Positions 1-30,050 of a stretch of DNA of 30,050 bases are shown here, piece after piece. How positions within the stretch are numbered: the first letter of the stretch is position 1; every line of letters begins with the position of its first letter. Source of the stretch: Candidatus Omnitrophota bacterium (GTDB taxonomy: Bacteria > Omnitrophota > Omnitrophia > Omnitrophales > Aquincolibacteriaceae); contig JBAZER010000027.1 of assembly GCA_041653795.1 (NCBI GenBank), positions 1-30,050 of the forward strand. Reading direction: 5' to 3'. The position numbers were made by a program, and so were the translations under genes. The notes below the pieces were generated by a model. The model was not told the DNA's origin, did not search any database, and saw only the letters and a list, made by a program, of their open reading frames with translations.

Positions 1-520
1 GAAGGGATCGTTTGGGAAAATAAAAATGCAAGAATAACAAGAGAAGCCAGGATCCTTCTGGGGACGGAATGCGGGAGCTGACGAGAACGACTATTTTTTA
101 TATTCATTTTTTCGCCCTTTCGCAACTGGATTTTTAACGATCCCTGCTCAAGACCGCAGAGAGAGGTGTCCAATATGCATCGATTTCACGGTTCTTCCGA
201 AGGCTAACATGCCTTTCCAGGCTTGTCAATGTTTGTAACATGTTCATATTAAACGACTTACGATTATTTCTGTATTTTAAAAAAGCAGTTTAAAAAGTGG
301 ATAACCCGGGTTTGGCAATTCTAAAGGGCTCAAGTTTTCCAGCAACGATTTTTCCCAAGATAAAAATCCCGCCTGAATTCTGTCGCTTTTCTGCCGCTCA
401 AACTTCCGGAAAACGATAATTAAGAATCTGTAATGCCGCGGGATAACTTGGATTGGCCTGGAATACAGCGTGGAATAATGAAAAGGGTGACGTCAAAACC
501 GATATAACTTTTTGTCTTGA

Positions 521-567
521 TTGAAAACTATAAAATATAGAAGGCCTTTTAAAAAGGGCCTTCTATA
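521..567 (-). terminator. Intrinsic terminator for minus-strand transcripts: hairpin TATAGAAGGCC/GGCCTTCTATA (11-bp stem, 536-567) followed on the minus strand by TTTTATAGTTTT
   Basis: Perfect inverted repeat read directly; T-run follows only in the minus orientation. Confidence 0.5.
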
Positions 568-578
568 CTAAACGCAGC

Positions 579-602
579 AAATGGTCGGGGTGACAGGAAT
601 TG
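579..602. repeat. 24-bp direct repeat (1 mismatch) of the 3' end of tRNA-Pro plus 3 nt of its 3' flank (AAATGGTCGGGGTGA[C/G]AGGAATTG); the other copy is 904-927, inside and next to the real tRNA
   Basis: Direct sequence comparison of 579-602 with 904-927; similarity ends immediately afterwards (no second full tRNA). Confidence 0.7.
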
Positions 603-862
603 GCTCCCCTCCGGGGCAGGCCACCCGCACTTATAAACATGACTTTTGTCATGTTTATCGTCAAGTGCTCCCTTCAATTCCTCTCGACACGAAGGGGCCT
701 GGTTCTCAAACCAGGTCCCGACGTTGACGTAGGGCGAAATCCCTTGAAAGCCCACGTCATCGCACTTGTGCATTGAGCACAAGTGTCAACCCGAAGTAAA
801 GATCGCCCTAATGCAAAAAACGCATTAGGACAGACCATTTTGTTTACTCAAAAACAAAAATA

Positions 863-893
863 AAAGGCCTTCCAAAAAGGAAGGCCTTTTATT
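863..893. terminator. Bidirectional intrinsic terminator: AAAGGCCTTCC-aaaaa-GGAAGGCCTTT with T-runs on both sides (TTTTATT on plus, TTTTATTTTTG on minus); ends the tRNA-Pro transcript
   Basis: 11-bp perfect stem, 5-nt loop, flanking U-tracts in both orientations; lies 14 nt past the tRNA 3' end. Confidence 0.6.
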
Positions 894-906
894 CTGCGTA
901 ACAAAA

Positions 907-982
907 TGGTCGGGGTGAGAGGAATTGAACCTCCGACATCTTGCTCCCAAAGCAAGCGCTCTAGCCCCTGAGCTACACCCCG
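907..982 (-). tRNA. tRNA-Pro, anticodon TGG, CCA encoded
   Basis: The reverse complement folds as a canonical cloverleaf: acceptor CGGGGTG/CACCCCG, D-arm GCTC..GAGC, anticodon stem CTTGC/GCAAG with loop TTTGGGA, T-arm GGAGG-TTCAATT-CCTCT, discriminator A, then CCA. Confidence 0.85.
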
Positions 983-1061
983 ATGTATCCTATTTATAAA
1001 AAATCAATTGAAACATCGGGGTAGTCCTGATTTCCTTAGATTTTTTTAAACAGAAATCAGG
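978..1061. promoter_or_regulatory. tRNA-Pro upstream module. Hairpin 1 is CCCCGATGT...ACATCGGGG (978-1020), overlapping the tRNA 5' end and enclosing a TATAAA -10-like box. Hairpin 2 is CCTGATTTC-cttagatttttttaaaca-GAAATCAGG (1026-1061)
   Basis: Inverted repeats read directly; the same two-hairpin layout, sharing GATGTATCC[T/A]ATTTAT, is found upstream of tRNA-Glu. Confidence 0.45.
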
Positions 1062-1122
1062 GCACACCGACGTAAATGTTATTGTTATTGTATCGACGGA
1101 ACCCGCGGATGGCAAATGCTTC

Positions 1123-2205
1123 TCAGAATATCGACCGCTCTTTGTAAACACTCAAGACAAGTCCCAAACACATGCAGGTCATAATAAAGGAAGATCCCCC
1201 ATAACTGACCAGGGGAAGCGGCACCCCGGCGATCGGCATCAGTCCGATGGTCATTCCGATATTGATTATCACATGCGAAAAAAGAAGCGCAAGCACTCCC
1301 CCGCAAAGTATCTTCGCTTTCACGTCCGTCGTATGCTGCATGATCAGGAAGATCGAGTGGAAAAGGAACCCGTAGAGACATAACACAAGAAGACCCCCGA
1401 GAAATCCCAATTCCTCCCCGATCACGCAGAAGATAAAATCCGTGTGGTGCTCGGGGACGAAATGAAGCTGTGTCTGCGTCCCGTGCAAATATCCTTTGCC
1501 CCAGAACCCTCCCGACCCGACCGCGATTTTGGACTGGAGAGCCGTGTAGCCGGAACCCAGCGGATCGAGGTTGGGGTTGAGAAATACCATCAAACGTTTT
1601 TTCTGATAGGCCTTGAGAAATCCCCATGCCAATGGAGCGGCCAATGCCAGCGCGCTAAAACTCGCGATCAGGAAACGCTTCCGCACGCCCCACAGGAAAA
1701 GCATGACGATGGACATGGGAATAAACAGGAGCGCTGTTCCGAGATCGGGCTGTTTGAGGATCAGAAAGAGAGGGACCGCCAGAAGCAAAAGGGCAATGCT
1801 CACCGTTTTCGCCTGTCCTTCCCAGGGATGATGTGATCCCAGAAAATTAACACCCGCCAGAAGCGCCCCGACCTTCGCAAATTCCGAAGGCTGGATCGCA
1901 ATCGGACCCAGCGCAAGCCACCTCTGGGCACCCGAAACCTTGCTGCCAAAAAAATCGACCAACACAAGCAAAATAAGCGTCAGAATATAAAAAGGATACG
2001 AAACACTCAAAAAGGGGCGGTATCCGATGAGGGGCACGCCGATCAGCACGGCCAAACCCACAAGAATCCAGAAAACCTGTTTGGCCTCATAGTTCCCGGG
2101 GTCGCGATAGGACGCGCTGTAAATGAAAAGGATCCCGATCGCCGCCAGGGCCACGACCGAAAAAAAGAGCGGAAAATGGATCCCGTTAAGCAATCGGCGC
2201 AGCAT
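1123..2205 (-). CDS. rodA: SEDS-family peptidoglycan glycosyltransferase RodA (FtsW/RodA family); called RodA because of the mre/mrdA context
   Basis: 360 aa, multi-pass membrane protein with the conserved SEDS C-terminal region (...GGSS...); immediately downstream of PBP2. Confidence 0.85.
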   Translation of the reverse strand: MLRRLLNGIHFPLFFSVVALAAIGILFIYSASYRDPGNYEAKQVFWILVGLAVLIGVPLIGYRPFLSVSYPFYILTLILLVLVDFFGSKVSGAQRWLALGPIAIQPSEFAKVGALLAGVNFLGSHHPWEGQAKTVSIALLLLAVPLFLILKQPDLGTALLFIPMSIVMLFLWGVRKRFLIASFSALALAAPLAWGFLKAYQKKRLMVFLNPNLDPLGSGYTALQSKIAVGSGGFWGKGYLHGTQTQLHFVPEHHTDFIFCVIGEELGFLGGLLVLCLYGFLFHSIFLIMQHTTDVKAKILCGGVLALLFSHVIINIGMTIGLMPIAGVPLPLVSYGGSSFIMTCMCLGLVLSVYKERSIF

Positions 2206-3955
2206 TAAGGCCCTTCCATGTCTCGAGCATCTGTTTCACAAGACGCGCACTCGTGATGCCGCCGGACCCGCCATGTTCCACGAACACGACGAATGCGATC
2301 TTCGGGTTTTTATAGGGGAAAAATCCGGTCATCCAGCTGTGTGACTTCTGGGGCGGCGCCTGCGCGGTCCCTGTCTTGCCGGCCAGTTTATCAAAATCCA
2401 CACGTGCCAGCTGCCCGGTCCCGTAGTCTGATTCCACGACTTGAAGCATGGCTCTTTTGATCACATCGAGATTCTCCTCATGAATGGCCACCCGGGAAAT
2501 CCCGGGTATTACCGTACGGTCCCCAACAACCAGATGGGGCTCCACGACCTTGCCGTTCTTCGCAATGATCGAGGTGAGACGAAGAATTTCGAAGGGGGTC
2601 ACGAGCATATAACCCTGCCCGATCGCCATATTGAGAGTTTCGCCCTGGTACCAGGGCCGATTGAAATGCGCCTTTTTCCACGCGGAATCCGGAATGAGAC
2701 CGGGGGCCAGGCGTGAGATCTCGAGCTTCAAGGGTTCGCCAAGGCCGAGTTCATGAGCGTAATGCGCGATCTCGTCCGGAGTCAGTTTTTTGGCCACATT
2801 AAAAAAATAGACATTGCAGGAACGCTCGAGAGCCTCATAGAGATTGAGGTTCCCGTGCCCCTCATGAAACCAGCAATGCGCAGGCTTCGACTTGGGACCC
2901 AATTGGAAAGAGCCGGTGCACCGGAACCGTGTTTGTGGAGTGATCCTCCCGAGATCAAGTCCCGCAAGCGCCGTTACCAGCTTGAAGATCGAACCGGGAG
3001 GATAAGCGGCATTGATCCCGCGATCCAGCATCGGGGAGTTTTCGTCCTTCAGTACATGAAGACGCTGTTCACTGGATGCCGGGGAGACAAAGATATTCGG
3101 GTCATAGGCCGGCGCGCTGGCCATTGCCAGAAGCCCGTCCGTCTCAAGATCCAGCACGGCAATGCTCGCGTGCAGGCCCTTGATCATGTCCATGATCTTC
3201 TTCTGAAATTCGAGATCCAGCGTAAGCGTGACATCGGACCCCGGTTCAGGCTCGCGTTCTGAAAGAACCCGGACCATCTGGCCTCGCGCGTCCACTTCGA
3301 TCTGCTGCCCGCCCCGCCATCCGCGCAAGGAATCGTCAAACGCTCTTTCAATACCGGCCCGGCCGATCTTGGAGTTCACTCCGAACCGGTCGCGGTCCAT
3401 TACATCGTACTCACGGCGATTGATCGTCCCGATGTAACCGATGACATGCGAAGCGGTTTCGCCGTAAGGATAATAACGGATACCCCCGACGCGAACGCTC
3501 ACGCCCGGAAGTTCCGGCCGCCGTTCCTCAATAAGGAACGCAAGCTCCTGAGGAATGTCTTCCATGATCACCGCCGGCGCAAACGGATACTCACGTCCCG
3601 CACTCATGCGTCTGCGGACTTCTTTTTCCGGGATCTTCAATAACCTTGCAAGTCTCGGATAGACCTCGGGGGTTATATCTTCCGGGATCGCAATAACGTT
3701 GTACGAAGGGCGATTCGCGGCAAGCAGCCGTTCCTTCTGGTCGAATACGCGGCCGCGAGGGGCCTCAAGAGGAATAAGACGAACGCGGTTACGTTTGCTG
3801 AGTTCGTAGTAGTAAGGCCCGCGCACGACCTGAGTTTGGAAGAGCCCCAACCCCAGAAGGGTCACGAAGACAAAAACGAATACCTGAAAGAAATGGAATC
3901 GTGTGAACATCAGCGAAAAAGTTCGTATTGTTTGGCGGAGGAGTGGTCGAACCAC
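2186..3955 (-). CDS. mrdA: Penicillin-binding protein 2 (elongation-specific transpeptidase)
   Basis: 589 aa; N-terminal membrane anchor, PBP dimerisation and transpeptidase domains; GTG start in the track; overlaps mreD and rodA by a few codons. Confidence 0.9.
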   Translation of the reverse strand: MVRPLLRQTIRTFSLMFTRFHFFQVFVFVFVTLLGLGLFQTQVVRGPYYYELSKRNRVRLIPLEAPRGRVFDQKERLLAANRPSYNVIAIPEDITPEVYPRLARLLKIPEKEVRRRMSAGREYPFAPAVIMEDIPQELAFLIEERRPELPGVSVRVGGIRYYPYGETASHVIGYIGTINRREYDVMDRDRFGVNSKIGRAGIERAFDDSLRGWRGGQQIEVDARGQMVRVLSEREPEPGSDVTLTLDLEFQKKIMDMIKGLHASIAVLDLETDGLLAMASAPAYDPNIFVSPASSEQRLHVLKDENSPMLDRGINAAYPPGSIFKLVTALAGLDLGRITPQTRFRCTGSFQLGPKSKPAHCWFHEGHGNLNLYEALERSCNVYFFNVAKKLTPDEIAHYAHELGLGEPLKLEISRLAPGLIPDSAWKKAHFNRPWYQGETLNMAIGQGYMLVTPFEILRLTSIIAKNGKVVEPHLVVGDRTVIPGISRVAIHEENLDVIKRAMLQVVESDYGTGQLARVDFDKLAGKTGTAQAPPQKSHSWMTGFFPYKNPKIAFVVFVEHGGSGGITSARLVKQMLETWKGLNAAPIA

Positions 3956-4425
3956 CGGTTCGTAAGAAAATTAAATACAGGCAAGAGAGCGCTTGTGTAA
4001 AGCGCCGTCATCGCGATCATCCCCAAATACCCCCAAACGAAGGACGGCGGCAATTCGCCCGCATAGCTCACCAGAAGTCTTAAAGCCCCCGCACAAAAGA
4101 CAAAAAGGAACGTAATGATGAGATAGATCCCCGGCATTTGGCGTTCCATTTTCCGGACTAAAAAATCAAGCGCCAGGGCCAAGGCGACCAGGAGAGTCGC
4201 ATCGAGCCCGATCAAACCACCCCCCAAAAGGTCCCGTAAAAGCCCGGCCCAGAACGCGACGTAAACGGTCTTGGAGGACCCCCATTCGAAAGCGGCGTAG
4301 CAAATGAAGAGGTAAAGGAGGCTCGGATATACGGAATAAATCTGAAAGACCGGCATCACAGACCCGTCCAGGACCGCGAGCAGGAGAAAATAAAGAATTA
4401 CTTTTGCGGAGACGAGACGAGGCAT
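3910..4425 (-). CDS. mreD: Rod shape-determining protein MreD
   Basis: 171 aa polytopic membrane protein sitting between mreC and mrdA. Confidence 0.7.
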   Translation of the reverse strand: MPRLVSAKVILYFLLLAVLDGSVMPVFQIYSVYPSLLYLFICYAAFEWGSSKTVYVAFWAGLLRDLLGGGLIGLDATLLVALALALDFLVRKMERQMPGIYLIITFLFVFCAGALRLLVSYAGELPPSFVWGYLGMIAMTALYTSALLPVFNFLTNRWFDHSSAKQYELFR

Positions 4426-5198
4426 AGCACTTCCTCAAGCTTGGAAAACGGCACGGAAGGTTTGACGAGAGCGAGAAGATGCAGTCCGTCGCTGTCGCGC
4501 TCGACGGATTCGATTTTCCCGATCTGGAGGCCTTTTTGAAAAATACTTCCGACGCCGGACGTGATCACATCCTCCCCGATCGCAACCTCAGCATCCAGGG
4601 CCAGATATTTCATTTGCAGCCTGTCCGTACCGATCCCGGCGATGATTCCCTGGGCACGGCTTGTCGCGGTGAGCGCACTTACGCGGGAATCCGAGTCCGG
4701 CAAAAGGATTGCGTGAGCCGTGTAGGGTTCGACTTCCAGAATCCGTCCCGCCAATCCTTCCGGCACGACTACCATCATGTCTTTTTTGAGATTGTGGCGG
4801 CTCCCCTTATCCAAAAGAATAACTTTTTTCCAGGGTGTCACATCTTCTCCAATCACCCGGGCACCGATGGTGCGCGTGGCAAGCGGCAGGCCAAAGTTAA
4901 GCAGTTTCTTGAGCCGCCGATTCTCCCGATCTATTTCACGAAAACGGCTCAGTTGACCTTCAAGCGCCTGAATGCGCGCACGGTATTCATTCTGTTTTCC
5001 GACCGCGTTCAAAAAATTCCCGGATTGATAGCGAACCATGTAAAGGCCCTCCCGAAGACTGCTTCCGAGTACAAGCGCGGGCCGGACGACGGTGGAGAAA
5101 ACAGAATGGACAGACTCGTTCAAACGGGGGTATTGAAAAAAAACAATGAGGGCTATGACGGGAACCGCAAGAAAGTAATACGAACGCCAGCGCCGCAT
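4398..5198 (-). CDS. mreC: Rod shape-determining protein MreC
   Basis: 266 aa; N-terminal TM, coiled-coil segment, C-terminal beta-domain; located between mreB and mreD. Confidence 0.85.
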   Translation of the reverse strand: MRRWRSYYFLAVPVIALIVFFQYPRLNESVHSVFSTVVRPALVLGSSLREGLYMVRYQSGNFLNAVGKQNEYRARIQALEGQLSRFREIDRENRRLKKLLNFGLPLATRTIGARVIGEDVTPWKKVILLDKGSRHNLKKDMMVVVPEGLAGRILEVEPYTAHAILLPDSDSRVSALTATSRAQGIIAGIGTDRLQMKYLALDAEVAIGEDVITSGVGSIFQKGLQIGKIESVERDSDGLHLLALVKPSVPFSKLEEVLCLVSSPQK

Positions 5199-5381
5199 GG
5201 GGGCAAAATCTCCGATAAGCGAAAAAAAAGATTCTGAAAAAACGACTGCTTCAGATACCAGGAGGTCACTTTCGGGGAGCGCTAAAACGGGGAAAATTCT
5301 CTAGCCTTTGTCCGCTATTCAAGAAAAAAACTGAAGACAAGGACGGCACTGCGAACCCATAAAATCAACAGAAACGCAGTA

Positions 5382-6434
5382 CTAGTATTCCCGGGTAGCG
5401 TTGCTGTTCACCGACAGGCGCTTCAGAAGGTGGAAATCGCTCAAATAACGACCCGTACCAAGCGCCACGGCGGTGAGAGGATCTTCCGCGATGTGAACGG
5501 GAAGCCCTGTTTCTTCGCTGATCAACTTATCAAATCCCCTTAAAAGCGATCCCCCTCCTGCCAAGATCAAACCCCGATCAATCAGATCCGCGGATAATTC
5601 CGGCGGCGTCCGCTCCAGCGCGATACGAACAGCTTCAAGGATAGCAGAAAGCGGCTCGGAGAGGGCTTCACGGATTTCTTCGCTGGTCACACTGATCGTT
5701 TTCGGCAATCCGGCGAGAACATCGCGTCCTTTAACGTCCAGTGTCGTTTCTTCTTCGAGAGGGTATGCGGAACCGATACGGATCTTGATCTCTTCGGCCG
5801 TACGCTCCCCGATCATCAAGTTATAGGCCTTTTTCAGGTGCGACGTGATCGACTCATCAAACTCATCGCCGCCGATGCGAATGCTTTTTGCAAACACGAT
5901 ACCCGAAAGAGAGATCACGGCAATCTCGGTCGTTCCGCCGCCGATATCAATGATCATGTTCCCGGCCGGCTCATGGATCGGAAGTCCGACACCAATCGCT
6001 GCGGCAATGGGTTCCTCCACAAGATAGACCGGCGTGCGAGCTCCGGCCCGTTCCGCAGAATCTTTCACGGCGCGTTTTTCGACTTCGGTGATCCCGCTCG
6101 GAACTGCGATCACGACACGCGGGCTGATACCGGTCTTGCGACGATGGACTTTGCGGATAAAATAGCGGAGCATGGCTTCGGTAATATCAAAATCTGCGAT
6201 AACACCGTCCTTCATGGGACGAATGGCGGTAATATTGCCCGGTGTGCGACCGAGCATGCGCTTGGCCTCTTCCCCGACAGCAAGGACCTGGTGGGTCGAA
6301 CGATCAATGGCTACTACAGAAGGCTCACACAACACAACGCCCTGGCCTTTGACGTAAACAAGGGTATTTGCGGTGCCAAGGTCGATACCAATATCACTCG
6401 AAAAGAATCCTAACAACTTGTCGATCAAAAACAT
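5382..6434 (-). CDS. mreB: Actin-like rod-shape protein MreB. The true start is the internal Met ([24 protein letters not shown]...); the listed ORF 5382..6644 has a 70-codon spurious N-extension that overlaps aroA
   Basis: Strong MreB N-terminal motif [30 protein letters not shown] and an actin-fold body; 350 aa from the internal start. Confidence 0.9.
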
Positions 6435-6534
6435 GGGCTCTGCCTTTTTGTATCTGTCGCGTGGGCTGGCATTTATAGAGGCCGTAGTATATCGAAAGCT
6501 TTTTTCACTGTCAAACCAAAACCATACGTACGTT

Positions 6535-7827
6535 TCAGGGCTTGAGAAGCCGGCGAAAGTGATCCATGAAAGCGGGATAAGAGGTCGCAATACATGCCGT
6601 GTTTGTAACCGTGATCGTCCCCTTCGAGGCAAGGCTTGCCACACCCATACTCATTGTCGTCCGGTGATCTCCGAAACTCTCGACGGTCGCGCCATGAAAC
6701 CCATCCACACCCCGGATCAGAGATCCGTCCGGAAGCTCTTCGATCGATGCCCCGATGGCCTTGAGATTCCGGACCATAGACTGAATACGGTCGGTTTCCT
6801 TGACACGCAGTTCCGCCGCTCCTGAAATAAGGCTTTCCCCTTCCGCGAGCGCCATCGCAACCATCAGAACCGGCAGTTCGTCGATCAGGGACGGGATCTC
6901 CCCGTGAGTGATCCCCGTACCTTTCAGTTTCGCACCGCACACGTGAATAGTCCCCATCGGCTCCGGAACCGTTTTCGTTATCTGTGTTTCAATCCTCGCA
7001 CCCATGCGCTTCAAAACTTCGAGAAATCCGGTACGTGTGGGATTCAATCCGACATCCTGAACGGTCACTTCGGACCCCGGGATCATCGCAGCACCCACGA
7101 CAAAAAAAGCGGCGGATGAAATATCGCCCGCAACGCGCGCATGCATCGGCAAAAGCATTTCTGTTTTTTCAACGATAAGATGATTGCCGATTTTCTGGAA
7201 ACGCGCTCCGGCCGCTTCAAGAAACCGCTCCGTATGGTCGCGCGACGGGATGGCTTCACGGACGATCGTTCTTCCCTCAGCGTACATTCCCGCAAAAAGA
7301 AGCGCGGACTTGACCTGCGCGCTTGAAAGTTTATTATCGAAATCAATCCCGCGAAGTTTGCCGCCGCGGATCGTGAGCGGCGCAAAATTGCCGTTCTCTC
7401 CGCCTCGAATCTGTGCGCCCATTTGTTTCAGAGGATCGGTCACACGACGCATGGGCCGGACCGAAAGAGACGGGTCCCCGGTCAACACGGCTTCGAAGCG
7501 CTGACCCGCCAGGATCCCCAAAAGAAGTCTCATGGAAGTCCCGGAATTCCCGAGATAAAGTTCCTGACCCGGAGCAGAAAGCCCTCGAAGCCCCCTTCCT
7601 ACTATCCGGACCTTGCCTGTTCCTTTTTCATGTTGGATTTCAACACCCATCCGGCGCATGGCTTCCAGGGTGTGAAGGCAATCTCCGGCCTCCAGGAAAT
7701 TCTCGTAGGAACTCTCTCCCTCGGCTAAAGCGCCGAAAAGGATCGCCCGGTGGGAAATGGATTTATCACCCGGAGGGGCATAGGTTCCGTGAAGCCGACC
7801 GGGACCTGAAAATGAAAGAGAGGGCAT
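6535..7827 (-). CDS. aroA: 3-phosphoshikimate 1-carboxyvinyltransferase (EPSP synthase)
   Basis: 430 aa; N-terminal GDKSISHR... and overall EPSPS fold signature. Confidence 0.9.
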
Positions 7828-7836
7828 GAAAAAAGG

Positions 7837-8136
7837 CTACTTCCGGCGAACCCAGATACGAGCCCGATCGAGCTCATTGAGAATCCTGTCTTTTTTGACG
7901 ATGATTTTCTCCTGCCGTTTCTTGAGGAATGCCAAGCGGGTCTTGATGCTGCCGGGATCGCTTCCCAATAATCCTGGCCAAGGCTTCCCTTCGGCCGCGA
8001 AGATCTGAGGGGTCAAAAGAACCCCCTCCAACAGCCAGGACAAGAAATAGAGCTTAGGCCCTGCGAATCTCATCGCCTTCGACGACCTGCTGCTTGGGAT
8101 TTTCTTCCACAAGGGTGGCCGCAGAAAATTTATCAT
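7837..8136 (-). CDS. Hypothetical 99-aa protein with a basic C-terminus; overlaps the 3' end of the upstream coiled-coil gene by ~80 bp; uncertain
   Basis: ATG-initiated ORF ending 10 bp before aroA; no recognisable family; would otherwise be a 226-bp gap. Confidence 0.3.
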   Translation of the reverse strand: MINFLRPPLWKKIPSSRSSKAMRFAGPKLYFLSWLLEGVLLTPQIFAAEGKPWPGLLGSDPGSIKTRLAFLKKRQEKIIVKKDRILNELDRARIWVRRK

Positions 8137-9049
8137 AGAGCTTTTCGACCAGGACTGTCGCGATCTCCTGGCCCTGTTTGAGGACCTTCAGCCTGTCCCC
8201 CATTTTGAGTCCTTCTTGAAGTCCCTGATTGACGATCACAAAATTAAATTTTCGGTTCACGGTAAGAACTCTGGCGACTGTCGCCGTCCCGGCAGTTGAG
8301 GAAGCTTCGGAAGATTGCGAGAATTCAGTTGTTGCGGCGCCGGGGGTTTCCGGTGCCGGCGGCGCCGTGATCACGGATCCTCCCTTTGTGACAGGAACCA
8401 CTTTTGCAGTTTCCGCGCTGAAAGGCACCGAGGACGCGACTGGGGGGATGGATGTTGTCATGGAACTTGCGGAGGCAACCGATCTTCCGGAGGCCATGGG
8501 TTTAAAAACGGCCTGGGGAGTTCCGGCCTCATCTGCGGCCACTGTTGAAACGGATGGCACGGAGGCCGATGAGTTTGTAAAAGATTGGGCTGCGGAAAGA
8601 GGATTTGTATTCAGGTCCGCCGGAGTCACTCCACAGGCGGCTTGAGCTTCTTTGGCCTTTTTTTCAAGCTCACCCATCTTCTTCTGAAGTTCCGCGATCA
8701 TCTCTTGATGGCTCTTGAGCTGTTTTTCGAGCACGGCTTTCTCGGAATCAATACGGATTTGTTCGGCCTGAAGTTTTTCAAGCTGGGCCTGCATAGCCTC
8801 GGCCTTGGTACGATACTCTTCGCTCTTGGCCGTGATCTGGTCCTTCTCGGCCGTGATTTGTTCCTTCTCGGCCGCGATTTGTTCTTTCTCGGACTGGACT
8901 GTGATCATTTTTTCTTTGACCTGATCGTACTTGGCCTCGATGCTGCCCCGCACAGTACGTTCCTCGACCCAGCCTTGATACAAATAGTAAGAACCGCCTG
9001 CGGCAGCAATGGAAAGAAGAAATGCTAAAATAATGCCAAGCTTTCCCAT
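8054..9049 (-). CDS. Membrane-anchored coiled-coil protein: N-terminal TM helix, heptad repeats (EKEQIAAEKEQITAEKDQITAK), a Ser/Thr/Pro/Ala-rich linker and a ~75-aa C-terminal beta-rich domain (possibly OB/NfeD-like); function unknown
   Basis: Composition and periodicity seen in the translation; no confident family assignment. Confidence 0.55.
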   Translation of the reverse strand: MGKLGIILAFLLSIAAAGGSYYLYQGWVEERTVRGSIEAKYDQVKEKMITVQSEKEQIAAEKEQITAEKDQITAKSEEYRTKAEAMQAQLEKLQAEQIRIDSEKAVLEKQLKSHQEMIAELQKKMGELEKKAKEAQAACGVTPADLNTNPLSAAQSFTNSSASVPSVSTVAADEAGTPQAVFKPMASGRSVASASSMTTSIPPVASSVPFSAETAKVVPVTKGGSVITAPPAPETPGAATTEFSQSSEASSTAGTATVARVLTVNRKFNFVIVNQGLQEGLKMGDRLKVLKQGQEIATVLVEKLYDKFSAATLVEENPKQQVVEGDEIRRA

Positions 9050-9250
9050 ACGAATCCCTCTTTAGTCTTTTGATCGTCTGACAGCAGAAAATTACGAAGA
9101 TCCCAACGCCGGACCGTCCGGGAACCCCGATCTCAGGCTGAAGAGAGCCCGGAAGTTTCTCTTCCGGACTCTCTTCATCCATCCGACTTTTACATGGACC
9201 CTATCCTCCGCTTTGTGACGACGGACAGGGCGATGAAAAACGAAAGAGGC

Positions 9251-9505
9251 CTAAGAAAGGTGCTTGCTGACGAGTTTGGTCATCTCGAACATATTGACGA
9301 CCGACTTGCCGCCGAACACAACCTTGAGCGAGGCATCCGCATTGATGTTACGCTTGTTCGCCTGATCCTGGAGCTTGTTCTTCTTGATATATTCCCAAAG
9401 CTTCTTCACGACTTCGCTGCGAGGCATCGGGCCCTTGCCGACCACTACCGCAAGTTCCTCGCTTACACCCATAGGTTTCATAAACGCTGCGTTCGCTTTC
9501 GCCAT
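9251..9505 (-). CDS. Stand-alone SWIB/MDM2-domain protein (84 aa)
   Basis: Good fit to the SWIB consensus (PRSEVVKKLWEYIKKNKLQD..NKR.I..D..L..VFG...V.MFEM.KLVSKHL); RBS AAGGAG sits 8 nt upstream. Confidence 0.8.
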   Translation of the reverse strand: MAKANAAFMKPMGVSEELAVVVGKGPMPRSEVVKKLWEYIKKNKLQDQANKRNINADASLKVVFGGKSVVNMFEMTKLVSKHLS

Positions 9506-9650
9506 AATGCTTTCTCCTTTTGGTTTGAACCGAGTTCCCGTATCCGATGTCCCGGACCCGCGCCCACGGCCTTTACTGGGTTAGTATCATACAATACAGT
9601 TTCAAAGACGACAATAAAGCTTTTCTGTCCAAGTCTTTATTTCATTTGGT

Positions 9651-9800
9651 TAATGGTGACTTGGACTGCCCTGGTTACCCATTGATTTTTTCATGAGAAC
9701 CAAGGACTGTCCAGATCTCTTGTTTCTTTTTTATAATGGCGATCTGGACTGCCCTGATTACCCGTTGATTTTTGAATGAGAATCAGGAGCTGTTTCTGTT
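9651..9800. repeat. Two tandem ~70-bp repeats (9651-9725 and 9733-9800, ~85% identical) in the nrdR-SWIB spacer. Each contains a hairpin CC(C)TGRTT-[acccRttgattttt..atgag]-AAYCAGG, with a compensatory G:C to A:T change between the copies
   Basis: Read directly: arms 9669-9676/9698-9705 and 9752-9759/9781-9788. The single mismatch in copy a becomes a G-U wobble only in a minus-strand RNA. Confidence 0.5.
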
Positions 9801-9806
9801 AAGAGA

Positions 9807-10265
9807 CTATTTCGGCTTTGCCAGCAGAAACTTCAGTTCTTTCATAAAATGGCCCACATCCTGAAAATCACGGTAGACACTTGCAAAGCGCACATATGCT
9901 ACTTGATCGATCTTCGCGAGCTTCTGCATAACGAACTCCCCGATGACCCGGGACGGGACCTCCCGGTCGTATTTTTCGCGAATTGCGGTCTCAAGATCGT
10001 CTGCAACCTTCTCCTGAGCCGCAAGCGGCACGGGACGTTTTTCGCACGCTTTGTATACCCCGGCGAGGACCTTGGAACGCTCATACGCCTCGCGGCGCTG
10101 GTCCTTTTTTACCACGAACATCGGGATCTCCTCGACCCTCTCGTAAGTGGTGAATCGCTTGCTGCAAGCCGTGCACTCGCGCCGTCTGCGAACCACCTCC
10201 CCTTCGTTGGCCGCGCGCGAATCGATCACCTTGTCAGAATCCTGTTTGCAGAAAGGACAACGCAT
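9807..10265 (-). CDS. nrdR: Transcriptional repressor NrdR (zinc ribbon + ATP-cone)
   Basis: N-terminus MRCPFCKQDSDKVIDSRAANEG...C.ACSKRFTTYERVEE is diagnostic for NrdR; 152 aa. Confidence 0.9.
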   Translation of the reverse strand: MRCPFCKQDSDKVIDSRAANEGEVVRRRRECTACSKRFTTYERVEEIPMFVVKKDQRREAYERSKVLAGVYKACEKRPVPLAAQEKVADDLETAIREKYDREVPSRVIGEFVMQKLAKIDQVAYVRFASVYRDFQDVGHFMKELKFLLAKPK

Positions 10266-10280
10266 ACGGCCTCTTTTCTC

Positions 10281-11546
10281 TTATTGAAGTTCCGGATAAA
10301 GCGGAAACCTTTGAGTCAGGGCTTCAACGCGTGAAAGGACTCTCGCGAGATTCGCTTCTTCCGCGGGAGCCTTGAGCGTTTCATCGATGAGTTCGGCAAT
10401 GAGGTCCATCTCCTTTTCTTTCATCCCGCGCGTTGTCACGGCAGGCGTTCCCAATCGGACTCCGGATCCCTTGAAAGGAGATTCTTTGTCGAACGGAATC
10501 ATGTTTTTGTTCACCGTGATCTTCACTTTATCCAGAAGCTCCTGGACCTGTTTTCCGTTAAAACCTTTCACCGTCACGTCCACGAGCATAAGATGATTAT
10601 CCGTGCCGCCGGAGACGATCCTCCAGCCGCGCGCGGCCATCGCGCCCGCAAGTGTCTTGGCATTCTTCACGATCTGGGCGCTGTATTCTTTGAACTCGGG
10701 ACTCAATGCCTCCTTCAACGCCACTGCCTTGGCCGCAATCACGTGCATCAGCGGCCCGCCCTGGATGCCCGGAAACACGGCGGAATCGATTGCTTTCGCG
10801 TATTTCTCTTTGCAAAGAATCAGGCCCGCGCGAGGACCGCGAAGCGTTTTGTGTGTTGTCGTGGTCACAACATCCGCATAGGGCACGGGACTCGGGTGAT
10901 GCCCCGTGGCCACAAGACCCGCGAAATGCGCCATATCCACCATCAGAAGCGCCCCGACCTGGTCGGCGATCTTTCGTCCCCGCGCAAAATCAATGATCCG
11001 CGGGTATGCCGACGCGCCCAAAAGAATCATTTTGGGCTTATGCTCATTGGCCAATTGCTCCAAGGCGTCATAATCGATTTGTTCGTCCTTCGGACTGACG
11101 CCATACGGGATGATCGTATAGAATTTCCCGGAGTAATTCATTTTATGACCATGCGACAAATGGCCGCCATGCGTCAAATCCATCCCCAGGATCTTGTCCC
11201 CCGGTTCCAGCAGCGCCATGAAAACGGCAATGTTGGCCGAGGTTCCGCTGTGGGGCTGGACATTCGCGTGTTCGGCCCCGAAAAGCTGCTTCGCGCGATC
11301 GATCGCAAGCTGTTCGACCACATCCACGTTTTCGCAGCCGCCGTACCAGCGCTTCGCCGGATACCCTTCGGCGTATTTATTCGTCAAGACCGAACCCATC
11401 GCCTCAAGCACGGAAAGCGATGTGAAGTTCTCGCTTGCGATCAGCTCGATATTCTCGTTCTGCCGGCGGGCTTCCGCCCGGATGGCATTATAAATATCCG
11501 GATCAGTCTTCTTAAGCTGCGTTTGATCGATGATGCTTTTTTTCAT
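10281..11546 (-). CDS. glyA: Serine hydroxymethyltransferase. The real start is the internal [13 protein letters not shown]...; the ORF as listed (to 11657) is N-extended
   Basis: SHMT motifs (LIASENFTS..., PLP-lysine region [11 protein letters not shown]); ~421 aa from the internal Met; overlaps rpiB by 35 bp. Confidence 0.9.
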
Positions 11547-11982
11547 AAGCCCTAATTTTGTTAACACGGACCTCATGTCGTCCCCTTTCAAATGGTGTGT
11601 TGAGCCAGGTGTCCACGAGCGGAAAAATAATATCCTGCGGTAAAAACCCCGCGCCAAGGATCAGCATATTGGAATCATTATGACCCCGGGAAAGACGCGC
11701 TTGTTCGATATTTTGACAAAGCGCCGCGCGAACGCCGTCGACCTTGTTGGCCGCGATCGTGCTCCCGATCCCGGTGTAGCAGATCCCGATCGCCCGGTGG
11801 CATTCTTTGCTGGCCACTTTTTCAGCCGCGGCAAAAATAAAATCCGGATAGTCACAAGACTCGCTGGAAAAAGCGCCGCAGTCAACCACCTCGATATTCT
11901 TGTTCTTGAGAAAATCGATCAGCGTGTTCTTCAGTTGAATGCCACGGTGATCCGTCGCGATCGCGATCTTGGGTTTTATCAT
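11512..11982 (-). CDS. rpiB: Ribose-5-phosphate isomerase B (RpiB/LacAB family)
   Basis: [15 protein letters not shown]...[11 protein letters not shown]...[12 protein letters not shown], typical of RpiB; 156 aa. Confidence 0.85.
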
Positions 11983-11993
11983 AATTTCCGCCT

Positions 11994-13067
11994 TTAAGGT
12001 TGATCCAGCTGGAGAATCTTGTTCATATATTGTTTTATTTTCGATTCGATATCAAGCAAGGTCTTCTCGTAAACCTGCATGTCCATCCCGATGGGGTCCT
12101 CTACATTCAGCGTGATCGTCTTTTCCTTCACCGAAGGCAGCATGGCCGCCACGTCCTCCGCATGCTGTGCGAACATCGCGAGAACCAGATCTGAGCTCCA
12201 GAGGTCCCCTTTCCGGCAACGCCGGCTGCGAAACCCGCTGATGTCGATCTCGCGATTGCGCAGCACCAGCTCCGCCTCGGGCGTGCACGGAAGCCCGTCC
12301 CGCGCGCTCGTCCCGCAAGAAATGACTTCGATCTCGGAGGACAATCCCCTTCTTTCAATCTCGTGTTTGAGCCACCCTTCCGCCATCGGTGAGCGGCAGG
12401 AATTTCCCGTACAAACGATCAGGATGCGCTTGCTCGGGCATTTCCGGGATCGGATCTTTTCGATAGCCTTCTCCACATCCGCGCCTTGCGCCCCTTTGCG
12501 AAGAATCACCGGAATCTCTCCCGTGAGATCCATGACCGTCGAATCGTGCATCAACTCCGTCTTACCGCCATCGATCAGTTGATCGAAAGCGCCCTGCAAT
12601 TGTTCAACCACTTGGTGCGCTGTATGAGGCGAAGGTTTCCCGCTCCTGTTAGCGCTGGTTGCGATGAGCGGCTCCCCGACCTCCTGGATCAAGGCAAGCG
12701 CGATCTTGTTCCTCGGATATCTGATCCCGATCTTATGACCGGCAAGATCGGAGACGATCAACGTTACCGGTCCCGGCCAAAATTGCCGGGCCATCGTGCG
12801 AACGAGCGGTGTTTTTCTGACCTTGAGCGCATCGAGCATTACCCAGTCGCCTATGTGATAGGTAAAAGGTTTTGCGTCCGAACGCCTTTTGATCTCGCGA
12901 AGCCTCTTTTCAATCTCCGGGGCGCTCATCTTCCCGCCTATCCCATAAACTGTTTCCGTGGGAAATGCAATGATTTTGCCCTCTTTACAGGCATTCGCCG
13001 CTTCCCGGATAAGTGTCATATCCGGATCATAGCTGTCAATCTTGATCACTCCAGGCGTTACCATCAT
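11994..13067 (-). CDS. Fusion protein. The N-terminal ~205 aa are an L-threonylcarbamoyladenylate synthase (YrdC/TsaC) domain. The C-terminal ~150 aa are a low-molecular-weight protein phosphatase domain (CX5R P-loop CTGNSCRS plus a DP general-acid motif)
   Basis: YrdC motifs (FPTETVYGIGG, ATSANRSGKPS) followed by the LMW-PTP/YwlE-like signature (ILIVCTGNSCRSPMAE ... VEDPIG). Confidence 0.8.
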   Translation of the reverse strand: MMVTPGVIKIDSYDPDMTLIREAANACKEGKIIAFPTETVYGIGGKMSAPEIEKRLREIKRRSDAKPFTYHIGDWVMLDALKVRKTPLVRTMARQFWPGPVTLIVSDLAGHKIGIRYPRNKIALALIQEVGEPLIATSANRSGKPSPHTAHQVVEQLQGAFDQLIDGGKTELMHDSTVMDLTGEIPVILRKGAQGADVEKAIEKIRSRKCPSKRILIVCTGNSCRSPMAEGWLKHEIERRGLSSEIEVISCGTSARDGLPCTPEAELVLRNREIDISGFRSRRCRKGDLWSSDLVLAMFAQHAEDVAAMLPSVKEKTITLNVEDPIGMDMQVYEKTLLDIESKIKQYMNKILQLDQP

Positions 13068-13122
13068 GATGCGTTTAACCCTCCGTATGCTGTCAAATCC
13101 CGAGCCTGCACCCAGACCGGCG

Positions 13123-14406
13123 CTAGGCAGCGTTAGACTTTTCTTTGCTATCCTTTTTCAACAAAGCTTTCAGCTTTTCCAGGTCCATGCCGCTTTCCTG
13201 AAGGAACTGATGCATGTTCGCGCCGCCCTGGGCGTCCAGATTGATCCCAAAGAACTTTTGCGCATTTTCACCGGAAAGGATCCACTTGATATCGGCCTTT
13301 TGAACAGCTTGAGCCAAGGCCTGATACTTGCCAAGTAAAACCTCTTTCTGGACATCCAGCATTTTTACGTTCAGCGCGACATCATTGAATTCTTTTAAAG
13401 CGGCGGCAAGCTTTGATGTCCCGGCCGCATCTGCTTCTTTTTTGACCCTGATAATATCCGCTTCGGCTTTTCCGACGGTTTGGATCTGGTTGGATTGCCC
13501 TTCCGCTTCAAGCGTGAATTTCAATTTTTGAGCCATGGCAAGTTGTTCGATCTTCTGTTTTTCGATTTCGGCTTTTCCGACCTCTAGTTTCCGTAAAGCC
13601 TCGATACGCTGGCTATTGGCTTCCACCTCTCTCAATGCGATATCCTGGTTCTTGGACTGTTCCGAGATGCCGATTTGTTTATCCTTTTCGATCTGTCTTT
13701 TCCGGTAAGTTTCCTCTGCTTCGGCTTTGGCAAGCTCCGCCTCTTTAGTCGTGGTTGCGACCCGGATATCCGCGTCGCGGCGTATCTCGGCCGCGACCTT
13801 TCTTTCGATATCCTGGATGATCGTACTCCCCGGCGCATCCTTGATGTCCTTCAATTCGAGGTCCACAAGTTCGATCCCCCACTTGGGGAAAACCTGTTCG
13901 ACTTCTTTGGTGATCGCCTGATCCAGAAGCGAACGGTTCATATAAATATCCAGGATCGTTTGTTTGGTGGTAACCGTGCGACCGACGCTTTCCATAATGG
14001 CCCGCAGATCTTCCGACAACTTCATAAAATCAAAACCCATCTCCGCGGACGTGTCGGTCAGGATCAATCTTTCAACGGCCAGATTGATATTTTTGATATT
14101 GATGAAGCACATCAGATCGCAAACAAACTTGGCCATATCCCTGTCATTCAGTTTGATATCATTGACGGGAATCGCCAGATTGCAGAGAGGGAGTTTGTGC
14201 AGTTTTGTGATGAACGGGATGACCCAATAGGCGCTTTTGCCTTCCCGGGAGGAAAAGATTGTTTTTGAATTTTGGAGGATCCGGATATGGGTCTCATTCA
14301 CGGGAACCACACGGTAGAGCCCGAACATACCGCCTAAAATGTGCCGAAGCAGAAAAAGCACGGGCAATGCGGCGGTAACAATTATTATCAAAATCATCGG
14401 ATTCAT
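13123..14406 (-). CDS. Flotillin-like SPFH/band-7 protein (FloT/YuaG-like): N-terminal membrane hairpin, SPFH domain, long EA-rich coiled-coil C-terminus
   Basis: 427 aa with SPFH architecture and the flotillin-type KAEAE/QKIEQ repeat region; no nfeD partner adjacent. Confidence 0.75.
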   Translation of the reverse strand: MNPMILIIIVTAALPVLFLLRHILGGMFGLYRVVPVNETHIRILQNSKTIFSSREGKSAYWVIPFITKLHKLPLCNLAIPVNDIKLNDRDMAKFVCDLMCFINIKNINLAVERLILTDTSAEMGFDFMKLSEDLRAIMESVGRTVTTKQTILDIYMNRSLLDQAITKEVEQVFPKWGIELVDLELKDIKDAPGSTIIQDIERKVAAEIRRDADIRVATTTKEAELAKAEAEETYRKRQIEKDKQIGISEQSKNQDIALREVEANSQRIEALRKLEVGKAEIEKQKIEQLAMAQKLKFTLEAEGQSNQIQTVGKAEADIIRVKKEADAAGTSKLAAALKEFNDVALNVKMLDVQKEVLLGKYQALAQAVQKADIKWILSGENAQKFFGINLDAQGGANMHQFLQESGMDLEKLKALLKKDSKEKSNAA

Positions 14407-14437
14407 AGAAATCCTCCCTTTGATCGTTAGAGATGTT

Positions 14438-14938
14438 CTACTTGATCTTTTCCTGAAGTTTCCGGTTCTTTTCCCGGCTGCTTTCTATCAAAGAATGTTT
14501 GTATTTCCGGAGCTTTTCCGCCAGTTTCGCGTCCGAAAGGGCCAGGATCTGTACCGCCAAAAGACCGGCATTGCGCGCGCCGGGTTTTCCCACGGCCACC
14601 GTTGCCACGGGAACTCCGGCCGGCATCTGGACCGTCGCCAAAAGCGCGTCCAAACCATTCATCTGAGTCGCTGCCAGCGGCACCCCGATCACCGGCAAGA
14701 TCGTGCTCGCAGCCACAGCACCGGCCAAATGTGCGGCCCCGCCGGCACCGGCAATAATGACCTTAAGGCCCTTCTGCGTCGCCTGGGTCGCGAAATCCGC
14801 GACAAGGATCGGTGTGCGGTGCGCCGAAAGCACCTGCATCTCAAAGCTCACGCCAAAATCCTTGAGCACTTCCGCGCATTCCTGCATCACTTCCAGGTCC
14901 GAATCACTTCCCATCACGATCGAAACAAGTTCGTTCAT
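14438..14938 (-). CDS. purE: N5-carboxyaminoimidazole ribonucleotide mutase / AIR carboxylase catalytic subunit PurE
   Basis: [14 protein letters not shown]...SAHRTP...[13 protein letters not shown] pattern; no purK next to it. Confidence 0.9.
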
Positions 14939-16215
14939 CGCAGCACCTCAATAGCCTTTTGACCGATGTCCCGGCGGCAAAAACCGCCTTCGAAATGAAT
15001 TTGTGTGATCACTTGATAAACACGTTCATGCGCGGCCTTCAGCGTATCTCCCCAGGCTGTCACGGCCAATACACGTCCCCCGGCTGTTACGATCTGTTTT
15101 TGTGCGTTGAATGCCGTCCCCGCATGGAAAACCGCCACGTCCTGTTGCCCCCTCGCGGCATCAAGCCCCAGGATCGAAAAACCTTTTTCATAGTGACCCG
15201 GATACCCGCCTGAGGCCATTACGACCGTGATGCACGCCTTGTTATACCATTCAAGACTTTCGGTTTCCAAATGTTCGTTGGCGATCTGCATCATGACAGG
15301 CAGAAGATCGGATTTCAGGCGCGGTAAAATCACTTCCGTTTCGGGGTCTCCGAAGCGGCAATTGTATTCGAGCACAAACGGCCCGTCCTGGGTCATCATG
15401 ATCCCGGCATACAGAACGCCGCGATAAGACATCCCGTCCCGTGCCATTCCCTCGAGGATCGGACGCACCGCGATGTCAATAATCCCTCCAATCTCCGACT
15501 CCGGGATCTTCATGCTCGGTGAAAAAGCCCCCATGCCGCCCGTGTTCGGACCGCGGTCATGATCATAGGCCCGCTTGTGGTCGCGCGCACTCGCCAGAGG
15601 AATGATCTTTTTCCCGTCCGTCAGCACGAGGATCGAAAGTTCCTCGCCTTCGAGTTTCTTTTCGATAATGACCTTGGAGCCAGCGTCCCCGAAACTTTTT
15701 TCTTCCATCATTTGTGTCAGTGTTGCGACCGCGTGCCCGGAGCTGTCGCAGATCACCACGCCTTTGCCCGCCGCGAGCCCGTCCGCCTTGATCACGACCG
15801 GCATTTCGGCCTCGATCACATAATGCTTGGCCTCTTTCACGTTTGTAAAGACTTCGTAACCGGCCGTGGGTACGCCGTATTTGGTCATCATTTCTTTGGA
15901 AAAAACCTTGCTGCCCTCCAGAAGTGCCGTATTGCGCGCCGGGCCGAACACCTTCAAACCCTTTTCATTGAATTGGTCCCAGATCCCGGCCACGAGCGGG
16001 ACTTCGGGACCCACCACAGTCAGATCAATTTTTTCACGGAGCGCGAATTCCAGAAGACCGCTGATATCATCCGGCGCGATGGGAACACATTCCGCATGCT
16101 GGCTGATCCCGGCATTCCCCGGAGCAGCATAAAGTTTTGTGAGGAGCGGGCTCTGCGCGATCTTCCACGCAAGCGCGTGCTCCCTGCCGCCCGAACCGAC
16201 CAAGAGGACTTTCAT
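14935..16215 (-). CDS. purD: Phosphoribosylamine-glycine ligase (GAR synthetase)
   Basis: [18 protein letters not shown]... ATP-grasp enzyme; ATGA overlaps with purM and purE. Confidence 0.9.
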
Positions 16216-17231
16216 ATGATCGTAACTCCGCTCGAGCGGACGATCTTTCCGATCGGCCAGGAATTCAATTTAAAACCCTTCAAGACCTTTTGCGCAAGCC
16301 GGACATGACGTTTTTCAAGGATCACCACCATCCCGACGCCCATATTGAAGGTCTTGTACATTTCATGGTCTGAAACATTTCCAGCTTTTTGCGCGACGCG
16401 GAAGATCTCCGGAACTTTCCATGAATCACGATCAATTGTGGCGCCCAGCCCCTTAGGGATCACACGGGGCAGATTGTCATAAAAACCGCCTCCGGTAATG
16501 TTGACGATGCCCTTGAGCGGCAATTTTTTTACAAGCGCCAGGACCGGTTTCACGTAGATAATAGTCGGCGTCAAAAGTTTCCGGCCCACGGGACCTTTCA
16601 GTTCTTTTTCTGAAAAGATCTTCCGGATAAGCGAATAGCCATTGGAATGGAATCCCGAAGATTGAATGCCGAGGAGGATATCCCCCGTTTTAATCTTCCT
16701 TCCGGTCACGACTTTCTTGCGGTCCACCGCGCCGACTGAAAATCCGGCGACATCATATTGCGCCGCAAGCGCCGTCTTCTTGTCGGTATAAAACCCGGGC
16801 ATGATGGCCGTCTCGCCGCCCACGAGCGCGCAACCGGCCTGCCGGCAGCCTTCGGTGACGCCTTTTAAGACCTCCCCGATCACGTTCGTCTGGAATTTCC
16901 CGGAAGCATAATAGTCCAGAAAAAAAATCGGACGCGCGCCGGAGGTGATGAGATCGTTCACGCACATGGCCACAAGATCAATCCCGATCGTGTCGTGTTT
17001 TCCGAGAAGCCGCGCGAGTTCCAGCTTGGTCCCCACACCATCAGTCGAGGCCACAAGCAGAGGATCCTTGATGCCTGTTTTCGACAGGTCAAAAAGCGAG
17101 GCAAATCCAAGCGTGTCGCCGCAAACGCCCGGAGTGTGGGTCGAGCGGATAAGTCCCGCGATCTTCCGGTTGTACGCGGGGTCACCCTTAAGGTGCGGCA
17201 CTCCCGCCTTTTCATAAGTCCAACGCTTCAT
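16212..17231 (-). CDS. purM: Phosphoribosylformylglycinamidine cyclo-ligase (AIR synthetase)
   Basis: PurM N- and C-domains (…GLIRSTHTPGV…DGVGTK…). Confidence 0.9.
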   Translation of the reverse strand: MKRWTYEKAGVPHLKGDPAYNRKIAGLIRSTHTPGVCGDTLGFASLFDLSKTGIKDPLLVASTDGVGTKLELARLLGKHDTIGIDLVAMCVNDLITSGARPIFFLDYYASGKFQTNVIGEVLKGVTEGCRQAGCALVGGETAIMPGFYTDKKTALAAQYDVAGFSVGAVDRKKVVTGRKIKTGDILLGIQSSGFHSNGYSLIRKIFSEKELKGPVGRKLLTPTIIYVKPVLALVKKLPLKGIVNITGGGFYDNLPRVIPKGLGATIDRDSWKVPEIFRVAQKAGNVSDHEMYKTFNMGVGMVVILEKRHVRLAQKVLKGFKLNSWPIGKIVRSSGVTII

Positions 17232-17374
17232 CTTAGAATCTCCGGCAAAATGTCATTCCCGCAGGTTTTAAGCGGGAATCCAGAAAAAACATGGATCCCC
17301 GATAAAAGCACTCGGGGATGACAAAGGTTTATTATGTCAGACACTTTTCAAATAAAAAGAGCCAGCCCCCACGC

Positions 17375-18796
17375 TCATAGCTTGCAGCAATTCCTTTTAT
17401 GCTCCAGTTTATACTTGTCATCCGCATCATAGATTTTGGTCGGGTATTTCCCGGTAAAACATGCTGCGCAAAAGTCTTTCGGGTTTTGCGTCGTCGAACC
17501 AAGCATCCCCTCGAGACTCAGGTACCCGAGCGTATCCACGTTAAGGAATTTCATAATCTCCTCAATGCTTTTATTGGCCGCCAAAAGCTCTTTTTTCGAC
17601 GGAAAATCGATCCCGTAAAAACAGGGCGAAATGTGCGGCGGACAGCTGATCCTCATATGCACTTCCTTGGCGCCCGCACTCCTCAAAAGTTTCACGCGGT
17701 TCTTCGCCGTGTTCCCGCGCACGATCGAATCGTCGACCACAATCACTCGTTTGCCGTCCACGACCTGACGGATAGGGTTCAATTTGATCTTCACCTTGAG
17801 CTGGCGGCCCGCTTCTGAAGGACTAAGGAATGTGCGTCCGATATAGTGGTTACGGATGAAACCGTGCGAAAACGGTATCCCCGATTCCCTTGAATAGCCC
17901 AAGGCCGCAAAACTGCCTGAGTCCGGCACCGGGATCACGATGTCTGCGTCCACGGGATGTTCCCTGGCGAGCTGCCGGCCCAGTTTTTCACGCACAAGTC
18001 CCACGCTATCGTGAAAAATATTGGAATCCGGCCTGGCGAAATAGACGTGCTCAAAAATGCACTGCGCCTTGGCGATCTTTTCATCCTTAAAAGGAAAATG
18101 ACTGCGAAGCCCTTTACTGTCGATCACGACGACCTCGCCCGGCTCGATTTCGCGGACAAACTCCGCCTCGATCAGATCGAACGCGCAAGTCTCGGACGCA
18201 AGCACGTAACTCGGCCCTAATTTCCCGAGACAAAGAGGCCGGAACCCTTGCGGGTCGCGGACCCCGAACAAATGGTCCTCGGTCAGAAGAACCAGGCTGA
18301 ATGCACCTTTCGCGCGCTTTGCCGCCTCGATCACGCCTTCTTCATGAGAACGGTAGGATGGTTTGGCGATCATGTGCACAAAGACCTCGGAATCGATCGT
18401 GCTCCCGAAAATGGAGCCATAAGCCTCCAGCTCCGCGCGAAGGATCTGCGCATTCACAAGGTTCCCGTTATGCGCAATCGCGATCTGTCCGCGCGAATAA
18501 TCGACCTTGTAGGGTTGGGCGTTCAAAAGCGTCGAAGATCCGGTCGTGGAATAGCGCACATGGCCGATGGCGTTTTTCCCGGGGAGCTGCGCAAAAGAAG
18601 ATTCGTCGAACGCCTCACCCACATGCCCCATTTTCTTGACGAGATAAAGGTCAGAACTGTCGCTTGTGCAGATCCCGGCTGCTTCTTCGCCGCGATGCTG
18701 AAGCGCAAAAAGCCCGAGCTGTGTGATGCGCGCCGCCTGGGGATGATTGTAGATACCAAAGATGCCGCAATGATGCTTGATGTTTTCGCCGCTCAT
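17375..18796 (-). CDS. purF: Amidophosphoribosyltransferase. Start at the internal MSGENIKHHCGIFG (N-terminal Cys nucleophile); C-terminal Cys cluster of the Fe-S type
   Basis: Ntn-glutaminase CGIFG motif, PRTase domain; RBS GGAGAA upstream of the internal start. Confidence 0.9.
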   Translation of the reverse strand: MSGENIKHHCGIFGIYNHPQAARITQLGLFALQHRGEEAAGICTSDSSDLYLVKKMGHVGEAFDESSFAQLPGKNAIGHVRYSTTGSSTLLNAQPYKVDYSRGQIAIAHNGNLVNAQILRAELEAYGSIFGSTIDSEVFVHMIAKPSYRSHEEGVIEAAKRAKGAFSLVLLTEDHLFGVRDPQGFRPLCLGKLGPSYVLASETCAFDLIEAEFVREIEPGEVVVIDSKGLRSHFPFKDEKIAKAQCIFEHVYFARPDSNIFHDSVGLVREKLGRQLAREHPVDADIVIPVPDSGSFAALGYSRESGIPFSHGFIRNHYIGRTFLSPSEAGRQLKVKIKLNPIRQVVDGKRVIVVDDSIVRGNTAKNRVKLLRSAGAKEVHMRISCPPHISPCFYGIDFPSKKELLAANKSIEEIMKFLNVDTLGYLSLEGMLGSTTQNPKDFCAACFTGKYPTKIYDADDKYKLEHKRNCCKL

Positions 18797-18829
18797 AAGA
18801 ACTGTTCTCCATTTAATTTTAAAGGTTAA

Positions 18830-18875
18830 CAGTCCCAATACCTATCAATTTCAGCTTTGCTGAAATTGGGGCTGT
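18830..18875. promoter_or_regulatory. Nested dyad element AGTCCCAAT-acctat-CAATTTCAGC-ttt-GCTGAAATTG-GGGCT, 35 bp upstream of purF; a second copy is at 25391-25434
   Basis: 10-bp perfect inner inverted repeat plus an outer 9-bp imperfect one; not followed by a T-run on either strand. Confidence 0.4.
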
Positions 18876-18945
18876 CCAAACTGCCTTATTGGAAAAGAAA
18901 CCGAAAGTTTGGGCTGTACTAATACCGCAAACCCTCAAAATTTAT

Positions 18946-19045
18946 ATGCGTTGCTCCAGTTATTCCCTCCTGTAGGGCACATTTAAATGTGCCCTACGGA
19001 AGAGAGGATAGAGCGAATATCTCTCAGGAAACCGGAACAATGCAT
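18946..19045 (+). mobile_element. MITE copy 1 (100 bp). Imperfect ~16-bp TIRs (ATGCGTTGCTCCAGTT / AACCGGAACAATGCAT), a central 26-bp perfect palindrome GTAGGGCACATTTAAATGTGCCCTAC, and a 5-bp TSD TTTAT (18941-18945 and 19046-19050). Sits between purF and purL
   Basis: Three near-identical copies in the window, each with its own 5-bp direct duplication. Confidence 0.65.
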
Positions 19046-19063
19046 TTTATATAAAATGCGGTA

Positions 19064-21331
19064 TTATTTTCGTTCCATGATATTGGGAATCGTGTTTTCG
19101 AAAAGTTTCACCATGTTCCCGACTGTCAGCCGGATCCGGTCTCCCAGGATGAGCGTGTCTCCGCCTACCTTACCGATTTCGTAAAGTGCAACCCCCTGTT
19201 TCTGCGCCAAATTCCTGATGTCCTTTTGATGCTCGGGCGTGACCGAGATTACCACACGTGACTGACTTTCGCCGAAATAAAGTGCATCCGCACGAAGTTC
19301 CTTTTGATCTTTCAAAACACCGTCAAGACCGTTCACCACAGCACCCAAGCCGCCGGCGCTCTTGATGCAACATTCGGCAAGCGCAACCGCAAGCCCGCCC
19401 TCGGAAAGATCATGACAGGAAACGATTTTTTTTCCGTCTGCGGCGGCAAGGATGAATTGATGAAGCGCCTTTTCGCGCGCGAGGTCAAGGCGCGGCGGCA
19501 GGCCCTGCTTCAATCCGTGCTCGATCATCAGGTAGTGGCTCCCGCCAAGTTCATTGAACGTTTCGCCCGCGAGAAAAATAATATCATCAGCATTCTGGAA
19601 CGCCGACGGGACGCGTTTTTCGATATTCTCCAAAAGACCCACCATGCCGATCGTGGGCGTCGGATAGATGGCGCCCTGCGGGCTCTCGTTATAGAAGCTG
19701 ACGTTCCCGCCTGTCACCGGGATCTCAAGCGCCTTGCAGGATTCGATAATCCCGGAGACGGCGCTATGAAATTGCCAGAAAATCTCGGGTTTCATGGGAT
19801 TGCCGAAATTAAGACAATTTGTCACACCGACCGGCCGTGCGCCGGAACAGACGACGTTACGCGCCGCTTCCGCAACGGCGATTTTTCCGCCCTCGAACGG
19901 ATCGAGATAAACATAAAGACTGTTGCAATCGGTCGAGACCGCAATTCCTTTTTGTGTTCCCTTGATGCGGATGAGCGCAGCGTCATGTCCCGGATAAAAG
20001 ACCGTGTCCGTACGGACCATGTGGTCGTACTGTTGCCAAACCCAGGCCTTGGAAGCAATCGAAGGATCTGAGAGCAGTCGCTTGAGTACGTCACTGAAAT
20101 TCTCGGGCTCGGAAATTACGGCAAGATCAAGTTTTTGCGCTTCGGCAAGGTAGGCCGGCTTTTCTTCTTCACGCATATAAACTGGCCCGTCATCCGCAAG
20201 CGCTTTGGCCGGGATCTCCGCGGCCATTTTTCCCCCGTCCAGCACGCGATATTTGTCACCCCGGGTCACTTCGCCGATCTTTACGGCATGAAGGTCCCAT
20301 TTCGTGAAAATGTCCTCGACCTCTTTTTCCTTTCCTTTTTTGACAATGACCAGCATGCGCTCCTGCGATTCCGAAAGCAGGGTTTCATAGGGGGTCATTC
20401 CGGGCTCGCGGCGCGGCACTTTTGCGAGATCGATCTCGACCCCGGTGCTTGCGCGGGACGCGGTCTCGCAACCTGCACAGGTCAGGCCCGCGGCGCCCAT
20501 ATCCTGCATACCCACAAGCGCGTCGGTCCTGAGAAGCTCCAGACACGCTTCCATCAAAAGTTTTTCCATAAACGGATCACCCACTTGCACGGCCGGGCGG
20601 TCCTCATGACTTTGTTCCGAGAGCTCTTTGGAAGCGAATGCCGCGCCGCCAAGTCCGTCACGGCCGGTCGTGGCTCCCACATAATAAACCGGATTGCCGA
20701 TGCCGTGCGCCGCGCCGCGCACGATCTCATCTTTTTGGATGATCCCGAGCGCCATCGCATTCACCAGGGGATTTCCTTCATAAGCAGCATCAAAATAGAT
20801 ATCGCCTCCGACGGTCGGAATGCCCATGCAATTACCGTAATGCGCGATCCCTGCGACCACCCCGCGGAAAAGCCGCTGACTCACCGGCTGCGCGAGATCC
20901 CCGAACCGGAGAGAATTCATTAAAAGGACCGGCCGCGCGCCCATGGTGAAAATATCCCGGAGAATGCCGCCCACGCCCGTTGCCGCACCCTGGAAGGGCT
21001 CGATCGCCGACGGATGGTTATGACTTTCGATCTTGAAACACACCGCAAGACCGTCGCCGATATCCACGATCCCGGCATTCTCCTGTCCCGGTTTCACGAG
21101 CAGGTGCTCCTGACGCGGGAGTTCCGCATTCATTTTGGAAAAGAGCTTGAGGATGGACTTGGAATTCTTATAAGAGCAATGCTCGCTCCACATCACGCTG
21201 AACATCCCGAGTTCTGTGATGTTGGGGTCCCGGCCGAGAATGTCCCGGATATGTTGAAACTCTTCCGGCGTGATTCCGTGCGCCGCGATTAATTCCGAAG
21301 TGATAGGTGTCGTCGAATCCAGTACCGGCAT
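19064..21331 (-). CDS. purL: Phosphoribosylformylglycinamidine synthase subunit PurL (FGAM synthase II)
   Basis: 755 aa, two PurM-like repeats, typical small-PurL N-terminus (...[12 protein letters not shown]...). Confidence 0.9.
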
Positions 21332-21334
21332 AAT

Positions 21335-22024
21335 TTATTCCAGTGCGTTTGAGATGCTTTCGAAAATCCTGCGTCCGTCCGAAGAGCCGAGGAGGTCTTC
21401 ACTCGACCGCTCCGGATGCGGCATCATGCCCAGGACGTTCTTTTTCCTGTTCACGATGCCCGCGATGTGGTCCCTGGAACCGTTCGGGTTGAACTCTTCC
21501 CCGAGCTTCCCGTCCTCGGACGAATAACGAAAAACGACCTGGGAGTGGTCATGGAGGGACTTCAGCGTATCATCATCGCAATAATAATTCCCTTCGCCGT
21601 GCGCGATGGGAACACAAAGTGTCTCGCCCGGTTCCATCTGACCGGTAAAAATCGTCAGGTTCTCTTCCGTGCGGATCCAGGTGTGCTTGCAGATAAATTC
21701 CAGCGTTTTGTTCCGAAGCATCGCGCCCGGCAAGAGCCCGGCCTCCAGAAGGATCTGGAATCCGTTGCAGATCCCGATCACGGCCCGGCCGTCATTGGCG
21801 TGTTTGATCACCGATTCCATGACGGGAGAAAAGCGCGCGATCGCGCCGGTCCTGAGATAATCGCCGTAGCTGAACCCCCCGGGAATAACCACCAGATCCA
21901 CTTTGGGAAGGCTCCGGTCCTTGTGCCAGACATATTTCACAGGCACTTTGACGACGTCCTTAAGCGCATGGAAACAATCCGTATCGCAATTGGAACCCGG
22001 AAATACAATGACCGCGGCTTTCAT
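21335..22024 (-). CDS. purQ: Phosphoribosylformylglycinamidine synthase glutaminase subunit PurQ
   Basis: Class I glutamine amidotransferase with [14 protein letters not shown]... start; 229 aa. Confidence 0.9.
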
Positions 22025-22052
22025 GACTTTGAGATTTCCTTTTAAAAGCTTC

Positions 22053-22120
22053 CGTCATTGCGAGGAGTCCCGCCGACGGCGGAGCGACGCGGCAATCTCT
22101 CTCTACAAAAACGAGATTGC
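22053..22120. repeat. Short repeat CGTCATTGCGAGGA-[GC hairpin]-GGCAATCTC with a GCAATCTC/GAGATTGC hairpin; a related copy is at 26961-27033. Both lie just upstream of a MITE copy
   Basis: 14-bp and 9-bp identical blocks separated by different self-complementary GC stretches (CCGCCGACGGCGG vs CCTGCGAAGCAGG). Confidence 0.3.
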
Positions 22121-22159
22121 TTTCCGCCAGAGGCGGACACAAACTCGCAATAACACATT

Positions 22160-22259
22160 ATGCATTGTTCCGGTTTCCTGAGAGATATTCGCTCTATCCT
22201 CTCTTCCGTAGGGCACATTTAAATGTGCCCTACAGGAGGGAATAACTGGAGCAACGCAT
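22160..22259 (-). mobile_element. MITE copy 2 (100 bp, inverted orientation, identical to copy 1), TSD ACATT (22155-22159 and 22260-22264). Lies in the purQ-purS spacer
   Basis: Exact reverse complement of copy 1, flanked by a 5-bp direct repeat. Confidence 0.65.
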
Positions 22260-22270
22260 ACATTCTTTGT

Positions 22271-22528
22271 TTATGAAGGCACTTCTTGAATTTCGAATGA
22301 ATACTCTTCGATCACAGGATTATGAAGCAGCTTGTCGCACATGACGTGAATACATTCCTCCGCCTTTGTACGGTCGTCCGCTTCAAGCGCCAGCTCGAAA
22401 TACTTTCCGATCCGCAGGCTCTTTGCCTCTTTGAACCCCAGGGACTCGAGCGCGTGAAGCGTCGTTTGTCCCTGCGGGTCCAGGACCGATTTTTTTAAAC
22501 TGGTATGAATTCTTGCTGTAAATTTCAT
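22271..22528 (-). CDS. purS: Phosphoribosylformylglycinamidine synthase subunit PurS. Start at the internal MKFTARIH; the listed ORF runs to 22591
   Basis: 85-aa PurS fold sequence (…LDPQGQTTLHALESLGF…). Confidence 0.85.
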   Translation of the reverse strand: MKFTARIHTSLKKSVLDPQGQTTLHALESLGFKEAKSLRIGKYFELALEADDRTKAEECIHVMCDKLLHNPVIEEYSFEIQEVPS

Positions 22529-22613
22529 GTCGATCAACCCTCTTTCGTGTAGTTCGAATCTTCCCGCCTGGGACTGGGCCCCATTATTCAACGGCGGTAT
22601 GTTTTTTTAACTT

Positions 22614-23534
22614 CTAGCTTCGGATATCTTTTCCAGACAGACGTTTATAAATCTCACAATAGGCTTCGGTGGTTTTTTCGATGATATCGCCTGGAAGCTC
22701 CGGCGCGGGCGGGCGCTTGTCCCACGAGAGCGTCTCGAGATAATTCCTCACGATCTGTTTGTCGAAGCTCGTCTGGTCATGACCGGTCTCATATTGGTCA
22801 GCCGGCCAAAAACGAGAACTGTCCGGCGTCAGAATCTCGTCGATCAATATTATCTTTCCATCATGGATCCCAAATTCAAATTTTGTATCCGCAATGATGA
22901 TCCCTTTCGACGCCGCGTATTCCTGGCCTTTCTTGTAGAGAAGAATAGAAAGGTCCTTGGCCTGCTGGGCGATGTCTTTGCCCACGATCCGGATCGCTTC
23001 GCTGAAATCGATATTGATATCATGCCCGGTCTTCGCCTTCGTGGACGGGGTGAAGATCGGTTCCGGGAATTTCTGGCACTGTTTCATCCCGGGCAAAAGC
23101 GTGTGCCCGCAAACCTTGCCCGTCTTCAAATAATCTTTCCAACCAGACCCGGTAATGTAACCCCGCACCACGCATTCAATCGCAAGCGGCTTGGCCCGTT
23201 TCACGAGCACCGAACGCCCGGTCAGTTCATGACGAAAGTTAGCGACCACCTCTTTCGGCAAACCCATCGCGTCCACATCCGCGGTGATCAGGTGCTGCGG
23301 GAGAACATCTTTGAAATATTCGAGCCAGAAAAGCGTGATCTGGTTGAGCACTTTTCCCTTCATCGGGATCGGGTCAGGCATCACCACGTCAAAAGCACTC
23401 AGCCGATCGGTCGTCACGATCAGAAGCTTATCGGAACCCACGCCGTAGATATCACGCACCTTTCCGGCCGCTACACGCGGCAGAGGCAGATGCGTTTCCA
23501 GGATCGCTTCGTTCCTGTCAAGATCACTGAACAT
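22614..23534 (-). CDS. purC: Phosphoribosylaminoimidazole-succinocarboxamide synthase (SAICAR synthetase)
   Basis: 306 aa long-form PurC with GKVRDIY motif. Confidence 0.9.
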   Translation of the reverse strand: MFSDLDRNEAILETHLPLPRVAAGKVRDIYGVGSDKLLIVTTDRLSAFDVVMPDPIPMKGKVLNQITLFWLEYFKDVLPQHLITADVDAMGLPKEVVANFRHELTGRSVLVKRAKPLAIECVVRGYITGSGWKDYLKTGKVCGHTLLPGMKQCQKFPEPIFTPSTKAKTGHDINIDFSEAIRIVGKDIAQQAKDLSILLYKKGQEYAASKGIIIADTKFEFGIHDGKIILIDEILTPDSSRFWPADQYETGHDQTSFDKQIVRNYLETLSWDKRPPAPELPGDIIEKTTEAYCEIYKRLSGKDIRS

Positions 23535-23559
23535 ATTTTGGTTCCCTTATTTCTTTTTC

Positions 23560-25002
23560 TTAAAAATGAACCTTACGCACTTCGTTTCGTAAGCTCTTTT
23601 TACGTATCATCCCAGAAAAAGACTGGCCTGGTTTATACGTGACCCCTTTATCGGTAACCGTTGATGCATACAAAAAATCTTTTAAAACCCTTCGTTTCGA
23701 AAACATTTCAATTCCCGTACGTTTCAGAATGACCGGCACATTCTTGAGGTGTCTGTCATAGCTGAAAACCGCGCGGATCTCCTGGGGCGTCAGGACTTTC
23801 AAGATCTTCTCGTCTTTCAGCACCACCTGCTCCAGGTAAAGCTTTTCATCTTCCCAAAGCTTCCTGGCCGCATCCTGCACAAGCTTGTAGCCTTCCTCGC
23901 GCGTCAAGCCCTTCTCCACGAGGGCAAGAAGCAGGCTTTGCGAAAACACCATTCCGCGGCTCGACTCCAGATTCTTGAGCATGCGGTCCTTATTGACCAC
24001 GAGGTTCTCGATCACGTTCTGCATGAGCCCAAGCATGTAATCAAGGAGGATCGTGCTGTCGGGGAAAATGACGCGCTCGACGGAAGAATGCGTGATGTCC
24101 CGCTCGTGCCAAAGTGCGATATTCTCAAAACCCGCGAGCGCGTTCCCGCGAAGAATGCGCGAAAGTCCTGCCACACGTTCGCAGGTGATCGGGTTGCGCT
24201 TATGCGGCATGGCTGAGGAACCTTTCTGCCCTTTTGAAAAAAATTCCTGCACTTCAAAAATCTCTGTCCTCTGAAGACCCCGGATCTCGGTCGCAAGTTG
24301 TTCGAGCGTTCCACCAACAATTGCGATTGCACCAAGATATTCCGCATGACGGTCGCGCTGAAGGACCTGCGTCGAAACCGGCGCCGGGTTCAGCCCGAGC
24401 TTCTTGCAGACAAATTCTTCGACCCTGGGATCCACATTTGCAAAAGTCCCGACTGCGCCTGAGATCTTGCCATAGCGAAGATTTTCTTTGGCGGCCTCAA
24501 GACGCACGAGGCCCCGTTTACATGCGGCATGGAAAAGCGCCATCTTGAGCCCGAACGTGATAGGTTCGGCATGCACGCCGTGCGAGCGCCCCACCATAAG
24601 GGTACGGGCATGTTCTTTGGCTTTTTTGCCGAGAAGGGAGATAAGTTTTTTCAGTTCGCGGATAAGGATATCCGAGGCTTCCTGGACCTGGAGCGAAAGC
24701 CCGGTATCCAGAACATCTGATGAGGTCAGTCCAAAGTGGACGTAGCGGCCGGCAGGGCCGGCGTTCTCGGAAATATTGGTAAGAAAAGCAATGACGTCGT
24801 GATTGACGACCTTTTCGATCTCTTTGACTCGTTCAATGTCGAATTTCGCCCGTGCACGGACTTTGGCGGGAACATCTTTGGGGATATAGCTGTAACGTGC
24901 AAGGCCCTCAAGCGCGGCCAGTTCCACCTCAAGCCACTTTTGGAGCTTGTTCTCTTCCGTCCAGACCTTCGCCATTTCCTGGCGTGTGTAACGAGAGATC
25001 AT
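23560..25002 (-). CDS. purB: Adenylosuccinate lyase. Start at the internal MISRYTRQEMAKVW with RBS AAGGAAGGTGG; carries a ~50-aa basic C-terminal extension beyond the usual PurB end
   Basis: Fumarate-lyase/PurB signature (...SSAMPHKRNP...); start codon 33 nt downstream of the tRNA-Glu 3' end. Confidence 0.9.
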   Translation of the reverse strand: MISRYTRQEMAKVWTEENKLQKWLEVELAALEGLARYSYIPKDVPAKVRARAKFDIERVKEIEKVVNHDVIAFLTNISENAGPAGRYVHFGLTSSDVLDTGLSLQVQEASDILIRELKKLISLLGKKAKEHARTLMVGRSHGVHAEPITFGLKMALFHAACKRGLVRLEAAKENLRYGKISGAVGTFANVDPRVEEFVCKKLGLNPAPVSTQVLQRDRHAEYLGAIAIVGGTLEQLATEIRGLQRTEIFEVQEFFSKGQKGSSAMPHKRNPITCERVAGLSRILRGNALAGFENIALWHERDITHSSVERVIFPDSTILLDYMLGLMQNVIENLVVNKDRMLKNLESSRGMVFSQSLLLALVEKGLTREEGYKLVQDAARKLWEDEKLYLEQVVLKDEKILKVLTPQEIRAVFSYDRHLKNVPVILKRTGIEMFSKRRVLKDFLYASTVTDKGVTYKPGQSFSGMIRKKSLRNEVRKVHF

Positions 25003-25035
25003 CTTGTGTCCACCTTCCTTATGGCCCACAACCAA

Positions 25036-25113
25036 TGGTAGCGCTAACGGGATTTAAACCCGTGTTTCTGCCTTGAGAGGGCAGCGTCCTAGATCAGGCT
25101 AGACGATAGCGCC
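25036..25113 (-). tRNA. tRNA-Glu, anticodon CUC, CCA encoded. The T-loop is unusual (TTTAAAT) and the D-loop has no GG
   Basis: Reverse complement GGCGCTATCGTCTAGCCTGATCTAGGACGCTGCCCTCTCAAGGCAGAAACACGGGTTTAAATCCCGTTAGCGCTACCA. 7-bp acceptor, Glu-like D-arm (TCGTCTAG...AGGAC), anticodon stem CTGCC/GGCAG with loop CTCTCAA. Confidence 0.7.
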
Positions 25114-25363
25114 CTGATGTATCCAATTTATTTTCCCACATGGCTACATTAGGGCTGCACTGATTTCTCGATTCTTTTCTCAATAGAAAATCAGGCGCCC
25201 TGATGGACCTATTCAATCAGGCGCCATACAAACACGGGGCCTGTCAGAAACTAACCAACGATTGAAAACTGATTACGCCCTGATGGATCCAATTCATTTT
25301 TCCAATGGCTCCATTAGGGCTGCATTGATTTCCCGATTCATTTCTATATGGAAAATCAAGCGG
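25109..25363. repeat. Two tandem ~88-bp units (25109-25197 and 25275-25363, ~85% identical) directly upstream of tRNA-Glu. Each has hairpin 1 GCCCTGATGKA...TMCATTAGGGC and hairpin 2 YTGATTTCYC...RGAAAATCAR. A diverged middle segment also starts CGCCCTGATGG
   Basis: Read directly. Three compensatory base-pair changes between the two copies; G-U wobbles appear only in the plus-strand RNA sense. Confidence 0.6.
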
Positions 25364-25390
25364 GGGGATTGAAAATCCTTCAAACAAGTC

Positions 25391-25434
25391 CAGTCCCAAT
25401 TCTTTTCAATTTCAAAAAATCTGAAATTGGGGCA
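25391..25434. promoter_or_regulatory. Second copy of the nested dyad: CAGTCCCAAT-tcttt-TCAATTTCA-aaaaatc-TGAAATTG-GGGCA. Lies upstream of the tRNA-Glu/purB transcription unit
   Basis: Same outer and inner arms as 18830-18875, but a different loop sequence and length. Confidence 0.4.
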
Positions 25435-25566
25435 GCCCTCGTCACCATTCAAAAAACAAAGACAAGGGCAGTATAGCTTTGCCCCTATAGGATGTCAACG
25501 GAACTAGTCCCGGTCACCTTAAATTCAGCAAAAGTCGGGGCGATCGAACGACGCGGAAAGACAATA

Positions 25567-25845
25567 CTAGAACTTTCGATCAACCTTGTCCTTCAGGTCG
25601 TACACGGACTTCTCAAGCATTTTCACACGCTCGGACATGAACCGATTTGCCTGCTCCAGATCCGCGACGCGCCGTTCAAGTCTGTCCGCACGGTCCTGCC
25701 TGAGAGTCTTCTCCATATCGGCGAATTCCGTCGAAGTTCCACTCATCCCCGTCCCCGCCGCTTCGTCCTCGACCGCCCACGAAAGTGAGAATACGATCGA
25801 AAAAAACAGCACCCCTAAAATTGAAATTGCTGCGAGTTTTTTCAT
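25567..25845 (-). CDS. Small secreted coiled-coil protein (signal peptide MKKLAAISILGVLFFSIVFSLSWA, then about 65 aa of heptad repeats); Lpp-like in size but has no lipobox Cys
   Basis: Read from the translation; internal start chosen at MKKLAAIS. Confidence 0.45.
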   Translation of the reverse strand: MKKLAAISILGVLFFSIVFSLSWAVEDEAAGTGMSGTSTEFADMEKTLRQDRADRLERRVADLEQANRFMSERVKMLEKSVYDLKDKVDRKF

Positions 25846-25963
25846 AGGAGTCACCTCGAGCGGAGTATATCATAATTATAAAAGACGGGGAACGCAAAAC
25901 GGGAAACGCTGAACGCCAACGCTTTTTCGTTACCCGTTAACCGTTCCCCGAGCCCCGAGGCGT

Positions 25964-26887
25964 TTAGCCTCGAGGATGGAATTTCGCGTGAACGGACTTG
26001 AGGCGGTTTCCGGAAACATGCGTATAGATCTGTGTCGTGGAGATATCGGAATGACCGAGGAGCTCCTGCACGACGCGCAGGTCCGCGCCGCGTTCCAGCA
26101 GGTGCGTCGCAAAAGAATGGCGAAACGTGTGGGGTGTGATTGTTTTGGTGATGCCGGCAAGCCGCGCGTATTTTTTGATCATCTGCCATACAAATTGACG
26201 CGTCAGCCCCTTCCCGCTCCTGCCCAGAAAAAAATGATCCGTCCTGGTCTTCAATTTTGAACGGAACCTGGCAAGATAAGTCTGGCAAGCGGAGACCGCA
26301 ACACTTCCGAGCGGCACGAGCCGCTCCTTGTCACCCTTGCCGCGGCACTTGATGAACTTGTTATCCAGATACACATGCTCCGCCGTGAGCTCCGTGATCT
26401 CGGAGACCCGCATCCCGGTCGCGTAAAGGCATTCCAGAAGCGCCAGGTCGCGTATTCCCCCGGGCTTTTTGACGTCCGGCATCTTGAGAAGAGAGTCCAT
26501 CTCCTGTGCGGTCAAAAAGTGCGGCAGCTTTTTCCAGAGCTTCGGCGACTCAAGGACGCTTGTGATATCGCTTGGAACATAGCGTTCTTTGGCGAGAAAA
26601 CGGTGGAAAAGCTTGACCGAGACAAGCCCGCGTGCGATCGAGGAAGATTCGAGTCCGCGCCTGCTTTCCGCATTCAGGAATTTCAGGATGTGCGTCCGCG
26701 AGACCTTGCTCCAGTCCGAGACCTTTTCTTTTTTGAGGAATACGTCGTAGCGCACAAGGTCCTGCCGGTAAGCGTCGAGCGTGTTCTGCGCCAGTCCTTT
26801 TTCCACGGAGAGATAATTCAGGAACTCTTCAAAGAGGGACTGGTTCTTGTCCCTGGGTTTTTCCGGAGTCACCGCTGTTGTATCCAT
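25964..26887 (-). CDS. xerD: Tyrosine site-specific recombinase of the XerC/XerD type (most XerD-like)
   Basis: 307 aa; conserved R..H..R..Y catalytic C-terminus ...LLGHSDISTTQIYTHV...; the N-terminal core-binding domain aligns along its length with XerD. Confidence 0.8.
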   Translation of the reverse strand: MDTTAVTPEKPRDKNQSLFEEFLNYLSVEKGLAQNTLDAYRQDLVRYDVFLKKEKVSDWSKVSRTHILKFLNAESRRGLESSSIARGLVSVKLFHRFLAKERYVPSDITSVLESPKLWKKLPHFLTAQEMDSLLKMPDVKKPGGIRDLALLECLYATGMRVSEITELTAEHVYLDNKFIKCRGKGDKERLVPLGSVAVSACQTYLARFRSKLKTRTDHFFLGRSGKGLTRQFVWQMIKKYARLAGITKTITPHTFRHSFATHLLERGADLRVVQELLGHSDISTTQIYTHVSGNRLKSVHAKFHPRG

Positions 26888-27123
26888 CGCTTCTGGTATC
26901 GGCTAAACAACCCCAGGACTAGAGACTAAGAACCAAGAGCCTATCCTGATAACAATGTTGCGTCATTGCGAGGAACCTGCGAAGCAGGGACCGTGGCAAT
27001 CTCGTTTTTTTCGTTCTTGTAGAAAAAGATCGCTACGCCCTCTTCTCCGCCAAAGGACGGATTCGTCCGACGCCTTGTGGCGAAGGGGCCCGCGATGACA
27101 AATTGAAATCTGGAGAACTTAAA

Positions 27124-27223
27124 ATGCGTTGCTCCAGTTATTCCCTCCTGTAGGGCACATTTAAATGTGCCCTACGGAAGAGAGGATAGAGCAAATATCT
27201 CTCAGGAAACCGGAACAATGCAT
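27124..27223 (+). mobile_element. MITE copy 3 (100 bp, 1 mismatch to copy 1), TSD TTAAA (27119-27123 and 27224-27228). Sits between xerD and the flavoprotein gene
   Basis: Same TIRs and palindrome; flanked by a 5-bp direct repeat. Confidence 0.65.
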
Positions 27224-27232
27224 TTAAAGTTT

Positions 27233-27964
27233 CTACTTCTTGTCCGCAAGCTCCTGAAGAGTTTTTCTGAAATAGGCCTCGGCGCCCCGAATGTACTGCT
27301 CTTCCGGGATGAGGGGTTTTTCGAGCTCTTCCTGAAGCTGGCTGGAAATCCGGCCGGTTTTCACGACCTCCTCGCCGGCCCTGCGAAGCAGTTCTTTGTA
27401 ATGACGGACCGGAAGCCAGGACCAGAAAGATTTCTTGGACAGAATGGTCCCGCCGCCGCGATAGATTTCGGCAACGAGCTCCGTATTCATGTTCCGTGCA
27501 ATTCTCCGGAAAAGAAGCTTCAGGACCTGGAAGTGGCTCTGTTCCGGGAAACCGCAGTTCGAGATCACCGCGATCTTGGGAATCTTTGCAAGATCGACCC
27601 TGTGCCGGCACTCTCCGCCCGTATCTTTCTCAAAATAGGGCTCGGCCGTCGGGATCATACGATCCATAAAATTCTTCATAATACCCGTCACGTTATCCAC
27701 ATAAAGAGGCGTGGCAAAAACGACAAGATCGGAACTTCCCAGTTTGGGGAGCAGCTCCGCCATGTCATCCTGAATGGCACACTTGCCGGGCGTTTTAAGC
27801 CAGCAGGCATAGCACCCAGTGCAGGAATGGATCTTCTTGTGCGCGAGAAAAACGTTTTCGGTTTCCGCGCCGGCCCCGCGCGCCCCTTCAAGGAACGCCT
27901 GGACCATTACGTCCGTGTTCCCTCTTTCCGCCTGCGGACTCCCGTTAAATACTGTGATCTTCAT
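27233..27964 (-). CDS. Iron-sulfur flavoprotein (Isf) / NADPH-dependent FMN reductase-like flavodoxin-fold protein with a CX2CX2CX7C cluster motif
   Basis: MKITVFNGSP flavodoxin-like start; HSCTGCYACWLKTPGKC cysteine motif typical of the Isf family; start set at the internal Met. Confidence 0.7.
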   Translation of the reverse strand: MKITVFNGSPQAERGNTDVMVQAFLEGARGAGAETENVFLAHKKIHSCTGCYACWLKTPGKCAIQDDMAELLPKLGSSDLVVFATPLYVDNVTGIMKNFMDRMIPTAEPYFEKDTGGECRHRVDLAKIPKIAVISNCGFPEQSHFQVLKLLFRRIARNMNTELVAEIYRGGGTILSKKSFWSWLPVRHYKELLRRAGEEVVKTGRISSQLQEELEKPLIPEEQYIRGAEAYFRKTLQELADKK

Positions 27965-28208
27965 AAGCATTTTTTCCCTCGCCTTGTCCGGCTTTTTGCA
28001 CAACCTGCGTCGGATTCTCTTTATTCGCTTCGTCAGAGTCCGTCAGCTTCTTCGCCGCCCGCCGTGCCGTGACAGCTCTCCTCGCGGCCCTTATCCCCAT
28101 AATGGCATCACTGGACGGTACGTCTACCACAAACATTGCCGTCATAACCCCCAACAAAACCACCTCCAGCATTCTTCTCATTCTCTTACCTCCATTACTT
28201 TTTTTTAT

Positions 28209-28375
28209 CTATTCTTCTACAATTACCGCGAAGCCTTTTTCCACCAACTGTTGATTGACATAAACCCCGTTCACAAACACGTCAGCCAGGTAGCGGTCGT
28301 ACTTGCACTCGCGCCCTAATGTCCCGAGTACTACCCGGCGAGTTTTGGACAACTCGTCCTGGGTTGTCCGACTTG
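28209..28375 (-). pseudogene. Truncated duplicate of the 3' end of the neighbouring nuclease gene (encodes ...KYDRYLADVFVNGVYVNQQLVEKGFAVIVEE*). It has no start codon and lacks a ~75-bp segment present in the intact gene
   Basis: Translating the minus strand gives 31 aa nearly identical to the C-terminus of the 28390..29691 product; DNA blocks CCCGAGTACT and GGCGAGTTTTGGACAACTCG are repeated. Confidence 0.5.
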
Positions 28376-28389
28376 TTGCTGGCTCCAGA

Positions 28390-29691
28390 TTATTCCGCTA
28401 CTTTGACAGCGTAGCCTTCATCGAGCAGTTTTTGGTTCACGTACACACTGCTCACAAAAACATCCGCCAAGTAGCGGTCGTATTTATCTGACTTCACGGT
28501 TTTGATGAGGATCGGCGAATTTTTTCCAAGCATCTTCTCAAGCGCCTTCTTCGCTCCCATGCCGTCCGCCGTCGCGATCTCAGGCGCGTCAATTCCGCGC
28601 AGGCGAAGCTTTTGGACTGTCCGGAACCCGAAACCGAGATCCACAACAGCCTTGATCGTGTCGCCATCAATGACTTCGAGGACTTTGATTTCATAAGTAT
28701 ACCCGGGCTCAGTAGCCCGAGTACTGCCCGTCTCGACTTTTGCCTTCTCTTTATAAATGGCAGTCGGGACGGCCCCAATCTCCGCTGCGCTACGATTGAT
28801 AGGTATTGAGACCGGCGAGTTTTGGACAACTCGCCCGGGGCTGTAAAGCTCTAGGGAATATTTCCCATTTGGGTCTTGAGAGGAGGTGACGACATCCCCT
28901 TCTTTGAAGGCCTTTGTGTCGGCCACGACTTCTGACAGTCGAAGGTAATTCGAGAACCCAAGATCGAGGACTCGCTCACTTTCTTCAGTACCGCAGACTA
29001 CGCGGTACGTGTGCGGAATGCCGGGTTTGGCCGTGAGTTTGGCTTCTTTTTTTGGGACTTGCATCCCATTTCTTGCGGCTTTGCGCTTTCTTACTTCGGC
29101 ACGAACTTGATCCTGCGTCCAGTTCTCCTTCGCTGCTTTTTCTTCCAGCTCGGCACGTTCATCAGGGTCATTCACGGAAAGGAGTGTTTCATAGTTGGCC
29201 CAGCTTAATTTTCCGGGCGCCCGGAAATTCGGGTAAGTGCGGGCGAACTGAAGCATGTAGTAGAGCTCGGTATCACTCATACCCAGATCTTTGGATAATC
29301 TTAAGATCACCTGTTTGCCGTAATCGGCGCGCTCTTTGTGCTGAAGCACATGCGCATCAATGAGTCTGCCGATCTCCCAGGCCTCACGCACGCGTTCCTG
29401 TTCCACGGCCTTCTCGACACGGGCACGGCTCTCAGTCCGCGCCCCGCGAATCGCAGTAAGTAATTGATCATAAGTTCCAACTTTGGTCGCGGACACTGTA
29501 GACGATTGCCCCAAATCGTCACTGCGTCGTGCCTGTTCACCGCGTTTTTCAGCGGTCCCTGTGGGATTGCGAACAGGCGAAGTTTGAACCTGCGCCGCAA
29601 ACCCCAAGGAAACACACTGGAAGAATAGAAGGAAGGAAATAACTGCAAGCCTAGCCACATCACGAATCAACATAGGTCTATAACCTTTCAA
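28390..29691 (-). CDS. Secreted or membrane-anchored two-domain nuclease. It has an N-terminal hydrophobic signal/anchor, a YhcG_N (DUF1016)-like domain (LSWANYETLL..NDPDER...ENWTQDQV) and a C-terminal staphylococcal/thermonuclease (SNase) domain (VIDGDTIKAV...LRLRGIDAPE...DKYDRYLADV)
   Basis: Motif-level matches to the N-terminal domain of the YhcG family and to the SNase catalytic region; 433 aa. Confidence 0.7.
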   Translation of the reverse strand: MKGYRPMLIRDVARLAVISFLLFFQCVSLGFAAQVQTSPVRNPTGTAEKRGEQARRSDDLGQSSTVSATKVGTYDQLLTAIRGARTESRARVEKAVEQERVREAWEIGRLIDAHVLQHKERADYGKQVILRLSKDLGMSDTELYYMLQFARTYPNFRAPGKLSWANYETLLSVNDPDERAELEEKAAKENWTQDQVRAEVRKRKAARNGMQVPKKEAKLTAKPGIPHTYRVVCGTEESERVLDLGFSNYLRLSEVVADTKAFKEGDVVTSSQDPNGKYSLELYSPGRVVQNSPVSIPINRSAAEIGAVPTAIYKEKAKVETGSTRATEPGYTYEIKVLEVIDGDTIKAVVDLGFGFRTVQKLRLRGIDAPEIATADGMGAKKALEKMLGKNSPILIKTVKSDKYDRYLADVFVSSVYVNQKLLDEGYAVKVAE

Positions 29692-30050
29692 TGCTTATCC
29701 CTCACCACCGGACGCGCCGGACAGTGTCCGGTTTACGCATAGTTACTCCGCCCAAAGTTCGTCCGCAACGGTCTTGGTTAATGGCCTTTTATATTCCTTG
29801 GATTCCCCTTTTGCATATATAAATATTTCTGACTGATCCAAAAGCAAAGCATCGTTCTGATCCCTTTTTAGATTAACAAGCTCGAGTTTGGCACTTTTTA
29901 GGTGATCAATGATGGTAACGGCTTCAAATAAAATGGCTTCCGGCCGAAATCTCCTTTGGAGACCAATCCAAGGAGGGCGCGGAAGCCATGAGAACTTATG
30001 TTCCCAGAAAAGTTTCGTCTTGTCTCGCGAATTTCTTGAGAGCCGTTACC

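Follow-up and report, generated by a model that had tools for sequence, protein, structure and literature searches.

The 30,050-nt stretch of Candidatus Omnitrophota DNA analyzed here (the window) carries, just downstream of a tRNA-Pro gene, a member of a family of tiny insertion elements that are built of hairpins and sit at tRNA 3′ ends; no earlier description of such a unit was found in Rfam 15 or in the literature searched. tRNA genes are classic landing sites of islands and prophages, and small repeats beside them are normally dismissed as dead scars. Here, the apparent scar is a conserved, structured, multi-copy unit that occurs at six tRNAs, lacks an enzyme of its own, keeps the tRNA intact, and is more conserved than the essential gene beside it. 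Repeat geometry, occupancy polymorphism, tandem arrays, and the lack of genes together make a non-autonomous miniature integrative element the best-supported reading. We see about an even chance that positions 579-927 of the window are such an element, moved in trans, for which the folded single strand matters.

Near the left end of the window, every long ORF lies on the minus strand, and these ORFs form an mreB-mreC-mreD-PBP2-rodA series in which rodA occupies 1123-2205; relatives of the encoded RodA come from Candidatus Omnitrophota MAGs. rodA is followed, on the same strand, by an intact tRNA-Pro(UGG) gene (907-982, minus strand; ARAGORN; Rfam tRNA, 67.4 bits). The true 3′ end of this tRNA, approximately 21 nt at 907-927, is the proximal copy of a direct repeat, and the distal copy (579-602, minus strand) is a displaced tRNA-Pro 3′ end that runs from T-loop C56 to CCA plus 3 nt. 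Between the tRNA and this 24-nt distal copy lies a gene-free islet of 325 bp. A reading of the letters without database searches (the sequence-only reading) had already reported a 24-bp direct repeat at 579-602 and 904-927; its two copies match at 23 of 24 positions, and 0 of 100 shuffles gave such a repeat even with three mismatches allowed. At lower identity, the repeat extends through the two terminators that follow its copies (533-602 versus 856-927, 78% over 74 nt). An orthologous locus with rodA, tRNA-Pro, and islet is present in contig L088, 83% identical over 820 nt.

All features of the islet are given here on the minus strand, in their order 3′ of tRNA-Pro. Directly after the tRNA comes the left-end intrinsic-terminator hairpin of the element (895 to 857), with a 15-17-bp stem, a GGCC core, and then a T-run; it is 15/15 complementary, forms 17 pairs before a T-rich tail, and is conserved in L088. 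Hairpin H2 (832 to 804; CCUAAUGC / GCAUUAGG) is confined to the lineage of the window and L088, and its L088 version contains one U.G wobble that pairs solely on the tRNA-sense strand. H3 (784 to 762; CACUUGUGC-N5-GCACAAGUG) is identical in L088. Next is hairpin Hc (758 to 726), common to copies of the family at tRNA-Pro, Gly, Lys, and Leu, which has a conserved foot (CGUG ... CUACG) and an upper stem that varies with compensating changes. H5 (719 to 694; CCUGGUU-N4-AACCAGG), compensatory in L088, precedes a composite hairpin (692 to 585). The 5′ arm of this composite hairpin and of the core (673-692) is an inverted, partly degenerate tRNA 3′-end copy, able to pair with the T-loop of tRNA-Pro, the 3′ strand of its T-stem, and part of its acceptor (13/13 positions against the resident tRNA-Pro and 10/11 against the displaced copy), and it forms helix P1 with 585-602. 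Enclosed by P1 are helix P2 (627-668), with a lower stem GCACUU/AAGUGC and an 11-bp upper stem bearing the conserved tip AUGAC-N4-GUCAU, and a junction with a short variable hairpin (603-626). For the latter segment, the family has the consensus GGGUGGCCGACC-(hairpin)-GGAGGCGC, from which the window departs with GGGUGGCCUGCCCCGGAGGGGAGC; in alignment A1, no copy diverges more than that of the window. Past the tRNA 3′-end copy (602 to 579), a second terminator-like hairpin (567 to 533) resembles that at 857-895, and the AAGGCC...GGCCTT motif of these two terminators has no further occurrence in the 30 kb.

The hairpins named by the sequence-only reading, at 627-668 (an 11-bp stem in GCACTT/AAGTGC), 698-715, and 762-784, were thus all recovered, as were its flanking terminators, for which we found terminator-like hairpins at 536-567 and 859-893. 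Added to its list are the hairpin at 804-832, the inverted tRNA-end copy at 673-692, and the extension of the repeat through the terminators. Its description of an ORF-free, hairpin-dense region also held: the folding energy of 515-905 compared with shuffled controls gave z = -10.9 for the minus strand and -13.1 for the plus strand, and the islet contains no conserved ORF. The longest open stretch (78 codons; a 77-aa ORF at 549-782) is not kept in the orthologous L088 locus, and the coding hypothesis was rejected on this ground. The non-coding neighbor at 1-532 folds ordinarily (z = +1.1) and was dropped as a second structured element. The islet has no sigma-70-like promoter site, a consensus that Omnitrophota promoters are not known to fit. 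When the window and four other copies were compared with the Rfam 15 families, among them tmRNA, T-box, Y RNA, group II intron, and ribozymes, at gathering and E-value thresholds, only tRNA passed; a housekeeping RNA family, the match that the sequence-only reading had said would undo its proposal, did not appear. Weak Rfam matches to Spot 42, Phe-leader, and Thr-leader were terminator look-alikes far below threshold, and ARAGORN found no tmRNA.

Relatives of the islet were sought with a metagenome scan using the 11-bp hairpin, followed by an nhmmer profile HMM and a covariance model (CM), R1. The scan also returned contigs with a 63-nt block matching window positions 619-681. The core of the islet (582-696) is a conserved module of ~115 nt; the profile HMM and R1, applied to about 2 Mb of sequence, placed 15 copies of it in 11 Omnitrophota contigs and nothing else. 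Since the module recurs 15 times, the islet is no random scar. A CM search of Omnitrophota and other non-viral loci, including rodA and tig neighborhoods, found no further copies; the homologues of the L096-lineage tig bear Omnitrophota names. Of the 15 copies, 14 have a tRNA on the same strand immediately upstream, the exception being L094a, 3.3 kb from L094b. At least six tRNAs carry copies: tRNA-Pro (window, L088), tRNA-His (two copies in L094, of which only L094b adjoins the tRNA), tRNA-Phe (L093, L234, L235), tRNA-Gly (L096, L085), tRNA-Lys (L086, L232), and tRNA-Leu (L089 and, with a variant core termed B, L086, L096, and L232). A third core type, C (L234, L096), has the left part common to the family and a different right core. 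Contigs L086, L096, L232, and L234 each contain two to three copies.

Pfam annotations and ORF lists showed no recombinase gene in or beside any copy, and the module had no blastn match in phage and plasmid collections. Pattern scans of IMG/VR gave no match, chance matches in GC-rich coding DNA, or matches that failed nhmmer; the IMG/VR palindromes L082-L084 were set aside, having no other blastn likeness to window positions 1-1100 and no nhmmer match. Metagenome matches to the 11-bp hairpin alone (L087, L090, L091, L092, L095, L097) were discarded as unrelated palindromes, the one in L091 being placed between a Crp/Fnr regulator and a nirK-like gene.

Every tRNA-adjacent copy follows one plan. 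Read in the tRNA direction, this consists of a tRNA with a restored 3′ end; usually a terminator-like hairpin and, in most copies, Hc with its CGUG...CUACG foot; an arm that can pair with the T-loop and the 3′ strand of the T-stem of that copy's tRNA; a three-helix core composed of GAAGGGAG, P2 with its AUGAC-N4-GUCAU tip, GGGUGGCCGACC, a short variable hairpin, and GGAGGCGC; and a direct copy of the same tRNA from T-loop C56 to the 3′ end, after which the native flank resumes. The repeat starts at T-loop C56 in 13/13 tRNA-adjacent copies analyzed. The spacing between the two tRNA-end copies, which is the element length, ranges from 160 to 332 bp, and exact repeats span 11-22 nt, or up to 24 nt with one mismatch. 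In three cases, the repeat reaches past the tRNA end into the flank (74 nt in the window, ~38 nt in L086, and ~90 nt in L094). Arms match their own tRNAs at 10/10 positions for Gly and 11/12 for Lys, alongside 13/13 for Pro in the window.

We tested the core structure (P1 plus P2) on an alignment of 11 copies (A1), with 500 shuffles and slid controls. In the core, 96.9% of cells are paired, and 13/26 pairs are compensatory, with changes on both sides; 0/500 shuffles reached the observed pairing or covariation, and the slid controls were 34-44% paired. Within P1 (helix 1), 5/10 pairs show both-side changes across the family. Helices 2 and 3 (P2) are 100% paired, with 8/16 pairs compensatory and four G.U but zero A.C combinations; two P2 types differ at 6/11 upper-stem positions with perfect compensation, and L234 adds a lower stem, GUCCU/AGGGC. 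For Hc (alignment A2), 8/14 pairs are compensatory, with seven G.U versus one A.C, and H5 reads CCUGAUC/GAUCAGG in L088, two compensatory pairs relative to the window. Pooling P2 and Hc, the tRNA-sense strand has 11 G.U and one A.C. These one-sided wobble pairs indicate that the strand that folds is the tRNA-sense strand; because G.T is also tolerated in DNA hairpins, the bias cannot separate RNA from single-stranded DNA. In every copy, the crossover point coincides with the inner end of P1, the basal helix, and the arm tracks the target tRNA (GAAUUG/CAAUUC, GAAUCG/CGAUUC, GACUUG/CAAGUC).

The window and L088 have orthologous islets. Identity between the window and L088 is 91% in the islet hairpins, 78% in the module, 97% in the tRNA, 86% in rodA, and 56% in the rodA-tRNA spacer. 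With hairpins at 91%, rodA at 86%, and the spacer at 56%, the comparison argues that the islet is under purifying selection or has recently spread, and is not decaying.

Several resemblances to known RNAs and sites did not survive comparison with the family. A T-box (GGGUGG...ACCG) was rejected because UGGN does not covary with the discriminator and Rfam gave no match, and group II intron domain V (GCCGU.../...ACGGC in Hc) because there is neither a GNRA tip nor an Rfam match. The stretch recalling a MOBQ oriT nic region (TAAGTGCG) is a covarying stem, not a conserved motif. The alignment fits none of a C/D-box guide, a hammerhead, a permuted or split tRNA, and a tmRNA. A retroviral-type primer-binding-site and reverse-transcription model was dropped, there being no reverse transcriptase and no CCA complement in most arms.

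We compared occupancy of the target sites among related contigs with orthologous flanks, and both filled and empty states were found at four tRNAs. At tRNA-Lys, L086 and L232 carry an element, whereas L096, L234, and L236 have the empty site; at tRNA-Gly, L096 and L085 carry one, against empty sites in L086, L232, and L233; at tRNA-Leu, elements in L086, L096, and L232 contrast with an empty site in L236; and at tRNA-Pro, the window and L088 are occupied, L002 and L219 unoccupied. At filled sites, the sequence past the distal copy is the orthologue of the sequence directly after the tRNA at empty sites. The geometry of the repeat pair bears out the attL/attR-type footprint that the sequence-only reading had recognized at the tRNA 3′ end. 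Arrays occur as well: at the tRNA-Leu of L096, a tandem pair of elements leaves three copies of the tRNA 3′ end, and the two modules of L094, 3.3 kb apart, lie around methyltransferase and GT87 glycosyltransferase genes. L236 contains another tiny tRNA-end duplication.

Inserts of other kinds occupy the same tRNA-Pro in relatives. The site is empty in L219, whose RodA is 94% identical to that of the window, and in L002 (84%). Contigs L222, L225, and L226 (RodA 91%) have a 13.3-kb island at tRNA-Pro with genes for HTH_17 excisionase-like proteins, a Prim-Pol/PriCT/AAA_25 primase-helicase, and a 413-aa tyrosine integrase; the integrase gene stops 7 nt short of the intact tRNA-Pro, and a 43-nt fragment of the tRNA-Pro 5′ half lies at the island's far end. 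Since the repeats at its borders comprise the first 43 nt of the tRNA, this island is a different element from the islet, and the integrase island of L225 was rejected as a parent of the islet, the two having no common sequence and different att sublocations. In L227 (RodA 92%), a GH43 segment of 4.1 kb, with a 43-nt copy of the 3′ part of tRNA-Pro at its end, adjoins a serine resolvase and AbiEii, and contigs encoding P0016 carry an IS-type rve transposase. None of these contains module or islet sequence. The sequence-only reading had envisaged relatives with either an empty site or a full island between the repeats; the empty sites exist (L002, L219), and no full island between window-type 3′-end repeats was found among the relatives. 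Contigs L001, L220, L221, and L224 end in or near this tRNA-Pro, and such breaks are expected where a site is variable. From empty sites, an integrase island, and other inserts, the tRNA-Pro locus is a true hotspot of recombination and integration.

We propose that the element would occupy an attachment site running from the T-loop to the 3′ end of tRNA genes in Omnitrophota. It would supply a replacement tRNA 3′ end (907-927 in the case of the window), by which the tRNA gene would remain intact, and the displaced original 3′ end with its native flank would be joined to the core at T-loop C56. Insertion would be carried out by a site-specific recombinase encoded elsewhere, most likely a T-loop-crossover tyrosine integrase, with the folded tRNA-sense strand, as DNA or RNA, being probably a working part of the site and no accident. 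The anatomy, the family and its target range, the occupancy polymorphism, the covariation, and the conservation are observed; mobility in trans, the enzyme class, and any role of the fold are what we infer. In 2002, Williams reportedly described a T-loop crossover with identity to the 3′ end as a standard tyrosine-integrase sublocation; the Islander study gives the same sublocation as standard (PMC4383910). It favors the element that recombinases do use the same tRNA-Pro, as seen in the L225 tyrosine-integrase island and the resolvase-linked segment of L227.

Other observations count against this account. Copies have no recombinase gene beside them, and the module is absent from IMG/VR and from the phage and plasmid collections. 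A double-stranded attP arm leaves unexplained the hairpin covariation and the strand bias of G.U pairs, as well as the match of the arm to each target tRNA. The flank-reaching repeats of the window, L086, and L094 are unusual for integrase att sites and could point to a mechanism other than integrase action, for instance duplication of the target or homologous exchange. In addition, the presence of nearly identical cores at different tRNAs within a single lineage requires a retargeting route. Such a route would be provided by a protein-less programmable module whose own arm picks the tRNA by base pairing in the folded strand (DNA or RNA), with a host or helper enzyme making the junction between the core end and T-loop C56. 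An exchange of arms would then redirect one core to another tRNA and so account for the near-identity of the cores at Lys, Gly, Leu, and Phe genes. We give this version a slim chance, and consider that there is a modest chance of a new mechanism behind the element.

A structured RNA gene or tRNA-trailer RNA, which we regard as unlikely, would be produced by transcription in the same direction as the tRNA, either as a read-through product or from an unrecognized promoter, and would end at the second terminator. With a 3′ tail mimicking the T-arm and the acceptor strand of the neighboring tRNA, it could serve, for instance, to decoy or sense a factor that binds tRNA ends; its spread to other tRNAs would be secondary. 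Compensatory changes in P1, P2, Hc, and H5, G.U pairs nearly all on the tRNA-sense strand, terminator-like hairpins at both ends of the window islet, and conservation above that of rodA DNA with no conserved ORF all accord with an RNA. The islet lacks a promoter-like site, however, as judged by a sigma-70-like consensus that may not be that of Omnitrophota; the tRNA terminator and the module of L094b are only ~20 nt apart; the downstream gene varies; no Rfam family matches; and close relatives vary in presence and in carrier tRNA, which would be odd for a housekeeping RNA. The RNA and the miniature integrative element are not exclusive, in that a mobile element can encode an RNA. Among the three guesses of the sequence-only reading, a small mobilizable passenger fits best, and the structured sRNA that it also suggested may be part of the same element.

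Its remaining guess, a decayed or excised island scar, would make the islet the remnant of a larger integrase-bearing island between the tRNA-end repeats, with the genes deleted. The repeat geometry is indeed the classic attL/attR pattern, large islands lie at the same tRNA-Pro in relatives, L236 offers a tiny tRNA-end duplication, and partial-tRNA remnants are known in island arrays such as tycheposons (bioRxiv 10.1101/2020.12.28.424599). Independent deletions, on the other hand, would not give one 160-332-bp architecture 15 times at six tRNAs; the islet is conserved above coding DNA (91%) beside a true neutral spacer at 56%; its core and Hc recur at other tRNAs; its helices covary through compensatory changes; and the island at this tRNA has 5′-half repeats and no sequence in common with the islet. 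We hold a remnant to be very unlikely. By analogy, the copies might instead be folded single-stranded DNA recombination sites, with P1 and the core as substrate (compare attC and CTX attP), or guide-type elements whose arm picks the tRNA T-arm (compare IS200/IS605 and the IS110 bridge RNA), served by a recombinase or HUH nuclease. This would suit the crossover at the inner P1 end in every copy, an arm sequence that follows the target tRNA, the tolerance of G.U or G.T on one strand only, and the L094 array, which encloses recombinase-less cargo genes in cassette-like fashion; in addition, the genes here share a single strand, and if their direction is that of replication, the lagging-strand template would be the tRNA-sense strand. 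We nonetheless think it quite unlikely: the integron R''/R' consensus is absent, no IntI, TnpA, TnpB, or IS110-type gene lies near any copy, the two arms of the element pair together, which would block a guide, and the parallels are analogies, not tests.

Taken as a non-autonomous miniature integrative element, the family shares much with the T-loop islands and prophages of tyrosine integrases mapped by Islander (PMC4383910): an intact tRNA and a displaced 3′ fragment as direct repeats from T-loop to 3′ end, a gene restored by the element, filled and empty sites, and tandem arrays at one tRNA. Unlike these islands, its members have no integrase or any other gene and span only 160-332 bp, one conserved structured core serves six tRNAs, the arm is complementary to the target, and some repeats extend beyond the tRNA. 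CIMEs, IMEs, satellites, and MITEs are similarly small and non-coding, vary in presence between relatives, reach several copies per genome, have long hairpins, and presumably depend on an enzyme in trans. CIMEs, however, are kilobase-sized deletion derivatives of a known parent, whereas no parent is known here. As in MITEs, the copies are small, non-coding, and multicopy; MITEs, in contrast, have transposon-derived terminal inverted repeats and 2-10-bp target duplications, and in this family the target itself makes up one "repeat arm" and duplications measure 14-24 nt or more. No parent transposon was found for the element, and in place of a parent's terminal inverted repeats the sole long inverted pair is 673-692 / 585-602, one arm of which is the displaced tRNA end.

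Integron attC and the folded attP of CTX phage offer an analogy only. Like them, the family has its recombination point at the inner end of a basal helix, draws the outer helix half from the neighboring site, conserves structure above sequence, and has promoter-less cargo before the site (L094). It differs in lacking an attC consensus or a nearby integron integrase, in targeting the tRNA T-loop and not attI or dif, and in its target-specific basal helix of 10-13 bp. The integron R''/R' core consensus is RYYYAAC/GTTRRRY. In alignment A1, the arm ends, GGAAUYG / CRAUUCC, showed no agreement with it in a comparison by eye. Tycheposons of Prochlorococcus (bioRxiv 10.1101/2020.12.28.424599) are also tied to tRNA-linked hotspots, with successive integrations split by partial tRNAs, and leave remnants, and the L225 island at tRNA-Pro has a tycheposon-like set of tyrosine recombinase, primase-helicase, and excisionase-like genes. 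Tycheposons, in contrast to the family described here, carry genes, and the partial-tRNA remnants in that paper are degenerate, with no conserved structured mini-element among them.

Should the copies be non-autonomous integrative elements, integrase systems would have miniature parasites, as transposases have MITEs; the copies would mark active recombinases in the uncultured phylum Omnitrophota and would account for assembly breaks at these tRNAs. A true guide role of the arm would make this a new guide-directed site-specific mobile element, of interest for programmable insertion; if the product is RNA, it would represent a new class of tRNA-end-mimicking RNA. Under either reading, the covariance model provides a handle for finding the family in complete genomes.

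The copy in the window has the lowest CM score of the family (93.8 bits). Its displaced copy (579-602) reads CCUGU, like the tRNAs of L088 and L227, as against CCUCU in the window's own tRNA, and its arm carries GAGAGG, in agreement with the latter. This mismatch points to one of two events, gene conversion between tRNA and arm or acquisition of the islet from a lineage resembling L088. Finally, the distal terminator resembles the element-borne one, so that an older tandem copy may have its left end in the distal repeat, its remainder being lost or lying past the window's left edge.

The tRNA-Pro site that holds the islet in the window, the ORF-free, hairpin-rich stretch ending in a displaced copy of the tRNA 3' end, is occupied in related contigs by much larger elements. 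In contig L225, whose host encodes a RodA 91% identical to that of the window, the same tRNA-Pro carries a 13.3-kb island (L225 2072-15500, corresponding to L222 from 11208 onward; also present in L223 and L226). The island is bordered by a 43-nt piece of the tRNA 5' half at one end and by the intact tRNA at the other, and it encodes three HTH_17 proteins, an SNase, a Prim-Pol/PriCT_1/AAA_25 primase-helicase, and a tyrosine integrase of 413 aa, whose gene ends 7 nt short of the intact tRNA. A motif of ~30 nt, GAGTTAAGG(C/T)(A/G)CAATAG(T/C)GGCACAAAA, lies within the left end of the L225 island and again past the intact tRNA.

A third, distinct occupant of the site is found in contig L227 (4792-10727). 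Here, the order is intact tRNA-Pro, a gene for a 1095-aa GH43/FG-GAP protein, and a 43-nt copy of the tRNA-Pro 3' part (9012-9054), immediately past which lie a serine resolvase, a 266-aa ORF, and AbiEii.

At the window locus, synteny is lost precisely at the displaced copy of the tRNA end. Window 1-532 contains no ORF longer than 40 aa across >500 nt and is unremarkable in its folding; it bears no relation to the sequence following the islet in L088, the orthologous filled locus, or to that following the tRNA in L225 and at the empty sites of L002 and L219. Elsewhere in the window, a gene for an 84-aa SWIB/MDM2-domain protein adjoins nrdR (about 9251-9505, minus strand; position from L001 2701-2955) and is kept in two related Omnitrophota contigs, L219 and L222; this domain is rare among bacteria outside Chlamydiae.

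Mini-inserts also occur at tRNA-Leu. A "type C" mini-element (L234 7500-7700; L096 8230-8390) shares its left part, a terminator plus the conserved hairpin Hc, with the family to which the islet belongs and likewise terminates in a copy of the tRNA 3' end, but its right-hand core differs, consisting of the hairpins CGGAGC-N5-GCUCCG and CCUUGMGC-N5-GCKCAAGG. In L236 (1075-1186), a 22-nt duplication of the tRNA-Leu 5' end (GCGGTCGTGGCGGAACTGGCAG) and a ~90-nt insert with a hairpin lie immediately upstream of the true tRNA-Leu; relative to the family, polarity is reversed, the repeat being the 5' end of the tRNA. Upstream of tRNA-His in L094, a repetitive stretch (1194-2000), one frame of which encodes two copies of the peptide repeat "YPDFYFLFIDGSQDCPNFRYASINRYWD", adjoins an 83-aa HTH_17/AlpA-like gene (2050-2301).

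Sequence shared with helix P2, the family's core stem, recurs, perhaps by coincidence, outside these elements. An exact 26-nt palindrome, ATAAACATGAC-N4-GTCATGTTTAT, is present in the unrelated contigs L091 (5324-5349), L092, L095, L097, L087, and L090; in five of these six contigs, the loop is ATAT. The L091 copy sits between genes for a Crp/Fnr-family regulator and a nirK-like copper nitrite reductase, a placement resembling that of an FNR-type operator.

Follow-up and report, generated by a model that had tools for sequence, protein, structure and literature searches.

What is the two-hairpin sequence that stands immediately upstream of both tRNA genes in this 30,050-nucleotide stretch of Candidatus Omnitrophota DNA (the window)? 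The initial annotation had taken it for a promoter-proximal module of stable-RNA genes, with a −10-like box enclosed in hairpin 1 and a constant loop in hairpin 2 as a possible protein-binding site. The layout itself had been read correctly: tRNA-Pro (anticodon tgg, 907..982, minus strand; ARAGORN, and Rfam tRNA at 67.4 bits) and tRNA-Glu (anticodon ctc, 25036..25113, minus strand; ARAGORN and Rfam tRNA) are each preceded by two hairpins, the first of which overlaps the tRNA 5' end, and the shared sequence GATGTATCCWATTTAT occurs exactly at 982 and 25116. At tRNA-Pro, hairpin 1 (CCCCGATGT/ACATCGGGG, 978-1021) has tRNA nucleotides 1-5 as its outer bases and hairpin 2 is CCTGATTTC-N18-GAAATCAGG (1026-1061). 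The corresponding hairpins at tRNA-Glu are CCCTGATGTA/TACATTAGGG (25112-25154), again overlapping the tRNA, and CTGATTTCTC-N15-AGAAAATCAG (25160-25194). The analysis presented here assigns this "promoter module", with a probability of roughly 80%, to an insertion-prone, non-autonomous, palindromic two-hairpin repeat family with many copies in Candidatus Omnitrophota genomes. On this view it consists of selfish or mosaic repeat DNA and is no promoter element of stable RNAs.

The repeat unit measures 81-84 nt and consists of two hairpins joined by a linker of 3-5 nt. Each hairpin opens with a TCC/CCC-stem, continues through an A-rich loop of 15-25 nt and closes with a stem that ends in GGA/GGG. 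Three hairpin types were distinguished: type 1 (CCTGATT..AATCAGG), which is the one described initially; type 2 (GTCCCAAT..ATTGGGGC); and type 3, with a variable stem and the loop ACCATT..GAAAAGAAA. The types are interchangeable and form mosaic arrays of 1-5 hairpins in which all three types and both orientations are mixed, as in the tRNA-Glu leader and in the related contigs L231, L137 and L248.

The proposal of a genome-wide family of small structured repeats was borne out. The pattern CTGATT-N12-30-AATCAG occurs three times in the 30 kb window against 0.03 expected, and a covariance model finds nine copies there. The covariance model gave 198 matches in 718 kb, and nhmmer detected ∼216 copies in ∼195 clusters within 961 kb of related Omnitrophota DNA; the repeats make up ∼2% of the sampled DNA, a density biased upward outside the window since most loci were gathered with a pattern derived from the family. 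The 961 kb sample consists of fragments representing a small share of many genomes, and a per-genome copy count (the REP criterion being >100) is accordingly an extrapolation. In a metagenome scan, a pattern of 45 positions, made up of 26 fixed or degenerate bases and a gap of 18-26 nt, matched at least 120 contigs. A less biased sample, drawn from a genome collection through the palindrome of a second repeat family, comprised 10 contigs from Omnitrophota MAGs (∼55 kb) and held five copies of the present family. The negative control, 1.1 Mb of viral contigs from a loose hairpin-pattern scan (120 chance matches), returned zero copies with nhmmer. At the Rfam 15 gathering threshold only the two tRNAs match in the window; with permissive thresholds over 450-1150 and 25000-25520, the repeats drew no credible Rfam match, and a literature search for repeats in Omnitrophota found nothing relevant.

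Structural analysis supports a conserved fold. Every copy in the window forms the two hairpins, with z-scores of −3.4 to −7.1 on either strand. In one alignment set, 89.7% of stem cells were paired and 33 changes were double-sided, compared with 10.7 in shuffles; in another the values were 93.3% and 495 against 149. Compensatory changes were found at 18 of 18 pairs, and slid controls were only 29-49% paired. The loops are conserved more strongly than the stems, but the constant loop GATT(C/T)TTTT originally proposed occurs exactly only at 1039 and 25170; the copies at 9684 and 9767 carry GATTTTTTC and GATTTTTGA, and a second full copy in the tRNA-Glu leader carries GATTCATTT. The forward strand has a slight advantage in folding (72 copies versus 37; mean −26.5 versus −25.3 kcal/mol). 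G-U counts are equal between the strands and much of this difference can be put down to a conserved T-G pair that the copies share by descent; the folds were therefore not taken to favour RNA or DNA, or either strand, as the acting form.

The tRNA-Pro copy is 84 nt long (979..1062, minus strand; covariance model 975-1065, 49.6 bits, E = 8.6e-12), with boundaries set by in-silico excision and a fold z-score of −5.2 on the minus and −7.1 on the plus strand. It is bracketed by CAC, proximally at 976..978 (GTG on the tRNA strand, tRNA nucleotides 5-7) and distally at 1063-1065. According to excision and comparison with the relative L005, the distal CAC together with what is left of the former tRNA-Pro 5' end occupies 1063..1073 on the minus strand (ACGTCGGTGTG on the tRNA strand versus GCGTCGGGGTG in L005). 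When the 84 nt and one CAC are removed in silico, the promoter-tRNA-Pro junction becomes collinear with that of L005, with one mismatch, at the tRNA 5' end. Upstream of the repeat lies the likely tRNA-Pro promoter, TTGCCA-17-TACAAT (1087..1115, minus strand; 10/12 consensus match, conserved in L005), the only promoter-like site in 500-1300; its L005 counterpart, TTGCCA-17-TAGAAT, is 11 nt from the tRNA. A repeat copy is present near tRNA-Pro in both the window and L005, on opposite sides of the promoter block. The ENA contig that carries this rodA stops inside tRNA-Pro, adjoining a repeat copy.

Two other accounts of the junction were considered. Derivation of the hairpin-1 arm from a leftover tRNA 3' end fits CCCCGA at tRNA-Pro and not tRNA-Glu, and was dropped. 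A 9-nt target duplication (CGGGGTGTA in L002) gave way to a 3-nt model that accommodates the window, tRNA-Glu and non-tRNA sites as well; the proximal copy in L002 may be a slippage duplicate instead.

At tRNA-Glu, several copies are stacked. An 83-nt copy, delimited by excision and forming the two hairpins, abuts the gene (25112..25194, minus strand; covariance model 25109-25200, 66.8 bits) and is flanked by GCG at 25109-25111 (tRNA nucleotides 3-5) and at 25195-25197, the latter within the relic GGCGC (25195-25199). Next comes an internally deleted copy, CCCTGATGGAcctattcAATCAG (25198..25220, minus strand), followed by GCGCC again. A second full copy stands apart from the tRNA in the same leader (25278..25359, minus strand; family D2/D16; covariance model 25275-25365, 62.9 bits) and is 86% identical to the proximal one, with compensatory stem changes. 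GGCGC relics and GCG flanks recur at each tRNA-Glu copy. Finally, an oppositely oriented copy belonging to the CCCAAT...ATTGGGG subtype (25391..25471, plus strand; covariance model 42.4 bits; nhmmer E = 7.7e-16) abuts the −10 box of the likely tRNA-Glu promoter, TTGACA-17-TATACT (25470..25498, minus strand; 11/12 consensus match), located ∼350 nt upstream of the tRNA. This promoter is nearly identical in L248 and L258, and all repeat copies of the locus sit between it and the tRNA. No promoter-like site was found within the modules at either tRNA; strong sites lie upstream instead. The sigma-70-like tRNA promoters likely lie upstream of the repeats, as judged from consensus matches backed by conservation.

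This arrangement invites the view that the repeat is a functional pre-tRNA leader RNA, for example one that pairs with the first acceptor-stem bases and times RNase P or protects the 5' end, and that it spread because it was useful. Copies lie between promoter and tRNA, hence their transcription is expected, and hairpin 1 pairs with tRNA nucleotides 1-5. Moreover, none of the three genomes with the tRNA-Glu locus lacks the proximal copy, its hairpins kept through compensatory changes amid strong covariation, a persistence with which a selected function could also be compatible. Such a leader function nevertheless has little chance of being the explanation. The same element is found either way round in ordinary spacers and within genes, and both strands fold about equally. 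Copy number and position in the tRNA-Glu leader vary between genomes, and the promoter-tRNA-Pro junction of L005 looks functional with no copy in the leader.

The remaining copies extend well beyond tRNA genes. In the window, seven of the nine copies lie away from stable-RNA genes, two are oppositely oriented and one is inside an ORF. The nrdR-SWIB spacer, whose hairpins had rightly been assigned to the same family, contains two tandem copies with an 83-nt period: a distal one (9625..9706, minus strand; covariance model 62 bits), absent in L005 and L008, and the best-scoring copy in the window (9707..9792, minus strand; 87.8 bits). A CCCAAT-subtype copy lies between two minus-strand genes (18830..18916, plus strand; nhmmer E = 1.4e-19; covariance model 29.3 bits; fold z −3.5). 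Another is inserted in frame (28728..28814, minus strand; nhmmer E = 2.9e-15) in ORF 28390-29691, which encodes DUF1016_N and SNase domains; Pfam domains are located on both sides of it, and a close homologue in L136 lacks this ∼37-aa stretch. The ninth copy is weak and divergent (5302..5384, minus strand; covariance model 24.8 bits, E = 5e-5) and occupies the spacer of ORFs 5382..6644 and 4398..5198, which are MreB- and MreC-like by their position in relatives. The initial annotation had identified the tRNA and nrdR-SWIB copies but missed those at 25278-25359, 25198-25220, 18830-18916(+), 25391-25471(+), 28728-28814(−) and 5302-5384; the 698-715 hairpin that it had counted as a relative has a 4-nt loop and, with a covariance-model E of 0.61, does not score as one.

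Placement in the wider sample follows the same trend. Relative to transcription, 40 copies point in the same direction and 37 in the opposite one, which shows no bias. Every class of spacer holds copies, in numbers that follow spacer length, and 27-28 of 195 clusters fall inside long ORFs versus 74% of random positions. In-frame copies in genes account for ∼8 of the 195 clusters and use several reading frames and both orientations; other ORFs with internal copies encode UvrA, AddA/AddB-like proteins and histidine kinases, with Pfam domains on both sides. A link with tRNA genes persists: their 5' ends are abutted above expectation at the Pro, Glu and His loci, and possibly at Leu and Gly. In relatives, the abutted genes are tRNA-Glu (L248, L258), tRNA-Pro (L002) and tRNA-His (L143). 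Insertion into the 5' end of the gene is a better account of this excess than promoter function.

These data also bear on the original interpretation, in which the module is a stable-RNA cis-regulatory unit with hairpin 1 as the −10 box and hairpin 2 as a site for a nucleoid protein or transcription factor. The module does stand directly upstream of both tRNAs in the window and of tRNA-Glu, tRNA-Pro and tRNA-His in other contigs, and its loops are better conserved than its stems, as if something reads the loop. Enterobacterial REP/BIME sequences have in fact been reported to bind DNA gyrase, DNA polymerase I and other proteins (PMC2817692). However, most window copies have no stable-RNA neighbour, orientation is unbiased, and the element occurs in all spacer classes and even within coding genes, none of which suits a module specific to stable RNAs. 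The promoters of SWIB and of the tRNAs are located outside the repeats and stay conserved with or without them, the SWIB promoter being retained in relatives with 0, 1 or 2 copies in the nrdR-SWIB spacer. Finally, the presumed −10 box is the A/T-rich loop found family-wide; in the orthologous tRNA-Glu copies it reads TAAATT, TAAGCG or TGAATG and is not conserved as a −10 box, and promoter-like sites inside the module are absent. A cis-regulatory role is accordingly very improbable.

Direct evidence for the preferred reading, an insertion-prone repeat, comes from comparisons of orthologous sites. Copies occupy hundreds of unrelated sites, mostly intergenic and in either orientation, and close strains differ by gains or losses of copies. 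In four relatives with 83-94% identity in the flanks, the nrdR-SWIB spacer contains 0, 0, 1 or 2 copies. In at least eight clean filled/empty pairs, a trinucleotide (TAG, CAG, CGG, TGG or TAA) is single in the empty allele and double around the filled one. Identical flanking trinucleotides were found for 70 of 105 copies, versus 21 in shuffles (maximum 33); among the 105 copies, the heads were TAG (39), CAG (29), CGG (17), TGG (8) and CTG (5). The "empty" alleles could be precise deletions between 3-nt direct repeats instead of never-occupied sites, in which case the duplicated trinucleotide would not prove target-site duplication.

The same comparisons make it hardly credible that the family is non-mobile and that its copies stem from sequence upstream of tRNAs, duplicated locally in tandem or through slippage, with the likeness of the Pro and Glu leaders reflecting shared ancestry of promoter regions: the two identical 84-nt tandem units of L248 at tRNA-Glu, the tandem nrdR-SWIB pair and the short tRNA-like sequence that ends each unit, a possible slippage anchor, would suit it, but ∼195 clusters lie at unrelated loci on many contigs, filled and empty orthologous sites are sharply bounded, several of them have strain-specific copies where no neighbouring copy exists, the window copies and the single copy of L002 at nrdR-SWIB are very different although their flanks are about 90% identical, and the tRNA-Pro 5'-end relic upstream of a single copy is the trace of an insertion, not of tandem duplication. 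Tandem duplication probably adds copies locally; the family as a whole cannot have started in this way.

The following course of events at tRNA genes is proposed for the insertion-prone repeat. The element would enter the first 5-7 nt of the gene, downstream of a genuine sigma-70-type promoter, and an intact tRNA 5' end would be restored by two parts, the G-rich 3' end of the element (CGGG, or GG) and the duplicated trinucleotide (GTG, or CGC). This would account for the overlap of hairpin 1 with the tRNA and for the short relic upstream. The rebuilt site would again be open to repeat insertion, which would explain the stacked copies at tRNA-Glu. The copies would then be co-transcribed as a long 5' leader, presumably trimmed off by RNase P and further processing at the 5' side, and mobilisation would be driven in trans by an enzyme able to recognise both the conserved loops and the shape of the hairpins.

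How the target may be chosen is suggested by the linker between the hairpins. It covaries with the flank (TAG with CAA, CGG with CCG, TGG with CCA, CAG with CAG/CTG), and in 92 of 94 copies its outer position is paired with the flank. This is reminiscent of guide/cleavage-site pairing in IS200/IS605 and RAYT enzymes, or of a site-specific recombinase that matches core sequences. One reading, tentative and on balance unlikely, is that the repeat is a hairpin transposon that picks its target through pairing or identity with an internal "guide", and that an ...ATC(A/G)GGG sub-lineage is tuned to the G-rich tRNA 5' ends. This sub-lineage would insert repeatedly at tRNA genes, restoring the tRNA each time.

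Searches for a mobilising enzyme covered the 961 kb sample of genome fragments. E. coli RayT, compared by phmmer and tblastn with all its ORFs and DNA, gave a best E of 0.019. None of the 14 ORFs in it with repeats on both sides was transposase-like, as judged by N-terminal sequence, and an all-against-all protein search of the sample revealed no multicopy protein or transposase and no recombinase linked to the repeats.

The repeat belongs with the REP/BIME, MITE and RPE kind of repeats, as a variant not yet described. With REP/BIME it shares short imperfect palindromes, very high copy number, mostly extragenic location, covarying stems and strain-variable copy number, as well as mosaic arrays of several hairpin types in both orientations and a short conserved "head" before each hairpin. 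REP palindromes carry a conserved GT(A/G)G head on the 5' side (PMC2817692), whereas the head of the Omnitrophota repeat is Y-R-G (TAG, CAG or CGG). Its loops are long (15-25 nt) and A-rich while REP hairpins are compact and G+C-rich, and its usual unit consists of two different hairpins in direct order over 81-84 nt. IS200/IS605-type enzymes make no larger target duplications (PMC2817692), but a trinucleotide is duplicated at the flanks of the Omnitrophota repeat. The RAYT tyrosine transposases that mobilise REP elements were also not found in the 961 kb of fragments of many genomes.

Minimal IS200/IS605 derivatives resemble the repeat in that subterminal hairpins, not inverted repeats, define the ends, and a short internal sequence beside the hairpin foot can pair with the cleavage-site bases at the flank or terminus. 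They differ in that the two Omnitrophota hairpins are unlike each other, the same trinucleotide stands on both sides and orientation is unbiased; a Y1 transposase was not seen in the 961 kb sample. MITEs, such as the Correia elements of Neisseria, and the pneumococcal BOX elements are small, non-coding, hairpin-forming and insertion-polymorphic, have a short flank duplication and are often co-transcribed; BOX is modular. The Omnitrophota repeat is likewise small, insertion-polymorphic and modular, and its 3-nt flank duplication fits a fixed-length target-site duplication. Unlike MITEs, it has no long terminal inverted repeats: the ends share only TCC...GGA and the inverted repeats are internal to the hairpins. 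The duplication is Y-R-G, not TA, and a parent insertion sequence with matching ends was not found in the 961 kb.

The Rickettsia palindromic elements (RPE), reportedly described by Ogata et al. in 2000, are palindromic repeats of ∼100 nt that lie between genes and also in frame in protein genes, adding a peptide without destroying the protein. The likeness is one of behaviour only, as seen in the in-frame copies within genes such as the DUF1016_N and SNase ORF; RPE occur in another host phylum, in-frame copies are a small minority in Omnitrophota, and RPE are not known to have a flanking trinucleotide duplication. Integrative elements that target tRNA genes also bring an insert that replaces the displaced tRNA end and leave a partial tRNA copy at the far side. 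These are kilobase-sized, encode an integrase and usually use the 3' part of the tRNA, whereas the 84-nt Omnitrophota element replaces 2-4 nt at the 5' end. A kilobase-sized integrative element case was observed in L005 at this same tRNA-Pro.

For annotation, it follows that these hairpins should not be labelled as stable-RNA promoter or operator elements in Omnitrophota. If the guide reading is true, the repeat would select its targets in a way not described before for a miniature bacterial element, and it would be a naturally occurring example of insertion into a tRNA gene 5' end with self-repair. The linker-flank covariation and the tRNA-rebuilding insertions provide handles for tracing the mobilising enzyme, and the finding opens the question of whether long hairpin-filled leaders affect tRNA maturation. 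More broadly, a very abundant mosaic repeat family is defined in an uncultivated phylum, where such repeats break metagenome assemblies, inflate intergenic regions and now and then add a peptide to proteins such as UvrA.

In the window, a Candidatus Omnitrophota metagenome contig, the tRNA-Pro(tgg) gene (907-982, minus strand) belongs to the gene order rpiB-glyA-nrdR-SWIB-...-mreB-mreC-mreD-PBP2-rodA-tRNA-Pro, all on the minus strand, and tRNA-Glu(ctc) lies at 25036-25113 (minus strand). The RodA adjoining the tRNA-Pro repeat copy has a homologue series descending from 94% to 58% identity, in which the taxon-named members are, with a single exception, Omnitrophota/Omnitrophica. An identical RodA is encoded on ENA contig L001 (k141_2053310), which stops inside tRNA-Pro beside the repeat copy, at about window position 945. 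The two hairpins described in the initial annotation were found at both tRNAs, and their stems exceed chance (three instances of CTGATT-N12-30-AATCAG in the window versus 0.03 expected). The shared 16-mer GATGTATCCWATTTAT is exact at both tRNAs, with a further match at 25282 carrying two mismatches. The original observation was largely right, including its proposal of a family of structured repeats; the supposedly constant loop GATTYTTTT, however, matches exactly only at 1039 and 25170, and the hairpin at 698-715 falls outside the family (covariance model E = 0.61). A full copy (25278-25359), a deleted copy (25198-25220) and four more elsewhere in the window had been overlooked. With filters off, the covariance model finds nine window copies, all of which fold as two hairpins on either strand (z = -3.4 to -7.1).

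An nhmmer search of 961 kb of pooled related DNA identified ∼216 copies in 195 clusters, amounting to 18.7 kb or ∼2% of the DNA, and 0 copies in 1.1 Mb of control contigs. A pattern derived from one subtype, GTCCCRAT-N18-26-GAAATTGGGGCNNYCC, matched at least 120 contigs in the JGI metagenome collection. Several metagenome contigs (e.g., L144, L159 and L168) end at repeat copies, which suggests that the repeats break up short-read assemblies. The palindrome of another window repeat, unrelated to the first, was used to scan GTDB genomes; 8 of the 10 contigs recovered are labelled Omnitrophota MAGs, and these contigs also carry the two-hairpin repeat. This second family (18938-19047 and 27116-27225, plus strand; 22150-22265, minus strand) has copies of ∼110 nt that are 96% identical, is centred on the perfect palindrome GTAGGGCACATTTAAATGTGCCCTAC and looks like a young MITE. 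The 8 Omnitrophota contigs with its palindrome come from three MAGs, the palindrome is frequently at contig ends, and in contig L138 it stands beside a two-hairpin copy.

The usual unit of the main family comprises two hairpins in 81-84 nt; hairpin arrays, with 1-5 members in either orientation, are frequent. Each hairpin follows the plan TCC/CCC-stem, A-rich loop, stem-GGA/GGG. Three types recur: CCTGATTCTC..GGTAATCAGG, the one originally annotated; GTCCCAAT..CAATTTCnnn..nnnGAAATTGGGGC; and a type whose loop is ACCATT..GAAAAGAAA.. and whose stem has many compensated variants (TCCAAACT, TCCTGACT, TCCTTGTC and others). In a MAFFT alignment of 19 sequences of the originally annotated type, 89.7% of cells are paired, versus 30-51% in slid controls, with 33 double-sided changes versus 10.7 in shuffles. 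A model-fitted alignment of 150 hits gives 93.3% paired, compensatory changes in 18 of 18 pairs and 495 double-sided changes versus 149 in shuffles; as it is biased to the model's own structure, 89.7% is the conservative figure. The combination of conserved loops and covarying stems points to a trans-acting factor that would read both hairpin shape and loop sequence; evidence on which strand acts is weak.

Comparison of the rodA locus with contigs L002, L005 and L008 (RodA identity 94%, 91% and 89%, respectively) revealed that the copies are not fixed in place. In L005, a copy directly follows the rodA stop codon, succeeded by the block gaagaaTTTGCCAtccgaaggttccgccgaTAGAAT, with tRNA-Pro 11 nt on; in the window, this block (TTGCCA-17-TACAAT) comes first after the stop and the copy second, between block and tRNA-Pro. 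Downstream of rodA, L002 has two tandem copies and L008 has zero. The nrdR-SWIB spacer holds 0 copies in L005 and L008, 1 in L002 and 2 in the window, and all four keep the promoter-like block of SWIB, TTGTCG-17-TATGAT, which lies downstream of the site where the copies inserted. Such variation in copy number and position among close relatives is unlike the behaviour of a conserved promoter module.

Blast searches with flanking sequences yielded many orthologous sites with and without a copy, at least eight of them clean. Examples are ...cgcTAG[TCCC...AGGA]TAGacg in L240 versus ...cgcTAGacc in L212, CAG[...]CAG in L177 versus CAG in L199, CGG[...]CGG in L256 versus AGG in L163, and TGG[...]TGG in L233 versus TGG in L196. 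Among copies of the commonest subtype, 70 of 105 have identical flanking trinucleotides (21 in shuffles, maximum 33), chiefly TAG, CAG, CGG or TGG. The linker between the two hairpins covaries with this trinucleotide, its outer position pairing in 92 of 94 copies, which could reflect guide-like target choice or merely flanks that prolong the stems. Precise deletion between direct repeats would also leave a single trinucleotide at empty sites.

The tRNA loci are consistent with insertion. Removing 979-1062 (84 nt) and one CAC (976-978 or 1063-1065) in silico at tRNA-Pro gives ...TACAATaacaataacatttacgtCGGTGTGTAGCTCAGG..., which aligns collinearly with L005 (...TAGAATggcgcaagcgtCGGGGTGTAGCTCAGG...) apart from a single mismatch within the tRNA, and this match positions the element after tRNA-Pro nucleotide 7. 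The element end CGGG and the duplicated GTG together form CGGGGTG, rebuilding the tRNA-Pro 5' end; the old end was displaced and persists as a relic at 1063-1073. At tRNA-Glu, an 83-nt element (25112-25194) is flanked on both sides by GCG and adjoins a relic GGCGC (25195-25199), a pattern that recurs at the deleted copy and once more farther upstream. Insertion with rebuilding explains why the first hairpin overlaps the tRNA, and the rebuilt target suggests an origin for stacked copies. Of the 29 tRNAs in the 961 kb, those of the Pro, Glu and His loci have copies abutting their 5' ends, with Leu and Gly as possible further cases; this exceeds the roughly 1 expected by chance, in loci that are partly non-independent and a sample chosen for repeats. 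L248 has a tandem pair of perfectly identical 84-nt units at the 5' end of tRNA-Glu (9578-9745), the product of either two very recent insertions or slippage between CATCAGGGCGC repeats that duplicated one unit.

The only two strong sigma-70-like sites at these tRNAs, TTGCCA-17-TACAAT (1115-1087, minus strand; kept in L005) for tRNA-Pro and TTGACA-17-TATACT (25498-25470, minus strand; near-identical in L248 and L258) for tRNA-Glu, lie upstream of every repeat copy. Between the window, L248 and L258, copies in the tRNA-Glu leader differ in position and number. A core leader of ∼50 nt (25226-25275, minus strand; AACTTGTTTTTCAATCGTGGGTTAGATCTGTCACAGGGCACGTGTTT in L248), between promoter and tRNA, is kept in all three, and its start, GGCGTAA, resembles the tRNA-Glu 5' end. 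As the copies are located between promoter and tRNA, we infer that they are transcribed as a long leader, ∼100 nt (Pro) or ∼350 nt (Glu), and then removed in 5' maturation.

A larger element of at least 10 kb (L005 11210-21083 and L006) interrupts tRNA-Pro after the anticodon stem in the relative with 91% RodA identity; it encodes an HTH_17 excisionase-like protein and SNase, Ada_Zn_binding and Prim-Pol/PriCT_1/AAA_25 proteins. Together with the small repeat copy, this marks tRNA-Pro as a hotspot for two kinds of insertion. A degenerate duplicate of the tRNA-Pro 3' part (T arm and acceptor, ...CAATTCCTGTCACCCCGACCA; 583-617 and 583-900, minus strand), 324 nt downstream of the real gene, resembles the distal attachment site of an integrated element that has been lost or is a miniature. 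Terminator hairpins follow tRNA-Pro (863-893) and the duplicate (538-566). A 76-nt stretch (619-694, minus strand), 79% identical to L181 9998-10070 and among tRNA genes in both contigs, contains the hairpin ATAAACATGAC-N4-5-GTCATGTTTAT and then GCGGGTGGCC; the stretch matches no Rfam family and could belong to an undescribed small RNA.

Only 27-28 of 195 clusters lie within long ORFs, versus 74% of random positions. In co-directional spacers, 40 copies run along transcription and 37 oppose it, and copy counts in ++, --, divergent and convergent spacers (51, 26, 33 and 16) follow total spacer length (40.5, 21.9, 26.6 and 14.8 kb). This argues against a strand-specific promoter, terminator or leader-RNA role for the family as a whole. 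The proposed stable-RNA promoter or factor-binding module is therefore unsupported: copies vary among close relatives, show no orientation or spacer-class bias, and, at the window's two tRNAs, lie downstream of the promoters. One copy (28728-28814) lies in frame between the DUF1016_N and SNase domains of an ORF (28390-29691, minus strand), and its ∼37 residues are missing from a close homologue in L136. With an adjoining small hairpin, which recurs at 28335-28367, it is translated in frame over 28728-28845 (…VSIPINRSAAEIGAVPTAIYKEKAKVETG…). Other in-frame copies, with Pfam domains on either side, occur in UvrA (L207, L157, L236), AddA/AddB-like proteins (L251, L208) and a histidine kinase (L210).

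Like REP/BIME elements, the family is abundant, favours extragenic sites, forms mosaic arrays and has covarying stems, but it lacks the GT(A/G)G head that defines them, has long, A-rich loops and is flanked by a trinucleotide duplication (PMC2817692). Also unlike REP/BIME, it has so far no associated RAYT: neither a RAYT/Y1 homologue nor a repeat-flanked transposase candidate nor a multicopy protein was found in the 961-kb sample. As that sample holds only fragments of many genomes, the negative result carries little weight. Unlike MITEs, it has no long terminal inverted repeats, and the minority of copies in frame within real genes recalls Rickettsia palindromic elements. No description of such repeats in Omnitrophota was found in the literature searched. 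The two-hairpin repeat is a selfish or mosaic palindromic repeat of a known general kind, and its noteworthy features are a trinucleotide duplication that covaries with the linker and insertions that rebuild tRNA 5' ends.

Follow-up and report, generated by a model that had tools for sequence, protein, structure and literature searches.

A TsaC/Sua5-family domain fused to a YwlE-like phosphatase domain in Omnitrophota and Planctomycetota

The window analyzed here (the whole 30,050-nt stretch of a Candidatus Omnitrophota contig) contains a gene in which a TsaC-type YrdC domain is followed by a linker and by a YwlE-like domain of the low-molecular-weight protein phosphatase (LMWPc) family. Judging from its sequence, we consider it probable that the product is a bifunctional protein, i.e. 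a threonylcarbamoyl-AMP (TC-AMP) synthase joined to a YwlE-family phosphatase with phosphoarginine as the predicted substrate. Such a housekeeping protein would have arisen through a merger of the adjacent genes sua5 (ywlC) and ywlE together with loss of the SUA5 domain. The features of the gene are the following:

11994..13067, minus strand: complete fusion gene (ORF list, Pfam and NCBIfam scans, identical gene on an independent assembly, AF2 model)
12492..12992, minus strand: YrdC/TsaC catalytic domain, aa 26–192 (PF01300, TIGR00057, alignment to Pa-Sua5 6f87)
12426..12491, minus strand: inter-domain linker, aa 193–214 (alignments, DSSP on the model, no PF03481 match)
12024..12425, minus strand: LMWPc phosphatase domain, YwlE-like, aa 215–348 (PF01451, PDB sequence matches, Foldseek)
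12390..12413, minus strand: P-loop CTGNSCRS, aa 219–226, read from the sequence, with the nucleophile Cys219, the phosphate-binding Arg225, Ser223 at position 5, and Ser226
12093..12098, minus strand: general-acid DP motif, Asp324-Pro325 (alignments to YwlE and 4egs), followed by the non-aromatic Ile326

The first-pass annotation had described two genes that are separate in Bacillus-type genomes as a single 357-aa ORF here, and our analysis bears this out. The ORF starts with ATG, a GGAGG motif lies 11–12 nt 5' of it, and neither a stop nor a frameshift occurs between the YrdC and LMWPc domains anywhere in 11994..13067. A second, independent assembly from ENA (L081) has a gene call for an identical 357-aa product, with unchanged neighbors. 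The HMM scan proposed in that annotation identified both Sua5_yciO_yrdC (PF01300, aa 26–192: E-value 1.1e-45, 155.8 bits, cut-off 25.1) and LMWPc (PF01451, aa 215–348: E-value 2.3e-27, 96.4 bits, cut-off 23.2), and both Pfam domains are present in all 120 homolog clusters listed (52–91% identity). The AF2 model of the protein has a pLDDT of 94 and a pTM of 0.87. The fusion is thereby confirmed as one genuine, conserved gene of 357 residues; that two genes were joined by an assembly or sequencing artefact has practically no chance of being true, as this is ruled out by the independent assembly, by more than 120 clusters and by 23 uninterrupted loci from different projects. The strand of the ORF (minus) had not been given in the first-pass annotation.

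The local gene order is purE-SPFH-[fusion]-rpiB-glyA-nrdR, and the two genes immediately downstream are:

11512..11982, minus strand: rpiB, 11 nt downstream of the fusion (Pfam, NCBIfam, tblastn synteny)
10281..11546, minus strand: glyA, serine hydroxymethyltransferase (Pfam SHMT E-value 1e-169, gene call on L081, synteny)

The true start of glyA is likely an internal ATG, which gives 421 aa as called on the L081 contig. The proposed ywlC-ywlE-rpiB-glyA context was also confirmed, since Bacillota loci carry the same genes as separate ORFs. Omnitrophota and Planctomycetota contributed 23 genome loci, in all of which the compact fusion is one continuous ORF and tblastn synteny places rpiB next downstream; the order purD-purE-[fusion]-rpiB-glyA-nrdR is common to several of them.

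A survey of the phylogenetic spread, which had been suggested together with the domain scan, revealed two recurrent architectures of the fusion, distributed over several phyla. We collected 124 representatives of compact-fusion length, which align end to end and have at most 50% mutual identity. The compact form is common in Omnitrophota and Planctomycetota, and Bacillota also possess three-domain YrdC-SUA5-LMWPc fusions (e.g. L056 from Candidatus Fermentithermobacillus carboniphilus, P0159 and P0183). The order of the two enzymes within the polypeptide is unchanged in the latter, and rpiB again lies downstream, but unlike the compact form they keep the SUA5 domain, every Sua5-specific residue and a Thr-type P-loop; they may represent an intermediate state or an independent fusion. 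A neighbor-joining tree of the N-terminal domain, made to ask whether the compact fusion arose once or repeatedly, is crude, with long branches and midpoint rooting, and places the compact fusions in 3–4 groups among Sua5.

The N-terminal half had been read as a YrdC/TsaC domain, and the PF01300 match as well as a TIGR00057 score of 152.1 bits (cut-off 123.2) agree with this; Foldseek matches the model to Sua5/TsaC2 structures. The KxR/SxN tetrad, which we used as a family filter following PMC10321239, is present as K60, R62, S138 and N140, and is intact in 116 of the 124 compact-fusion representatives. By its sequence the domain looks like a member of the TsaC/Sua5 family (L-threonylcarbamoyladenylate synthase) with a putatively catalytic active site. 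The signature of the TsaC subtype (Thr or Ser138 in E. coli numbering, before S-x-N) is present as Thr137, and the residues of the Sua5 subtype (Pro143, Pro59 and Asn62, Pa numbering) are replaced by Thr137, Ser63 and Lys66, respectively. The protein is not a single-domain TsaC of ~190 aa, having 357 aa and a second domain, and its score with the model of type 1 TsaC, NF007919, is 56.9 bits (cut-off 175).

The closest relatives of the N-terminal domain are members of Sua5/TsaC2 (E-value 1.6e-36), such as B. subtilis YwlC, P. abyssi Sua5 (6f87) and T. maritima TsaC2 (9dsq), with which it shares the fold, the KxR/SxN tetrad, His71 (Pa-His67), a KPSPT motif partly kept as KPSPH, and a place in the operon that precedes ywlE and rpiB. 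It differs from them in lacking the SUA5 domain and the Sua5 linker, instead of which there is a phosphatase domain, and in the replacements Pro143->Thr137, Asn62->Lys66, GVE->MHD and Asp161->Gln. TsaC (E. coli YrdC, 1hru) resembles the fusion in having a YrdC domain without SUA5 and Thr preceding S-x-N, and Lys at the Asn62 position is found in several TsaCs, but the overall similarity to E. coli YrdC is much lower (E-value 3e-13) and the fusion is a multi-domain protein. The N-terminal domain appears to be derived from a Sua5-type ancestor.

As first noted, the C-terminal domain of Sua5 is missing: Pfam reports no Sua5_C (PF03481) match in the fusion protein, and the same scan detects this domain in the three-domain relatives. 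The linker occupies the position where Sua5 has a loop of ~20 residues and the SUA5 domain; it comprises a helix (aa 195–207, DSSP on the model) followed by the conserved Pro211 and Lys213. Motifs of the SUA5 interface are retained by canonical Sua5 and by the three-domain fusions, and are eroded in most compact fusions. According to a published model, loss of SUA5 triggers TsaC-like adaptation (PMC10321239), and the eroded interface motifs together with the Thr and Lys signature residues fit that model; the N-terminal domain would have drifted toward a TsaC-like active site, with Thr137 and with Lys66 replacing the Sua5 Asn.

The C-terminal half had been annotated as a phosphatase with a CTGNSCRS P-loop and a DP motif, and we located both, at aa 219–226 and aa 324–325. 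The features of the LMW-PTP/ArsC superfamily are all there, namely a C-X5-R-(S/T) P-loop, a DP acid and a four-stranded Rossmann-like fold. The domain is closest to YwlE-type enzymes, both by sequence (best PDB matches: 4egs, E-value 7e-23, and YwlE, 7e-15) and by fold (Foldseek TMt 0.88 to 4egs and 0.84–0.87 to YwlE, with 0.80–0.88 across LMW-PTP structures). Compared with YwlE from B. subtilis (4kk3) and G. stearothermophilus (4pic) and with the T. tengcongensis ortholog (4egs), it superimposes with TMt 0.84–0.88 and an rmsd of 1.4–1.8 Å and shares the C-X5-R-S P-loop, the DP acid, the DLVLAM strand and a gene context beside sua5 and rpiB. Unlike YwlE, it has Ser rather than Thr at position 5 of the P-loop and is covalently joined to TsaC, its motif is DPI (DPF in YwlE, DPY in 4egs) and its D-loop is ~10 residues shorter; given the Ile after DP and the shortened D-loop, the active-site pocket may differ from that of YwlE. 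Alignment confirms the catalytic Cys and Arg, which are invariant in 78 aligned sequences and in all 124 compact-fusion representatives, while the Asp is conserved in 123 of the 124. The phosphatase half thus looks putatively catalytic, and with Cys219, Arg225 and Asp324 in place it is predicted to work as a cysteine phosphatase, belonging to the YwlE branch within the LMW-PTP fold. The first-pass annotation overlooked that CTGNSCRS is the exact P-loop of thioredoxin-type ArsC. Two extra cysteines, C251 and C284, which we considered as an alternative redox pair, are restricted to the window's own sub-clade, where they are conserved, and are absent from other compact fusions.

Thr at position 5 of the P-loop is the published phosphoarginine determinant (PMC7772506), and Ser223 would place a hydroxyl at this position, which steers YwlE and DARP toward phosphoarginine. 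The suggestion that Ser here resembles the Thr of arginine phosphatases is supported by the compact family, in which an alternation of Thr (65 members) with Ser (50) speaks for equivalence of the two; hydrophobic residues occur in 9 members, so that 115 of the 124 sequences (93%) have Thr or Ser. Among the 120 close homolog clusters listed, 108 have Ser, and A, V, I and T occur in 3 each; Thr is found in all 18 three-domain fusions and in all 13 stand-alone ywlE genes from Bacillota. The close orthologs with Ala, Val or Ile indicate that the position is not strictly constrained, and the literature searched yielded no experimental test of a Ser variant at position 5 of a YwlE-type enzyme (PMC7772506). 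Because of the hydroxyl of Ser223 at the specificity position, we predict that the substrate class is most likely N-phosphorylated arginine in proteins, rather than phosphotyrosine or arsenate.

Genes for the arginine kinase (McsB/McsA) are absent from the 30-kb window. At one Planctomycetota fusion locus (L016), McsA-like and McsB-like genes are located ~2 kb downstream, the McsB-like gene scoring 383.2 against the NF002194 cut-off of 385; such linkage occurs in only 1 of the 23 compact-fusion loci. A search with the Planctomycetota McsB as a probe returned matches that all have at least 81% identity, the named ones all from Planctomycetota, where McsB is abundant. McsB has also been reported in Chlamydia (PMC11708050).

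An improbable alternative is that the C-terminal domain is a conventional phosphotyrosine LMW-PTP, which opposes a bacterial tyrosine kinase and was fused to TsaC only through gene adjacency. It accords with an LMWPc domain with a full set of catalytic residues, with the few orthologs that have the pTyr-typical Ile, Val or Leu at position 5, and with weak NCBIfam matches to the Wzb and Etp models, but these models (NF007520 and NF008486) give 39–42 bits against cut-offs of 243–247. In classical LMW-PTPs (Wzb, PtpA, YfkJ) position 5 is a hydrophobic Ile or Leu, and DP is followed by aromatic residues lining the pTyr pocket, whereas the fusion has Ser223 and D324-P325-Ile326; the prevalence of Thr or Ser in the compact family, the YwlE-type character of the closest solved structures and the absence of BY-kinase and polysaccharide-export genes from the 30-kb window also argue against this reading.

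The domain could instead act on a small molecule, such as free phosphoarginine, an rpiB-linked acyl or sugar phosphate, or a by-product of TC-AMP, to which we give little credence. This would agree with rpiB adjoining the fusion in 23/23 compact loci, with the altered pocket (shortened D-loop, non-aromatic residue after DP), and with the lack of an arginine kinase among the genes of the 30-kb Omnitrophota window. However, such a role is not known for any enzyme of the YwlE branch, genuine YwlE genes of Bacillota are linked to rpiB just as strongly, and TsaC chemistry (ATP -> TC-AMP + PPi) is not known to yield a phosphomonoester substrate.

That the phosphatase domain is a catalytically irrelevant structural stand-in for the lost SUA5 strikes us as very improbable, since the compact family shows hardly any variation at the catalytic Cys, Arg and Asp, and most of its members have eroded motifs at the SUA5 interface. 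The two domains do share the C-terminal position in the chain and a Rossmann-like character, and some Bacillota relatives have degenerate LMWPc domains: by sequence, L064 combines a live Sua5 with loss of the LMWPc nucleophile Cys, and the P-loop is missing from L035 and L037. The Foldseek alignment of the model spans the entire Sua5, but with an rmsd of ~18 Å and TMq 0.52, and therefore placement of the phosphatase domain at the site of SUA5 is not supported.

A thioredoxin-coupled arsenate reductase of the pI258 ArsC type is scarcely credible and was rejected, in spite of CTGNSCRSxMAEGW reproducing 13 of 14 residues of the P-loop and helix start of S. aureus pI258 ArsC and a TMt of 0.86 to ArsC 1lk0: only the Cys10 equivalent is present, Cys82 and Cys89 are replaced by Phe and Val so that no redox relay is possible, TIGR02691 (47.8 bits, cut-off 174.3) and NF010053 (59.1, cut-off 215) remain far below their thresholds, the overall sequence is nearer to YwlE and 4egs, and no ars genes are found near the fusion in the 30-kb window.

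In the bifunctional protein that we favor, the YrdC domain would convert threonine, bicarbonate/CO2 and ATP into L-threonylcarbamoyl-AMP, a reaction with which synthesis of t6A37, a universal tRNA modification, begins. The fusion guarantees 1:1 co-production of the two domains, and the confident single-body model suggests that they form a fixed physical pair. A plausible purpose would be to clear phosphoarginine, which marks proteins for degradation, from the t6A machinery (TsaC itself or, as in B. subtilis, its partner TsaD), and translation fidelity would thereby be coupled to proteostasis. In B. subtilis, the t6A enzyme TsaD has reportedly a stability that is under the control of YwlE and McsB (PMC7546277). 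The functional link between t6A modification and the phosphatase, proposed in the first-pass annotation, is strengthened by this report and by the two architectures recurring across phyla, which fall short of proof; the fusion suggests a link between tRNA modification and the control of protein phosphorylation.

YrdC is known as a module of other multi-domain proteins, including HypF, TobZ, TsaN (TsaD-TsaC-SUA5-TcdA, 8ide) and the Mycoplasma TsaC/HemK fusion. In HypF, TobZ and TsaN the partner domain uses up the adenylate made by YrdC, whereas a phosphatase has no evident role of this kind. The Mycoplasma protein, which is likewise joined to an operon neighbor, provides a precedent (PMC4615747), and by analogy fusion of operon neighbors can be selectively neutral. 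We also considered, as a tentative and rather unlikely possibility, an obligate physical module of TsaC/Sua5 and the phosphatase that goes beyond an operon pair, in which YrdC would recruit the phosphatase or gate it allosterically, and the phosphatase would shield the t6A machinery from phosphoarginine-tagged degradation. Recruitment or gating could then involve sensing of ATP, threonine or TC-AMP by YrdC, or its docking on TsaD or tRNA. The two architectures, together with variants that by sequence have a dead TsaC domain and a live phosphatase (L078 and L080 from Pirellulales, and P0095) and with the dead-phosphatase variant L064, hint at a non-catalytic role of each domain for the other.

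TsaC/Sua5 is among the few truly universal enzyme families, and family-wide surveys treat its members as strictly binary, either TsaC or Sua5 (PMC10321239, PMC4615747). The full-text literature that we searched, subscription-only papers being outside its scope, contains no mention of a fusion of TsaC/Sua5 with a phosphatase. TsaC-LMWPc is a third, abundant architecture of this family, alongside a Sua5-LMWPc form. The current database label, "threonylcarbamoyl-AMP synthase", ignores the phosphatase half, and as the fusions have a Sua5-like length and many of them keep the Pro signature, a classification by length could place them in the wrong bin. Recurrence of the fusion provides "Rosetta-stone" evidence tying t6A synthesis to YwlE-type (phosphoarginine) phosphatases, a tie so far based on one study of TsaD stability in B. 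subtilis. The single polypeptide is well suited to asking whether the two activities communicate, and the Thr, Ser and Ile variants that occur naturally at its specificity-determining residue offer a built-in mutational series. If the obligate module were true, control of arginine phosphorylation would be firmly wired into translation fidelity in PVC bacteria as well as in Bacillota. The fusion extends likely phosphoarginine signaling from Gram-positives to Planctomycetota and perhaps to Omnitrophota.

The TsaC (YrdC)-LMWPc fusion is an uninterrupted ORF with an ATG start in our ORF list, and a GGAGG motif can be read in the sequence 11-12 nt upstream of that ATG. The first-pass annotation had described one ORF with a YrdC domain, a low-molecular-weight phosphatase domain and no Sua5 C-terminal domain; the HMM scan matched the first two, and the Pfam scan found no Sua5_C domain in the window protein. 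The features of the gene and of its upstream neighbour are:

11994-13067, minus strand: fusion ORF, 357 aa
aa 26-192 of the fusion: Sua5_yciO_yrdC domain (Pfam E=1.1e-45)
aa 215-348 of the fusion: LMWPc domain (Pfam E=2.3e-27)
aa 219-226 of the fusion: P-loop CTGNSCRS
aa 324-325 of the fusion: DP motif
13123-14406, minus strand: SPFH/Band-7 (flotillin-like) gene between purE and the fusion

The fusion is a real gene. An independent ENA metagenome contig encodes an identical 357-aa product as one gene call with unchanged neighbours, and both Pfam domains are present in 120/120 of the best homologue clusters (52-91% identity, length ~350-357 aa), the majority of which are labelled Candidatus Omnitrophota. 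No frameshift or stop separates the domains in the window ORF or in the compact loci (YrdC and LMWPc without SUA5), at least 23 of which were found in a scan of species-representative genomes, with both domains in one frame. When 1.84 billion cluster representatives were searched exhaustively, 521 proteins had E<1e-30; of the best 150, 124 match the compact fusion in length and align over their whole extent, and another 18 are 490-632 aa long. The phylogenetic survey that had been proposed places the compact form in 6 Omnitrophota, 16 Planctomycetota (Planctomycetales, Pirellulales, Phycisphaerae and Sedimentisphaerales) and one bin labelled Anaerolineales among the matches listed, with one example in Fidelibacterota too, and single-ORF YrdC-Sua5_C-LMWPc proteins in Bacillota (loci L018, L056 and L064; representative proteins P0159, P0183 and P0212). 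The searches also returned an unusual kinase-like, multi-phosphatase architecture in a 1679-aa protein from an Elusimicrobiota MAG (P0195), with a PEP-utilizers mobile domain, PPDK_N (pyruvate phosphate dikinase-like), a PTS_IIB-like stretch and five tandem LMWPc domains; its cluster mate P0270 has 3117 aa.

The window as a whole forms one block of housekeeping genes in the same direction, from rodA, pbp2, mreDCB and aroA through to the pur genes, and the minus-strand neighbours run purF, purM, purD, purE, SPFH/Band-7 gene, fusion, rpiB (11 nt downstream of the fusion), glyA, nrdR and a SWIB-domain gene. The order purD-purE-[fusion]-rpiB-glyA-nrdR is common to Omnitrophota and some Planctomycetales, and rpiB is next downstream in every compact locus listed. 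Bacillota loci have sua5, ywlE and rpiB as separate genes, with glyA also found in several, which is the classical arrangement of Bacillus-type genomes. In L001, the closest genome locus among the matches listed (58% identity), purE directly abuts the fusion, which suggests that the SPFH gene of the window was inserted in one lineage into an otherwise conserved gene order.

Several other features of this region deserve mention. As listed, the glyA ORF (10281-11657, minus strand) begins at a TTG and extends into the 3' end of rpiB; on the independent contig an internal ATG is called, giving 421 aa. In L001 (7080-7531) rpiB is split over two frames, probably by an assembly frameshift. The stand-alone 84-aa SWIB/MDM2-domain gene adjoining nrdR (9251-9505, minus strand) is kept in L001; bacterial SWIB proteins are uncommon beyond the Chlamydiae/PVC group. 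In a 331-aa protein (8054-9049, minus strand) the N-terminal half is a long coiled coil and the middle is rich in Ser, Ala, Thr and Pro; its only Pfam matches are weak ones to coiled-coil families. In the stretch 25036-29691, tRNA-Glu (25036-25113) is accompanied by genes for a tyrosine recombinase of the XerC/D type (25964-26887), for an FMN reductase (27233-28003) and for a nuclease-like protein with DUF1016_N and SNase (28390-29691), possibly a small integrated element next to the tRNA.

The window protein scores 152 bits against TIGR00057 (L-threonylcarbamoyladenylate synthase; NCBIfam cut-off 123), and among solved structures its N-domain is closest in sequence to Sua5/TsaC2 (6f87, E=1.6e-36), with a weaker match to E. 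coli TsaC (3e-13). We compared it with Sua5 by the criteria of Pichard-Kostuch et al. 2023 (PMC10321239), namely the KxR/SxN tetrad, the signature position (Pro143 in Sua5, Thr138 in TsaC), the Sua5-specific Pro59, Asn62 and His67, and the SUA5-interface motifs KPSPT, GVE, His157 and Asp161.

Pa-Sua5 features and their state in the window protein
KxR/SxN tetrad: intact (K60, R62, S138, N140)
Pro143 signature: Thr137, TsaC-type
Pro59: Ser63
Asn62: Lys66, like several TsaCs
His67: His71, kept
KPSPT: KPSPH, mostly kept
GVE: MHD
Asp161: Gln156

The full Sua5 pattern is kept in all canonical Sua5 proteins of the retrieved loci, in the three-domain L018, L056 and L064, and, at the positions checked, in nearly all of the 18 longer representatives. 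In the 124 compact fusions, Lys occupies the Asn62 position in 100, the signature position is mixed (P 54, T 49, S 17) and the SUA5-interface motifs are eroded, a pattern that matches the published model of TsaC-like change in a Sua5 losing its SUA5 domain (PMC10321239).

The nearest solved relative of the C-domain is the T. tengcongensis YwlE orthologue (4egs, E=7e-23), followed by B. subtilis and Geobacillus YwlE (E about 1e-14), with ArsC and tyrosine phosphatases scoring lower; when the C-domain of the AlphaFold model is superposed on 4egs or YwlE, TMt is 0.84-0.88 and rmsd is 1.4-1.8 A. Alignment identified the catalytic Cys219 and Arg225, which together with Asp324-Pro325 are invariant across 78 close homologues (124/124, 124/124 and 123/124, respectively, in the diverse representatives). 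In YwlE and Drosophila DARP, P-loop position 5 decides whether phosphoarginine or phosphotyrosine is preferred (PMC7772506).

Residues at P-loop position 5
Window protein: Ser
Best 120 close homologues: S 108; A 3, V 3, I 3, T 3
Compact family (124): T 65, S 50, I/L/M 9
Three-domain representatives: Thr 18/18
Stand-alone Bacillota ywlE adjoining sua5, with recognisable P-loop: Thr 13/13

By these counts a hydroxyl residue is the family norm, with Ser and Thr replacing each other, which supports the earlier view that the Ser is closer to Thr than to Ile. Compact fusions differ from YwlE in having DPI rather than DPF or DPY, and a D-loop shorter by ~10 residues. The octapeptide CTGNSCRS is identical to that of S. 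aureus pI258 ArsC (13/14 residues identical through MAEGW); arsenate reduction by the known relay is ruled out, as ArsC Cys82/Cys89 align to Phe/Val in the fusion. The ArsC, Wzb and Etp models all score far under their NCBIfam cut-offs on the window protein. Cys251 (nt ~12315-12317), in an S-x-G loop beside the P-loop, and Cys284 (nt ~12216-12218) are near-invariant in the window's own sub-clade and replaced by Ala and Leu/Val in other compact fusions, a possible clade-specific redox feature.

The AlphaFold model of the window protein (pLDDT 94, pTM 0.87) and the conserved linker residues Pro211 and Lys213 suggest a fixed domain pairing. The phosphatase does not take the SUA5 position: in a Foldseek alignment over whole Sua5 the N-domains superpose and the phosphatase is placed elsewhere (rmsd about 18 A, TMq 0.52).

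No arginine kinase gene was found within the 30-kb window. On a Planctomycetota contig with a Thr-type fusion (L016), the fusion is followed by rpiB and then by genes for a cytidylyltransferase-like protein, PTPS, an McsA-like protein with a UVR motif and an ATP:guanidino phosphotransferase:

L016 5629-7271, plus strand: McsA-like and McsB-like genes, ~2 kb downstream of fusion-rpiB on the same strand

The phosphotransferase is 39.5% identical to a B. subtilis McsB probe, and its NF002194 score of 383.2 bits is practically level with the cut-off of 385; its homologues at >=81% identity are abundant, the named ones being from Planctomycetota or Sedimentisphaerales. The remaining 22 compact loci listed showed no McsA/McsB linkage. 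Chlamydia is a member of the PVC group. McsAB is retained there (PMC11708050), and together these observations make arginine phosphorylation plausible in lineages with Thr-type fusions.

A functional link between t6A synthesis and the phosphatase, as argued in the first-pass annotation, has an experimental counterpart: B. subtilis TsaD is arginine-phosphorylated at Arg282, and its ClpCP-dependent stability is controlled by YwlE and McsB (PMC7546277). Comparative support comes from the recurrence of the fusion across phyla in two architectures and from reciprocal retentions. The TsaC tetrad is eroded beside an intact phosphatase in 8/124 representatives, and it appears lost in P0095 and in the Pirellulales loci L078 and L080 (for these two loci on low-identity alignments, to be read with caution), where the phosphatase residues are likewise intact; in P0095, L078 and L080 the TsaC half may thus have become a pseudo-domain that persists as the partner of a working phosphatase. 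P0095 comes from Omnitrophota, shares 57% identity with the fusion ORF of the window and carries a P-loop of the Ile type (CTGNICRS). Conversely, L064 (Candidatus Ruminococcus intestinipullorum, ORF from ~6001) combines an intact Sua5 with a degenerate LMWPc, in which the P-loop reads SDSDTCRG and the nucleophile Cys is thus lost, and Lachnospiraceae loci L035 and L037 have separate LMWPc-like ORFs adjoining sua5 in which no P-loop can be recognised; all three look like pseudo-phosphatases kept beside Sua5. From such retentions, as hints, we infer that each domain may have a non-catalytic role for its partner.

The original observation is thereby confirmed, and its interpretation is supported. 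The fusion is probably a bifunctional TC-AMP synthase and YwlE-family phosphatase, and would have arisen by fusion of ancestral neighbour genes with loss of SUA5; phosphoarginine specificity of the C-domain is the leading sub-hypothesis, about evenly balanced. The TsaC/Sua5 family has been treated as binary (PMC10321239; Thiaville et al. 2014, PMC4615747); neither paper mentions a phosphatase fusion, and no mention was found in the searchable literature. The compact fusion is a new architectural arrangement of known families, found widely in databases, where its name takes no account of the phosphatase half.

Follow-up and report, generated by a model that had tools for sequence, protein, structure and literature searches.

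A probable 100-bp MITE, recently mobile, with two insertions in the pur operon of a Candidatus Omnitrophota bacterium

Gene context of the window

The DNA analysed here, referred to as the window, is a stretch of 30,050 nucleotides from a Candidatus Omnitrophota bacterium (GenBank assembly GCA_041653795.1, contig JBAZER010000027.1, positions 1 to 30,050). All genes of the window lie on the minus strand and are housekeeping in kind. Besides the pur genes they include rodA, a PBP2-like gene, mreC, mreB, an EPSP-synthase-family gene, glyA, a Sua5-like gene and a Band-7 gene. Past the pur genes a tRNA-Glu and the genes for a Xer-type recombinase, an FMN reductase and a DUF1016 nuclease are found. 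No transposase gene was detected within the window.

A 100-bp element occurs three times in this region. Read along the minus strand, the order of the operon is purB-purC-purS-copy 2-purQ-purL-copy 1-purF-purM-purD, while copy 3 is located 4-10 nt past the stop codon of the FMN-reductase gene and upstream of the gene for the Xer-type recombinase. The features concerned are as follows.

17375-18796, minus strand: purF, 473 amino acids from the ATG at 18796-18794, the same length as in relatives
18941-18945 (left) and 19046-19050 (right): TTTAT, target-site duplication of copy 1
18946-19045, plus strand: copy 1 of the element (100 bp), between the purL stop and the purF start
18972-18997: 26-bp perfect palindrome of copy 1
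19064-21331, minus strand: purL (FGAM synthase II), 85-92% identical to Omnitrophota PurL
21335-22024, minus strand: purQ
22155-22159 and 22260-22264: ACATT (plus strand), target-site duplication of copy 2
22160-22259, minus strand: copy 2 of the element (100 bp), between purS and purQ
22208-22233: the same palindrome motif in copy 2
22271-22591, minus strand: purS, open reading frame as listed
27119-27123 and 27224-27228: TTAAA, target-site duplication of copy 3
27124-27223, plus strand: copy 3 of the element (100 bp), with one G>A change; the stop of the FMN-reductase gene is at 27233
27150-27175: the same palindrome motif in copy 3

All pur reading frames are intact despite the insertions, including purQ, purL, purF, purM and purD. 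The true start of purS probably lies further in than the listed frame suggests, the PurS proteins of relatives comprising 84-85 amino acids. Upstream of the tRNA-Glu and purB, at 25470-25498 on the minus strand, a near-consensus sigma-70-type promoter (TTGACA-17-TATACT, 11 of 12 positions) was detected; this site may plausibly serve as promoter for a transcription unit of the tRNA and the pur genes. Elsewhere in the window, a 331-aa coiled-coil-like reading frame (8054-9049) contains three tandem 21-nt units at 8824-8886 that translate into an in-frame 7-residue repeat.

Structure of the element

The positions, strands and near-identity of the three copies agreed in every detail with a preliminary description of this DNA. 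Copies 1 and 2 are identical (ATGCGTTGCTCCAGTTATTCCCTCCTGTAGGGCACATTTAAATGTGCCCTACGGAAGAGAGGATAGAGCGAATATCTCTCAGGAAACCGGAACAATGCAT) and copy 3 carries a single G>A exchange, i.e. there are 0-1 mismatches among the three. Copies 1 and 2 are inserted in opposite orientation, the reverse complement of copy 1 and the forward sequence of copy 2 falling in the pur transcript. Each copy is flanked by identical direct repeats, so the pentamers TTTAT, ACATT (AATGT in the orientation of the element) and TTAAA are not reading errors.

Both structural features that had been attributed to the element, the 26-bp perfect palindrome and the imperfect 16-bp terminal inverted repeats, are present. The palindromic 26-mer GTAGGGCACATTTAAATGTGCCCTAC in the centre (GTAGGNCA-NNTTTAAANN-TGNCCTAC) occurs 3 times in the window compared to 0.00 occurrences expected from 100 shuffles. 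The terminal inverted repeats (ATGCGTTGCTCCAGTT / ATGCATTGTTCCGGTT) are paired at 13 of 16 positions (alignment p~0.0025 versus shuffles) and sit outside the central hairpin, the imperfect termini being ATGCRTTGYTCCRGTT at one end and AACYGGARCAAYGCAT at the other. The element is predicted to fold as a long hairpin in both orientations (-44.7 kcal/mol, z = -7.0, and -48.7 kcal/mol, z = -8.6), with the terminal repeats base-paired in either fold.

The element is non-coding: its longest reading frames comprise 9-20 codons, and no Pfam-bearing open reading frame overlaps it. A search of the window against Rfam (Rfam 15, gathering threshold) yielded two tRNAs only and no family for the element. 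Its best match reached 24.5 bits compared to a threshold of 88, and the matches at E<=1 were spurious hairpins.

Further copies in Omnitrophota

The exact left 20-mer of the element was used as query against one genome per prokaryotic species. Matches were obtained in two Omnitrophota MAGs only, SO_2017_LW4_11 (five contigs) and QZM4_2.bins.380.Tibet. In JGI metagenomes the same 20-mer was found at 53 loci, nearly all from Ga0265297 and three from Ga0172380. After removal of duplicate flanks 68 distinct sites remained, to which five with one mismatch in the 20-mer were added, giving 73; these are counts per metagenome, not per genome, and some sites may represent one locus in different strains. 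Copies were seen only in Candidatus Omnitrophota MAGs and metagenomes, and a search of plasmid records and viral contigs yielded no copy.

The copies are strikingly uniform. Compared to copy 1 of the window, 45 of the 68 are identical, and none of the 73 differs by more than three substitutions or one 1-nt insertion. An exact duplication flanks the element at 71 of the 73 sites; the duplicated sequence comprises 5 bp in 60 cases, 6 bp in 10 and 7 bp in one, and one of the two sites scored as having none shows a 5-mer with a single mismatch. The recent mobility proposed earlier from three copies is thus borne out by about 70 further near-identical copies with different flanks and mostly 5-6-bp duplications. 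The exact 20-mer scan mostly misses older, diverged copies, so that the family may look younger than it is. Several copies are located at contig ends, as repeats of this sort break assemblies.

Two copies in locus L026, separated by 191 nt, have the same flanks and both show the duplication TTAAAA, as if the segment had been duplicated locally in tandem. The loci L007/L047 and L050 have similar flanks (GGATTTGATATACTATAT) and duplications of 5 bp versus 7 bp, a pattern that suggests independent insertions at paralogous targets.

Target sites and genomic placement

A target profile was derived from 55 reconstructed empty sites, the surrounding DNA having 51% G+C. The resulting consensus, AWAY|WWNWW|RTWT, is AT-rich and two-fold symmetric: A is found at -4 in 41 and at -2 in 43 of the 55 sites, T at +2 in 47 and at +4 in 39, and the remaining positions are A/T at -3, C/T at -1, A/G at +1 and A/T at +3. 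A transposase dimer that cuts with a 5-nt stagger would be expected to leave such symmetry around the duplicated pentamer. The symmetry provides independent evidence that the flanking repeats arose by insertion and not by coincidence.

With a crude gene model (simple longest reading frames), 59 sites could be scored for their placement. 52 of them (about 88%) are intergenic, and the other 7 lie mostly 20-140 nt from the end of a reading frame. Among the intergenic sites, 29 are in co-directional, 11 in convergent and 12 in divergent spacers, and many copies occupy very short spacers that look operon-internal. There is no orientation bias in the co-directional spacers, where 13 copies are sense and 16 antisense.

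Empty sites and older repeats in the pur spacers

Relatives lack the element at both pur sites. Among those whose PurL is 89-92% identical, the stop codon of purL directly adjoins or overlaps the ATG of purF, leaving neither spacer nor element (junction GGAGCGTAAATAAATGAGCGGC in L071 and L072, CAATAATGGGCGGC in L073 and L074). The gene coordinates of the closest PurL relative, P0125, give the same picture. In the window, 267 nt separate the purL TAA from the purF ATG at 18796-18794; 105 nt of these are the element plus one duplication and 162 nt belong to another repeat, referred to here as the outer repeat. A third type of repeat adjoins copy 2.

18797-18940, minus strand: larger part of the outer dispersed repeat, forming the purL-purF spacer and hosting copy 1
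19051-19063, minus strand: remainder of the outer dispersed repeat, between copy 1 and the purL stop codon
22053-22152, minus strand: third repeat type (ATTGCGAG...GAGATTGCC-GC-rich hairpin-CCTCGCAATGACG), purS-purQ spacer

The outer repeat is built of hairpin units (CAGTCCCAAT...ATTGGGGCTG) and is unrelated to the element. It is also found at 25391-25433 and 28736-28812 of the window, with about 35 partial matches in other Omnitrophota loci. As it is missing from the purL-purF junction of the relatives, an earlier insertion of this repeat created the spacer, into which the element was inserted later; the outer repeat now supplies the GGAG preceding the ATG of purF. The placement of copies 1 and 2 in the purL-purF and purQ-purS spacers thus stands as first described, except that the purL-purF spacer is not native. 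In L043, the outer repeat is present at an unrelated locus and carries the element at the same relative position with the duplication TTAAAT instead of TTTAT, pointing to a preferred target inside the outer repeat.

The purS-purQ junction provides a clean empty site: L071 reads AATAGTGTGTCATTGCGAA where the window has AAGAATGT, the element and AATGTGTTATTGCGAG. L071 and the window have a common spacer repeat here (ATTGCGA...GAGATTGCCGCG...CCTCGCAATGACG); the third repeat type is thus present in L071, which is without the element. These empty sites contradict the alternative that the 100-mer is a sequence conserved at the same loci among relatives.

Small intergenic repeats are unusually frequent in the window. 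The third repeat type is also found near 26955-27003, in L042 (60-100) and in several Omnitrophota intergenic regions, its core (GAGATTGCC-hairpin-CCTCGCAATGACG) often being preceded by ATTGCGAG...GCAATCTC. Further short hairpin repeats of the type CTGATTTC...GAAAATCAG are located at 1007-1064, 25140-25197, 25305-25362, 9637-9710 and 9720-9793; two near the tRNA-Glu and two near 9.7 kb are arranged in tandem.

Search for an autonomous partner

The preliminary description had predicted an autonomous partner with a transposase generating 5-bp duplications. In neither the window nor about 620 kb of Omnitrophota DNA was an autonomous element with the termini of the 100-mer detected, and the one transposase linked to the element belongs to an unrelated nested IS (see below). 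A search of the loci and the window for solo or widely spaced termini (25-mers with <=4 mismatches, 16-mers with <=3) gave only contig-end truncations and chance matches. Among the loci there is no other long repeat with a reading frame, an 820-nt segment common to L014 and L059 being without a long one, and tblastn yielded no weak IS4-like transposase homologues. Mobilisation in trans is accordingly inferred.

One partial end deserves mention. In L003 (Tibet Omnitrophota MAG, JAMWDC010000001.1, 1198-1295), the first 25 nt of the element are followed by unrelated G-rich sequence. The site fits the target consensus, and the contig stops after 98 nt. This may be either a non-autonomous variant or the end of an autonomous element.

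The gene for the Xer-type recombinase next to copy 3 was considered as a mobiliser and rejected. The other approximately 70 copies are not linked to such genes, and tyrosine recombinases do not make target duplications of this kind.

An IS4-family element nested in the palindrome

At the end of contig L054, nt 1-44 of the element pass into a stretch that is identical in L031, where it forms the 3' end of a gene for a 462-aa transposase. The same 44 nt are joined to the 3' end of the IS4-family transposase gene in L063, and L067 shows the same junction (CGGTATTG joined to CATTTAAATGTGC). The 462-aa protein matches NCBIfam NF033592 at 214.8 bits as well as Pfam Nterm_IS4 and DDE_Tnp_1, and is named 'IS4 family transposase [Candidatus Omnitrophota bacterium]' at NCBI. 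An identical gene forms a contig of its own (L065, 1,497 nt) in the sample of the window (ENA assembly ERZ27247363). The 1,497-bp IS was located as follows.

L062, 497-1993: 1,497-bp IS4-family IS
L063, 270-1766: the same IS
L066, 1804-3300: the same IS
L054, 1-144: the same IS
L065 and L067: the same IS

The IS has 19-bp perfect terminal repeats (CAATACCGTTCAGTTAAGG). A 10-bp repeat adjoins it at either end, GGTTTAAACC in L062 and CGTTTAAACG in L066. In L063, L054 and L067 the IS is bordered by CATTTAAATG, the 10-bp centre of the palindrome of the window's element. In all these Omnitrophota cases the 10-bp repeats are the exact centres of palindromes of this type, and the IS was seen in Omnitrophota at such centres only. 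A 46%-identical relative from an NCBI genome (L070) inserts elsewhere, with a perfect non-palindromic 10-bp duplication (GTTTTAGGCT) directly at the IS ends; a 63% relative (L075) has only one recognisable end. This looks like strong palindrome-specific targeting, and the simplest reading of the junctions is that the IS inserted into pre-existing copies of the elements with a strong preference for the palindrome.

The arms flanking the IS in L062 (441-496 and 1994-2055) are not those of the window's element. They reconstruct a 108-nt sibling, called B-type here, whose terminal repeats measure 27 bp and which contains the palindrome GTAGGGCAGGTTTAAACCTGCCCTAC as well as an additional hairpin. 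A B-type copy free of the IS begins contig L042 (1-53). In L063, a B-type arm is found on one side of the IS and an arm of the window's type (A-type) on the other, which may be explained either by recombination between two IS copies or by an assembly chimera. In L066 the palindrome around the IS is of a third type (AGGTCACGTTTAAACGTGACCT). The palindrome-centred nesting of this IS, which is located outside the window, is the most unusual observation of our study.

Origin of the element and its effect on the operon

We consider it very probable that the element is a MITE, i.e. a non-autonomous transposon with terminal inverted repeats and target-site duplications which has been mobile recently. 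This core of the preliminary description is supported by the duplications, the symmetric target consensus, the approximately 70 additional copies and the empty sites in close relatives. The MITE would be moved in trans by a transposase that binds its imperfect terminal repeats (ATGCRTTGYTCCRGTT), presumably one of the DDE type, and that cuts the target consensus with a 5-nt, sometimes 6-nt stagger. The family would have expanded very recently in one or a few Candidatus Omnitrophota lineages; in that of the window it was inserted twice into spacers of purBCSQLFMD and once downstream of the FMN-reductase gene. The pur insertions would be co-transcribed with the operon, adding a stable hairpin to the mRNA, and would probably be neutral or tolerated.

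Other origins have to be weighed against this. A REP/REPIN-type repeat, spread by a RAYT (IS200/IS605-like) single-strand transposase with GTAG...CTAC as its signal, would likewise appear as an intergenic hairpin repeat of about 100 nt, and the central stem of the element is indeed bounded by GTAG/CTAC in genomes that carry several other hairpin repeats. However, REP/REPIN spread produces no target duplications, whereas exact duplications of 5-7 bp surround 71 of 73 copies within a symmetric target consensus; moreover, the terminal inverted repeats extend beyond the hairpin and there is no RAYT gene in the window. We therefore give this origin practically no chance. The direct junction between nt 1-44 of the MITE and the transposase gene in L054, L063 and L067, together with the identical gene in the window's own sample, could also mean that the MITE arose from the 1.5-kb IS by internal deletion and is moved by the 462-aa transposase. 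The 10-bp palindrome CATTTAAATG at the junction could have mediated such a deletion, and the B-type termini are similar to the ends of the IS (p~0.0005). For the window's MITE this does not hold: local alignment of the IS end with the two MITE ends gave p = 0.09 and 0.65 relative to shuffles, which is not significant. In addition, the IS core is complete on its own, as indicated by its 19-bp perfect ends and by the 10-bp duplication directly at the IS ends in L070, and it makes duplications of 10 bp, the norm of its family (PMC2266710), compared to 5-6 bp for the MITE. A B-type copy exists without the IS (L042), and about 70 MITE copies are intact compared to 1-2 carrying it. The IS was accordingly rejected as parent, its core being complete and its 10-bp duplications lying at the palindrome centre; derivation from it is very unlikely. 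The MITE serves as a target of the IS and is not derived from it.

A further alternative concerns not the origin of the element but the reason for its presence: it might be a functional RNA or regulatory module (attenuator, processing site or stabiliser) retained for its effect on pur expression. The very stable fold in either orientation, the two copies within one operon and the many other copies in short spacers of co-directional genes would fit such a role. On the other hand, close relatives do without the MITE at both pur sites and have purL and purF translationally coupled, the two pur copies are opposite in orientation, the population as a whole is unbiased, and copies also occur between convergent and between divergent genes. 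No T-run follows the stem, which continues with GGAAGAGA or AGGAGGGA, and a scan of the MITE copies for terminator-like or promoter-like consensus sequences found nothing. The opposite orientations in pur, the lack of bias, the relatives without the MITE and the intact downstream genes suggest that it is largely non-polar and tolerated, and the same observations argue against retention for a function, which we regard as unlikely. From the earlier suggestion that the hairpin acts as attenuator, RNase target or stabiliser, the very stable hairpin stands and nothing further, there being neither a U-tract nor an orientation bias. By analogy with other bacterial MITEs, processing or stabilising effects on the pur mRNA are possible.

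The MITE reading, which we prefer, may be extended to a two-level system in which the palindrome of the MITE and its siblings is a dedicated landing pad for the IS4-family element, while the MITE itself is moved by an undescribed transposase lineage. The latter might possibly be IS4-related and IS1634-like, reading a 13-bp symmetric AT-rich target. We put this forward only tentatively and think it rather unlikely. If MITE arms also carry the nested IS, there would be a layered 'parasite of a parasite' in the small-genome Omnitrophota, and this arrangement, if true, would repeatedly seed hairpins inside essential operons.

Comparison with known systems

A full-text literature search revealed no description of MITEs or IS elements in Omnitrophota. 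The MITE may be used as a strain-level marker in this uncultivated phylum (Candidatus Omnitrophota), and it explains contig breaks in Omnitrophota metagenome assemblies. Furthermore, the influence of a stable 100-nt hairpin on an operon could be studied here in a natural setting and in both orientations, purL and purF being translationally coupled in the relatives.

The Correia elements of Neisseria are MITEs of about 100-150 bp which duplicate TA and for which promoters, IHF binding and RNase III cleavage are documented. Like the MITE described here they are small, non-coding, high-copy and mostly intergenic, with terminal inverted repeats and a long hairpin, and they are often co-transcribed with their neighbours. 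Their TA duplication differs from the 5-6 bp at AWAY|WWNWW|RTWT observed here, and the host in our case belongs to the Omnitrophota. The bcr1 element of the Bacillus cereus group, a MITE-like, intergenic and transcribed repeat of about 155 bp, duplicates TTTAT specifically. Its small size and AT-rich duplication of 5 bp resemble those of our MITE, TTTAT being the very pentamer of copy 1 in the window. Compared by description only, bcr1 differs in its specificity for TTTAT, as the MITE of Omnitrophota uses many pentamers (TTTAT at 3 of 73 sites).

Within the IS4 group, IS4 family members duplicate about 10 bp and the related IS701, ISH3 and IS1634 make duplications of 4, 4-5 and 5-6 bp, respectively (PMC2266710). 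The IS4 family sensu stricto is physically linked to the MITE palindrome through the nested IS, in the same sample as the window, but this IS makes 10-bp duplications, has unrelated 19-bp ends and moves alone in relatives. For IS1634, an IS4-related 'emerging family', duplications of 'five to six bp AT-rich tracts' are described (De Palmenaer et al. 2008, PMC2266710), matching the 60:10 mix of 5 and 6 bp found for the MITE. Its weak terminal consensus C-----YT (PMC2266710), in contrast, does not fit the MITE end ATGCGTTG, and no IS1634-type transposase was found near the MITE copies. By its duplication, a single feature, the IS1634 family would be the best fit, which offers a lead to the partner and does not establish membership. 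In architecture and behaviour the element is a textbook MITE, and nothing here alters the understanding of how MITEs work; what sets it apart from the well-known bacterial families is its duplication, its sequence and the phylum of its host.

Follow-up and report, generated by a model that had tools for sequence, protein, structure and literature searches.

The insert between purS and purQ is very probably a young, non-autonomous MITE that was mobilised in trans by an enzyme which we infer to be of the DDE type, and it appears to sit in the pur operon as a near-neutral passenger. As judged from its sequence, the element is a recently active MITE with the full signature of this class: it is small and has no coding capacity in its 100 bp, it has terminal inverted repeats (TIRs) and target-site duplications of fixed length and variable sequence, and it occurs as dispersed near-identical copies with empty sites in relatives. 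The original prediction, which called the insert a MITE, is thus upheld by the TIRs, the differing 5-bp duplications, the empty sites and about 70 near-identical copies. The one feature of the class that was not found is a cognate autonomous IS with matching ends encoding a transposase. The element belongs to a well-known kind and represents a new MITE family. For its phylum, Omnitrophota, a full-text literature search returned no paper making a link to MITEs; a literature search with sequence strings of the element gave unrelated primer and guide matches only.

The window, that is the whole stretch of 30,050 nucleotides analysed here, carries a pur operon on the minus strand comprising purB, purC, purS, purQ, purL, purF, purM, purD and purE, as assigned by Pfam and the names of homologues, and the best homologues of its PurQ come from Candidatus Omnitrophota. 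The true start of purS is the ATG at 22528, with relatives giving a gene call of 85 aa, while the mechanical list of open reading frames begins the gene at a TTG at 22591. Because of this true start, the purC-purS junction measures 85 bp. The other junctions are 25 bp (purB-purC), 3 bp (purQ-purL), 225 bp (purL-purF, where MITE copy 1 sits), 143 bp (purF-purM) and -4 bp (both purM-purD and purD-purE). It had been proposed that all junctions other than purS-purQ span 3-25 bp, which is wrong given those of 85, 143 and 225 bp. The TTG starts of the longest reading frames overextend purS, purF and purB relative to the gene calls in relatives (85, 473 and 436 aa), adding 22529-22591, 18799-18838 and 24871-25035, respectively, and raw lists of open reading frames therefore underestimate spacer lengths.

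Table 1. Positions of the features discussed, in window coordinates.
Feature	Position	Strand	Length	Description
purS	22271-22528	-	85 aa	Pfam PurS, E = 6e-29
purQ	21335-22024	-	229 aa	Homologues named PurQ; Pfam GATase_5
purS-purQ spacer	22025-22270		246 bp	
MITE copy 2	22160-22259	-	100 bp	Copy 1 reverse-complemented
Target-site duplication, purQ side	22155-22159			ACATT on plus strand; read from the sequence and from collinearity with L101
Target-site duplication, purS side	22260-22264			ACATT on plus strand
Left terminal inverted repeat	22244-22259	-		ATGCGTTGCTCCAGTT on minus strand
Right terminal inverted repeat	22160-22175	+		ATGCATTGTTCCGGTT, inward on plus strand
Perfect palindrome	22208-22233		26 nt	GTAGGGCACATTTAAATGTGCCCTAC; as RNA, a 13-bp stem with a UUAA loop
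X1	22054-22154			Older, unrelated nested-hairpin element; ends GTCATTGCGAG...CTCGCAATAAC
MITE copy 1	18946-19045	+		In purL-purF spacer; antisense to operon
Copy 1 duplications	18941-18945 and 19046-19050			TTTAT
MITE copy 3	27124-27223	+		One mismatch
Copy 3 duplications	27119-27123 and 27224-27228			TTAAA
SPFH/Band_7 gene	13123-14406	-	427 aa	Between purE and a Sua5/TsaC-like gene
tRNA genes	910-982 and 25039-25113			Second just upstream of purB
CAATTTCA...TGAAATTG repeats	18830-18877, 25391-25438			Hairpin repeat family
D2, D5 repeats	1007-1064, 25140-25197, 25305-25362; 9637-9710, 9720-9793			Short intergenic repeats

The reverse complement of copy 2 matches copy 1 at 100/100 positions and differs from copy 3 by 1 base, in agreement with the prediction that copy 2 is an identical, reversed copy 1. 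Its 'forward' orientation (ATGCGTTGCTCC...GGAACAATGCAT) coincides with the minus strand, the sense strand of the pur operon, and read in that sense the full element is ATGCGTTGCTCCAGTTATTCCCTCCTGTAGGGCACATTTAAATGTGCCCTACGGAAGAGAGGATAGAGCGAATATCTCTCAGGAAACCGGAACAATGCAT. The TIRs are about 16 bp long and imperfect (ATGCRTTGYTCCRGTT), with 13 of 16 positions matching and the 3 mismatches all being transitions. Shuffled sequences predict 0.00 occurrences of the 26-nt palindrome, of which the window contains 3. Between copy 2 and the purS stop codon (TAA, 22271-22273, minus strand) lie 11 nt, as had been predicted, and 5 of these 11 are the duplicated target ACATT.

Filled and empty sites can be compared directly. 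An independent contig, L001 (ENA sample ERZ27247363), differs from window positions 18320-26419 by 10 mismatches over 8100 bp and carries copies 1 and 2 at the same sites, which excludes an assembly artefact. A relative whose PurQ is 98% identical was found twice, as L101 (JGI metagenome 3300029288) and as L102 (ERZ27247363, the same sample as L001), and its purS-purQ spacer is 75 bp long and free of the MITE. The window reads CAAAG-AATGT-[element]-AATGT-GTTATTGCGAG where L101 reads CAAATAGTGTGTCATTGC, a near-exact empty site, and deletion in silico of copy 2 together with one duplication leaves a sequence collinear with L101. The purL-purF junction of L101 and L102 is an exact empty site (CGCATTTTAT-ATAAA-TTTTGA in L101); at the site of the third copy, the whole surrounding region differs in the relative. 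Judging from these filled and empty sites, the strain had already separated from the relative with the 98% identical PurQ when copy 2 inserted between purS and purQ. Filled (L001) and empty (L102) alleles of the pur operon coexist in one sample, ERZ27247363.

The three copies in the window are 99-100% identical and each has its own 5-bp duplication (TTTAT, AATGT in element orientation for copy 2, and TTAAA); copy 3 begins 9 nt past the stop codon of an FMN-reductase gene. Scanning of JGI metagenome contigs for exact matches to the 20-nt left end of the element gave 53 loci with 71 copies, nearly all from metagenome Ga0265297, the same metagenome from which L101 was recovered. Sixty-seven of these copies measure exactly 100 bp and one measures 101 bp; three are truncated where the contig or locus ends. 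They differ by 0-3 mismatches: 45 of the 64 distinct copies match the consensus throughout, and the others depart from it by 1-3 changes, for the most part transitions. Perfect 5-bp duplications flank 55 of 68 JGI copies, with 6-7 bp in most others, and 42 different 5-mers are represented. From 51 distinct reconstructed sites, the target consensus is A(-4) W A(-2) Y [W T N A T] R T(+6) W T(+8), a symmetric (palindromic), AT-rich sequence of about 13 bp. The triplet CAT often found 10 nt to the left of copies was considered as a possible start codon; this was rejected, as it belongs to the symmetric target consensus. An exact scan for the palindrome found no copies in viral contigs, and blastn against a plasmid collection returned no similar plasmid DNA. 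An apparent resemblance to the right end of the element in L014 is the 3' end of a 1773-aa coding sequence and is coincidental. At L158:1-144, the left half of the MITE ends exactly at the centre of the palindrome and, at a contig end, runs into unrelated sequence; the palindrome probably broke the de Bruijn assembly here, although a longer or rearranged relative of the element could also account for it.

With respect to mobilisation, the combination of TIRs, duplications of fixed length and a palindromic target is what a DDE transposase multimer that cuts with a 5-bp stagger classically leaves behind. From the TIRs and target-site duplications of this family, we infer a DDE-type transposase that would have acted in trans with cuts staggered by 5 bp. 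A parent IS was sought in several ways. Pfam searches of the open reading frames in the window gave none (the 427-aa gene encodes an SPFH/Band_7 protein, not a transposase), nor did a generic TIR-plus-duplication search of 516 kb of a MITE-rich relative or a fuzzy terminal-repeat search of all fetched loci. Every complete match among the exact left-end hits in JGI contigs was a 100-bp (once 101-bp) unit, again without a parent, and a degenerate terminal-repeat scan of viral contigs gave 5 chance matches and no element. Many accepted bacterial MITE families also have no known parent, and the missing IS is therefore not disqualifying.

The element shares most of its features with the bacterial MITEs that have been reviewed previously (PMC10969869; PMC2229807): a size below 200 bp, absence of coding sequence, TIRs, target-site duplications, many near-identical intergenic copies, a strong fold if transcribed, sites that are filled in one strain and empty in a close one, and a tendency to cluster with further small repeats. 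It differs from many of them in its duplication, which is 5 bp (to 7 bp) within a palindromic 13-bp AT-rich target rather than TA, in its ends, which start ATGC, in having no known cognate IS, and in its host phylum, Omnitrophota. The Correia/NEMIS elements of Neisseria are about 100-155 bp long, bounded by inverted repeats, often co-transcribed as hairpins that can be RNase III substrates, and polymorphic between strains (PMC2649163; PMC2229807). Size, bounding inverted repeats, hairpin and strain polymorphism are all shared with the present element, however, Correia elements have a TA duplication, 26-bp repeats, an IHF site and promoters at their ends, whereas here we find variable 5-bp duplications, 16-bp repeats and no promoter-like site; with no sequence similarity between the two, the element is not assigned to Correia/NEMIS. 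ERIC/IRU sequences of enterobacteria are imperfect palindromes in operon spacers that are co-transcribed and are reported to have orientation-dependent effects on mRNA stability (PMC2229807). They resemble copy 2 as imperfect palindromes of similar size within an operon spacer, but ERIC copies are old and diverged while those described here are near-identical and have clear duplications.

What the insert does to the operon is a separate question. Folded as RNA, the purS-purQ spacer has a predicted energy of -104.1 kcal/mol (z = -7.0 against shuffles), and the element alone gives -44.7 kcal/mol in operon sense (z = -7.0) and -48.7 kcal/mol in antisense (z = -8.6), which agrees with the expectation that either orientation places a hairpin in the mRNA. 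No promoter-like hexamer pair or terminator-like site was found on either strand of 22025-22270, and the hairpin in operon sense is followed by GGAAGAGAGG, without the U-run of an intrinsic (Rho-independent) terminator. Since these signals are absent, the element is probably read through in the polycistronic mRNA: lying between co-directional operon genes, copy 2 would be co-transcribed and would add a hairpin of about -45 kcal/mol starting 11 nt past the purS stop. Such a hairpin could alter mRNA stability, and a modest effect on RNA processing or decay is plausible by analogy with RNase III cleavage of Correia transcripts and the orientation-dependent stability effects of ERIC. At most, we would expect a modest change in mRNA processing or decay at the purS/purQ boundary, with copy 2 most likely near neutral.

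This expectation draws on the distribution of the family. The gene context of 72 distinct copies (3 in the window and 69 from the metagenome) is co-directional for 38, divergent for 12 and convergent for 7, with 13 unclassifiable near contig ends and 2 inside probably spurious reading frames. In the co-directional spacers, 17 copies are sense and 21 antisense, with no orientation bias (p = 0.63). Within the window, the oppositely oriented copies 1 and 2 occupy one operon, upstream of the remaining pur genes (purQ, purL, purF, purM, purD and purE between them). The insert is probably near neutral because both orientations occur in co-directional spacers and because two opposite copies lie inside the pur operon itself; the same two observations on orientation, together with the relative that has the same operon without the insert, argue against strong polarity or regulation. 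It should be noted that the argument from orientation is weakened by the youth of the copies, as there may not have been time for selection to purge insertions that do slight harm. Preferential insertion directly past stop codons was also considered as a strong effect but proved weak, with 5 of 56 gene 3'-end sides having a copy within 11 nt in a stricter gene set.

An alternative is that the MITE and the adjacent X1 repeat make the spacer a selected cis-regulatory RNA of the pur operon (an attenuator, RNase site or stability barrier), with the MITE co-opted and the expression of purB-purC-purS uncoupled from that of purQ-purL-purF. In E. coli, a REP hairpin situated near a stop codon can influence the gene upstream of it, and the spacer has a very stable fold (z = -7) which would be co-transcribed 11 nt past the purS stop. 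In Neisseria and Yersinia, effects of MITE hairpins on cleavage by RNase III and on the stability of mRNA have also been reported (PMC2229807; PMC2649163). We nevertheless consider a selected regulatory role improbable, given that the insert is absent from the 98%-PurQ relative with the same operon, that identical copies occupy about 70 unrelated intergenic sites in both orientations, and that the copies have none of the sequence divergence that would indicate local adaptation. Nor does the spacer carry a terminator-like or promoter-like motif or an Rfam match: at the gathering threshold of Rfam 15, the window as a whole gave two tRNAs only, and with permissive settings 21950-22350 gave nothing beyond miRNA and CRISPR noise below threshold. 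The regulatory importance implied in the original prediction is thus unsupported, as the closest relative lacks the insert and the family has no orientation bias. The MITE is most likely an incidental, recent and tolerated insertion in the pur operon and not an evolved pur regulator.

The more unusual thread in this analysis is the palindrome that the element carries, which recurs across the phylum. With one genome per species scanned for GTAGGGCAC-N8-GTGCCCTAC, most of the matches listed, to which all counts refer, came from Candidatus Omnitrophota MAGs: the core palindrome GTAGGGCAC-NNTTAANN-GTGCCCTAC is present in at least 27 species-level genomes of this phylum from marine, groundwater, landfill and other environments, and hairpins of the same type occur in several bins named 'uncultured Planctomycetia'. 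These MAGs carry the hairpin on its own between genes, in many contexts that have nothing in common. Examples among the loci L002-L100 are L003:4268-4293, L016:3156-3181 and 4004-4029, and L059:2429/5526/5597. The centre covaries such that the palindrome stays perfect (CCTTAAGG, CTTTAAAG, ACTTAAGT, ATTTAAAT, GTTTAAAC), and related stems with compensatory changes also occur (GTAGCGCAC, GTAGGTCAC, GTAGAGCAC). In some genomes the hairpin is flanked by runs of A and of T, in the manner of a bidirectional terminator. Among the matches listed, 16 of 68 hairpins centred on TTAA have TGTGGATAA (with at most 1 mismatch) at a distance of exactly 3 nt from their foot, against a background of 0.31 per kb, and beside hairpins this motif is usually followed by C/G and then T. 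The motif is the DnaA-box consensus read on the other strand. Hairpins with such a box are found at L028:5389-5430, L059:5526-5640, L007:6470-6525 and L017:5564-5640; L007 has the box sequence on both sides of the hairpin and L017 has three boxes in one spacer. The neighbours of the L017 spacer are presumably murG and murC (a MurC-like N-terminus was recognised by eye), and the presence of the module between these putative genes means that the DnaA-box motif is not confined to the replication origin.

A transposase gene accompanies this hairpin in one genome. L057:6930-7592 contains a gene for a 161-aa Pfam Y1_Tnp protein (7013-7498; E = 1.8e-11; IS200/RAYT-like), with 56-nt direct repeats on both sides that are 91% identical and each contain a GTAG(G/A)GCAC...GTGC(C/T)CTAC hairpin; in one of the two, the stem has undergone a compensatory G>A / C>T change. 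There is also a third hairpin, an imperfect one, that overlaps the gene's stop codon. The unit looks like a REP-RAYT or IS200-type element built on the same hairpin as the core of the MITE, and it points to a REP-like or IS200-end-like nature of the hairpin seen across the phylum. The core of the MITE, an element that is DDE-like in its transposition, would then be such a hairpin, and the origin of the element may be composite, since a palindrome of the core type flanks a Y1 (HUH) gene in another Omnitrophota genome. In the MITE-rich relative, L133 (600-1996) contains a RAYT-like Y1_Tnp gene of 221 aa (767-1432) whose stop codon is 67 bp away from a MITE copy (600-699) and which is itself next to a canonical IS200-type tnpA (1538-1996). 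This adjacency may be chance or a hint at the source of the core hairpin; the RAYT-like gene of L133 has a MITE copy on one side only. A RAYT-like gene in L016 was considered as a further hairpin-bounded unit and rejected, as it is bounded by different inverted repeats.

One could go further and read the element as a REP/REPIN or IS200/IS605-derived sequence that moves as ssDNA by means of a Y1 (HUH, RAYT-like) transposase recognising the GTAG...CTAC hairpin. The solo hairpins in at least 27 Omnitrophota species, the flanking repeats of the L057 gene with their compensatory stem change, and the proximity in the MITE-rich genome of a RAYT-like gene (67 bp) and an IS200 tnpA (about 840 bp) to a MITE copy would all fit such an origin. 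Y1 transposases of the IS200/IS605 kind, however, insert beside a fixed short target and make no duplications, whereas the present family has 42 different 5-bp duplications, a palindromic target consensus and TIRs. Moreover, all occurrences of the hairpin in 516 kb of the host lineage lie within the 100-bp unit, and the L133 copy has an ordinary 6-bp duplication of its own. Movement by a Y1 enzyme is thus very unlikely. The comparison with REP/BIME/REPIN sequences leads the same way: the GTAG-footed core palindrome is shared, and hairpins of the same type are dispersed in Omnitrophota and flank Y1_Tnp at one locus, but REP/REPIN sequences have neither TIRs nor target duplications and the element has both, and it is not placed with the RAYT-associated REP/REPIN class. 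A terminator-like polar insertion that splits the operon and leaves purQ and the downstream genes to a new promoter in or near the element is hardly credible: the strong hairpin and the runs of A and of T beside same-type hairpins in other Omnitrophota would suit it, but in operon sense neither the hairpin nor the closed element has a U-run after it, the spacer has no promoter-like hexamer pair, and a second copy of opposite orientation lies further down an operon whose MITE family has no orientation bias among co-directional genes.

Alongside DDE-type mobilisation of the MITE, we also entertain, as an unlikely proposal, that the core is a phylum-wide recognition hairpin (REP-like, tied to Y1/RAYT and coupled in about a quarter of cases to a DnaA box at 3 nt) and that the MITE is a chimera that spreads this module by DDE-type transposition. 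If true, about 70 sites, the pur operon among them, would have gained along with the hairpin a conserved function, for example in binding a host factor, forming transcript 3' ends or recognising ssDNA.

Copy 2 is probably unimportant for the regulation of purine synthesis, and the interest of the family lies elsewhere. It provides a documented MITE family, with ends, duplications, target consensus, empty sites and copy number, for Omnitrophota, an uncultured phylum of small cells. The filled and empty pur alleles in one sample offer a natural experiment on how a 100-bp hairpin insert affects expression within an operon, and MITE insertions are good strain-level markers. Small repeats of this kind also explain the unusually long and structured intergenic spacers of the lineage, in which gene callers may mis-set start codons.

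Beside copy 2, the purS-purQ spacer contains the X1 repeat, which directly abuts the target duplication of the MITE. At this junction X1 measures 39 nt in L101 (PurQ 98% identical) and about 90 nt in L103 (92%) and is absent from L105 (86%). From these comparisons, X1 was resident in the spacer before the MITE, which inserted later at its edge. The spacer had been described as roughly 245 bp of structured sequence; its length (246 bp) and strong fold stand, but since X1 was already present in relatives, the structure consists of two layers of different age. In the X1 family the ends are conserved (GTCATTGCGAG...CTCGCAATGAC) and the hairpins nested between them vary (GCAATCTC/GAGATTGC, CCGCC/GGCGG), with the lengths of 39, about 90 and 101 nt at purS-purQ in different relatives appearing as if the repeat grew by nested insertion. 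Besides 22054-22154, family sites are the window at about 26955-27080, L101:5830-5870, L103:9893-9985, L153:5760-5805, L123:9545-9634 and L139:1529-1607. A MITE lies within 50 nt of an X1 element three times, twice in the window and once in L153.

Further small repeats populate the intergenic regions of these genomes. Another hairpin family has the stem CAATTTCA...TGAAATTG, often CCCAATTTC...GAAATTGGGG, with variable loops, and is found both in the window (Table 1) and at many intergenic sites in L112-L164. The window also holds the shorter D2 and D5 repeats, some of which adjoin the tRNA genes. In L103 and L105, purE and the Sua5/TsaC-like gene are adjacent, and the SPFH/Band_7 gene between them in the window is therefore a strain-specific insertion in an otherwise syntenic block.

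Follow-up and report, generated by a model that had tools for sequence, protein, structure and literature searches.

A tRNA-Glu(CUC) gene with an A19-U56 elbow pair precedes purB at the head of a putative tRNA-led purine operon in Omnitrophota

The protein-coding operon metY-rimP-nusA-infB of E. coli opens with a tRNA gene that is transcribed from a single upstream promoter and whose product is released by tRNA-processing nucleases. The tufB operon of E. coli and Salmonella (thrU-tyrU-glyT-thrT-tufB) is built likewise, with a single promoter upstream of four tRNA genes that are followed by tufB and released by nucleases (PMC6134099). The locus from an uncultured Omnitrophota lineage described here resembles these operons in its 5' tRNA gene and upstream promoter and, as far as the sequence alone can indicate, would resemble them in nuclease release. 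It differs from both in that the downstream genes serve purine synthesis rather than encoding translation factors, its spacer is far shorter (33 nt), and the 5' leader is unusually long (80-350 nt).

The anticodon of the tRNA is also familiar. tRNA-Glu(CUC) is a natural, auxiliary tRNA of many bacteria, often gained and lost, which reads only GAG beside the obligatory UUC isoacceptor and has a patchy, clade-specific distribution (PMC4041420). The Omnitrophota tRNA has the same anticodon and appears to share this role and distribution. The surveyed tRNA-Glu(CUC) genes typically follow tRNA-Gln(CUG) in a two-gene operon (PMC4041420), whereas the Omnitrophota gene is solitary and stands before purB. 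Unlike the surveyed auxiliary tRNAs, it carries A19-U56 and a G1.U72 pair. The anatomy of the canonical tRNA elbow includes the G18-psi55 and G19-C56 pairs (PMC4810234, PMC7912444), and the ribosome, RNase P, and T-box RNAs all make contact with its face (PMC4810234). The canonical and the Omnitrophota elbows have U54, U55, A58, G18, G53-C61, and a Watson-Crick 19-56 pair in common, but in the latter this pair is A-U and not G-C.

The window, by which we mean the whole 30,050-nt stretch of DNA analyzed here, carries the genes purB-purC-purS-purQ-purL-purF-purM-purD-purE in this order on the minus strand (Table 1). An earlier, sequence-only reading had placed a tRNA-Glu(CUC) 33 nt before purB, where it would lead the purine operon. 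Both statements hold: purB is the first gene of the series, ARAGORN called a tRNA of isotype Glu with anticodon CTC at 25113..25036 of the minus strand, and the same segment matched the Rfam family RF00005 with 58.1 bits (E 2.8e-10; gathering score 29).

Table 1. Features of the tRNA-Glu(CUC)-purB region, listed in the direction of the minus strand
Feature	Position	Strand	Basis
Putative promoter TTGACA-17-TATACT, near-consensus sigma-70-type, 11/12 matches	25470..25498	minus	consensus scan and conservation
5' leader, long, ~350 nt	25114..25469	minus	alignments
Distal copy of ~90-nt repeat, within conserved leader block	25271..25362	minus	85-86% identical to proximal copy
Proximal copy of ~90-nt hairpin-containing repeat	25105..25197	minus	repeat families D1, D2, D4
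tRNA-Glu(CUC) gene, CCA encoded	25036..25113	minus	ARAGORN, Rfam, fold, covariation across 12 distinct variants
tRNA position G1	25113	minus	read from sequence
tRNA D-loop AGCCUGAUCUA	G18, 25095; A19, 25094	minus	read from sequence
tRNA anticodon C34-U35-C36	25077..25075	minus	read from sequence
tRNA T-loop UUUAAAU	25058..25052; U56, 25056	minus	
tRNA discriminator A	25039	minus	
tRNA encoded CCA	25038..25036	minus	
tRNA-purB spacer (predicted purB 5' UTR), 33 nt	25003..25035	minus	sequence
Shine-Dalgarno sequence AAGGAAGGTGG of purB	25020..25010	minus	sequence
purB, adenylosuccinate lyase, first protein-coding gene of cluster; ATG 25002	23560..25002	minus	TIGR00928, 530.6 bits
purC, purS, purQ, purL, purF, purM, purD, purE	14438..23534	minus	NCBIfam equivalog matches

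The minimum-energy fold of the tRNA is a cloverleaf (-27.9 kcal/mol, z -2.8) with stems of 7 bp (acceptor), 4 bp (D), 5 bp (anticodon), and 5 bp (T). The 7-nt anticodon loop, CUCUCAA, contains U33 and a purine at position 37, and U8, A14, G15, and C48 (with the G15-C48 pair) are invariant across all tRNA variants. The identity set of bacterial tRNA-Glu, as derived from E. coli GluRS, consists of U34-U35-C36 with A37, an augmented D helix (U11-A24 and U13.G22 with A46, nucleotide 47 being absent), and the acceptor pairs G1-C72 and U2-A71, which are minor determinants in E. coli. The window tRNA possesses U35, C36, and A37, with C at position 34 as against U34 of the E. coli set. The augmented D helix is present: the D stem GUCU/GGAC gives U11-A24 and U13.G22, and the 4-nt variable region AAAC, in which nucleotide 47 is missing, supplies A46 as its third position. 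The acceptor stem has a G1.U72 wobble pair and G2-C71 in place of the two pairs of the E. coli set; among the relatives, G1-C72 is found in loci L024 and L025 and U2-A71 in L029-L031. A blastn search of the window tRNA against E. coli genomes gave no match, the query being too short and too diverged, and global identity to E. coli tRNA-Glu does not separate isotypes. The 18 genes of the window use 191 GAG and 254 GAA codons; GAG thus accounts for 43% of the Glu codons, indicating that an ordinary decoding job exists for tRNA-Glu(CUC). We conclude that tRNA-Glu(CUC) is a genuine, conserved tRNA gene with the anticodon CUC.

The difference from other tRNAs lies in the elbow. The sequence-only reading had pointed to a D-loop without GG, a TTTAAAT T-loop, and an apparent replacement of the G19-C56 pair. 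The T-loop is indeed UUUAAAU, with U at position 56, and the D-loop does lack GG, though G18 is retained and only G19 is changed to A. G18, U54, U55, A57, A58, and the G53-C61 pair are all kept, and the tRNA departs from the consensus elbow set (G18, G19, U54, U55, C56, R57, and A58) at positions 19 and 56 only. Comparison with related Omnitrophota loci showed A19-U56 in 27 of them in addition to the window and G19-C56 in the other four (L029, L030, L031, and L033), while G18, U54, U55, and A58 are unchanged. When the sequences were collapsed into 12 distinct tRNA variants, the 19-56 pair (alignment columns 20 and 58) was A-U in nine and G-C in three. No mismatch occurred at either level, and we therefore regard the tertiary pair as compensated and not lost, which bears out the proposed replacement. 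Standard pairs made up 99.7% of the pair cells across the 12 variants, in which eight pairs had changed on both sides; none of 500 shuffles reached the observed values. C56 was found in all 43 background tRNAs from unrelated loci (L081, the window's own tRNA, was excluded).

A rough PurB tree is compatible with one or two independent events of the 19-56 swap, and the A-U state is stable across species whose PurB proteins are 70-97% identical. The tRNA-Pro(UGG) of the window has the canonical GG and UUC, indicating that the swap is specific to tRNA-Glu(CUC); the suggestion of a lineage-specific tRNA architecture thus stands for this one tRNA and fails for tRNA-Pro(UGG). Judging from the covariation, a Watson-Crick 19-56 tertiary pair is present in tRNA-Glu(CUC), in the form of A-U. 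We read A19-U56 as an unusual yet working variant and not a new type of molecule. The compensated pair suggests that the tRNA keeps both its L-shape and the flat outer face of its elbow, and because of this probable retention the swap is most likely near-neutral, or may at most fine-tune recognition by elbow-binding partners. In the open-access literature we found no description of A19-U56 in a bacterial tRNA, the sole match being on mitochondrial tRNAs.

The position of the gene is conserved as well. In 31 of 31 related loci having upstream DNA (PurB 66-97% identical), tRNA-Glu(CUC) shares the strand of purB and precedes it, and this constancy, together with the C56 of every background tRNA, is more than chance would give. 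The conserved order is xerD, a small ORF, the promoter, the leader, the tRNA, and purB-purC-purS. With a score beyond the NCBIfam XerD equivalog cutoff and a conserved position, the recombinase looks like the housekeeping XerD. None of the neighbors (xerD, the gene for a small secreted protein, and the pur genes) is known to use Glu-tRNA. The tRNA-purB spacer measures 21-45 nt in the window and 20 of the 31 relatives; the lengths in these relatives are not multiples of 3. It is longer in the remaining 11: seven have 56-114 nt, three have 376-407 nt into which a GIY-YIG gene is inserted, and L033 has 670 nt that include a SodC gene. The longer spacers indicate that tight juxtaposition of the tRNA and purB is not obligatory and that extra promoters could exist there. 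We found no literature description of a tRNA-pur linkage in Omnitrophota.

In 26 related loci, a promoter of the TTGACA-17-TATACT type precedes the tRNA by 107-394 nt, and in L001 and L019 it is the sole promoter-like site within the 600 nt scanned. These sites were scored against the sigma-70 consensus, which may not be Omnitrophota's own. We infer from the consensus match and the conservation that the element in the window is the promoter of a tRNA-pur transcription unit. As the sequence-only reading had stated, the spacer of the window contains neither a promoter nor a terminator that a simple scan, restricted to sigma-70 consensus sites on the promoter side, could find. The same reading took co-transcription of the tRNA and the pur genes to be implied by the spacer. 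The common strand, the short spacer free of such sites, and the conserved upstream promoter all point indirectly in that direction, and co-transcription is kept here as a prediction. Of the hallmarks of a tRNA-led operon, a common strand, a clean spacer (33 nt), and an upstream promoter are found, the last by consensus match and conservation; a single primary transcript with both the tRNA and the mRNA, a further hallmark, is predicted.

The explanation that we favor, and consider probable, is that a functional elongator tRNA-Glu(CUC), an auxiliary isoacceptor reading only GAG, has taken a fixed place at the start of a mixed tRNA-pur operon in one Omnitrophota clade. Transcription would begin at the TTGACA-17-TATACT promoter (25498..25470) and pass through the long leader and the tRNA directly into purBCSQLFMDE. 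RNase P would cleave at G1 of the tRNA, and a 3' nuclease would release it; where CCA is encoded, an endonuclease followed by exonucleolytic trimming would be expected, and where it is not, RNase Z followed by CCA addition. What remains would be a purB mRNA whose 5' UTR, ~33 nt long, carries the Shine-Dalgarno sequence. Points against this explanation are the longer spacers of 11 relatives, a weak terminator-like hairpin in the leader (below), and the departure of G1.U72 and G2-C71 from the acceptor identity pairs of E. coli tRNA-Glu.

In the leader, a conserved block rich in C and U (...CCCCGC / TTTTCAATCG...CCGTGTTT) survives as remnants, broken by inserted repeat copies. The proximal copy extends 9 nt into the 5' end of the tRNA and has CATCAGGGCG duplications at its borders. 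Upstream of the tRNA, the leader also contains the weak terminator-like hairpin (25204..25190). Rfam in E-value mode over 24950-26050 returned the tRNA and chance-level matches only, with no family in the leader at E up to 5, and RNAalifold on 18 leaders predicted 0 pairs in the leader block. A leader-trailer helix enclosing the tRNA or masking the purB Shine-Dalgarno sequence was considered and rejected, as RNAduplex gave values no better than shuffles (z -1.8 to +1.7, 19 loci). L026 is the sole locus with a convincing leader-trailer complement (~13 bp), and the minimum-energy CAUC/GAUG pairing across the tRNA in the window does not reach significance (z -0.85). The leader motif CTTGTTTTTCAATCG is a candidate boxA-like antitermination element shared with rRNA operons; among the metagenome matches listed for it, only unrelated chance ones were seen, none with an Omnitrophota leader or tRNA-Glu(CUC). 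We also considered a promoter created inside the tRNA by C56U, with TTTAAAT serving as the -10 element. The best candidate, CTCTCA-16-TTAAAT, agrees at only 7/12 positions and has no A as the second base of the -10 hexamer, and was therefore rejected as weak.

Adjacency could also arise with the tRNA and the pur genes mostly transcribed independently: most tRNA transcripts would terminate, or be cleaved, where the tRNA ends, the pur promoter would be embedded in the tRNA gene or of a non-sigma-70 type, and the neighborhood would be a historical accident of auxiliary tRNA gain. Such an arrangement would fit the range of spacer lengths (21 to 670 nt), the tolerance of the site for inserted genes, and a promoter-like TTGACG...TAAAAT motif in the longer spacers of L001 and L003, of which the spacing is off and which the scan did not call. 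It would also fit the confinement of the promoter scan to sigma-70 consensus sites and the highly dynamic, often-gained nature of tRNA-Glu(CUC) (PMC4041420). We nevertheless consider independent transcription unlikely. In the window and 20 loci, the spacer is no longer than 45 nt and comprises the Shine-Dalgarno region only; the window scan gave no terminator-like site in it; the best sigma-70-like match inside the tRNA is the poor one mentioned above (7/12, without the A of the -10 hexamer); and the sole strong conserved promoter is located upstream of the tRNA. In addition, where the GIY-YIG gene is inserted, its ORF runs into the purB start codon (ATGA), in keeping with a single continuous transcript.

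The altered elbow might alternatively mark a specialized tRNA-Glu, a possibility that the sequence-only reading had raised in the form of a specialized, perhaps regulatory, tRNA. Such a tRNA would be used in translation yet escape glutamyl-tRNA reductase or another consumer, or its slow processing by RNase P or RNase Z would tune the expression or stability of the pur mRNA. A known specialized, non-proteinogenic tRNA is the cell-wall tRNA-Gly of Staphylococcus. In Euglena chloroplasts, a tRNA-Glu mutation reported in 1994 is said to be C56U. As summarized in PMC5654406, this point mutation in the Euglena gracilis chloroplast tRNA-Glu abolished recognition by glutamyl-tRNA reductase and left translation intact (Stange-Thomann 1994); by that summary it is likewise a T-loop-changed tRNA-Glu that works in translation, but an uncompensated laboratory mutant, whereas in Omnitrophota the partner base has co-changed and the pair is fixed in nature. 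The idea is also favored by U56 at a position where C56 is almost invariant (43/43 background tRNAs, L081 excluded), by the contacts of the elbow face with the ribosome, RNase P, and T-box RNAs (PMC4810234), by the role of C56 as a determinant for a T-loop modification in Thermus (PMC7912444), and by the persistence of the A-U state among species with PurB 70-97% identical. Despite these points, we judge a specialized role to be quite improbable. The swap is compensated, so that the Watson-Crick geometry on which elbow-binding partners stack would be preserved; the cloverleaf and the remaining tRNA and known tRNA-Glu-defining features are intact; and GAG codons give the tRNA ordinary work. The sister lineages with G19-C56 hold the tRNA at the same site before purB, indicating that the operon arrangement is independent of the swap. 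Of the marks expected of a non-proteinogenic tRNA, neither an uncompensated loss of D-loop/T-loop contacts nor an adjoining pathway that uses the aminoacyl-tRNA was found, and none of the nearby genes codes for an enzyme that uses Glu-tRNA. There is an equally slim chance that A19-U56 is not neutral and defines a distinct class, in which the reductase or another elbow-reading enzyme ignores the tRNA and a pool of Glu-tRNA is reserved for translation, or in which altered RNase P or RNase Z kinetics make the tRNA a cis-acting 5' processing module. As such a module, the tRNA would determine how much purBCSQLFMDE mRNA there is and what chemistry its 5' end has, and hence how stable it is, and purine synthesis would be tied to a growth-rate-controlled stable-RNA promoter. 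Finally, the non-canonical U56, A19, and G1.U72 wobble, the duplication of the tRNA 5' edge by repeats, and the tyrosine recombinase gene upstream could be taken as signs of a decaying pseudogene or a tRNA-like remnant, such as that of a recombination or attachment site beside xerD. This is hardly credible, as the tRNA reaches twice the Rfam gathering threshold, its sequence hardly varies down to 66% PurB identity with all stem changes compensatory, and the recombinase looks like the housekeeping XerD; the covariation effectively refutes decay.

The tRNA-led purine operon that we prefer would leave current concepts unchanged and add a biosynthetic pathway, purine synthesis, to the short list of tRNA-headed operons. 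It also suggests that a promoter of the stable-RNA type may drive purine synthesis in this uncultured lineage. The elbow offers a natural example of covariation in which the almost invariant G19-C56 is replaceable by A19-U56 and the replacement is kept across considerable divergence (70-97% PurB identity). Its retention supports the view that what elbow-binding partners such as the ribosome, RNase P, and processing enzymes recognize is the shape and stacking surface of the pair and not the identity of its bases. For annotation, the tRNA-Glu(CUC) gene should not be dropped as a pseudogene, and the start of purB should be set at the ATG (25002); the in-frame TTG (25035) overlaps the CCA and is not to be used. 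A protein identical to the window PurB is encoded on NCBI contig JBAZKB010000067.1 (GCA_041651065.1).

The tRNA-Glu(CUC) in front of purB is a genuine and conserved gene whose elbow pair (the tertiary pair of positions 19 and 56, canonically G19-C56) is compensated. ARAGORN assigned the 78-nt gene (GGCGCUAUCGUCUAGCCUGAUCUAGGACGCUGCCCUCUCAAGGCAGAAACACGGGUUUAAAUCCCGUUAGCGCUACCA) to isotype Glu with anticodon CTC, and the sequence scored 58.1 bits (E 2.8e-10) against the full Rfam tRNA model, whose gathering score is 29; the position and identity given in the sequence-only reading were thus borne out. The isolated sequence folds into a cloverleaf (-27.9 kcal/mol; z -2.8 against shuffles), and the CCA is encoded. 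U11-A24, U13.G22, a four-nucleotide variable region (AAAC), and U35, C36, and A37 are all present, which we take to be hallmarks of tRNA-Glu, with position 34, a C, as the exception. According to the wobble rules, GAG is the only codon read by a C34 tRNA, and the 18 genes counted in the window contain 254 GAA and 191 GAG codons. A UUC isoacceptor must therefore exist elsewhere in the genome, the CUC gene being an auxiliary one. In a survey of 319 bacteria, tRNA-Glu(CUC) was found to be auxiliary, highly dynamic, and mostly paired with tRNA-Gln(CUG) (PMC4041420), whereas that of the window is solitary.

The gene was compared with 33 loci retrieved with the PurB protein from Candidatus Omnitrophota MAGs (66-97% identity); a PurB identical to that of the window is encoded on contig JBAZKB010000067.1 of assembly GCA_041651065.1. 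ARAGORN placed tRNA-Glu(CUC) just 5' of purB in 31 of the 33 loci, and the upstream DNA of the other two (L018 and L028) is only about 110 nt long. Where PurB identity was 58% or lower, no tRNA-Glu(CUC) was found before purB; two of these loci are likewise from Omnitrophota. Throughout the clade, the order is xerD, an ORF for a 92-aa secreted coiled-coil protein, the tRNA, and then purB-purC-purS. Counted between the discriminator base and the purB start codon, the spacer is 21-45 nt in the window and 20 loci, 56-114 nt in seven, 376-407 nt in L009, L015, and L020, and 670 nt in L033. The acceptor stem begins with G1.U72 and G2-C71 in the window; the corresponding pairs are G1-C72 in L024 and L025 and U2-A71 in L029-L031.

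The T-loop of the window tRNA is UUUAAAU, with U at position 56, and the D-loop is AGCCUGAUCUA, in which a single G at position 18 is followed by A. The remark that the D-loop contains no GG is true as worded; G18 is kept, and the change is limited to G19. The proposed replacement of G19-C56 was confirmed as a compensated A19-U56 pair. This type of D-loop (GA) and T-loop was present in 27 loci, the T-loop of L022 being UUUGAAU, and a GG D-loop with UUCAAGU or UUCAAAU was present in four (L029, L030, L031, and L033). Counted on 12 distinct sequence variants, the pair is A-U in nine, G-C in three, and mismatched in none. The cloverleaf is 99.7% paired over these variants, with two-sided changes at eight pairs; none of 500 shuffles reached the observed pairing values, and shifted registers collapsed. 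In a rough neighbor-joining tree of PurB, the G-C loci L029-L031 are the sister of the main A-U clade, and L032 (A-U) adjoins L033 (G-C). One or two swap events are possible, a number for which a tree of a single protein is a weak basis.

The sequence-only reading had offered two explanations for the unusual elbow, a lineage-specific tRNA architecture and a specialized tRNA. The former does not hold, since the tRNA-Pro(UGG) of the window has the canonical GG and UUC and, in a small control of background tRNAs from unrelated loci (the copy of the window's own tRNA, L081, excluded), C56 occurred in 43 of 43 and GG in 41, indicating that the change is specific to tRNA-Glu(CUC). With regard to the latter, the Euglena chloroplast tRNA-Glu mutation abolishing reductase recognition is reportedly C56U. 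According to a passage of PMC5654406 that cites the work, this point mutation abolished recognition by glutamyl-tRNA reductase and spared translation; in Thermus, one determinant for a modification of the T-loop is C56 (PMC7912444). The elbow's flat outer face consists of the 19-56 pair and serves ribosomal elements, RNase P, and T-box RNAs as a stacking surface (PMC4810234). However, the same tRNA-purB arrangement occurs in the G-C sister lineages, which argues against a link between elbow and operon, and the A-U pair keeps Watson-Crick geometry, so that near-neutrality is the simplest expectation. We regard the specialized-tRNA reading as improbable.

The junction between the tRNA and purB was as the sequence-only reading had described it: the ATG lies 33 nt past the CCA, preceded by AAGGAAGGTGG, and a consensus scan of the spacer found no promoter-like or terminator-like sites. 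An in-frame TTG at 25035, given as the purB start in the ORF listing, is not credible, because homologous spacers of 21-45 nt are not multiples of three and the homologs align from the ATG. The position at the head of the purine operon was likewise upheld, as purB, purC, purS, purQ, purL, purF, purM, purD, and purE follow in this order, all above the NCBIfam equivalog cutoffs. A TTGACA-17-TATACT site (11/12 matches) precedes the tRNA; the motif lies 107-394 nt 5' of the tRNA in 26 loci, those of the G-C group among them, and in L001 and L019 a scan of 600 nt gave no other promoter-like site. Where the spacer shrinks to as little as 21 nt, a separate promoter cannot fit. Inside the tRNA gene, the closest approach to a sigma-70 site is CTCTCA-16-TTAAAT (7/12), which was rejected because the A at position 2 of the -10 element, a critical base, is missing.

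Judged from these sequences, the most economical model is a single transcript, which would start at the conserved promoter, pass through the leader (the DNA between this site and the tRNA) and the tRNA, and continue into the pur genes; the tRNA would be freed by RNase P cleavage at G1 and by processing at its 3' end. The CCA is encoded in about 20 loci and absent in 11, including the closest relative, L023, so both routes of 3' maturation must operate across the clade. The metY-nusA-infB operon is one precedent for such a tRNA-led operon. Another is the tufB operon, whose single promoter region precedes four tRNA genes, with tufB behind them (PMC6134099). In one Omnitrophota clade, a tRNA-pur operon very probably begins with tRNA-Glu(CUC), and the reading as a whole, a conserved auxiliary tRNA with a compensated A19-U56 pair leading this operon, is likely. 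Both sides of it are variations on known kinds and not a new class: the tRNA has a tertiary pair that is rare but isosteric, and the operon would be of the mixed type led by a tRNA gene.

Features of the tRNA-pur region and of related loci (window coordinates unless a locus is named)
Feature	Position	Strand	Basis or remark
tRNA-Glu(CUC)	25113..25036	minus	ARAGORN
Encoded CCA	25038..25036	minus	
G18; A19; U56	25095; 25094; 25056	minus	
purB ATG	25002	minus	
AAGGAAGGTGG	25020..25010	minus	ahead of purB ATG
tRNA-purB spacer	25003-25035		
pur cluster	14438-25002	minus	
PurB C-terminal tail	within 23560-23700		3' end of purB
TsaC fusion	11994-13067		
tRNA-Pro(UGG)	982..907		
TTGACA-17-TATACT site	25498..25470	minus	consensus scan
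92-aa ORF	25567-25845	minus	between xerD and tRNA promoter
C/U-rich leader block	~25220-25290 and 25362-25375	minus	alignment consensus, most of clade
~90-nt hairpin repeat	25105-25197 and 25271-25362	minus	two copies
GGGCUGCCCCAAUUUCAGAUUUUUUGAAAUUGAAAAGAAUUGGGAC element	25395-25445	minus	small inverted repeat
Terminator-like hairpin	25190-25204	minus	weak
GIY-YIG nuclease ORF (small)	L009 2625-3000, L015 2594-3000, L020 979-1366		Pfam PF01541, E 3e-20
Cu/Zn superoxide dismutase gene with signal peptide	L033 2332-3000		PF00080

The leaders of the relatives share a C/U-rich block 3' of the promoter (...TTCTCCCCGCAACTTGTTTTTCAATCG...CCGTGTTTT), for which neither an Rfam family match nor a consensus structure was found. 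Within the block lie an anti-Shine-Dalgarno motif resembling CCUCC and a stretch vaguely reminiscent of the boxA of rRNA leaders; a metagenome scan for the boxA idea gave only chance matches among those listed. Leader-spacer pairing was no better than in shuffled sequence. In L026 only, TTCCTCTCGCACC of the leader is complementary to GGTGCGGAGAGGA of the spacer over about 13 bp, and the two could form a helix around the tRNA, in the manner of the processing stems of rRNA.

The window leader is enlarged to about 350 nt by insertions, including two copies of the hairpin repeat. CATCAGGGCG duplications flank the copies, and the last one overlaps the tRNA 5' end. Each CATCAGGGCG duplicates the tRNA 5' flank and the first tRNA nucleotides. 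The repeat holds a 9-10-bp hairpin (CUGAUUUUCU...AGAAAUCAG), with compensatory differences between loci (CUGAUUU/AAAUCAG, UUGAUU/AAUCAA, and CUGGCUUUCC/GGGAAACCAG), and a motif, GCAGCCCUAAUG. It also occurs 5' of the tRNA in L023, L004, L008, L009, L014, L016, L002, and L021. Loci with the repeat have one to three copies, always within the leader, and close relatives differ in whether they carry it; no copy was found in the rest of the 30-kb window or in the other DNA compared. Either a site-specific miniature insertion or duplication by slippage could account for it. The GGGCUGCCCCAAUUUCAGAUUUUUUGAAAUUGAAAAGAAUUGGGAC element, also present in the leaders of L003, L009, L015, and L016, sits directly 3' of the promoter in some loci only and is partly complementary to a GCAGCCC segment of the ~90-nt repeat. 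The terminator-like hairpin (AUCAGGGCGCCUGAU then UUUCUAUU), 77 nt 5' of the tRNA, arises at the junction of two repeat-bounding sequences; terminator-like sites in the region were no more numerous than in shuffled sequence.

In the three loci with spacers of 376-407 nt, a GIY-YIG ORF is inserted exactly past the tRNA discriminator base; it takes the place of the encoded CCA and ends in a stop codon that overlaps the purB ATG. Loci with neither this ORF nor CCA (L002, L005, L014, L016, and L023) retain its left end, TGGTTCGACGC, as a scar. These ORFs and scars suggest that a mobile GIY-YIG gene has been gained and lost repeatedly at the tRNA 3' end. The superoxide dismutase gene lies between tRNA and purB only in L033, a distant relative.

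The pur cluster lacks purN, purH, and purK. Beyond it, on the same strand, come a flotillin-like gene, a TsaC fusion to a low-molecular-weight phosphatase/ArsC-like domain, glyA, and nrdR. The PurB of the window is 480 aa long; in most relatives, as in the family model, the end comes at about residue 430-438, and a C-terminal tail of about 45-50 aa in the window protein lies outside TIGR00928 coverage. The 92-aa ORF, found in at least 23 relatives, encodes a protein with a signal-like hydrophobic segment at the N-terminus and a coiled coil at the C-terminus; its only Pfam matches, to bZIP and coiled-coil families, are weak.

Follow-up and report, generated by a model that had tools for sequence, protein, structure and literature searches.

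The two repeat units beside tRNA-Glu(CUC) in the stretch of Candidatus Omnitrophota DNA analysed here (30,050 nucleotides, hereafter the window) are probably copies of a lineage-specific, undescribed interspersed hairpin repeat family, of the MITE, REP, BOX or RPE kind, lodged in a tRNA leader. Members of this family are non-coding elements of about 85 bp in which a hairpin 2 is followed by a hairpin 1, with stems of 9–13 bp and A/T-rich loops of 15–23 nt, and they are found in intergenic DNA, in tRNA leaders, at one tRNA 3′ end and in frame inside genes. The unit at tRNA-Glu is most likely a small selfish hairpin repeat, and neither the promoter duplication nor the antisense RNA gene that the original prediction had put forward. 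Such a repeat would have spread through the genomes of one Candidatus Omnitrophota clade, and its copies at tRNA-Glu would have been inserted downstream of a conserved sigma-70 promoter and ahead of the tRNA, a position in which their transcription within a leader of ~350 nt is most probable, with removal when RNase P cuts at tRNA +1. We infer active mobility and copy number per genome from contigs rather than from a complete genome.

The duplication itself is real. R1 (25109-25199) and R2 (25275-25365) are two-hairpin units of 85–86% identity that adjoin tRNA-Glu(CUC), in agreement with the ~85% originally predicted, and a repeat search aligned 25105-25138 with 25271-25304 at 85% and 25140-25197 with 25305-25362 at 86%. 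The repeated unit is ~91 bp long and takes in the first 5–9 nt of the tRNA (GGCGCTATC vs GGCGTAATC); since the tRNA lies on the minus strand (25036-25113, with the start of purB 33 nt downstream on the same strand), R1 and R2 are located 5′ of it. In R1 (minus strand, covariance model score 104 bits), hairpin 2 occupies 25157-25199 and hairpin 1 occupies 25109-25158, the 3′ arm of the latter including tRNA nucleotides +1 to +3, or up to +5 with a bulge. In R2 (minus strand, 103 bits), which is inserted upstream of the ancestral leader segment, the corresponding hairpins lie at 25323-25360 and 25276-25323. The predicted tandem arrangement holds in that there are two units, but they do not stand head to tail, because 77 bp lie between them. 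This spacer, which we considered as a decayed tRNA and which has no ARAGORN or Rfam match, is composed of a 32-bp, internally deleted mini-copy (R′, GGCGCCTGATTGAATAGGTCCATCAGGGCGCC; 25194-25225, minus strand) and what is left of the ancestral tRNA-Glu leader (..AGTTTTCAATCGTTGGTTAG..CCCCGTGTTT..; 25226-25275, of which 25226-25274 is mapped as a feature on the minus strand). In R′ the left and right ends of the module are joined and mutually paired (-15.5 kcal/mol, z-score -3.0), and the same mini-copy is present in four related loci (L009, L023, L008 and L002). The leader remnant is conserved in sequence among relatives, with no pairs predicted by RNAalifold and hence no consensus structure. 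Copy number at tRNA-Glu differs among relatives, probably through recombination between flanking direct repeats (CATCAGGGCGC), and R2, R′ and R1 make up the array as it now stands in this genome.

When R1 and R2 were aligned, none of six stem substitutions was found to break a pair, and the remaining five differences fell in loops. Two of the stem changes are double and compensatory, as had been predicted (in hairpin 1 a U-A pair is replaced by G-C, and the basal pair of hairpin 2 goes from C-G to U-A), while at a further two positions R2 has C-G pairs where R1 has a C.A and a U.G. Compared with shuffled sequence, the R1 and R2 hairpins fold with z-scores of -3.2 to -4.5, equally on both strands. 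The same architecture does recur at tRNA-Pro(UGG), where a module at 975-1066 (minus strand, 70 bits; hairpin 2 at 1026-1062, hairpin 1 at 977-1022) folds with z-scores of -5.5 and -7.0. There, the 3′ arm of hairpin 1 (ACAUCGGGGU) includes tRNA nucleotides +1 to +6, a direct-repeat copy (ACGTCGGTGTG) lies upstream at 1063-1073, and a sigma-70-type promoter, TTGCCA-17-TACAAT, lies further upstream at 1087-1115 (minus strand). In Rfam, only the two tRNAs scored above gathering thresholds and the repeat module was unmatched at the gathering threshold or E<=10; the best other matches in 24950-25600 had E values of ~1 or more, far below their gathering scores. A CTGATGA motif reminiscent of a hammerhead core proved to be one arm of a perfect hairpin with no Rfam match, and most copies read CTGATGT, CTGATGG or CTAATG at that position.

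Across the family as a whole, base-pairing of the two-hairpin unit is clearly conserved. In 23 copies, 89.1% of stem cells pair, compared with 35.6–45.4% when the 3′ partners are slid, the former figure being somewhat inflated because the alignment was fitted to the model. Double changes occur in 23 of 25 pairs, the covariation score is 0.42 against 0.07–0.11 in slid controls, and the observed pairing and covariation values were reached in none of 500 shuffles. A G-T combination in hairpin 1 of the tRNA-Glu copies, correctly noted in the original prediction, stands as G.U on the plus strand and as A.C on the minus strand, and would fit a plus-strand antisense RNA across 25100-25440. Such an RNA is nonetheless very improbable: the two strands have equal folding energies (-29.0 vs -29.1 and -31.7 vs -31.2 kcal/mol), the wobble pairs of hairpin 2 belong to the minus strand, family-wide wobbles favour the minus, tRNA-sense strand (G.U 49 vs A.C 24), a sigma-70 scan near the units found no plus-strand promoter, and Rfam holds no match. 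Neither folding energy, equally good for both strands, nor the wobble count can be used to assign a strand, as mutation bias opposite a constrained tRNA arm explains the 2:1 excess on the tRNA-sense side.

Upstream of all units lies a sigma-70-type promoter, TTGACA-17-TATACT (25498-25470, minus strand, 11 of 12 matches), which is likely to drive a transcript comprising the leader, tRNA-Glu and purB, and which 25 of 29 related tRNA-Glu leaders have conserved. This was the sole minus-strand site in a sigma-70 scan of 24900-25900, with no -35/-10 pair spaced 16–18 bp apart inside the units. The synteny of tRNA-Glu(ctc) and purB is held in 31 loci, and PurB is 94–97% identical to that of several Candidatus Omnitrophota MAGs. 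Relatives that share the promoter and the tRNA carry zero, one or two full copies of the module, and the -10 box stands 83 nt from the tRNA in L019 and L020, which lack the module, 110–212 nt away where there is one hairpin or one module, and 356–365 nt away in the window, L023 and L087. Because the promoter is upstream of the units and this distance varies with module number, the units are leader insertions and not promoters, and, judging from the position of the promoter, R1 and R2 very probably lie within the transcribed 5′ leader of tRNA-Glu, one of the possibilities originally raised. The other, which takes R1 and R2 for a duplication of tRNA promoter modules (P1/P2), would account for the A/T-rich, TAAATT-like sequence that the Glu and Pro copies alike have 11–16 nt before tRNA +1 and for the presence of the module upstream of four different tRNA genes. 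It is hardly credible, however, given that a -35-like hexamer at proper spacing is absent, that module-free relatives retain the upstream promoter, and that copies of the module are also found within coding sequence and, in inverted orientation, 3′ of a tRNA; the TAAATT in the loop of hairpin 1 has no -35 partner and is missing from module-free relatives.

Two further hairpins lie between the -10 box and R2. Immediately following the -10 box is a single hairpin with a loop of the hairpin-1 type (GCCCTCGTC..GACAAGGGC; 25435-25469, plus strand), which is antisense to the tRNA and has homologues in L003 and L009. We considered it as an intrinsic terminator of the upstream gene, and it is instead an antisense hairpin-1-type repeat that overlaps the leader start. 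Next to it is a hairpin of another sub-family, X-type (GTCCCAAT..ATTGGGGC; 25393-25433, plus strand), which is 77% identical to 18830-18877 and is also found in the leaders of L003, L009, L015 and L016.

What the original prediction had missed is that the module is a dispersed repeat with presence/absence polymorphism, having copies in non-tRNA intergenic DNA and in frame within genes. Our comparison set consisted of ~35 related Candidatus Omnitrophota contigs, and a search of 554 kb of related DNA with a covariance model of R1 yielded 23 copies at E<0.003, a set of homologues that supports the covariation. These include copies in the leaders of tRNA-Glu, tRNA-Pro(tgg) and tRNA-Pro(cgg), together with non-tRNA copies at L003:9050, L010:2741, L011:8385, L015:6148, L012:519 and window positions 9625-9791. 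The last of these comprises two tandem modules (9709-9791 and 9625-9708, minus strand) that are 78% identical, with compensated stems, and that lie in intergenic DNA downstream of nrdR. Two more contexts came from a metagenome scan, namely tRNA-Pro(ggg) in L090 and, in L086 and L088, a position upstream of a protein-coding gene, so that the module is present in at least five unrelated kinds of site. No match at E<=0.01 was obtained in ~0.9 Mb from 47 unrelated or distantly related contigs, nor any to the module 3′ arm in the viral contigs searched. Within genes, the recombinase gene carries an 84-bp in-frame insertion at about codon 17 in L010, L011 and L015, flanked by the direct repeat AGGACAAG, with an empty site (..GGACAAG|AACCAG..) in the window, L023, L009 and L003; in the window only, a DUF1016/SNase gene has an insert of ~40 amino acids, formed by X-type and hairpin-1-type hairpins (28725-28817, minus strand) in frame in the linker between DUF1016_N and SNase. 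An X-type hairpin followed by one of the hairpin-1 type also lies between purL and purF (18826-18917, plus strand); hairpins are found at this junction in the window, L023 and L005, and most relatives have no spacer there. One contig of the same region ends 178 nt after rodA, near the tRNA-Pro copy, perhaps because the assembly broke at the repeat.

The flanks of the copies bear on how they came to be inserted. In L090, tRNA-Pro(ggg) has a second, inverted module at its 3′ end, and the sequence that flanks this module, CGCCCCGATT, is complementary to the site occupied at tRNA 5′ ends; for this reason the target is taken to be a sequence rather than the 5′ end of a tRNA in itself. Flanking direct repeats measure 3 bp at 28725-28817, 4–6 bp at 9625-9791, 5 bp at the outer ends of the tRNA-Glu array, 8 bp in the recombinase gene, 9–12 bp at tRNA-Pro and 11 bp in L086 (CATCAGGGCAC), and these repeats of 3–12 bp match the element's own 3′ hairpin arm. 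Their variable length, unlike that of classical target-site duplications, combined with this match, suggests insertion guided by homology in preference to a fixed staggered cut. Long terminal inverted repeats are absent, the element ends showing a short imperfect complementarity (GGCGCCTGAT / ATCAGGGCGC) that is seen as the stem of R′, with two separate hairpins folded instead in the full element. Neither a transposase nor any other mobilising gene was identified in the window or related loci, and a Pfam scan of 10 window proteins returned no transposase. These three features (variable direct repeats, no long terminal inverted repeats and no identified mobilising gene) count against a mobile repeat.

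In another reading, the hairpins would be recombination sites of folded DNA, comparable to integron attC or CTX-phage attP, and the module a cargo-less mini-cassette inserted by a tyrosine recombinase at chromosomal matches to the 3′ arm, the candidate being the Xer-like gene at 25964-26887, 850 bp upstream. The layout of core direct repeat, insert and hairpin, with a 3′ arm that ends in the core and a 5′ arm that is its complement, is consistent with this, as are the C-R-G-G-R-C shared by cores from independent sites (CAGGGCGC, CAGGGCAC, CGGGGCGT, CAGGACAAG, TGGACAG), the use of the same sequence on either strand of tRNA-Pro, and the Phage_integrase and SAM-like domains of the recombinase encoded beside the array. 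We nevertheless judge it improbable. All relatives keep the recombinase in synteny whether or not they have modules, as expected of a housekeeping XerC/D, and no link between it and the repeat is shown. Xer and IntI sites are roughly 28 bp in length and bind two monomers, and stems of 9–13 bp are too short for either. Moreover, the GTTRRRY core is absent, one site has only a 3-bp repeat, and neither a circular intermediate nor cargo was seen.

A doubtful proposal is that the module is a cargo-less mini-element that would home by matching its own hairpin arm to a target and then modulate tRNA maturation through a decoy. The 5′ arm of hairpin 1, complementary to the insertion site, would act as its inbuilt guide, with the target becoming the 3′ arm. 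This would explain why copies land, on whichever strand, at the ends of the tRNA-Pro and tRNA-Glu acceptor stems, as well as the duplicated first tRNA nucleotides and the variable length of the flanking repeats. In a tRNA leader, the true 5′ acceptor strand would be locked in a hairpin while the decoy copy pairs with the 3′ strand, and if this is true, the decoy precursor would be a new way of modulating tRNA maturation.

Alternatively, the modules might be functional cis-acting leader RNAs that delay or regulate the folding and RNase P processing of tRNA-Glu and tRNA-Pro, with hairpin 1 sequestering the 5′ acceptor strand and the upstream duplicate of the tRNA 5′ end pairing with the 3′ acceptor strand; in a variant of this idea, co-option may have followed an initial mobile phase of the element. 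At tRNA-Glu (+1 to +3, to +5 with the bulge) and tRNA-Pro(UGG) (+1 to +6), the 3′ arm of hairpin 1 coincides with the start of the tRNA, and the same overlap is seen at tRNA-Pro(cgg) and tRNA-Pro(ggg). In minimum free energy folds of module and tRNA together, the 3′ acceptor strand is paired to the upstream GGCGC in Glu or GUCGGUGUG in Pro, leaving the true 5′ end in hairpin 1, at -54.0 vs -51.6 kcal/mol for the enforced cloverleaf in the case of Glu and -62.3 vs -56.5 kcal/mol in that of Pro. Furthermore, in four different tRNA leaders the module is always tRNA-sense and hairpin 1 always pairs the first 3–6 tRNA nucleotides; compensatory changes keep this pairing in orthologous tRNA-Glu leaders (A.C in the window, A-U in L015, G-C in L014 and L021); and hairpin 1 at tRNA-Pro(cgg) in L004 and L001 pairs solely as sense RNA, through five and three G.U respectively. 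Orientation, kept pairing and G.U-only stems are less readily expected of a mobile repeat and are also predicted by a host-level RNA function in tRNA maturation, as is the sense-strand excess of G.U over A.C.

Several observations make a dedicated cis-acting RNA unlikely all the same. The hairpin is absent next to tRNA-Glu in L005, L010, L019 and L020 and at tRNA-Pro(cgg) in L017 and L019, so the module is dispensable. It also occurs in coding sequence, upstream of an opposite-strand gene and inverted at a tRNA 3′ end. The minimum free energy fold of the full 428-nt leader already includes the normal cloverleaf, the two strands fold equally well, and a G.U bias is expected from C-to-T mutation of an unconstrained 5′ arm opposite a constrained tRNA arm. 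Taken together, selection on the element itself, or recent copying, is a better explanation for the conserved pairing than a regulatory RNA dedicated to tRNA-Glu, because this is a dispersed repeat with presence/absence polymorphism and with non-tRNA and in-gene copies. An effect of the module on tRNA maturation would be possible under an interspersed hairpin repeat as well.

Candidatus Omnitrophota are uncultured and often ultra-small bacteria, and a full-text literature search returned nothing relevant on their repeat content. The repeat affects the annotation of MAGs, in which it lies in tRNA leaders, adds spacers between pur genes that abut in relatives, and contributes 28–40 in-frame residues. 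It also cautions against diagnosing a host regulatory RNA from strong covariation alone, and it raises the questions of how a transposase-less 85-bp element finds matches to its own hairpin arm and whether locking the first tRNA nucleotides in a leader hairpin alters maturation.

Among known systems, the family resembles REP/BIME and REPIN sequences in consisting of short hairpin-forming repeats that cluster within operons, in the transcribed DNA between genes, in having sub-families with compensated stem changes, and in a copy number that differs between strains. REPs are G+C-rich sequences of 20–40 bp with small loops and a GTAG or CGTC tag (PMC3733652), whereas the hairpins described here are 35–48 nt long, with A/T-rich loops of 15–23 nt and no GTAG/CGTC tag at the foot; their units share one orientation instead of alternating, and no gene for a RAYT, the transposase that REPs have, was seen in the window and related DNA. 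The in-frame copies recall the RPEs, palindromic repeats that lie in frame and non-destructively in protein-coding genes as well as in non-coding DNA (PMC10969869), the insert here amounting to 84 bp (28 codons) in the recombinase gene and ~40 amino acids in the nuclease gene. RPEs, however, are 105–150 bp long and occur in Rickettsia only, and most of the copies found of the present repeat are non-coding. With the BOX elements of Streptococcus pneumoniae it shares modular hairpin sub-units, variable tandem number, a transcribed intergenic location and clustering with other small repeats (PMC10969869, PMC3184786). BOX belongs to another lineage, with no sequence relationship claimed, has a fixed order A-B(n)-C and lacks any association with tRNA ends.

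The likeness to MITEs is broader, as the repeat is small (~85 bp), non-coding, multi-copy and dispersed with an intergenic preference, has flanking direct repeats and presence/absence polymorphism, inserts into its own kind and forms stable stem-loops when transcribed. It differs in being two side-by-side hairpins without long terminal inverted repeats spanning the element, in having flanks of 3–12 bp, of no fixed length, that resemble its own 3′ arm, and in that no parent insertion sequence was identified in the window or related loci. As with integron attC sites and cassettes, the insert is bounded by a short core direct repeat, structure is conserved better than sequence, and the hairpin 5′ arm is the complement of a core with the 3′ arm completed by target-derived sequence; the cores, however, are C-R-G-G-R-C-like in place of GTTRRRY, the stems are much shorter, there is no cargo gene or identified IntI-type integrase, and the neighbouring recombinase has an XerC/D-like domain make-up. 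Finally, the 178-bp rtT repeats of the E. coli tyrT gene reportedly stand in tandem beside a tRNA gene, carry a terminal piece of the tRNA, and are co-transcribed with it and removed by processing. Although rtT lies 3′ of its tRNA, duplicates the 3′ end and is confined to one locus rather than forming a dispersed hairpin family, it shares with the array described here tandem repeats that adjoin a tRNA, each bearing a terminal tRNA piece.

The unit upstream of tRNA-Glu is duplicated, as originally noted. Because tRNA-Glu(CUC) is encoded on the minus strand at 25036-25113 (ARAGORN and Rfam), R1 (25109-25199) and R2 (25275-25365) lie 5' of it, and a repeat search of the window aligned 25105-25138 with 25271-25304 at 85% identity and 25140-25197 with 25305-25362 at 86%. 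The two copies are not strictly tandem: the space between them is taken up by 49-50 bp of older leader sequence and, at 25194-25225, by a 32-bp copy with an internal deletion. On the tRNA-sense strand, each unit consists of hairpin 2 (CCUGAUUUUC..GAAAUCAG), a short linker and hairpin 1 (GCAGCCCUAAUGUAGCC..GGAUACAUCAGGGCGC), and the first nucleotides of tRNA-Glu are part of the repeat (GGCGCTATC in R1, GGCGTAATC in R2). R1 and R2 fold well below shuffled sequence on either strand (z-scores -3.2 to -4.5), and the copy at tRNA-Pro gave values of -5.5 and -7.0. Alignment of R1 with R2 recovered the compensatory stem substitutions claimed earlier: of the differences, two are true double changes, two are single pair-repairing changes and five fall in loops, and none breaks a pair. 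Where the deleted copy meets R1 (25190-25204, minus strand), a scan marked as terminator-like a small G+C hairpin (ATCAGGGCGCCTGAT) with TTTCTATT behind it, and read-through into tRNA-Glu could be attenuated there.

With eight copies as input, a covariance model was built and run against the window and 33 related loci (554 kb); it yielded 23 copies at E<0.003 at both tRNA and non-tRNA sites. These include leaders of tRNA-Glu (contigs L002, L004, L008, L009, L014, L015, L016, L021 and L023), of tRNA-Pro(CGG) (L001 and L012) and, as first noted from its architecture, of tRNA-Pro(UGG) in the window (907-982, minus strand; ARAGORN and Rfam). Away from tRNAs, a tandem module pair lies downstream of nrdR (window 9625-9791), with further copies at L003:9050, L010:2741, L011:8385, L015:6148 and L012:519. 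Single hairpins of related types were found in the window at 18826-18917, 25393-25433 and 25435-25469 (these two antisense to the tRNA) and 28725-28817. Scanning metagenomes with hairpin 1's 3' arm returned nine loci, among them additional tRNA-Glu and tRNA-Pro(UGG) leaders and a fourth tRNA, tRNA-Pro(GGG) in L090. In L086 and L088 the module immediately precedes the start codon of an opposite-strand protein-coding gene and is flanked by the 11-bp direct repeat CATCAGGGCAC. The match in L089 was rejected as a chance match within a coding repeat. No match at E<=0.01 came from 47 unrelated or distant contigs (about 0.9 Mb), viral contigs gave none, no Rfam family matched, and a full-text search of the Omnitrophota literature found no relevant paper.

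Pairing of the stems is clearly maintained. Across the 23 copies, on a model-fitted alignment that inflates pairing somewhat, standard pairs occupy 89.1% of cells, compared with 35.6-45.4% when the 3' partners were slid by 1-3 columns. Both sides have changed in 23 of 25 pairs. Covariation scored 0.42, whereas the slid controls gave 0.07-0.11, and the observed values were not reached in any of 500 shuffles, a large effect despite the fitting. The single plus-strand G-U combination noted earlier is real, but the remaining evidence outweighs it. Fold energies are equal on both strands, and wobble pairs lean towards the tRNA-sense strand by 49:24, on which certain tRNA-Pro(CGG) hairpins owe their pairing entirely to 3-5 G.U pairs. 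The same bias would be expected, however, if C-to-T changes accumulated in an arm free of constraint that faces a constrained tRNA arm, and the strand data do not discriminate in which molecule pairing matters.

The alternative that the units are duplicated promoters fared poorly. A consensus scan of 24900-25900 found one minus-strand sigma-70-like site, TTGACA-17-TATACT at 25498-25470, upstream of all units; a promoter (TTGCCA-17-TACAAT, 1115-1087, minus strand) likewise lies upstream of the tRNA-Pro module. PurB assigned the organism to Candidatus Omnitrophota and was also used to gather related contigs, which share tRNA-Glu-purB synteny; among these, the promoter was recognisable in 25 of 29 tRNA-Glu leaders. 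Its distance from the tRNA is 83 nt in L019 and L020, both without a hairpin, 110-212 nt where one small hairpin or one module intervenes, and 356-365 nt in the window, L023 and L087. Since this distance varies with the intervening content, the units are insertions in the leader rather than promoters, and the leader that holds them is very probably transcribed. A segment of about 60 nt (window 25226-25275 and homologues in L001-L020; ..TCTCCCCGCAACTTGTTTTTCAATCGTGGGTTAG..CCCGTGTTT) is kept in sequence down to ~83% PurB identity, and RNAalifold predicted no consensus structure in it. The tRNA heads a minus-strand purine-biosynthesis cluster (17375-25035) in which purB, starting 33 nt 3' of the tRNA, is accompanied by SAICAR synthetase (purC), a purQ-like glutamine amidotransferase, a purL-like AIR-synthase-family protein and purF; the one conserved promoter appears to serve both tRNA and cluster. 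Between this promoter and a recombinase gene, a 95-aa coiled-coil protein (25567-25854, minus strand) is kept in relatives and gives a weak bZIP_1 Pfam match, under the family cut-off.

Insertion can be followed at other sites. The Xer-like tyrosine recombinase gene (25964-26887; Pfam Phage_integrase and SAM-like domain) is syntenic in all relatives, and past about codon 17, near the N-terminus, it carries an in-frame 84-bp (28-codon) module flanked by AGGACAAG in three contigs (L010:2741-2827, L011:8385-8471 and L015:6148-6233); the site is empty (..GGACAAG/AACCAG..) in the window (~26835, uninterrupted), L023, L009 and L003. In a DUF1016_N and SNase gene (28390-29691, minus strand) the inter-domain linker is about 40 residues longer than in four homologues, with the frame open, and the extra DNA (~28725-28844) is a hairpin pair nested in a short repeat, CCGGCGAGTTTTGGACAACTCG, with a second copy at 28335-28367. 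Just beyond this gene, a 95-nt segment (28210-28304) is 73% identical to its 3' end (28391-28485), which suggests a truncated duplicate. Near tRNA-Pro(GGG), a second, inverted module (L090:580-664) sits at the tRNA 3' end, whose acceptor strand forms one hairpin arm. Its flanking 10-bp direct repeat, CGCCCCGATT, is the complement of ATCGGGGCG at 5' insertion sites, which argues that the sequence is recognised, not tRNA 5'-end function. The flanking direct repeats, 3-12 bp long, have a C-R-G-G-R-C-like core in common, and the 3' arm of hairpin 1 always ends in the downstream copy. Upstream of the intact genes for tRNA-Pro(cgg) and tRNA-Pro(ggg) are partial tRNA-Pro-like sequences (L001 ~330-560 and L090 ~830-1050, minus strand) that run from the 5' acceptor arm to the anticodon arm or T arm and give way to a G+C-rich, structured stretch of 100-150 nt. 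Recombination or integration at tRNA-Pro could have left them behind.

Each of the four tRNA leaders carries the module in sense orientation, and tRNA nucleotides form part of hairpin 1: +1 to +3 for Glu (extending to +5 if a bulge is allowed) and +1 to +6 for Pro(UGG). The tRNA 5' end is copied, as a decoy, in the direct repeat on the upstream side. When module and tRNA were folded together with RNAfold, the decoy paired with the 3' acceptor strand and hairpin 1 held the true 5' end, a fold better than the enforced cloverleaf by 2.4 kcal/mol (Glu) and 5.8 kcal/mol (Pro); for the full 428-nt Glu leader, the minimum-energy fold is already the normal cloverleaf. Orthologous tRNA-Glu copies keep hairpin 1 pairing at one position in three different ways, making an effect on tRNA maturation possible on these modelled folds. 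The module is missing from several close relatives and so is not required.

The purL-purF junction is a further case of insertion: the two genes abut in most relatives and are separated in the window by ~225 bp of repeats, subsets of which occur in L023 and L005. A second family is represented in the window by a 110-bp element, centred on the perfect palindrome CTGTAGGGCACATTTAAATGTGCCCTACGG, whose copies at 18938-19047 and 27116-27225 are 96% identical; a third is inverted and partial (22200-22241). The purL-purF copy is missing from the closest relative, L023. Given its (T/C)ATATAAA flanks, the element appears to be a MITE in its own right, with a duplication of 8 bp.

The best-supported reading of the two-hairpin units is that they form a lineage-specific, hitherto undescribed family of interspersed repeats of the MITE, REP/BIME, BOX and RPE kind (reviewed in PMC3184786 and PMC10969869). 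The family is unusual in inserting where the target resembles the arm of its own hairpin, tRNA acceptor-stem ends above all, and in its variable-length flanking repeats, features that leave room for a homology-guided insertion mechanism, which we consider rather unlikely. Unlike MITEs, the units have neither a fixed target-site duplication nor clear terminal inverted repeats; unlike REPs (as defined in PMC3733652), they lack the tag and have large, A/T-rich loops; and they differ from integron attC sites in the core. We therefore place them in the broad class and in no named family.
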